From: a virus
Taxonomy: Duplodnaviria > Caudoviricetes
DNA length: 25,672 bases
Strand: one strand, 5' to 3'
IMG/VR virus record: IMGVR_UViG_3300020440_000076
Location: 1-25,672 of that record
Part shown: positions 1-25,672 of the stretch, piece after piece
How the letters are laid out: each line of letters begins with the position of its first letter
How positions within the stretch are numbered: position 1 is the stretch's first letter
Translations under genes and position numbers: made by a program
The notes under the pieces: generated by a model
Database searches by the model: none
Told to the model about the DNA's origin: nothing
What the model saw: the letters and a program-made list of their open reading frames with translations, nothing else

Positions 1-2
1 GC

Positions 3-452
3 TCAATGGTTCCTATTATCGGTACTGCCCTTGGCGCCGCTTTAGGAACTGCTGTAGGTGGCGGACTGGCGGCCTACGAAGGTTATGGCGAGGAAATCAA
101 AGGCTTTTTCAGTAATCTTTTTGGTGGAGGAGATGGGAGAGCAATCGGAACTCTACAATCTACAGGAGGATTTGTTGAACCAAGGAATACACTAGCGGCG
201 ATACACGCCGGTGAACGTGTGTTATCACCAGCAGAAGCAAAAAATTATGCAGAAATACAGAAAGGCATGGCAACCAATACTATTACCAATCAAACTGGTA
301 ATGTAACATCCTCAGACTTTACGAACGTTCTAAACGAACTTAAAACGGCTAACAAAAACTTAAATATGCTTGTAAGTATCGGTGATGCTACTAGAAATAA
401 TACGGATAGAACAAAGAATTTACTTGCAAATAAGACAGAAAGTTTAGTATAA
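3..452 (+). CDS. C-terminal part of a probable tape-measure-like / tail-associated protein (5'-truncated by window)
   Basis: Frame is open from the window edge. It has a Gly/Ala-rich hydrophobic stretch (PIIGTALGAALGTAVGGGLA), a 'IHAGERVL' motif typical of tape-measure C-termini, and a terminal coiled-coil-like segment. Confidence 0.5.
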   Translation, partial: SMVPIIGTALGAALGTAVGGGLAAYEGYGEEIKGFFSNLFGGGDGRAIGTLQSTGGFVEPRNTLAAIHAGERVLSPAEAKNYAEIQKGMATNTITNQTGNVTSSDFTNVLNELKTANKNLNMLVSIGDATRNNTDRTKNLLANKTESLV

Positions 453-453
453 T
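448..453 (+). promoter_or_regulatory. TATAAT -10-like box 5 nt before portal ATG (possible leaderless start)
   Basis: GTATAATATAGTATG with no Shine-Dalgarno before ATG 459. A TAAATA box also lies upstream at 361-366. Confidence 0.4.
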
Positions 454-458
454 ATAGT

Positions 459-2156
459 ATGGCTTGGAAAAAATATTTTAAAGACGCAAACACATCTCCT
501 ATTTCTGGAGAAAGTAGACCCAACTTTGCAAAGAGAAATTACTCATCATATCTACCTGATGTATATACAGGACATCCAAACAGGATACAAAGATATTTTC
601 AGTATGATCAAATGGACAGTGACTCAGAAATTAATGCGGCACTGGACATACTTGCTGAATTTTGTACACAAAAAAATACAGAGAACGAAACTCCGTTTGA
701 TTTAGTATTCAAAGATGATGTCACAGATCAAGAAGTAAAAATTTTAAAAAGATCATTACAACAATGGACAAATGCAAATCAGTTTGGCAGAAGAGTTTTT
801 AGAATTTTTAGAAATGCCTTCAAGTATGGGGACTGTTTTTTCGTAAGAGATCCAGAAACAAACAAATGGCTTTTTATTGACTCGGCAAAAGTTGATAGAA
901 TTATTGTTAACGAATCTGATGGCAAGAAACCAGAACAATACATTATTCGAGATATAAATCCAAATTTACAAAGATTAAGTGCAACTGCTGTGACTCCAAA
1001 TCAAGTTTACGGCGGAGGTGGTACTACAGGCGGAACCTATAGTTCAAACTATGCTGGCGCAGGACAAGGTGTTAATATGAGCAATGCCGGAACAGCCGGA
1101 CCGGGTGGTAGATTCTATAGAACAATGAATCAATATGCCATTAATGCAGAACACGTTATACATTTAAGTATGTCAGACGGATTAGATAACTTGTTTCCTT
1201 TTGGACAATCGGTACTGGAACAGGTTTTCAAAGTTTACAAACAAAAAGAATTACTAGAAGATGCAATTATAATTTACAGAGTACAGAGGGCACCGGAAAG
1301 ACGTGTGTTCTATATTGATGTAGGAAATATGCCTACACACTTGGCTATGCAATTTGTTGAAAGAGTCAAGAATGAAATAAATCAAAGAAGGATTCCAAGC
1401 ACATCAGGCGGTGTAAACTACATTGATGCCACATACAATCCAATGAGTATCAATGAAGACTACTTCTTTCCACAGACAGCAGAAGGAAGAGGATCTAAAG
1501 TTGACACATTGCCGGGCGGAACCAACCTAGGTGAGATAGATGATCTAAGATTTTTCACTAATAAACTGTTTAGAGGTCTAAGAATACCAGCATCTTATTT
1601 GCCTACAGGCGCTGAAGATGGACAACAGCAATACAACGACGGTAGAGTAGGCACAGCATACATTCAAGAATTAAGATTCAACAAATATTGTCAAAGATTA
1701 CAATCATTATTGCAAACTGCGTTTGATTCAGAGTTTAAATTATGGTTAAAGAATAAAGGATACAACATAGACTTCTCTATGTTTGAAATCAAAATGAATC
1801 CACCGCAAAACTTTGCACAGTACAGACAGACCGAAATGGATCAGGCAAGAGTATCTACGTTCACACAGGTTGCTGAACTGCCATATATGAGTAAACGTTT
1901 TGCGTTGAAAAGATTCTTAGGTTTGACCGAGGAAGAAATGGCTAAAAATGCTGATCTTTGGGCGGAAGAAAATGCGGTACCACAAAACAAACAAACCAAA
2001 GGACAACAATTAAGAGCAGGTGGAGTGACAGCAGGTGGAGTACAGACCGATTTAGACCAATTTGAAGAGCCAACAGCAGAGCCTGATGCACCAGAACCAG
2101 GCGGAGCCGGCAACACACCACAAGGTGGTACACCAGGACAAACACCACAGACATAG
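459..2156 (+). CDS. gp20: Portal vertex protein, T4 gp20-like
   Basis: Motifs LLEDAIIIYRVQRAPERRVFYIDVGNMP, EDYFFPQTAEGRGSKVDTLPGG and ELRFNKYCQRLQ are characteristic of T4-type portals. It lies upstream of protease, scaffold and MCP. Confidence 0.95.
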   Translation: MAWKKYFKDANTSPISGESRPNFAKRNYSSYLPDVYTGHPNRIQRYFQYDQMDSDSEINAALDILAEFCTQKNTENETPFDLVFKDDVTDQEVKILKRSLQQWTNANQFGRRVFRIFRNAFKYGDCFFVRDPETNKWLFIDSAKVDRIIVNESDGKKPEQYIIRDINPNLQRLSATAVTPNQVYGGGGTTGGTYSSNYAGAGQGVNMSNAGTAGPGGRFYRTMNQYAINAEHVIHLSMSDGLDNLFPFGQSVLEQVFKVYKQKELLEDAIIIYRVQRAPERRVFYIDVGNMPTHLAMQFVERVKNEINQRRIPSTSGGVNYIDATYNPMSINEDYFFPQTAEGRGSKVDTLPGGTNLGEIDDLRFFTNKLFRGLRIPASYLPTGAEDGQQQYNDGRVGTAYIQELRFNKYCQRLQSLLQTAFDSEFKLWLKNKGYNIDFSMFEIKMNPPQNFAQYRQTEMDQARVSTFTQVAELPYMSKRFALKRFLGLTEEEMAKNADLWAEENAVPQNKQTKGQQLRAGGVTAGGVQTDLDQFEEPTAEPDAPEPGGAGNTPQGGTPGQTPQT

Positions 2157-2158
2157 GT

Positions 2159-2164
2159 TAAATA
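2159..2164 (+). promoter_or_regulatory. T4-late-type promoter box TAAATA
   Basis: Intergenic TAAATA-cgttt-ATG(2170); resembles the T4 gp55 late promoter TATAAATA. Confidence 0.6.
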
Positions 2165-2169
2165 CGTTT

Positions 2170-2412
2170 ATGAAACTAATGGAATTTATGAAATATGGAG
2201 ACGAAGGTTTTGAACAAGATAAAAGTTATGAACCTGAGAACGACATTTCTATATTAGATAAAGACGACACAAGAAAAACAAGACTTTCATTGAAAGATAT
2301 TAATTCTATGCGTTTAGCATCTGAACATCACAATGATTTGCAAAAGCAAGAAGCAAAATTTGTTCAGAAAATGTATGGAACTCCCTCCGAATCAGATAAC
2401 TTAGAGTTATAA
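2170..2412 (+). CDS. Small head-module hypothetical protein (80 aa), possibly a prohead core component
   Basis: ATG 2170 avoids overlap with the portal gene and follows a TAAATA box. Charged helical protein (DDTRKTRLSLKDINSMR) in the position of T4 gp67/68. Its stop overlaps the next ATG (TAATG). Confidence 0.7.
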   Translation: MKLMEFMKYGDEGFEQDKSYEPENDISILDKDDTRKTRLSLKDINSMRLASEHHNDLQKQEAKFVQKMYGTPSESDNLEL

Positions 2413-3023
2413 TGTCTGAGATAGCCTTTGTACTAGGGAACGGCGAATCCCGAAAAGGAATAAAAATAGAAGATTTAAAAAAGCACGGCAAAACCTATGC
2501 CTGTAATGCCGTATATCGAACCGAGGCCCCTGATGTTTTAGTTGCTGTTGATCCAAAGATGATGCTTGAAATAGCAAAATCAGATTACATGGCAAAAAAT
2601 ACAGTCTGGAGCAATTTTAATAATCAATATAAAAAAGTAGAAATGATAATGAACCATGCACAGTTCTTTCAACCTAGTTTAGGATGGAGTTCTGGACCCA
2701 CAGCACTTAAATATGCCGCAACATTTAATCCTACAGAAATTTATATACTTGGTTTTGACTATCACGGTCACTCTGATAGGCAAAGGAAAGTGTTTAACAA
2801 CATTTTCAAGGATACGGAGAATTACAAACGAGGCACCGAAGAGGCCACATTTTTTGGTAATTGGATGAATCAAACAAAACGTGTACTAAAAGATTCCCCG
2901 AATATTCAGTTTTATAGGGTAATACCCCCAGGATGGTTTGCACCAAGAGACTTGGAGTGGCAGGGCAACTGTAAACACATGGAAATAGACGCATTTAAAC
3001 AAAAATTTGCCCTGAATAAATAA
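2412..3023 (+). CDS. Maf/DUF115 (MptE-like, sialyltransferase-like Rossmann fold) putative glycosyltransferase
   Basis: Motif series FVLGNGESR...YACNAVYR...DVLVAVD...SSGPTAL...IYILGFDY matches the DUF115/Maf/GT42-like pattern. Confidence 0.6.
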   Translation: MSEIAFVLGNGESRKGIKIEDLKKHGKTYACNAVYRTEAPDVLVAVDPKMMLEIAKSDYMAKNTVWSNFNNQYKKVEMIMNHAQFFQPSLGWSSGPTALKYAATFNPTEIYILGFDYHGHSDRQRKVFNNIFKDTENYKRGTEEATFFGNWMNQTKRVLKDSPNIQFYRVIPPGWFAPRDLEWQGNCKHMEIDAFKQKFALNK

Positions 3024-3083
3024 ATCGTTGAAAAAAACCTGCCTTTTTACCCACCATTTCTGCACTCTTTAACATATTTGTAG

Positions 3084-3089
3084 TAAATA
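3084..3089 (+). promoter_or_regulatory. Late promoter box TAAATA for the head assembly operon
   Basis: Intergenic GTAAATAC, followed by SD AAGGAG (3123-3128) before ATG 3139. Confidence 0.6.
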
Positions 3090-3138
3090 CATTGCTTATA
3101 AGTACAAAACAAGCCGAATATAAAGGAGCACGTGCAAT

Positions 3139-4080
3139 ATGTCAAATATTAAACAAAACAAGTTTGAAAGTTTGTTAGAATTGCTTATCAACGAGGAAAA
3201 TGATAAAGCAGAACAATTATTTCATGAAATTGTTGTAGAGAAATCAAGAGACATCTACGAAGGTCTTGCTGACGAGACTACGACAGAAGAAACTACTACA
3301 GAAGCAATGCATGACAAGAAAGACAAAATGAAAGAAGAGTCCGACGAGTCAGAAGCAAAAGATGAAGTTAAAGAAACTGAATCTGCTTCAAAAGAAGACG
3401 AAACTGTTGACGAAGAAGTAGAAATCGAAGACGAGGCTACTGAAGAGTCTAAAGAAGAAACTAAAGAAGAAGAATCAATCGAAGAAGTAGGTGGAGACGC
3501 AACTGATGAATTAATCAAAGACGTAGCCGCAGACCAAGAAGGTGACGCAGAAGGTGCCGCTGATGACATGGCCAAAGACATGGACATGGAAAAAGACGGT
3601 GAAGAAGGCGATACTGAAGAGAGAATCGACGACTTAGAAGATGCTTTAGATGAATTAAAAGCAGAATTCGAAAAAATGATGGGTGACAAAGACGGTGGAG
3701 AAGATGAAAAAGAAGAAGAATCTTTAATGCCGATAGCAAATGACACTGAAGCAGTTGAAATGCCAGTTGAAGGTAAAAAAGACATGAAGGATAAGGAAAC
3801 TATGAAGGAGTACAAAATCCAGAAGTCTGCCGACAACAAAGATGGCAGTGACAACAAAAAATCTCCAGTGACTGATGCAGGAAGCAAAATGCCAAAAGGT
3901 GGTGATAACATCGCTAAAGGCAGTGCTGAAGAAAAAGGTCGTCCAGCCCCAACTGCTCAAAAAATGAGCGATTTTGAAAACACTGGCGGAAAAGATAAGT
4001 CAACATCTTTCAAAAAAGAGATGAAGGCAGATCACAAAGACGGTGCAGACAATACTAAATCACCAGTTGCTACAAAGTAA
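3139..4080 (+). CDS. Highly acidic prohead core / internal scaffold protein
   Basis: Strong SD, E/D-rich low-complexity body, coiled coil (EERIDDLEDALDELKAEFEKMM), Lys-rich C-terminus; directly upstream of the protease. Confidence 0.7.
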   Translation: MSNIKQNKFESLLELLINEENDKAEQLFHEIVVEKSRDIYEGLADETTTEETTTEAMHDKKDKMKEESDESEAKDEVKETESASKEDETVDEEVEIEDEATEESKEETKEEESIEEVGGDATDELIKDVAADQEGDAEGAADDMAKDMDMEKDGEEGDTEERIDDLEDALDELKAEFEKMMGDKDGGEDEKEEESLMPIANDTEAVEMPVEGKKDMKDKETMKEYKIQKSADNKDGSDNKKSPVTDAGSKMPKGGDNIAKGSAEEKGRPAPTAQKMSDFENTGGKDKSTSFKKEMKADHKDGADNTKSPVATK

Positions 4081-4106
4081 TTGTTGATTAACAGAGAGGG
4101 ATTCGG

Positions 4107-4736
4107 ATGTCACTATATCTAAGAGAGCATTTAACCTACGATCAGGCTAGAGTACAGATCTTGCACGAAGGCGACAACGGCAAAGATTTGTATATGAAAG
4201 GGATCTGTATTCAAGGTGGTATTAAAAATGCCAATCAAAGAGTTTATCCAGTAAACGAAATTGGAAAAGCAGTAAAAACTCTTAATGACCAAATAAGTTC
4301 AGGTTATAGTGTTCTTGGAGAAGTAGATCATCCGGATGATTTAAAAATTAATTTGGACCGAGTGTCTCACATGATTACTGAGATGTGGATGGACGGTCCA
4401 AATGGATACGGCAAAATGAAAATTTTGCCAACACCAATGGGTCAACTTGTCAAAACAATGTTGGAATCAGGTGTGAAACTAGGCGTTAGTTCCAGAGGAA
4501 GCGGAAATATTTCCGAGTATGGCGGCGGCGAAGTTTCAGACTTTGAGATCATCACTGTTGATGTTGTGGCCCAACCTTCGGCACCAGGTGCTTACCCAAC
4601 GCCAATATACGAGCATTTGCTAAACACAAAAGGCGGTATGAAAGCGAAGGGTCTGGCAGACGAAGTGAGAAATGACAAAAAAGCACAAAGGTATCTAAAC
4701 GATGCCTTAATTAATATAATAGGGAAACTAAAATAG
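4107..4736 (+). CDS. gp21: Prohead core protease, T4 gp21-like
   Basis: Motifs NANQRVYP, LGEVDHP (His), LGVSSRGSG (Ser) and DVVAQPSAPGAYP. Confidence 0.93.
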   Translation: MSLYLREHLTYDQARVQILHEGDNGKDLYMKGICIQGGIKNANQRVYPVNEIGKAVKTLNDQISSGYSVLGEVDHPDDLKINLDRVSHMITEMWMDGPNGYGKMKILPTPMGQLVKTMLESGVKLGVSSRGSGNISEYGGGEVSDFEIITVDVVAQPSAPGAYPTPIYEHLLNTKGGMKAKGLADEVRNDKKAQRYLNDALINIIGKLK

Positions 4737-4745
4737 GAGAGAAAT

Positions 4746-5819
4746 ATGTTTGACGCTATTTCAAAACTAGTTGAATCAGGAGCAATATCAGAAGATGTTC
4801 AAAAAAACATCCAAGAGGCCTGGGACAACAAGATAAAAGAAAACAGAGAGCAAGTAGCGGCGGAATTAAGAGAAGAGTTTGCTAAAAGATACGACCATGA
4901 CAAAGCAAACATGGTTGAGGCAATCGACAAGATGATGACTGAAAAATTATCTGAAGAAATCTCTAAATTCGTTGAAGATAGAAAAGGACTTGCACAAGAA
5001 AAAATGGCTTACAAAGAAAACGTAGGCAAACATTCTGCAAAACTAGAAGAGTTTGTATTAAGCAAACTTAACGGTGAACTGAATGAACTACACGCTGACA
5101 GAAAAGGTGTTCATGAAAACTTTAAAAAACTAGAAGAGTTCGTAGTAAACGCACTTGCTAAAGAAATTAAAGAGTTCAACGAAGACAAAAAAGGTGTTGT
5201 AGAAACGAAAGTGAAATTAGTAGCCGAAGCGAAGAAACAAATGGCTAAACTGAAAGAAACTTTCATAAAAAGATCTGCTAAAGTTGTAGAAGATGCTGTT
5301 ACTAAAAAATTAGGCACTGAAATTGGTAGCCTAAAAGAAGATATTAGTAGAGCAAGAGAAATCGACTTTGGTAAAAGAATTTTCGAGGCTTTTGCTTCAG
5401 AATATCAGTCTTCTTATCTTAATGAGAAGAGTGAGACTGCACGTCTAATGAAGGTTGTAGACGAACAGACGCTGAAAATAAAAGAAGCCGAGAAATCCAT
5501 CGAAGAGAAAAAAGCGGTGATTGAGTCTAAGGAAGCAGAAATGCGAACTAATAAGGACTTGATGGAACGAAAGGAAACGATGGCAGAGTTGCTGAAACCT
5601 CTCAGCAAAAACAAAGCGGAAGTTATGAGTCAATTGTTGGAATCAGTTTCAACAAATAAACTCCAAACTTCGTTTGACAAGTATCTACCTCACGTGATGA
5701 AAGAGGAGCCAATTGCTAACAAAGGTGCTACGAAAGTAATCACTGAAGCGGCTGGCGACAGATCACAAAGGGAAGATGCTGAACTAACAAGTATTCGTCA
5801 ATTGGCGGGTATTAATTAA
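4746..5819 (+). CDS. gp22: Prohead core scaffolding protein, T4 gp22-like
   Basis: Long E/K-rich coiled coil between protease and MCP; SD AGGAGA. Confidence 0.8.
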   Translation: MFDAISKLVESGAISEDVQKNIQEAWDNKIKENREQVAAELREEFAKRYDHDKANMVEAIDKMMTEKLSEEISKFVEDRKGLAQEKMAYKENVGKHSAKLEEFVLSKLNGELNELHADRKGVHENFKKLEEFVVNALAKEIKEFNEDKKGVVETKVKLVAEAKKQMAKLKETFIKRSAKVVEDAVTKKLGTEIGSLKEDISRAREIDFGKRIFEAFASEYQSSYLNEKSETARLMKVVDEQTLKIKEAEKSIEEKKAVIESKEAEMRTNKDLMERKETMAELLKPLSKNKAEVMSQLLESVSTNKLQTSFDKYLPHVMKEEPIANKGATKVITEAAGDRSQREDAELTSIRQLAGIN

Positions 5820-5842
5820 TAAACTATAAGGGGAAAGATCAA

Positions 5843-7021
5843 ATGTCAGAACTATTTGAATCAAAATGGGGCGAAACTAAACAGGCCCTAACCGAAGGTT
5901 TAGCAGGCAACAAGAAAAAAACTATGGATGTTGTCTTAGAAAATACTAAAAGGTATTTGTCTGAGGCGGCAACAAGTGGTGCAACTAGCGCCGGTAACGT
6001 TGCTACGTTAAACAGGGTTATTCTTCCAGTAATCAGAAGGGTTATGCCAACTGTGATCGCAAACGAGATCGTAGGTGTACAACCAATGTCTGGTCCTGTA
6101 GGACAAATCCACACATTAAGAATAAGATATGCAAACACAGTAGCCAACAACGCAACGGCTGGTGAAGAAGCATTATCTCCATTCAAAATCGCAAGAGCAT
6201 ACTCAGGTAACGAAGCGAATGATGGTACAGACGGAAATGCTAAAGGGGCTTCTACTGCATCTTTAGAAGGTGAAGCAGGAAACAGATTAGCAATCCAAAT
6301 CATGAAGCAACCTGTTGAGGCGAAATCAAGAAAACTATCTGCAAGATGGACTTTTGAAGCGGCTCAAGATGCACAGGCACAACAAGGTATTGATGTTGAG
6401 GCTGAAATCATGGCGGCATTAGCACAAGAAATTACTGCTGAAATCGACCAAGAGATCATCGGATCATTAAGATCATTGGCTGGAACTGCCGCTGAGGCGT
6501 TCGACCAATCTGCTGTGTCAGGTACTGCAACATTCGTTGGTGATGAACACGCGGCTTTGGCTGTGTTAATCAACAAAGTTGCTAACAACATTGCGTCAAG
6601 AACAAGAAGAGGTGCAGGTAACTATGCAGTTGTTTCGCCACAAGCGTTAACAATTCTTCAATCTGCAACAACTTCTGCGTTTGCAAGATCAACAGAAGGT
6701 ACTTTTGAAGCACCAACTAACACAAAATTTGTTGGTACACTAAACGGTGCTATGAGAGTTTACGTAGACGGTTATGCGCCTGATAGTACAGACGTATTAG
6801 TTGGATACAAAGGCTCAAGTGAAGCAGATGCTCCAGCATTCTACTGCCCATACATTCCATTAATGTCAAGCGGTGTTGTGTTAGATCCATCTACTTTCGA
6901 ACCGGTAGTAGGCTTCTTAACAAGATATGGTTATGTAGAGTTAACAAACACTGCATCATCTCTTGGTAATGCGGCTGACTACTTAGGTAAAGTATCAATA
7001 TCTAACGTAAAATTCAAGTAA
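5843..7021 (+). CDS. gp23: Major capsid protein, T4 gp23-like
   Basis: Motifs PVIRRVMPTVIANEIVGVQPMSGPVGQI, KSRKLSARWTFEAAQD, EITAEIDQEII, FYCPYIPL and GFLTRYG. Probable maturation site YLSE/A at residue 41. Confidence 0.97.
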   Translation: MSELFESKWGETKQALTEGLAGNKKKTMDVVLENTKRYLSEAATSGATSAGNVATLNRVILPVIRRVMPTVIANEIVGVQPMSGPVGQIHTLRIRYANTVANNATAGEEALSPFKIARAYSGNEANDGTDGNAKGASTASLEGEAGNRLAIQIMKQPVEAKSRKLSARWTFEAAQDAQAQQGIDVEAEIMAALAQEITAEIDQEIIGSLRSLAGTAAEAFDQSAVSGTATFVGDEHAALAVLINKVANNIASRTRRGAGNYAVVSPQALTILQSATTSAFARSTEGTFEAPTNTKFVGTLNGAMRVYVDGYAPDSTDVLVGYKGSSEADAPAFYCPYIPLMSSGVVLDPSTFEPVVGFLTRYGYVELTNTASSLGNAADYLGKVSISNVKFK

Positions 7022-7049
7022 TCTTAAAGGTTATTTAAATTTGAATTAT

Positions 7050-7083
7050 AAAAGGGCGGACTTAATGTTCGCCCTTTTTCTTT
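7050..7083 (+). terminator. Intrinsic terminator after MCP
   Basis: AAAAGGGCGGAC-ttaat-GTTCGCCCTTTT followed by a T-rich tract. Confidence 0.85.
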
Positions 7084-7098
7084 ATAAGGAGAAAACTC

Positions 7099-7218
7099 AT
7101 GTTGAAAAATAAATGGTTATGGGCAGGAATTATTATTGTGATAATTGCCTTAGGATATTGGCAGAAAGATAACATTGTGCCAAAATCTGAAGAACAAAAA
7201 ATAGAACAAGCACAATAG
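7099..7218 (+). CDS. 39-aa single-pass membrane protein (not in ORF track)
   Basis: SD AAGGAGA 6 nt before ATG 7099. MLKNKWLWAGIIIVIIALGYWQKDNIVPKSEEQKIEQAQ* has a basic N-terminus, an aromatic-flanked hydrophobic helix and a polar tail. Confidence 0.7.
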   Translation: MLKNKWLWAGIIIVIIALGYWQKDNIVPKSEEQKIEQAQ

Positions 7219-7231
7219 TTTTTAAAACACC

Positions 7232-7268
7232 AAGGGGGCGGCAATGAAAAACGAGTCGCCCTTTTTTT
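7232..7268 (+). terminator. Intrinsic terminator
   Basis: AAGGGGGCGGC-12 nt loop-GTCGCCCTTTTTTT. Confidence 0.75.
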
Positions 7269-7274
7269 GTGACT

Positions 7275-7280
7275 TAAATA
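7275..7280 (+). promoter_or_regulatory. Late promoter box TAAATA
   Basis: TTAAATA-tcagt-ATG(7286), directly after the terminator. Confidence 0.6.
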
Positions 7281-7285
7281 TCAGT

Positions 7286-7954
7286 ATGAACAAAATATTT
7301 TCTAATGGATGCAGTTTTCTCACTCCTAGACCAAAAGACGGTGTCGATAGTTTTGTAAGCGACATTATTGCAAAAAATTTTAGATATGATCTTGTCAATT
7401 TGGCAATGGGAGGTCGCGGCAATGACCGCATAAGTTTTTCAACCAAGGTATGGTTTGAACAAAATGATTACTCGAATACTTTTGCAATAATAGGGTGGTC
7501 AAGTATGCACAGAAATGACTATGTCACCAACGACGGTTGGAAAAAAGACAGGATACCTCAAACGGATCTGACTTGGAGAACCTGGAAAACTTTGGACAAC
7601 GTTAGTTTTATAAGGCAAAAGTCAGGGTGGGATATTGAAAACAATGCAATAATGAATTTCCTAGATAATGTTTTTGACTTGCAAAATTATTTTGAACGTA
7701 AGAAAATTCCATATGTGATGTACAATGCCTTACCAAACAGTTTCGAGACCGATATTCAAGATTTTAAAGTTATAAAAAATTGTTTGAACATGGAAAGGTT
7801 TTTCAATCCTACAATGAGCCACTATGAATATGTTGTAGATAAAAAACTAATTGTAAGTCCTCAAGATCCACATCCTAGTCTCGAGGGGCATCAACAATGG
7901 GCGATGATGCTACTAGAATTCATAGTAAAAAATCAACTTTTTAAAATTAAGTAG
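7286..7954 (+). CDS. SGNH/GDSL-fold hydrolase or acyltransferase-like protein
   Basis: Block I-like NGCSF near the N-terminus, NLAMGGRGN (block II), IIGWS and C-terminal DPHP (block V). Start moved to ATG 7286 because ATG 7244 lies in the terminator loop. Confidence 0.65.
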   Translation: MNKIFSNGCSFLTPRPKDGVDSFVSDIIAKNFRYDLVNLAMGGRGNDRISFSTKVWFEQNDYSNTFAIIGWSSMHRNDYVTNDGWKKDRIPQTDLTWRTWKTLDNVSFIRQKSGWDIENNAIMNFLDNVFDLQNYFERKKIPYVMYNALPNSFETDIQDFKVIKNCLNMERFFNPTMSHYEYVVDKKLIVSPQDPHPSLEGHQQWAMMLLEFIVKNQLFKIK

Positions 7955-7981
7955 TAACATAATTAATTTTTTTTATCGTCA

Positions 7982-7987
7982 TAAATA
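7982..7987 (+). promoter_or_regulatory. Late promoter box TAAATA
   Basis: Intergenic CATAAATAC preceding a structured leader. Confidence 0.65.
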
Positions 7988-7992
7988 CATAC

Positions 7993-8085
7993 AGTTCAAA
8001 CAGAGCCACACAATCAAGTGTGGACTTATGCGGATGTAAACCACCGCGTAGTGAGTAGAACTCACATTAGGCTCTGAACAGGAGA
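7993..8085 (+). ncRNA. Candidate structured cis-regulatory 5' leader RNA (four-way junction), family unknown
   Basis: Helices CAGAGC(C) 8001-8007/GGCTCTG 8070-8076, CCACAC 8006-8011/GTGTGG 8018-8023, TATGCGG 8027-8033/CCGCGTA 8044-8050 and GTGAG 8051-8055/CTCAC 8061-8065. Abuts SD AGGAGA 8080-8085. Confidence 0.6.
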
Positions 8086-8091
8086 AAAAAA

Positions 8092-8526
8092 ATGGGAAGA
8101 CCACTCAAAAAAGGTAGGTTCGGATCAAGTGCAGGTGATATAGAAGTCACTGGTGCATTTTCGAATAACACTACACAACCTGACGGCTCAGGCGCTGAAT
8201 CAGTATCTACAGCATCTGGAAACTTCATAGTGTCTCAAAGAGGAAGTAAAAGATTTAAAGTCAACTTTCTTTCTGCAGACGGTTCAACAAGAAATATTGA
8301 AGTGCTAACTCTTAAAGCAGTAGCACCAGGATCACTTACAAATGGTGAATTCTGTGTTCAAATTATCTTGGACGACTCAACTGTGGCATATGTAGAGAAA
8401 TTCTACAACAACACAGTTCACTATGTAACAGCAGGCGGCAACACTGGACACGTGCCTTACACATTAGGCGGAGAAGGTGATGACGAAGGCAAAGTATCAG
8501 GTAAGGGTTCAATCGACGTAATCTAA
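8092..8526 (+). CDS. Hypothetical virion structural protein (144 aa, beta-rich)
   Basis: Strong SD, own late promoter, codon usage like the structural genes; N-terminus MGRPLKK. Confidence 0.7.
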   Translation: MGRPLKKGRFGSSAGDIEVTGAFSNNTTQPDGSGAESVSTASGNFIVSQRGSKRFKVNFLSADGSTRNIEVLTLKAVAPGSLTNGEFCVQIILDDSTVAYVEKFYNNTVHYVTAGGNTGHVPYTLGGEGDDEGKVSGKGSIDVI

Positions 8527-8545
8527 CCTTAAAACACGTGCTTAT

Positions 8546-8570
8546 ATGGGGGAGTTTTGTACTCCCCCAT
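8546..8570. terminator. Perfect 10-bp GC-rich hairpin (terminator or RNA-stabilising stem)
   Basis: ATGGGGGAGT-tttgt-ACTCCCCCAT; no clear U tract on either side. Confidence 0.55.
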
Positions 8571-8578
8571 TATCAACA

Positions 8579-8584
8579 TAAATA
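8579..8584 (+). promoter_or_regulatory. Late promoter box TAAATA
   Basis: CATAAATA-atagcaa-ATG(8592), no SD. Confidence 0.6.
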
Positions 8585-8591
8585 ATAGCAA

Positions 8592-9437
8592 ATGGCAATA
8601 AAAACTTTAAGAACATCGGGTGATTATCTCATTAAAACAGGCACAGGATCTGGTGGTTCTAACACCATCACTTTTGATTCCAACCTGACTGTTGTAAACG
8701 GAAATTTAGAAATCAAAGGCACACAGTCGGTAATAAATTCAACAACTTTAACAATCGAAGACAGATTTTTAGAGATAAACAGAAACAACTCTACTGCCGG
8801 CACACAAGACTCTGGACTGATGTTCAATCAAGGAACATCCAACAATGCTATCTTGTATTATGACGCAGGAGACAACGAATTCCAACTAGGTACTACCACG
8901 CATGATGCCGCAGTAACCACGGTATCAAACATTACTTTAGGACAGATTAAAATAGCAACAACACCATCTGATAACAACCATGCCGCTTCGAAAAAATATG
9001 TTGATGATTCAGTAACAGGTGGCGGATTCATCTTAAACATTGGTGCTGACGATTCAACTGAAGTCACATATAGCACAGGACAAAAATTACAATTTTTAGG
9101 CGGCTCTAACATTAGCACTGCCATCACAACAGGTGACAATTTAACAATTAGTCTAGGACAGAATTTAACAAATATAGAATCAATATCATCAGCAACATCT
9201 AATGCAAATTTAACTTTAGCATCAAATGGTACAGGTGACGTGGTAATAAATGACACTTTGACGTTCTCTGGCGCGGCATCAACACCAACGGCAGGCTCAG
9301 TAACCAAGATCTATAACAAAACAGCAGGCGGTGGAGGCACTGGCTTGTATTTCAACAACTCAGCAATCAATTCTGGCACAGAAGATGAATTGATAAGTAA
9401 AAAGAAAGCAACGGCATTGGCCATTGCATTAGGATAA
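8592..9437 (+). CDS. Virion fibre/appendage protein (281 aa)
   Basis: T/S/G/N-rich. Module GNLEIKGTQSVINSTTLTIED...DSGLMFNQG, an ASKKYVDD fibre motif and an SNANLTLASNGTGDV module are shared with the other fibre genes. Ends KKKATALAIALG. Confidence 0.7.
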   Translation: MAIKTLRTSGDYLIKTGTGSGGSNTITFDSNLTVVNGNLEIKGTQSVINSTTLTIEDRFLEINRNNSTAGTQDSGLMFNQGTSNNAILYYDAGDNEFQLGTTTHDAAVTTVSNITLGQIKIATTPSDNNHAASKKYVDDSVTGGGFILNIGADDSTEVTYSTGQKLQFLGGSNISTAITTGDNLTISLGQNLTNIESISSATSNANLTLASNGTGDVVINDTLTFSGAASTPTAGSVTKIYNKTAGGGGTGLYFNNSAINSGTEDELISKKKATALAIALG

Positions 9438-9439
9438 AA

Positions 9440-9769
9440 ATGGCAATAACACAAAGAGTATGTAACAACATTTTAACAAACACCAGCCAAGCATTTGCGG
9501 CAACTGAAGGTACCGCTGTGACGTCAATACACTTATGTAACATCTCATCTGCAGATGCTACTGTCAACATCTATGTCCTAAAAAACGATGGTTCAACAAC
9601 TGTGCCAACAGAAAATAACAAACTTTACAACACATTAACAATATCAGGCACTGATACATACGTTATCGACACTGAAAAATTAATTTTAGCAACAGGAGAT
9701 AAAATTTATATTGAAACTCCTGACTCTTCAGGTTCTGTTGTGGCTACTATTTCAACTATAGGATTGTAA
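9440..9769 (+). CDS. Small beta-sandwich virion protein (109 aa)
   Basis: Coupled to the previous gene; SIHLCN...VNIYVL...KLILATGDKIY pattern typical of small phage tail/fibre adaptor proteins. Confidence 0.65.
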   Translation: MAITQRVCNNILTNTSQAFAATEGTAVTSIHLCNISSADATVNIYVLKNDGSTTVPTENNKLYNTLTISGTDTYVIDTEKLILATGDKIYIETPDSSGSVVATISTIGL

Positions 9770-9774
9770 TAATC

Positions 9775-10182
9775 ATGGGTAGATTTGTAAAAAACCCAAT
9801 ACTAGCAGGCGAGGATTCGATACAAATTCCTGTTGGGACAACTGCTGAAAGACCAGCATCTCCAAAAAAAGGTATGTTAAGATTTAACGAAACTTTAAAT
9901 CAGTTAGAATTTCATAACGGTACTGCATTTAAAAATTTACAAGGCGGAACTGCAGGTGTTGCCGGCATCACAGTAGATACAATAACACTTGACGGATCAA
10001 CAACTGTATTTCCAATGTCAGTAACTCCAACAGATGAAAAAAATATTTTAGTGTTTATGGAAGGTGTATTTCAGAAACACAGCACGTATTCTATTTCAGG
10101 TAGCAACATAACTTTAACACCATCATATCCAGGCGACACCTCAAAAGTTGTTACAATTATTCACGGTTTAGATATAGTTTAA
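9775..10182 (+). CDS. Small modular virion protein (135 aa)
   Basis: Contains the IPVGTTAERP...GMLRFN module and the DGSTTVF...NILVFMEGVFQ module, both also found in the 14802 and 16851 proteins. Confidence 0.7.
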   Translation: MGRFVKNPILAGEDSIQIPVGTTAERPASPKKGMLRFNETLNQLEFHNGTAFKNLQGGTAGVAGITVDTITLDGSTTVFPMSVTPTDEKNILVFMEGVFQKHSTYSISGSNITLTPSYPGDTSKVVTIIHGLDIV

Positions 10183-11093
10183 GAAATATTTCCAAAGGCA
10201 CGCCAAGTACCAGGTGCACCGGATTTAATACATACCCATCCTAAAGGAACACCTACCTCAGGTTGAGAGTTCCAACAAATATCACCTTTACTATGACTGC
10301 CATTATTTGGAATTTCTGGCTCATATCTGTGCGTTTGTCCTTGATATCTTATTGGTCCTGCTACTTCTAAATCTTCCTTGGGTGCTTTAACTTTTATTCC
10401 AATCTTGTTGTCATGTGATACAAACAATGTTGGTTCTCTGTTTGTGCCAATTGAAAACTTGTCCGAAGTTATTGTGCCAATGTATGGTGTAGAACCAACC
10501 ACATCTGTTACAACTTCGAGTCCATCTTTGGCAACTGCAAAAGGTCCTCCAGGTAGGAGTGTATTCACACCGACCTTATTATTTTCTACAGTAAAAACAT
10601 CTGCAACATTTAAATTTTTCAAGATTCCAACTTCTTGTAGTTTTGATTTTTTAATTGCATTGCCTAGTCTGTCAGACCAAATCACTTCATTGCCACCAAT
10701 TCTGACACTATTTTTAACATCCATATCTTCGCATACTGCTTGGTAGTACATGATTTCAGTTGCGGCAAATTTTCCTTCAACGTGCATTGGACCATCAACA
10801 ACAATGTCTCCATCTTTGATGGTTATTTTTGCTTTAGTTGCCTCATCCTTGATGCCTGTAGAACTAAAATTTGTGATAGTACCACCGTCAATTTTGTCAC
10901 CAGATAACTCATTTTCAAATAATGCATTATTTTTTGATTTAAGTTGTTCTAGTGCTTCTGATAACTTCTTCTCAGTCCATTCTAGTCGTGTAGATAGGCT
11001 ATGATTATCACTGTTCAGTTTACTGACCGTGCGTTTCATTGCATTTTCAACGTGTTCTGTGACCAGATTTTGAATACTTTGCTCGATTGACAT
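10179..11093 (-). CDS. Fibre-like protein with N-terminal coiled coil (304 aa)
   Basis: Own TATAAATA box. Helical N-terminus, beta-repeat shaft (NNKVGVNT, DNKIGIKV) and C-terminal GDICWNSQPEVGVPLGWVCIKSGAPGTWRAFG, a motif seen at the ends of phage fibre proteins. Confidence 0.7.
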   Translation of the reverse strand: MSIEQSIQNLVTEHVENAMKRTVSKLNSDNHSLSTRLEWTEKKLSEALEQLKSKNNALFENELSGDKIDGGTITNFSSTGIKDEATKAKITIKDGDIVVDGPMHVEGKFAATEIMYYQAVCEDMDVKNSVRIGGNEVIWSDRLGNAIKKSKLQEVGILKNLNVADVFTVENNKVGVNTLLPGGPFAVAKDGLEVVTDVVGSTPYIGTITSDKFSIGTNREPTLFVSHDNKIGIKVKAPKEDLEVAGPIRYQGQTHRYEPEIPNNGSHSKGDICWNSQPEVGVPLGWVCIKSGAPGTWRAFGNIS

Positions 11094-11099
11094 TAACGA

Positions 11100-11140
11100 T
11101 ATTTATAGGTGTGTTTTGACCTTGCAATTAAAAATAAATA
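11100..11140. promoter_or_regulatory. Divergent late promoter pair
   Basis: Minus-strand TATAAATA at 11100-11107 (6 nt before ATG 11093) and plus-strand TAAATA at 11135-11140 (8 nt before ATG 11149). Confidence 0.65.
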
Positions 11141-11148
11141 TGTAAGAT

Positions 11149-14100
11149 ATGGCAATACAACGAATACCAGGCGAACTCTTACAGTCTAATCTTACCAGGC
11201 AGGGTGTAGATCTAGCCTTTGAAACAAATCTATTATTTTTAGATGTATCCAATGCTAGAATAGGTATTGGTACTGACAGTCCTGGATTCAAACTAGATGT
11301 AGTAGGAAATACTAGAATTACAGGTAATCAGACTATCACAGGTAATTTAGAAGTACAAGGAACTACTACAACAATAGACTCAAGAAATTTAACTGTAGAA
11401 GACAACGTCATTGTCTTGAATTCAGGCTCAAGTCAGGCAACATCTGCAGGAGTAATGATCAACAGAGGTGCCTCAAATCCGGCATTATTCTATTGGGATG
11501 AAGCAAACGACAAATTTAAACTAGTAACAACTGCGTCAGACGGCTCGACAACTTCAACAATCACTGATACTGCATATGCTAAACTGGCAGGCGCGGATCC
11601 AACAGATGCTAGAGACTTTGTAACAAAAAATTATTTTGATGTAAACACAGCAGGATTTGCCGGTTCTGGATCAGTAATAGGATCAAGTATTCCTATAGGT
11701 TCACCATCAGATTCAAGTTTTGGTGATGGTGCACTAATAACTTTAGGTGACGCCCATTCGGTGACTGGAGCAATAGACGATCTCAATGAAACCATGGAAA
11801 ACATCAGAGCAAACACATTTGTGAAATCAGTTTCTTTCGTGGCAGATACCACTGCGGCGTCCAGCGGAACAACGATCACTCTAACTATTTCCACAGTTGG
11901 TGGAGGAGCAAACAGATATACAATCACATGGGGTGATGGCGATACAACAACTGCAACTTCAGATTCGACACCTTCACACACATACACAGCGACAGGATCG
12001 ATGACTGTGACTGTTAAAGCATTCAACAACACTGCTGTTACAGATTCCGCTGGTTCATTTGCCACATCAACACAAACTAATTACATCACAATTTTTACTG
12101 CAACTCCGGTGCCAAACTTTTTTATATATGCGGCATCATCGGGTGGCAGTGCAATTACAAAAGCAGATACAGGATCAACTGTGTATCTTGAAAACACCTC
12201 AACAAATACAAGTGGTGCAACAGTGAACTATAGGATAGACTGGGGAGATGGTAATTCACAATCCGTAACCAGCGATAGTGATCCAGGTGGAGTAGGTGGT
12301 GGTAGGCTATCACACACATACAATAACAGTGGTGCAGACGACGGTAGTACTATTGCAGGTACCGGAACAGGTGATACTAGGTATGCAATAAGGCTTGTCT
12401 TAGAAGCACACTCTACAGCGGCCCCAAGTGATATACCAACAGGTATTACTAAGAACTTTGATGTTTATTCAACGCACACAGTTCTGTATTCAGCGGCTGA
12501 TTCAACTGTAAGAGGAGTAAATGAAGAAAGTACTTCAGGCTTTCCTGTTACCTTTACAAACAATACAGCAACTAATCCAGGCGCACAATCAGTTTTCTCA
12601 AGCAACATATACAGTTGGAACTTTGGAGAAGGCGCTGGAGCGACAAACGTTAATGTAGGATCTGGTTCGAGTGGTGATACAGGACAAACAATTTCAAATA
12701 CATTCAACCTTAGCACTGCACAACAGAATGCAAAAACAACAGTGACATATACTACAACATTGAGCCTTGCAAACGAACATACAAGTTCTCCTTTTGCGGC
12801 AGACATGAAAATTATAGTTGAACCAGACGTGAGAGCAAATATTGCCGCAACTGCTGTTACTGTTTCAAACAAAAGTGGCGACGACGCATTTGACTTATAT
12901 GATTTCACTGACCTAGCAGGAAATAACAGGGCATTAGTAAGATTCACAAATACGTCACAACACGCGGACGATTACACTTATGATTTTAAAGATGATTCAT
13001 CAGACACATTAAGCATTGGCGAAGATGGATCAACAGCAGGAACAATAGGTGCAACCTTAGATAAAAACTTTTCAGGCACTAGCAACGGAAGTTTCACAAC
13101 AAGATTTAGAGCACACGGCACACCAGACACAATTGAGCAAGACGATGAAGAAACAATAACATTTACTATGAACGCAGTGCCGGCGGCTCCTAGTAATTTA
13201 AGCACTTTTAGTTTAACGTTGAGTGATTCAGCACAAGGTACATCACCTAAATTGTGTTCAGGTTTCACTGACAACACAGGTTCTTTATCAAACATTAGTG
13301 CCGCTACATCATTAAGTTCTTCCACAGCAAGAAGATACACATCAGGAACTATTGATACTGCTGATGTTAATAATGCGTATAACGGTGCCACAGGTACCTT
13401 AACAGCGAACATTAATGGCTCTGCCGCAGGTGCCAAATCATTTTCAACATCAACTGGAGAAAACGGAACATTCACATCTCTAGTTGTGTCAGGACAGGAT
13501 GATGCAAACACTACAATCAGTTCATCAACTTATCCATCAAATTTTTATCAAACCTTTGATGCAAAAATTACACAGGCATTAACAAGTTACAGTGTAGGAT
13601 TAAATGCACAAAGATTAGAACACTCTGCAACAGGAAACACAAACGTGGTCCATGTTTTAAGAGACGATATTTCTGCAACACCAACAATCTCAAATGTAGG
13701 TACGTTGGCGCAGAATGCCTCTGGCACATTGAGATATATTGCCGGAGTGCCATACTATTCAGATGATGGTTCTCAACCAACACTGAATCTCACAGGTGTA
13801 CAAGTCCAAAATCTTACAGGACAAGCATACACCGACCAATCAAACATTGTTGAAGTCGACTATGATACTAGATCAGAAGGGTCATCTGGTAATGCCATAT
13901 CAGATACAGATTACACTTACAGTGACATAGATGGTGCTTCAACAATGTTGAGCGGTGGGACTCCAGTTACAGATACAGGTGTTGCGTCTGCATACACGTT
14001 GGGCACATTATCAATAAATGTTGATCAGACATCATCAACTAAAGCAGTTAACGAAATAAAAATTAGGGCAAGGAATGCCAACGGCACAGGAAGTTACAAC

Positions 14101-14802
14101 ACAGGTAGCAGTACAAAAATACAGGTTTACAATCCAACTCCTACAGGCCTAGACAACGAGCAAGGTGGTATCACAGTAAGCGACTCACTGGGTGCAACCC
14201 ACGATGACGATGCTTTGCGTATATACGACTTCGCAGGAGAAACAACAGATACACCATCATTTGCTGGAGGCACAAACTTCTATACAAACAACTTATTCAC
14301 AGGTGCAAAAACAGTTGCAGGTACAAGAGAAGCAGGCGTAAGATTTGGAACAATAAAACATGAAACAACAGACTATTCAACATTCTTACCTGTTGGTCCT
14401 GATAGATCTAGTGATACCAACACACAATATTTTACTATTGCATTTAGAAGGTCAACAATGGCCAACTTCAATGTAACCTTATCAGGTACAGTGTCAGGTA
14501 TGTTTATTGCGGCGCCAGGCACTGCGATAGATAATGCATCAGGATTGAACGGATGGTTAGACTGTTCAACAACATATGGAGGATCGGGAGTACCAGGATC
14601 AGACACAGGCAATGGCGGAAATGGTTCTAATGGATGTGCATTCAATTCTGGAGATAGGGTAGTCGACGGCACCTCTTATTCTTCACAAGAATTTACATTC
14701 ACGTTAGGGACTGAGAACGGAACAAATGCAACAGGAAACGTAATTTTAATAAGAATTAAATTGAATTCAGGAGACAGTGTCACGGCACTAGCAATAGATT
14801 AA
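11149..14802 (+). CDS. Large virion fibre/adhesin with PKD (Ig-like) domains (1217 aa)
   Basis: Shared N-terminal DLAFETNLL module. PKD signatures YTITWGDG...SHTY, YRIDWGDG...SHTY and YSWNFGEG; very T/S/G-rich. Confidence 0.75.
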   Translation: MAIQRIPGELLQSNLTRQGVDLAFETNLLFLDVSNARIGIGTDSPGFKLDVVGNTRITGNQTITGNLEVQGTTTTIDSRNLTVEDNVIVLNSGSSQATSAGVMINRGASNPALFYWDEANDKFKLVTTASDGSTTSTITDTAYAKLAGADPTDARDFVTKNYFDVNTAGFAGSGSVIGSSIPIGSPSDSSFGDGALITLGDAHSVTGAIDDLNETMENIRANTFVKSVSFVADTTAASSGTTITLTISTVGGGANRYTITWGDGDTTTATSDSTPSHTYTATGSMTVTVKAFNNTAVTDSAGSFATSTQTNYITIFTATPVPNFFIYAASSGGSAITKADTGSTVYLENTSTNTSGATVNYRIDWGDGNSQSVTSDSDPGGVGGGRLSHTYNNSGADDGSTIAGTGTGDTRYAIRLVLEAHSTAAPSDIPTGITKNFDVYSTHTVLYSAADSTVRGVNEESTSGFPVTFTNNTATNPGAQSVFSSNIYSWNFGEGAGATNVNVGSGSSGDTGQTISNTFNLSTAQQNAKTTVTYTTTLSLANEHTSSPFAADMKIIVEPDVRANIAATAVTVSNKSGDDAFDLYDFTDLAGNNRALVRFTNTSQHADDYTYDFKDDSSDTLSIGEDGSTAGTIGATLDKNFSGTSNGSFTTRFRAHGTPDTIEQDDEETITFTMNAVPAAPSNLSTFSLTLSDSAQGTSPKLCSGFTDNTGSLSNISAATSLSSSTARRYTSGTIDTADVNNAYNGATGTLTANINGSAAGAKSFSTSTGENGTFTSLVVSGQDDANTTISSSTYPSNFYQTFDAKITQALTSYSVGLNAQRLEHSATGNTNVVHVLRDDISATPTISNVGTLAQNASGTLRYIAGVPYYSDDGSQPTLNLTGVQVQNLTGQAYTDQSNIVEVDYDTRSEGSSGNAISDTDYTYSDIDGASTMLSGGTPVTDTGVASAYTLGTLSINVDQTSSTKAVNEIKIRARNANGTGSYNTGSSTKIQVYNPTPTGLDNEQGGITVSDSLGATHDDDALRIYDFAGETTDTPSFAGGTNFYTNNLFTGAKTVAGTREAGVRFGTIKHETTDYSTFLPVGPDRSSDTNTQYFTIAFRRSTMANFNVTLSGTVSGMFIAAPGTAIDNASGLNGWLDCSTTYGGSGVPGSDTGNGGNGSNGCAFNSGDRVVDGTSYSSQEFTFTLGTENGTNATGNVILIRIKLNSGDSVTALAID

Positions 14803-15845
14803 TGGCAATTACAGACGCAAAAAAAATAGATTATCTTTGGAAGAAAATTGGTTACGGTGCAACCAAAACAGATACCAATGCGAATAAGAAAGCACCTAAC
14901 GAAGCCATTGCATCACCTTTACTAATAAGAGGTGATAAAACTTGGAACCAAGCATCAAGTATTCCCGCAGTAATGCCAGGATCAAGTTCGGGTGTAGTAA
15001 CAGTCTATCCAACAAGTACGCCGGACGAAACAGCCGCTGACAACACAGCATCAGCAAATCGAACCTGGAAAACAGAGTTAACAGATTGGATACCACCTGA
15101 ATTTGGATCAACATATGGTGTAAAAGTTTATGTTCATACGTCGGGTGATGCCGGCAACGCCGCTGGTTCGGGAGATCAGTTATTTGGTACTGGTTCAGGA
15201 AACAACGACGAATGGTTCTTTGATTATCAATCCGGTGTCCTACATTTCATTGGAACGAATCTACCAAATGGAATAAACTTTACAGGAAAATCAGTCTACA
15301 TATCTGGAGCAAGATACACTGGACAAATAGGTTTACAAAACATTTCAGGTGGTGGTGCTGGAGACACAGGTAATTTTTCATTTTCAGGATCAACAATAAA
15401 CCAAGATACAACAAATGCAGACTTTACTCTTAACACAACAGGCACAGGTAATTTTGTATTCAATACAAACTCAGGCATAAAAGTACCAGTGGGAACTACT
15501 GCACAAAGGCCAAGTGCGACACCAGGACTTATAAGATTTAACAGTACCACAGGCAAGTATGAAGTTTCAGAAGACGGATCTACTTTTACAAGTTTAAGAA
15601 CAGAACACACATCTCAAGAAGTTAAAAAAGATGTTTTTACAGGAGATGGATCTACGAATACATTCGCGTCAATAAATGTTGCGACAGATCCAAAAAATTT
15701 AATTGTGTATATAGATGGTGTGATGCAGGAACCTACAGAAAATTATATCACAGATGGTTCAACATCTTCGATTACAATCAGTGAGGCTCCACACACAGGT
15801 GCAAGGATTGTGATAATGTCGGGATTTGCCGAAGCACAAACTTAA
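14802..15845 (+). CDS. Modular virion protein (347 aa), probable partner of the 1217-aa protein
   Basis: TAATG coupling with the upstream gene. WFFDYQSGVLHF motif plus the VPVGTTAQRP...GLIRFN and GDGST...LIVYIDGVMQEP modules. Confidence 0.7.
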   Translation: MAITDAKKIDYLWKKIGYGATKTDTNANKKAPNEAIASPLLIRGDKTWNQASSIPAVMPGSSSGVVTVYPTSTPDETAADNTASANRTWKTELTDWIPPEFGSTYGVKVYVHTSGDAGNAAGSGDQLFGTGSGNNDEWFFDYQSGVLHFIGTNLPNGINFTGKSVYISGARYTGQIGLQNISGGGAGDTGNFSFSGSTINQDTTNADFTLNTTGTGNFVFNTNSGIKVPVGTTAQRPSATPGLIRFNSTTGKYEVSEDGSTFTSLRTEHTSQEVKKDVFTGDGSTNTFASINVATDPKNLIVYIDGVMQEPTENYITDGSTSSITISEAPHTGARIVIMSGFAEAQT

Positions 15846-16213
15846 TCAACACTGATACCATCTGGTTGGTAATTCAAAATAAATTTTCTATATTCGCCGG
15901 TAAGTTTATTTACTGTACCTATTTCTGGGACAATCTCCCATTCGAACTCAGGCTGTCTAATAATAAATTCGTATAAATCTTGTCCACTTGCAAATTCAAT
16001 CCTTACTCCGTTCATATGAAATTTATCTTCTATTCTAAATTCTTTCTTTAAAATTAATTTTAAAACATTTTCAATTTTTTGTCTGAAATGATTCATTTCT
16101 TGCACTATATCAGGACGCTCTTGTAAAGTTTCTAATGACCTATTTCTTGCGACCATTGGCCATTTTAATATAACTGAATATTTGTAAAATGTTTCTGTTT
16201 TAATTTTTGCCAT
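15842..16213 (-). CDS. Hypothetical protein (123 aa)
   Basis: In-frame ATG at 16213 with GGAG about 10 nt upstream; overlaps the end of the 16200-16739 gene. No recognised motif. Confidence 0.6.
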   Translation of the reverse strand: MAKIKTETFYKYSVILKWPMVARNRSLETLQERPDIVQEMNHFRQKIENVLKLILKKEFRIEDKFHMNGVRIEFASGQDLYEFIIRQPEFEWEIVPEIGTVNKLTGEYRKFILNYQPDGISVD

Positions 16214-16739
16214 ATGTCTTAAACTCCGGATAATCAAACACTTTCACATTTTTCAAATGATCAAACAATTTAATTTTGTTAATATTAGGCTTCCTACAAA
16301 AGTAAAAATGTGTTGTTGGATGATTGGTCATCACTTTAATTAGAATCTCTCTTTCATCTAGATCTTCAATATCATATCCGCAAAGGAATATTCTGTCGGC
16401 GTCGGACCAAATTGCCAATAAAAGTGCTAGATTTTGATTGCTTAATTCTGAAAAATCTAAACCTACACTTGCAACATCACCAAATATGGGTAGATAATCC
16501 ACATTGTCAAAAAAGAAATACTTTTTATATAGGCCGGTATTTGTTAAAAGCATGGTGTCTTTGTAGTGTGAAAAGTTGATCATGTTTTGTAATTCTAATT
16601 CATTGTTGGTGACTGCATACTTAAACTTTACAGTTTTGTTACAAATGCCACTTGCAATCACATCACCCAGTTTTGCAGGAGTCTTCATGTCGTATTCTAT
16701 GGGTATATTTCCTAGGACAGTAATGTGCGTATATTTCAT
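16200..16739 (-). CDS. Divergent Maf/DUF115-like paralog of the 2412-3023 protein
   Basis: ITVLGN aligns to FVLGNG, ALLLAIWSDADRIFLCGYD to ALKYAATFNPTEIYILGFD, and HPTTHFY to SPNIQFY. Confidence 0.55.
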   Translation of the reverse strand: MKYTHITVLGNIPIEYDMKTPAKLGDVIASGICNKTVKFKYAVTNNELELQNMINFSHYKDTMLLTNTGLYKKYFFFDNVDYLPIFGDVASVGLDFSELSNQNLALLLAIWSDADRIFLCGYDIEDLDEREILIKVMTNHPTTHFYFCRKPNINKIKLFDHLKNVKVFDYPEFKTYGKN

Positions 16740-16747
16740 AACATCTG

Positions 16748-16784
16748 TATTTAAGCCGGGTAAATCTGCATGGCACGGTAAATA
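16748..16784. promoter_or_regulatory. Divergent late promoter pair
   Basis: Minus-strand TAAATA at 16748-16753 (8 nt before ATG 16739) and plus-strand TAAATA at 16779-16784. Confidence 0.6.
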
Positions 16785-16787
16785 CTG

Positions 16788-16833
16788 ACGTTAAATCATA
16801 AATTAATTTAACGTTAAATTAACTTTCGAAAGT
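16788..16833. repeat. Palindromic leader: 9-bp hairpin, overlapping 20-bp perfect palindrome and 12-bp palindrome
   Basis: ACGTTAAAT 16788-16796/ATTTAACGT 16806-16814; TTAATTTAACGTTAAATTAA 16803-16822; ACTTTCGAAAGT 16822-16833; then SD AAGGAGA. Confidence 0.75.
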
Positions 16834-16850
16834 AACAAGGAGAAACTATT

Positions 16851-18986
16851 ATGGCAATAGGACGAATATCAGGACAGATGCTCAAAGCCAATCTTGAGAG
16901 ATCAGGAACGGATTTAGCATTTGAAACGAACCTCTTGGCGTTAGACGTAACGAATTCAAGAGTAGGTATTGGAACTGCTAGTCCGGCCGTAAAACTTCAC
17001 ATCTCTGCAACAGACAGTTTGAGACTTCCTTCGGGAACGACGGCTCAAAGACCTGGTTCACCAGCAAACGGTGACATCAGATACAATTCTACTTTAAGTA
17101 GGATTGAGGGTTACACTGGCGGAGCATATGCAAGTTTGGCGGGCGACGGTATTGACAATATGGTAGAAGATACTACACCCCAACTAGGCGGTAACTTAGA
17201 TATTAACGGATTCGACATTGTATCCGCGAGATCTAATGAAAACATATCAATCACACCAAACGGTACAGGTGAGGTTGTTCTATCAAAAGTAAACATCGGT
17301 GGTGGTGAGATGGATGGCACAATAATTGGTGCTAACTCAGCCGCGGCTGGTACGTTTACAAACTTAACTGCAAATGGTACAATAGACATTGACTCATCTG
17401 GTAACATGGATGGAATCATAATCGGTGCCAACACAGCGGCGGCGGGAACGTTTACAACTGTAACAACTTCCGGCAACGTTGTTGTTGGAGGTAACTTCAC
17501 AGTTAACGGAACAACTACAACGGTTGACAGTGCAACATTAACAGTTGAAGATCCGCTAATTCAATTAGCGAAGAATAACTCAGGTGGAGCGGCGAATGCC
17601 TTTGACCAAGGTCTATTCTTTAACAGAGGATCTTTAGCAAACGTATCATTCTTATGGGACGAGTCAGCAGACGAATTTGTGTTTGCAACTACGGCTTCTG
17701 AGGATGGAACGACAGCAGGTAACGTAACAATCGATTCCTACGCTGACATCCAGGCAAAAGATGCTACATTTAACAAAGTGTCTACACAAGGTGTAGCCAT
17801 TGAGGATAACAAAGTAGTATCATCTAGATCAAATGACAATTTGGTTTTAGATGCGGCTGGTACAGGTGTAGTAGAAGCAATCGGTACGTTCAAGTCAGAC
17901 ACAGTCGACATTAATGGTGGTGCTATTGACAATGCTACGGTTGGTGCAACTACGGCTTCTAGTGGTAAATTTACTACATTAGAAACTAGTAGCACATTAA
18001 AAGTTAAAGCCGACAGTACTAACTTCGCAGTTGGTGCCGGTGATGACTTTACAATCGCACACGATGGTGCAAACACTGCCATTGCTAACGCAACTGGTAA
18101 CTTAACTATAACAACTGCGGCTTCAAGTTCAGTTGTATTCAACGAAGCATCTGCTGATGTTGACTTTAGAGTAGAATCAAACGGTAACACACACGGTTTA
18201 TTCGTAGACGCGGGTAACGACAGAGTTGGTGTAATGACAAGTTCACCAAGTTTTGCGTTAGATGCCTCTGGATCAACTGATGCGTTAAGAGTACCGGTAG
18301 GTAACACTGCTCAAAGACCAACAGCGGCAACTGGTATCATCAGATTCAACTCTCAAACTTCTAAGTATGAGGCTTGTAATGATGGATCAACTTACGTTGA
18401 ATTAGCGATTGCTGGTGACACACCAACAATTTCTAAAGTATCATCAACTGGTGACGGTTCAACAACAACAATCACAGGATTCTTTAGTTCAGCACCTGAA
18501 AATGCTAACAATGTCCTTGTGTTTATTGACAACGTTTACCAAGAACCAACAGAAAACTACACAGTATCAGGAACAAACATTACATTTACTTCTGCTCCAC
18601 ACAGTGGTGCAAGAATATTTGCAATGACTGGTTTTGATAACACTGCACTAGCGACAGGTGGTGTTGCAAGAACTCAAACAAGTTCAGTCTCGTTTGAATC
18701 AACTGCAACTAACATCATGACGTTTAATGCGGCATCTTACAGATCAGCAGAGTTATTGATCACAATAACTGATTCTGCTAACTCAGAATACTCTGTAATG
18801 AAGTCACTGGTTTTACACAACGGTTCAACTGCATTTGGAACAGTGTACGGTGTAACTAACTCAGGATCATCTGATCTTGCTACAATTACATTCAACCACG
18901 ACGGTTCAAGCACAGTCGAAGTAAAAGCAACTAGTACAGGTGGATCTTCATCTGCTAAAGTACAGTACTCTTTACAAGGCGTGTAA
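16851..18986 (+). CDS. Modular virion fibre protein (711 aa)
   Basis: Shared N-terminal module, two P-G-TAQRP...G.IR[YF]N modules, EDTTPQLGGNLD, repeats of MDG.IIGAN.AAAGTFT, VFNEASADVDFRVES and a C-terminal YRSA...HNGSTA domain. Confidence 0.75.
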   Translation: MAIGRISGQMLKANLERSGTDLAFETNLLALDVTNSRVGIGTASPAVKLHISATDSLRLPSGTTAQRPGSPANGDIRYNSTLSRIEGYTGGAYASLAGDGIDNMVEDTTPQLGGNLDINGFDIVSARSNENISITPNGTGEVVLSKVNIGGGEMDGTIIGANSAAAGTFTNLTANGTIDIDSSGNMDGIIIGANTAAAGTFTTVTTSGNVVVGGNFTVNGTTTTVDSATLTVEDPLIQLAKNNSGGAANAFDQGLFFNRGSLANVSFLWDESADEFVFATTASEDGTTAGNVTIDSYADIQAKDATFNKVSTQGVAIEDNKVVSSRSNDNLVLDAAGTGVVEAIGTFKSDTVDINGGAIDNATVGATTASSGKFTTLETSSTLKVKADSTNFAVGAGDDFTIAHDGANTAIANATGNLTITTAASSSVVFNEASADVDFRVESNGNTHGLFVDAGNDRVGVMTSSPSFALDASGSTDALRVPVGNTAQRPTAATGIIRFNSQTSKYEACNDGSTYVELAIAGDTPTISKVSSTGDGSTTTITGFFSSAPENANNVLVFIDNVYQEPTENYTVSGTNITFTSAPHSGARIFAMTGFDNTALATGGVARTQTSSVSFESTATNIMTFNAASYRSAELLITITDSANSEYSVMKSLVLHNGSTAFGTVYGVTNSGSSDLATITFNHDGSSTVEVKATSTGGSSSAKVQYSLQGV

Positions 18987-19005
18987 TAGCATAACATAGA
19001 ATATT

Positions 19006-19039
19006 AAAAGGCCCTGTAGAAATATAGGGCCTTTTTTTT
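19006..19039 (+). terminator. Intrinsic terminator
   Basis: AAAAGGCCCTGTA-gaaa-TATAGGGCC-T8. Confidence 0.9.
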
Positions 19040-19084
19040 ACGGCGGAATTATTAAACTACAACACATTAATAGCGAAATCTTGG

Positions 19085-19112
19085 TAAATAATACGTTAAA
19101 CAATAGTTTAAC
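19085..19112 (+). promoter_or_regulatory. Late promoter TAAATA plus 5' leader hairpin
   Basis: GGTAAATA, then GTTAAAC-aata-GTTTAAC (19095-19112); SD AAGGGAG before ATG 19144. Confidence 0.6.
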
Positions 19113-19143
19113 ATTAACAATCAACCATAAGGGAGAGTGAACT

Positions 19144-20157
19144 ATGGCGGCGAGAAACTTTAGAGTCAATAACGGATTATCAGTAGGTGATGTAGCAATC
19201 ACGGCGTCTTCAAACGCAGTGACTGGGATATCAAGTTTAACACTTGATAACTCAAGTGCACCAGGTAGTGATGCAGTTTTGGCTAACAAGAAATACGTTG
19301 ACGACCAATTGACAGCAAAAACTTCAATTGTGTCAGGTTCAAACAATGTAACTGTAGGTGCTTCATCTGTGACATTAGACATAGGTGGAACTGATCAGTT
19401 AATAGCGACTAATGGTCTTGTAAGAATAACAGGAAACTTAACAGTTGACGGAACTAGAACAGAGTTGAATACAACTACATTATCAGTTGAAGACAACATG
19501 ATCGAAGTTAACAGAAACGTGTCAAGTGCGGCAGGTATGCCATCTTTTTCTGGCTTAAAAGCCAACAGAGGTGCAACATCAAGTGCCACAGAAGAAGATC
19601 TTTTCTGGGTTTGGGATGAAACATTCGCAGACGACGGAACATCAACTTTTGGTAACGCAAGTGGTGCCTGGACTGCTTACAGATCAGACGACGACTTATC
19701 AAACAAAGACCTTGTAGATATCAGAGCAAATGTGGTACACGCACAGGCAACATCGGCGGCATACGCGGACGTTGGCGAGCGTTTCGAAGCAGACGCTCCT
19801 ATGTCAGAAGGTGCTGTTGTTACACTAGGCGGTGCGGCAGAAATCACAGAATCAACAACTGATTTATCAGACACGATTTTTGGTGTTATTTCTACTCAAC
19901 CAGCATACAGAATGAATGCACTAGCAGGTAACGACGAGTCACACCCATTTGTTGCAATGACAGGAAGAACTCCTGTAAGAGTAACAGGTGCAGTAAGCAA
20001 AGGTCAAAGATTAGTATCATCTTCAATTAAAGGTACTGCGAGAGCAGTAGCAGAGGGTGAGTCAATCAATCCATTCCACGTAGTTGGAAGAGCATTAGAA
20101 GACAAGACAGATGCAGGAATTGGTTTAGTATTAGCAGTTGTTAGAACAAACAACTAA
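19144..20157 (+). CDS. Fibre protein with C-terminal intramolecular-chaperone-like (peptidase G2-like) domain
   Basis: ANKKYVDD and GNLTVDGTRTELNTTTLSVED modules; C-terminus SAAYADVGERFEAD...GVISTQPAYRMN...VAMTGRTPVRV...VGRALEDK. Confidence 0.7.
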   Translation: MAARNFRVNNGLSVGDVAITASSNAVTGISSLTLDNSSAPGSDAVLANKKYVDDQLTAKTSIVSGSNNVTVGASSVTLDIGGTDQLIATNGLVRITGNLTVDGTRTELNTTTLSVEDNMIEVNRNVSSAAGMPSFSGLKANRGATSSATEEDLFWVWDETFADDGTSTFGNASGAWTAYRSDDDLSNKDLVDIRANVVHAQATSAAYADVGERFEADAPMSEGAVVTLGGAAEITESTTDLSDTIFGVISTQPAYRMNALAGNDESHPFVAMTGRTPVRVTGAVSKGQRLVSSSIKGTARAVAEGESINPFHVVGRALEDKTDAGIGLVLAVVRTNN

Positions 20158-20177
20158 GATATTACATCTTTAGAATT

Positions 20178-20213
20178 AAACGGGTTTGCAGGAATGTAGA
20201 CCCGTTTTTTTTT
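20178..20213 (+). terminator. Intrinsic terminator
   Basis: AAACGGGTTTGCA-ggaa-TGTAGACCCG-T9. Confidence 0.9.
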
Positions 20214-20219
20214 ACGATT

Positions 20220-20227
20220 TATAAATA
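20220..20227 (+). promoter_or_regulatory. Perfect T4 late promoter TATAAATA
   Basis: TATAAATA 6 nt before the riboswitch P1 strand. Confidence 0.7.
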
Positions 20228-20233
20228 CTTTTA

Positions 20234-20293
20234 CGTTCATCCACAGGACGGAAGTAGGGCAACCGAAGGAACGCACCAACAGGAGAGGTGCGT
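20234..20293 (+). ncRNA. Glutamine-I riboswitch (glnA RNA motif) with translational expression platform
   Basis: CGTTC-A-TCC-aca-GGA-CGGAAGTA-GG-gcaa-CC-GAAG-GAACG-CACC. P1 is CGTTC 20234-20238/GAACG 20269-20273, with a short P2, E-loop GGAAGTA/GAA and P3 capped by GNRA. Matches the glnA-motif consensus as I recall it. Alternative helix ACGCACC 20271-20277/GGTGCGT 20287-20293. Confidence 0.82.
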
Positions 20294-20525
20294 GAAAAAA
20301 CTTATAAAAGAAAATAGGTACAAATATCTTCACCTAAGGGTATTCAAAGGCGAGGATGATTTTGATTTGGTATTGACATCCTACGACTGGCCATATTTTA
20401 GAGTGCAGTTTAAAAATTTAGACCAGATAGAACTAGATGATTTATACCTATTGTGGCGTAATAGGGCATGGATATTGCAGTGGTTACCACCACAATGGGC
20501 ACACTATCTAGTTATTGGCACATAA
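20292..20525 (+). CDS. Riboswitch-controlled hypothetical protein (77 aa, GTG start)
   Basis: SD AGGAGAGG 20281-20288. The ORF exactly fills the space between the riboswitch and the next TAAATA box; aromatic (Trp/Tyr)-rich, no recognised domain. Confidence 0.7.
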   Translation: MKKLIKENRYKYLHLRVFKGEDDFDLVLTSYDWPYFRVQFKNLDQIELDDLYLLWRNRAWILQWLPPQWAHYLVIGT

Positions 20526-20531
20526 TAAACA

Positions 20532-20537
20532 TAAATA
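20532..20537 (+). promoter_or_regulatory. Late promoter box TAAATA
   Basis: CATAAATAC immediately after the 77-aa ORF. Confidence 0.6.
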
Positions 20538-20538
20538 C

Positions 20539-20599
20539 TGTTACTGCTGTCGGCCGGCAATGATAACGAGGCCGTGTATGGTGTATTGCCGTACTAACA
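20539..20599 (+). ncRNA. Candidate structured 5' leader RNA (three-way junction with loop-loop complementarity), family unknown
   Basis: TGTTA 20539-20543/TAACA 20595-20599, CGGCC 20551-20555/GGCCG 20570-20574 and GTATGG 20576-20581/CCGTAC 20589-20594. CGGCAAT 20555-20561 is complementary to ATTGCCG 20585-20591. Confidence 0.5.
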
Positions 20600-20623
20600 T
20601 TATTATATGAGAGGAACCTAAGT

Positions 20624-23311
20624 ATGGCCATAGGTCGTATATCAGGGTCGGTATTAAAGTCCAATCTGACTAGGAATGGCGTCGACCTTGCATTTGAAAC
20701 AAACCTACTTTATCTTGACGTAACAAACAGTCGTGTGGGTATAGGTATCTCAGAACCAACAACAGCATTACAAGTAAACGGAACAATAACAGCAACAACA
20801 CTTGCTGGTACCTCTATTGCTGGAGGCACTGTAACAGATAATCTTAAATTTAATGACAGTATTGAATTGAGATTGGGTACTGATGCAGACACAAATATTA
20901 AACACACTGGAACTAATCTTAACATCAACGAGACAACCGGCGATATAAACATTAGAACTTATGCTGACAACAAAGACGTAGTCATAGGTTCAGATGATGG
21001 CAGTGGTGGTCTAGCCGATTATCTAAGGGCAGACGGTTCTACTGGTGAGTTAAAATTATATTATTATGGCTCAGAAAAATTAAAAACAATCAATACAGGG
21101 GTGCAAACCACAGGCACAATTAGTGTCAACGGTGCTTACACACTTCCAACAGCAGATGGTAGTGCCAATCAAGTTTTACAAACAGATGGATCTGGAAGTA
21201 TTAGTTTTGGCACTGTGTCTATTGATAGTTTAGCAACAGGTGGCATAACAATAGATGACAATAAGATAACAGGACAAAGGTCAAATGAAAACATTGAAAT
21301 TGGTGCCAGCGGTAGCGGAATAATAGAAACAAGTTCGAGTATTCTTCCAGCAACTGATAATGCAGTTGACCTTGGTTCATCTAGTAAAAGGTTTAAAGAT
21401 ATATATGCATCCTCAGGCACAATTCACGTTGGTGATCAAACAATCAAATCAACAGCGTCTGGATTTGTCTTTTCTGGAGCATTATCAAGCACTGCCAGTA
21501 CCACAATATCAGATGACACCACAGCATCTTTGATACAAAAGACAGGTATAGGTAGTACGGAAGAAAAAACCATAGAATCAAATTCCACTGCACAATATGA
21601 TTCCGCACTGTATTACATAACATCTCGAGACGAAATCAATGATCAAGTGGCGGTACAAAAAGTTTCAGTAATCCATAACAACTCAAACGGATATGCTTCC
21701 ACATCTCACGTGACTAAGACAGGAACCACAACAGGACAAACTTTCAACGGTGATGTATCAGGAGGCTCAGTTAGACTTAGAGCAACTGGACATTCTGCTT
21801 CTAACAGTGTAACTGCATATTCGATACAATTAGGAGATAACAGCAGTGTAGGTACAAGTGGAAATACAGCAATAGTAATCAATTCTGATGTAGACAGCAG
21901 TTCAGAAAGTTTAGATACTTGGGCACACGCATCTTATAGAGGAGCGAAATATTTTATTTCTGTGAATGATGAAGTAGACGATGAATTAGAATCAATAGAA
22001 TGTTTGGTTGTACACGATGGTACAACAGCATACATCACAGACTATAATAGTGTAAGAACAGGAAGCAACAGTTTAATCACACTAACAGCCACCTTAGGTG
22101 GAAGCAATGTCACATTGTCAGGATCGGGTGCTAGGGCAAACCTAAATGTAAAAATGCACAGAATCTTGTTAAGTGATTCCGAGACAGGATTTGAGGCAAC
22201 AAATCAAAAGATTATTCCCGCAACAACAGTTTCTTCGACAGCCACTACAATTGATCAGTTTGACGCTTCAGCGATACATGGTGCTTTCTATTACGTTGTA
22301 GGAACAAGTTCTAATGAAAGCAATGCATCAAGTATTACTGAACTCGCAGTGGCCACTGACGGAACTGATGCTTATATCACAACAGGTCCAATGGTATCTA
22401 CCAAAGGCACAGATCAGTTAACTTTTACTGCTACAATATCAGGAAGTACTGTGACTATACAGGCCTCATCTACCAGCGGGTCTTCGACAACTGTCAATGC
22501 TTACAGAATAAACATGAAAAGGGAGGAAAGTGTCTCAGCCGCAAGTACAGTTAACATTGGTGGTACTCAAACAATTACAGGCGCAAAAACATTCTCTTCA
22601 AATGCTACATTCCAAGGAAGTGTTTTCACAGATGCAATAAAATCAGCGGCATCAAACCAGAGCATCACACTAGATCCAGAAGGCACTGGTACAGTGGATA
22701 TTATTGGCTCACAAACAATTACAAATGTAACAACACAAGATTCACTTACAATAACAACAACAGAAGATTCGAGTACAGCAGGCCCGGTATTTACATTGAA
22801 GAGAAACAGTTCAAGTCCGGCAGATGCGGATTACCTAGGACAGATCAAATTCAAAGGTGAGAATGATGCTGACCAAGAAGTGCTTTATGCAAAAATTACA
22901 GGTAAGATACTAGATGCATCAGATGGTTCTGAAGATGGTATAATAGAGATAGCACACAGGAAGGCAGGATCAAATGTGATCACTGCAAGGTTTAGATCTG
23001 ACTCGTTACAATTATTAAACGATACAAACTTAAGAGTCAGCGGAGTGACAGAACTAGGTGTGCAGACAGGTGATCCATCAACAACTGCCAACTTTGCAAA
23101 AATATATGCCAAGGACGAATCCGCAAGTGCTGAAGTTTATGTTCAAGATGAAGCGGGTAACGTTACTAAGATATCTCCTCACAACGAACAAGGCGAGTGG
23201 GAATACTATTCAAGAAATACAAAAACAGGTAAGACTGTACGTGTCAATATGGAAGAGATGATTAGAGATATTGAAAAACTTACAGGTAAATCCTATATTA
23301 AAAACGACTAA
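20624..23311 (+). CDS. Modular virion fibre protein (895 aa) with three ~113-aa internal repeats
   Basis: Shared N-terminal module; YTLPTADGSANQVLQTDGSG; repeats YDSALYYI/YRGAKYFI/IHGAFYYV...HDGTTAY; SPADADYLGQIKFKGEND; distinct charged C-terminal domain. Confidence 0.75.
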   Translation: MAIGRISGSVLKSNLTRNGVDLAFETNLLYLDVTNSRVGIGISEPTTALQVNGTITATTLAGTSIAGGTVTDNLKFNDSIELRLGTDADTNIKHTGTNLNINETTGDINIRTYADNKDVVIGSDDGSGGLADYLRADGSTGELKLYYYGSEKLKTINTGVQTTGTISVNGAYTLPTADGSANQVLQTDGSGSISFGTVSIDSLATGGITIDDNKITGQRSNENIEIGASGSGIIETSSSILPATDNAVDLGSSSKRFKDIYASSGTIHVGDQTIKSTASGFVFSGALSSTASTTISDDTTASLIQKTGIGSTEEKTIESNSTAQYDSALYYITSRDEINDQVAVQKVSVIHNNSNGYASTSHVTKTGTTTGQTFNGDVSGGSVRLRATGHSASNSVTAYSIQLGDNSSVGTSGNTAIVINSDVDSSSESLDTWAHASYRGAKYFISVNDEVDDELESIECLVVHDGTTAYITDYNSVRTGSNSLITLTATLGGSNVTLSGSGARANLNVKMHRILLSDSETGFEATNQKIIPATTVSSTATTIDQFDASAIHGAFYYVVGTSSNESNASSITELAVATDGTDAYITTGPMVSTKGTDQLTFTATISGSTVTIQASSTSGSSTTVNAYRINMKREESVSAASTVNIGGTQTITGAKTFSSNATFQGSVFTDAIKSAASNQSITLDPEGTGTVDIIGSQTITNVTTQDSLTITTTEDSSTAGPVFTLKRNSSSPADADYLGQIKFKGENDADQEVLYAKITGKILDASDGSEDGIIEIAHRKAGSNVITARFRSDSLQLLNDTNLRVSGVTELGVQTGDPSTTANFAKIYAKDESASAEVYVQDEAGNVTKISPHNEQGEWEYYSRNTKTGKTVRVNMEEMIRDIEKLTGKSYIKND

Positions 23312-23736
23312 ACTATTAAATCTAAAATAGTTTGTAACTTACCCTTTATACTTTTATTGTTTAAAGTATTTTTCAAGCCTGCGTGTAAAGGCTTTGGCCA
23401 AGATTCAAAGTCGCACCAACAATAACCTGAATGTTCTTCATTTAGTTTTGGAATAAATTCATTTTCAACACAGATACAATAGGTGTTAAAAATAAATTTC
23501 TGATCATTGGATGTAAAAAGTTCTAAGGGTATAGTCTTTTTAAAACTGGGTGTTGTACCGACTTCTTCTGATATTTCTCTTTTCAAACCTTCAAAAGCAG
23601 ATTCCGTGTATCTTGCCTTACCACCCACAAGACCCCACATACCAGCAGTTTTCCTGTCGGTCCTTTGCAGAAACATAAACCTTTTGGTGCTTGTTGCATA
23701 AAACAATGCACCAGAACATATTATATTTTTATCCAT
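23308..23736 (-). CDS. Nudix hydrolase
   Basis: Nudix box G-KARYT-E-SAFEGLK-RE-IS-EE-VG fits GX5EX7REUXEEXG; also LNEEHSGYCW. Confidence 0.92.
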   Translation of the reverse strand: MDKNIICSGALFYATSTKRFMFLQRTDRKTAGMWGLVGGKARYTESAFEGLKREISEEVGTTPSFKKTIPLELFTSNDQKFIFNTYCICVENEFIPKLNEEHSGYCWCDFESWPKPLHAGLKNTLNNKSIKGKLQTILDLIV

Positions 23737-23767
23737 TCTATTAATATAACACTTTTAGTTGTTAAAA

Positions 23768-25210
23768 TCAAGGTGTATCTTGAGATGCGTCATAGTCTGA
23801 ACTGTTACCGTCGAGCATAATTGACCAATTACCAGCGGTGTAAACGCCCTCATAACTTTTGATCCATTCAGACCCATTGAACTTGTATTGAATTCCAGTG
23901 TTTAAATTTGTTAGGTAGTGTTCTGTTGAGTCAGGATCAGACGCATCAAACACAATGCTCCAACTGTTAGATGATGAATTGTATTGAATCACATCATTTG
24001 CCCTTGCATGGAAATCCCCCCATGCACTTGCATCAAATGTATTGCTTGAATCTCCTAGGTCATTTATTAAAAGGTATCTAGTGCCATTTGCAAGATTAGA
24101 TGGTGGCGTAAAAGTTAATGGATTAATAATTTTTGTTACATTAGGTAGTGAAACTGTATTAGAGGGTATGGTATCACCGTCAATGTTAAAAACTAAAATT
24201 GTTTCATCTAATGGTGATACTGAAATTGTACCAACAACTTCATTGCCATTTGCTTGTTTTAGTCGCACCTGAGAGGTTCCGTTTTGTACTTTTCCATATT
24301 GATTCAATAAAATTTGCCAATTAAGTGGTGGACCAAATGTATCAAAAGGATCTAAATTAGTTGGTGCGTTCGCGCCTGTGTAAAAACCATCTCCTCCTGA
24401 TGTGACTTTTGTACCACTCGAGCCAATCAATCTTAACTGATTTCCTGTTAAAAATATTGCATATTGATTTGGCGTGATATAACTTCTCGATATTAAACTT
24501 CCATCTATTAATCCTTTGTTCATACCGCCGTCGTCATCATATATGCTCATAATAATTTTTTGTATCACTCCTAATTTTGATATTTTGACCGGAGGTGATA
24601 ACCAAATTGGCATACTAAATTGCAGTGATGCAACATCTATCTCTGTATCTGCACCAACAGGAATAGTTCTTGAACTAAAATTAACTCCGGTCAGTTCGAT
24701 ATAACTTAAACTTGTCCAGTCGATATAATTGTCTGATTTTTGAATTTCAAAATCCGGATTGAATAGATATAAAATTTGTTCCAAAATTTGTAACTTCATA
24801 TCTGTATTCGTTGTAAAAATATCTGCATTTACATTTAATCTAAACGGTGAAGGCATAACTTTCTCAACTGTGTATCCAGCACCCTGTTTGTCACTGTAAG
24901 TTCCGTCTGCTAGGACATCTCTTTCTTTTAAATGTTGCTTTTCTATATGGTAAGGATTTTGCATTCTTTCTCTGTCATAGTTTAATGCTGAAACATATGC
25001 GGCTATCCTTGGTGCAGATTGTAAAAAATTCTCTGAATTATTTTTGATTATATTTGCAACTTGCCTTGTCATGTCTCCGTATATCACAGGTACTTGACGT
25101 AGTTTAATTTCGCCTTCCTTCGTTTTACCTTCTTCTATAGAAAAGTTGCTTAAAACTCTAATAAATTGTGTTACAAATTTTCGTATCTGCCCTTCGTAAA
25201 AATGTAGCAT
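23768..25210 (-). CDS. gp15: Tail sheath stabiliser / tail completion protein, T4 gp15-like, with long C-terminal extension
   Basis: N-terminus HFYEGQIRKFVTQFIRVLSNF...VPVIYG, then PSPFRLNV...QILEQILYLFNPDF, resembling T4 gp15; 480 aa. Confidence 0.75.
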   Translation of the reverse strand: MLHFYEGQIRKFVTQFIRVLSNFSIEEGKTKEGEIKLRQVPVIYGDMTRQVANIIKNNSENFLQSAPRIAAYVSALNYDRERMQNPYHIEKQHLKERDVLADGTYSDKQGAGYTVEKVMPSPFRLNVNADIFTTNTDMKLQILEQILYLFNPDFEIQKSDNYIDWTSLSYIELTGVNFSSRTIPVGADTEIDVASLQFSMPIWLSPPVKISKLGVIQKIIMSIYDDDGGMNKGLIDGSLISRSYITPNQYAIFLTGNQLRLIGSSGTKVTSGGDGFYTGANAPTNLDPFDTFGPPLNWQILLNQYGKVQNGTSQVRLKQANGNEVVGTISVSPLDETILVFNIDGDTIPSNTVSLPNVTKIINPLTFTPPSNLANGTRYLLINDLGDSSNTFDASAWGDFHARANDVIQYNSSSNSWSIVFDASDPDSTEHYLTNLNTGIQYKFNGSEWIKSYEGVYTAGNWSIMLDGNSSDYDASQDTP

Positions 25211-25671
25211 TATTCATCTTCCTTAGGTTTAAGTGCATCAGTAAGTGACTGCCTTTGTTCTACAGTTAAACCGTTTATTGTTGATGTTGAACTATTATTA
25301 ATAAATTTAGTTTTGTAATTTCCTCTAGTATTATTATTTGTCATTGTTAATCTAACGGCGTCCTCTATTCTCACCCATCTATTACCGTCGTATCTAAACA
25401 ACCTGTTCGGCAAGAAATCTGTCCTTAAAACATAATCACCTTTGTTTACATTAGACTGAGGAAATTTAGTATCTGAGATTAATGGATGCCCATTTGGTGG
25501 CACACCATCGCCTTGGAATTGGAAACCATAGTGATGGCCTGCAGGCGTATCTAACTCTGCACTTACTTTTTTATCAGTTGAAACTGTATCACTTGTATTG
25601 TTTACAGTATCTAATCTTACATTGCCTCTCTCATCAATAGGGGCAACGTAGTATTGTTTGTAATTAAATCC
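25210..25671 (-). CDS. C-terminal part of a probable neck protein (gp14-like; start outside window)
   Basis: Frame is open to the window edge (GFNYKQYYVAPIDERG...GDGVPPNG...). TAATG coupling to the gp15-like gene; identity inferred from synteny. Confidence 0.5.
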   Translation of the reverse strand, partial: GFNYKQYYVAPIDERGNVRLDTVNNTSDTVSTDKKVSAELDTPAGHHYGFQFQGDGVPPNGHPLISDTKFPQSNVNKGDYVLRTDFLPNRLFRYDGNRWVRIEDAVRLTMTNNNTRGNYKTKFINNSSTSTINGLTVEQRQSLTDALKPKEDE

Positions 25672-25672
25672 T

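Follow-up and report, generated by a model that had tools for sequence, protein, structure and literature searches.

What kind of RNA precedes the gene for a small, probable virion protein in an uncultured tailed phage, and could it control the translation of that gene? The question is raised by a 25,672-nt stretch of viral DNA (positions 1 to 25,672 of IMG/VR record IMGVR_UViG_3300020440_000076, hereafter the window), which covers the head/virion region of a T4-like jumbo phage, with a portal, a protease and a gp23 capsid protein that is 67-71% identical to its counterparts in Phosso, PA5oct, CBB and GAP32. A preliminary description, made from the letters alone, had noticed at 7982-8091 a GC-rich leader that folds into a four-way junction and abuts the ribosome-binding site of a gene encoding a 144-aa protein, here called the MGRP protein (8092-8526). 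All features of this leader and its gene lie on the + strand.

The leader and its Rfam family

Every element on which that description was built (TAAATA, AGTTCA, CAGAGC/GCTCTG, GAACT, TGAAC, the Shine-Dalgarno (SD) sequence and the ATG) proved correctly placed, and the closing helix with three hairpins was confirmed as the minimum free energy fold, at -31.3 kcal/mol and with a z of -5.0, none of 200 shuffled sequences being equally stable. Behind TAAATA (7982-7987), a box resembling a T4-like late promoter, comes AGUUCA (7993-7998), which holds the GU anchor position described below, is the probable start of the transcript and may pair through its GUU with AAC at 8077-8079. A lineage-specific closing helix of the minimum free energy fold, P0, is formed by CAGAGC (8001-8006) and GCTCTG (8071-8076) and encloses three hairpins: P1 (8006-8023; CCACAC/GUGUGG), which shares C8006 with P0; P2 (8026-8050), in which a U and UAUG/CGUA, with a U.G wobble, lie under three upper pairs and a loop at 8034-8043; and P3 (8051-8065; GUGAG/CUCAC with a UAGAA-C loop), which adjoins P2 and contains GAACT (8058-8062). 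The strand that follows, GCUCUGAAC (8071-8079), can be folded either as the 3' arm of P0 or as an anti-SD, in which CUCU (8072-8075) pairs with GGAG (8081-8084) of the SD sequence AGGAGA (8080-8085), ahead of the ATG at 8092. Since TGAAC (8075-8079) overlaps GCTCTG, GUU/AAC is the part of its pairing with the 5' strand that is compatible with the closing helix, as in the centroid structure. The term GC-rich holds in a relative sense, with 48% GC at 8001-8079 against 38.6% for the window; the whole of 7982-8091 is at 41%.

Scanning with Rfam covariance models revealed that the segment 8006-8094 is a member of freshwater-2 (RF02980, type Cis-reg), with a score of 72.2 bits against a gathering cut-off of 49.9 (E 1.8e-09) and a match to the full length of the model (positions 1-84 of 84). 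As judged from the Rfam alignment and the fold, the window displays the traits of this family, that is, three consecutive hairpins, CUUAUGCGG/CCGCGUAG, UUAUG/CGUA and UAGAAC, followed by the SD sequence, which is part of the Rfam consensus, and the AUG. The cis position is satisfied too, the match running into AGGAGA and the ATG. Among 4227 Rfam families searched at gathering cut-offs, RF02980 was the sole match at 7982-8094, and no known aptamer class was detected there. The RNA in the window is thus real and conserved, an additional freshwater-2 member with a lineage-specific four-way junction. The preliminary description had been unable to assign it to a known family, which was wrong, and had called it undescribed while naming an Rfam match as what would remove its novelty; with this match the novelty is gone. 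The RNA itself is already catalogued, and the observation as first written is not new.

The family is larger than its Rfam model. Freshwater-2 lies directly 5' of the gene in 39 of 40 homolog loci scanned (out of 53 found via the downstream protein), and 8 of 20 divergent leaders, in a hand-picked set, score under the cut-off. The consensus as printed in Rfam has neither the closing helix nor the anti-SD and begins about 13 nt past the probable 5' end. The motif reportedly first came from a screen that yielded 224 motifs. The main text of that screen (PMC5737381) does not contain the word "freshwater", and literature searches on the name freshwater-2 and the accession RF02980 returned nothing relevant; the original description of the motif may already hold parts of the pseudoknot and phage-gene findings reported below.

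A conserved core and a loop that may pair with the start codon

Two samples of leaders were compared, one of 121 usable leaders collected by motif and, as a guard against circularity, a second of 105 distinct leaders collected by the first codons of the gene, with a pattern that leaves out the subfamily of the window's MGRP protein. The core consists of U-UAUG-NNN-loop-NNN-CGUA and, directly next to it, a hairpin of 2-5 bp whose loop is (U/G)AGAA-C; it is present in 102 of these 105, one other being degenerate (L273) and two lacking it, and TAAATA precedes it in 101 of the 102. About 14 nt of the core are conserved. In 100 parsed leaders, the U before UAUG is invariant and AGAAC occupies the P3 loop in 90, while the upper pairs of P2 change as pairs (CG84/GC11/UA3/GU2; GC47/AU30/UA23; GC98), two of them covarying strongly. 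P2 and P3 meet without an intervening nucleotide in 187 of 208 cases, the stem pairs of P3 vary freely, and P1, variable and optional in the family, is not stable in 18 of 99 leaders sampled by gene start. A conserved and covarying leader upstream of homologs, as the preliminary description anticipated, was therefore found for P2 and P3 and not for the four-way closing helix. Bases that hardly vary, placed within both a helix and a loop, may mark a binding surface.

At the 5' end, a GU anchor lies 4-7 nt 3' of TAAATA in 118 of 121 leaders. This GU could pair with an internal AC before UUAUG in most leaders, short variants forming small hairpins; the GAC before UUAUG does vary when more leaders are sampled, and the 5' GU may simply mark the start site. 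An upstream reading frame starting at the AUG of UUAUG was considered and rejected, since this AUG can lie in any of the three frames, with stops in some cases and none in others.

The loop of P2 appears to have a partner in the gene itself. In the short class, 91 of 169 leaders allow at least four contiguous pairs between this loop and the AUG-GGN region, where shuffled loops would give 22. We then sought members whose second codon is not GGN and found 214 loci, 106 of them with a full P2 and 70 distinct, all beginning Met-Ala; none of the 44 loci checked with a non-G second codon has a full P2. When the gene begins Met-Ala, CCCA in the loop becomes GCCA: among 345 leaders, the G-type loop is found in 46 of 72 with ATG-GC and in 0 of 273 with ATG-GG (51 of the latter unscored), the C-type being retained in 24 of the 72. 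Of 346 leaders, 138 have loops that end X-Y-C-R, and there X is C for 115 of 115 ATG-GG genes and G for 22 of 23 ATG-GC genes, and in a second pairing register UCC/GGA becomes AGC/GCU in five leaders. On a FastTree phylogeny of the proteins from residue 3 onward, which offers eight independent pairs, an average of 5.5 of the 8 change in the same way and none in the opposite way, a borderline outcome (median p 0.06, range 0.016-0.25). The candidate pseudoknot between the P2 loop and AUG plus codon 2 is thus well supported by compensation across the family, at a level that falls short of formal significance once phylogeny is taken into account. In the window it would be reduced to a 3-bp remnant, CCA (8041-8043) with UGG (8093-8095), and in the GGCTC class 10 of 13 leaders lack this CCA. 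Replacement of the pseudoknot by the anti-SD was considered and dropped: the raw counts (71/114 vs 38/231) favored it, yet the tree pairs (2.1 vs 1.6) gave no support.

Conserved nucleotides joined to a pseudoknot that would mask the start resemble the anatomy of a translational riboswitch, of which SAM-II and preQ1 are examples. A metabolite or ion riboswitch, with the core as aptamer and the pseudoknot or anti-SD as expression platform, is nevertheless quite unlikely in our estimation. The same phage does carry a glutamine riboswitch behind another TAAATA (20232-20277), but the gene concerned here is probably structural, neither metabolic nor for transport, and the core is small and nearly absent from bacterial genomes. 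We hold it similarly doubtful that freshwater-2 is a phage-specific sensor, in which a two-hairpin aptamer would place its loop on the start codon and codon 2, tuning a virion surface protein to the state of the host cell in aquatic jumbo phages, and whose output would have been rebuilt in the window's lineage as a toggle between four-way junction and anti-SD.

The closing helix has a far narrower distribution than the core. Of the 121 leaders, 11 have the CAGAGC/GCUCUG type, without variation and without covariation, and the gene-start sample, whose pattern leaves out the window's protein subfamily, has it in 0 of 105. The four-way junction was consequently rejected as a conserved unit, 53 of the 121 leaders being without a closing strand. 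Another 55 close in a different register, AGUUCAA/UUGGACU or GUCAGAU/AUCGGAC; in the majority long class, the 5' AGUUCA region pairs with a 3' UUGGACU to close a helix of 7 bp. The alternative pairing put forward in the preliminary description, AGUUC of the 5' strand with GAACU of the P3 loop as a switch or pseudoknot, did not hold up. No more than 51 of the 118 anchored leaders can form all 4 bp, and compensating changes on the loop side are never seen, the UGUC class disrupting the GUUC/GAAC pairing with no change in the loop; in the gene-start sample it is possible in 12 of 102 leaders. Formed in the window at the expense of P3, it would be about 9 kcal/mol worse (-19.7 vs -28.7).

An anti-SD is present in all long leader classes. 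In the 55 long GGACU leaders, the SD sequence is predicted to be mostly paired (mean unpaired probability 0.20). Blocking the 5' strand lowers this probability from 0.57 to 0.24 in the window and from 0.79 to 0.27 on average in its class. The anti-SD hairpin of the window is therefore predicted to compete with the closing helix, the SD-closed state lying 2.3 kcal/mol above the open one when core helices only are counted (-26.4 vs -28.7) and 0.2 kcal/mol above it with optional extra pairs. The pairing that would mask the start codon requires no ligand, and the leader might be an attenuator or stabilizer whose fold fixes the translation rate and shields the 5' end of an abundant late mRNA. We regard this as unlikely. 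It agrees with the 42 short leaders, in which the SD sequence stays open (0.77) whether or not the 5' strand is blocked, and with the hairpins that likewise begin other late leaders in the window, but it leaves unexplained why U-UAUG/CGUA and AGAAC are near-invariant beside freely varying pairs, for which internal tertiary contacts are a possible reason.

The MGRP gene, its relatives and its transcripts

As for the downstream gene, neither Pfam nor PHROG has a family for the 144-aa MGRP protein. It is predicted to be all-β (AF2 pLDDT 87), and its model resembles the predicted structures of proteins from Atu_ph07 and fHe-Yen9; a fold search of the PDB gave no clear match, the best (VIA Z 4.7) being to small KOW/SH3-like barrels. 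The MGRP profile gathers 1281 clusters, many with long extensions, and matches PA5oct gp102 (50 bits), Atu_ph07 gp498 and a Phosso protein, at 48-70 bits. The record of PA5oct gp102 bears the note "structural protein, ESI-MS/MS", and the MGRP protein is probably a virion protein of Rak2/PA5oct-like jumbo phages; the earlier suggestion that the leader belongs to a virion-protein gene is supported by this distant homolog. Pfam and fold searches recognized no RNA-binding domain. MGRP proteins are slightly acidic (mean net charge about -1.4), with a basic N-terminal arm (+3 in the first 12 residues). Their IVxQRGxK motif weakly draws ribosomal protein bL27 (PDB sequence E 0.27-1.4), the alignment being confined to the IVxQRG motif (28-30 columns, hhalign 53-58%); bL27 is not among the fold-search matches listed, and the likeness is at the level of a motif, without fold support. 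One homolog of 377 aa (L338, on a 318-kb contig, G045) carries some 250 aa of Thr/Ala/Gly-rich sequence between the N-terminal arm and the remainder of the domain, a layout as expected of an anchor bearing a variable surface insert.

The leader and this gene family are closely linked. A relaxed pattern returned 118 distinct matches, 113 of which look real and precede MGRP-like starts; the remaining five are without TAAATA and look like chance. Nine large viral contigs, including a 91%-complete one of 318 kb, hold one real copy each, and one contig has a second copy, heading a related gene 1.7 kb away (L367/L368). That a contig has one copy, and that this copy goes with one gene family, agrees with feedback by the gene product. 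The exceptions are 5 of the 70 distinct Met-Ala leaders, which precede apparently unrelated genes; the MGRP gene lies further downstream in both contigs checked. In these two (L484 and L485), an inserted non-MGRP gene stands behind the leader (MATKK... and MAHTRK..., alike at the N-terminus), and the MGRP gene follows about 2.1 kb and 0.5 kb downstream, respectively. Leaders that can head other genes would also suit an operator for a different trans factor (a host protein, the capsid protein or some other assembly partner, or a different late phage protein) acting on the same start-masking fold, for which the structural evidence is identical, and at strict cut-offs at least 37 of 168 loci have the end of the major capsid gene no more than 250 nt upstream. 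We consider this reading unlikely as well, for a single copy per contig and a single gene family favor feedback over a regulon.

A strict pattern run on 185,579 prokaryote genomes produced five matches, one due to chance and four corresponding to TAAATA-leader-MGRP cassettes in contigs of metagenome-assembled genomes. These four (L301-L304), in assemblies titled Pelagibacter, Rickettsiales and Neomarinimicrobiota, are probably binned phage contigs and give no host assignment; the L302 leader is identical to that of the window. In PA5oct, Atu_ph07 and Phosso, the homologous genes have TAAATA and a short plain leader with no freshwater-2 RNA upstream, no real core was found in the genomes of PA5oct and Atu_ph07, and a blastn search for a cultured phage carrying the RNA returned nothing meaningful. 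Because these three cultured homologs have plain leaders, it is the uncultured clade that has added the RNA. For the same reason, the conserved MGRP residues, kept in all three phages, are not explained by RNA binding.

TAAATA lies 5' of 10 of 23 window genes checked, and a promoter function for it may be inferred; an ATAAATA late-promoter motif has been predicted ahead of structural genes in the Rak2-like phage CBB (PMC5259590). Between the terminator of the capsid gene and the leader lies a 236-aa gene of no known family (7244-7954, +), which occupies this place in two of the 168 loci only (L001 and L002). The glutamine (glnA) riboswitch mentioned above (RF01739; 20232-20277, +; 50 bits vs a cut-off of 35) starts 4 nt past a TAAATA (20222-20227) and precedes a 77-aa ORF of no known family (20292-20525); it is a metabolite riboswitch on a probable late phage promoter. 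A further TAAATA leader, 92 nt long (20532-20623, +), with predicted hairpins of -17 kcal/mol and no Rfam match at gathering cut-offs, stands before the MAIGRISG protein at 20624. Three long virion-type ORFs, at 16851, 20624 and 11149, have in common the N-terminal module MAIGRISG/MAIQRIPG...DLAFETNLL, and a separate TAAATA precedes each.

The stretch is contained in 17 seawater RNA runs, of which seven were examined. In these seven metatranscriptomes, the leader and gene are covered, by a single piece in six, with RNA contigs starting at 8005-8008, some 13-16 nt downstream of the predicted start, and ending at 8539-8541 in five runs and at 8642 in two, one of which is the run with two pieces. 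Most ends fall near a strong hairpin (8546-8570; -18.3 kcal/mol), the probable 3' end of the transcript, which the terminator scan missed because it has no U-run. Run X18, of unrecorded kind, spans the region. The lack of RNA cover at 7070-7700 is uninformative because the runs were chosen with this gene. All this is a weak hint at a single leader-plus-gene transcript, as the RNA runs may come from one campaign. The starts inside the leader might instead betray an independent small RNA or a self-cleaving ribozyme merely upstream of the gene, and NGUC together with AGAA recalls the hairpin ribozyme. We judge this highly improbable, since no second Rfam family was matched at gathering cut-offs, the location of AGAA within the P3 loop means that hairpin-ribozyme helices cannot form, the P2 loop covaries with the gene's own codon 2, and the contigs continue into the gene with starts spread over 4 nt.

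A possible operator for a virion-protein gene

Our preferred reading, which we advance tentatively and at somewhat less than an even chance, is that the leader is a translational operator likely to be bound by the unassembled product of its own gene. Excess MGRP protein would bind the two-hairpin core and hold the ribosome entry site shut. In most members, as covariation leads us to suppose, the P2 loop would fold onto AUG and codon 2 and block initiation; in the window's lineage, folding predicts that 8071-8079 would toggle between the closing helix, which leaves the SD sequence free, and the anti-SD hairpin, which hides it. Masking of the initiation region, computed here as loop/AUG compensation in the family and as an anti-SD in the window, is a trait of autogenous operators, and so is dedication to one gene family, the five Met-Ala exceptions aside. 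These exceptions also speak against autoregulation, as does a protein that has no recognized RNA-binding domain, is slightly acidic, has no clear fold match in the PDB and retains its conserved residues in phages that lack the RNA. The preliminary proposal of an undescribed riboswitch or autoregulatory leader thus survives as a cis leader of a probable virion-protein gene with elements able to hide the start, and fails on "undescribed".

Known systems offer partial parallels. Pseudoknots are the means by which T4 gp32 and E. coli S15 repress the mRNAs that encode them (PMC3014915, PMC3985624). The leaders of T4 gene 32 and E. coli rpsO resemble the one described here in having a structured pseudoknot, serving one gene and being placed to block initiation, and feedback by excess product is the proposed common logic. 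In contrast, there is no sequence or structural homology, gp32 and S15 are known nucleic-acid binders, and the gene 32 pseudoknot lies 67 nt upstream of the start codon (PMC3014915), whereas the pairing here would include the AUG. The SD-sequestering hairpins of T4 e and I-TevI are similar in that the ribosome site is hidden and a late promoter lies just upstream (PMC3014915). As that review presents them, their late promoter is within the 5' arm of the hairpin, so that late transcripts escape (PMC3014915), a timing mechanism that is inapplicable here because the whole structure lies 3' of TAAATA. The same review, from 2010, describes gene 32 as possibly the sole viral pseudoknot in translational autoregulation (PMC3014915).

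The value of these findings lies at the level of the family. An orphan Rfam motif gains a setting, as a late leader in aquatic jumbo phages of the Rak2/PA5oct type, where it precedes a probable virion-protein gene, together with a minimal core and a start-codon pseudoknot supported by covariation, and a motif of unknown function becomes a directly testable operator model. If the MGRP protein is indeed the repressor, a structural protein of a DNA phage would be gauging its own surplus via an RNA operator.
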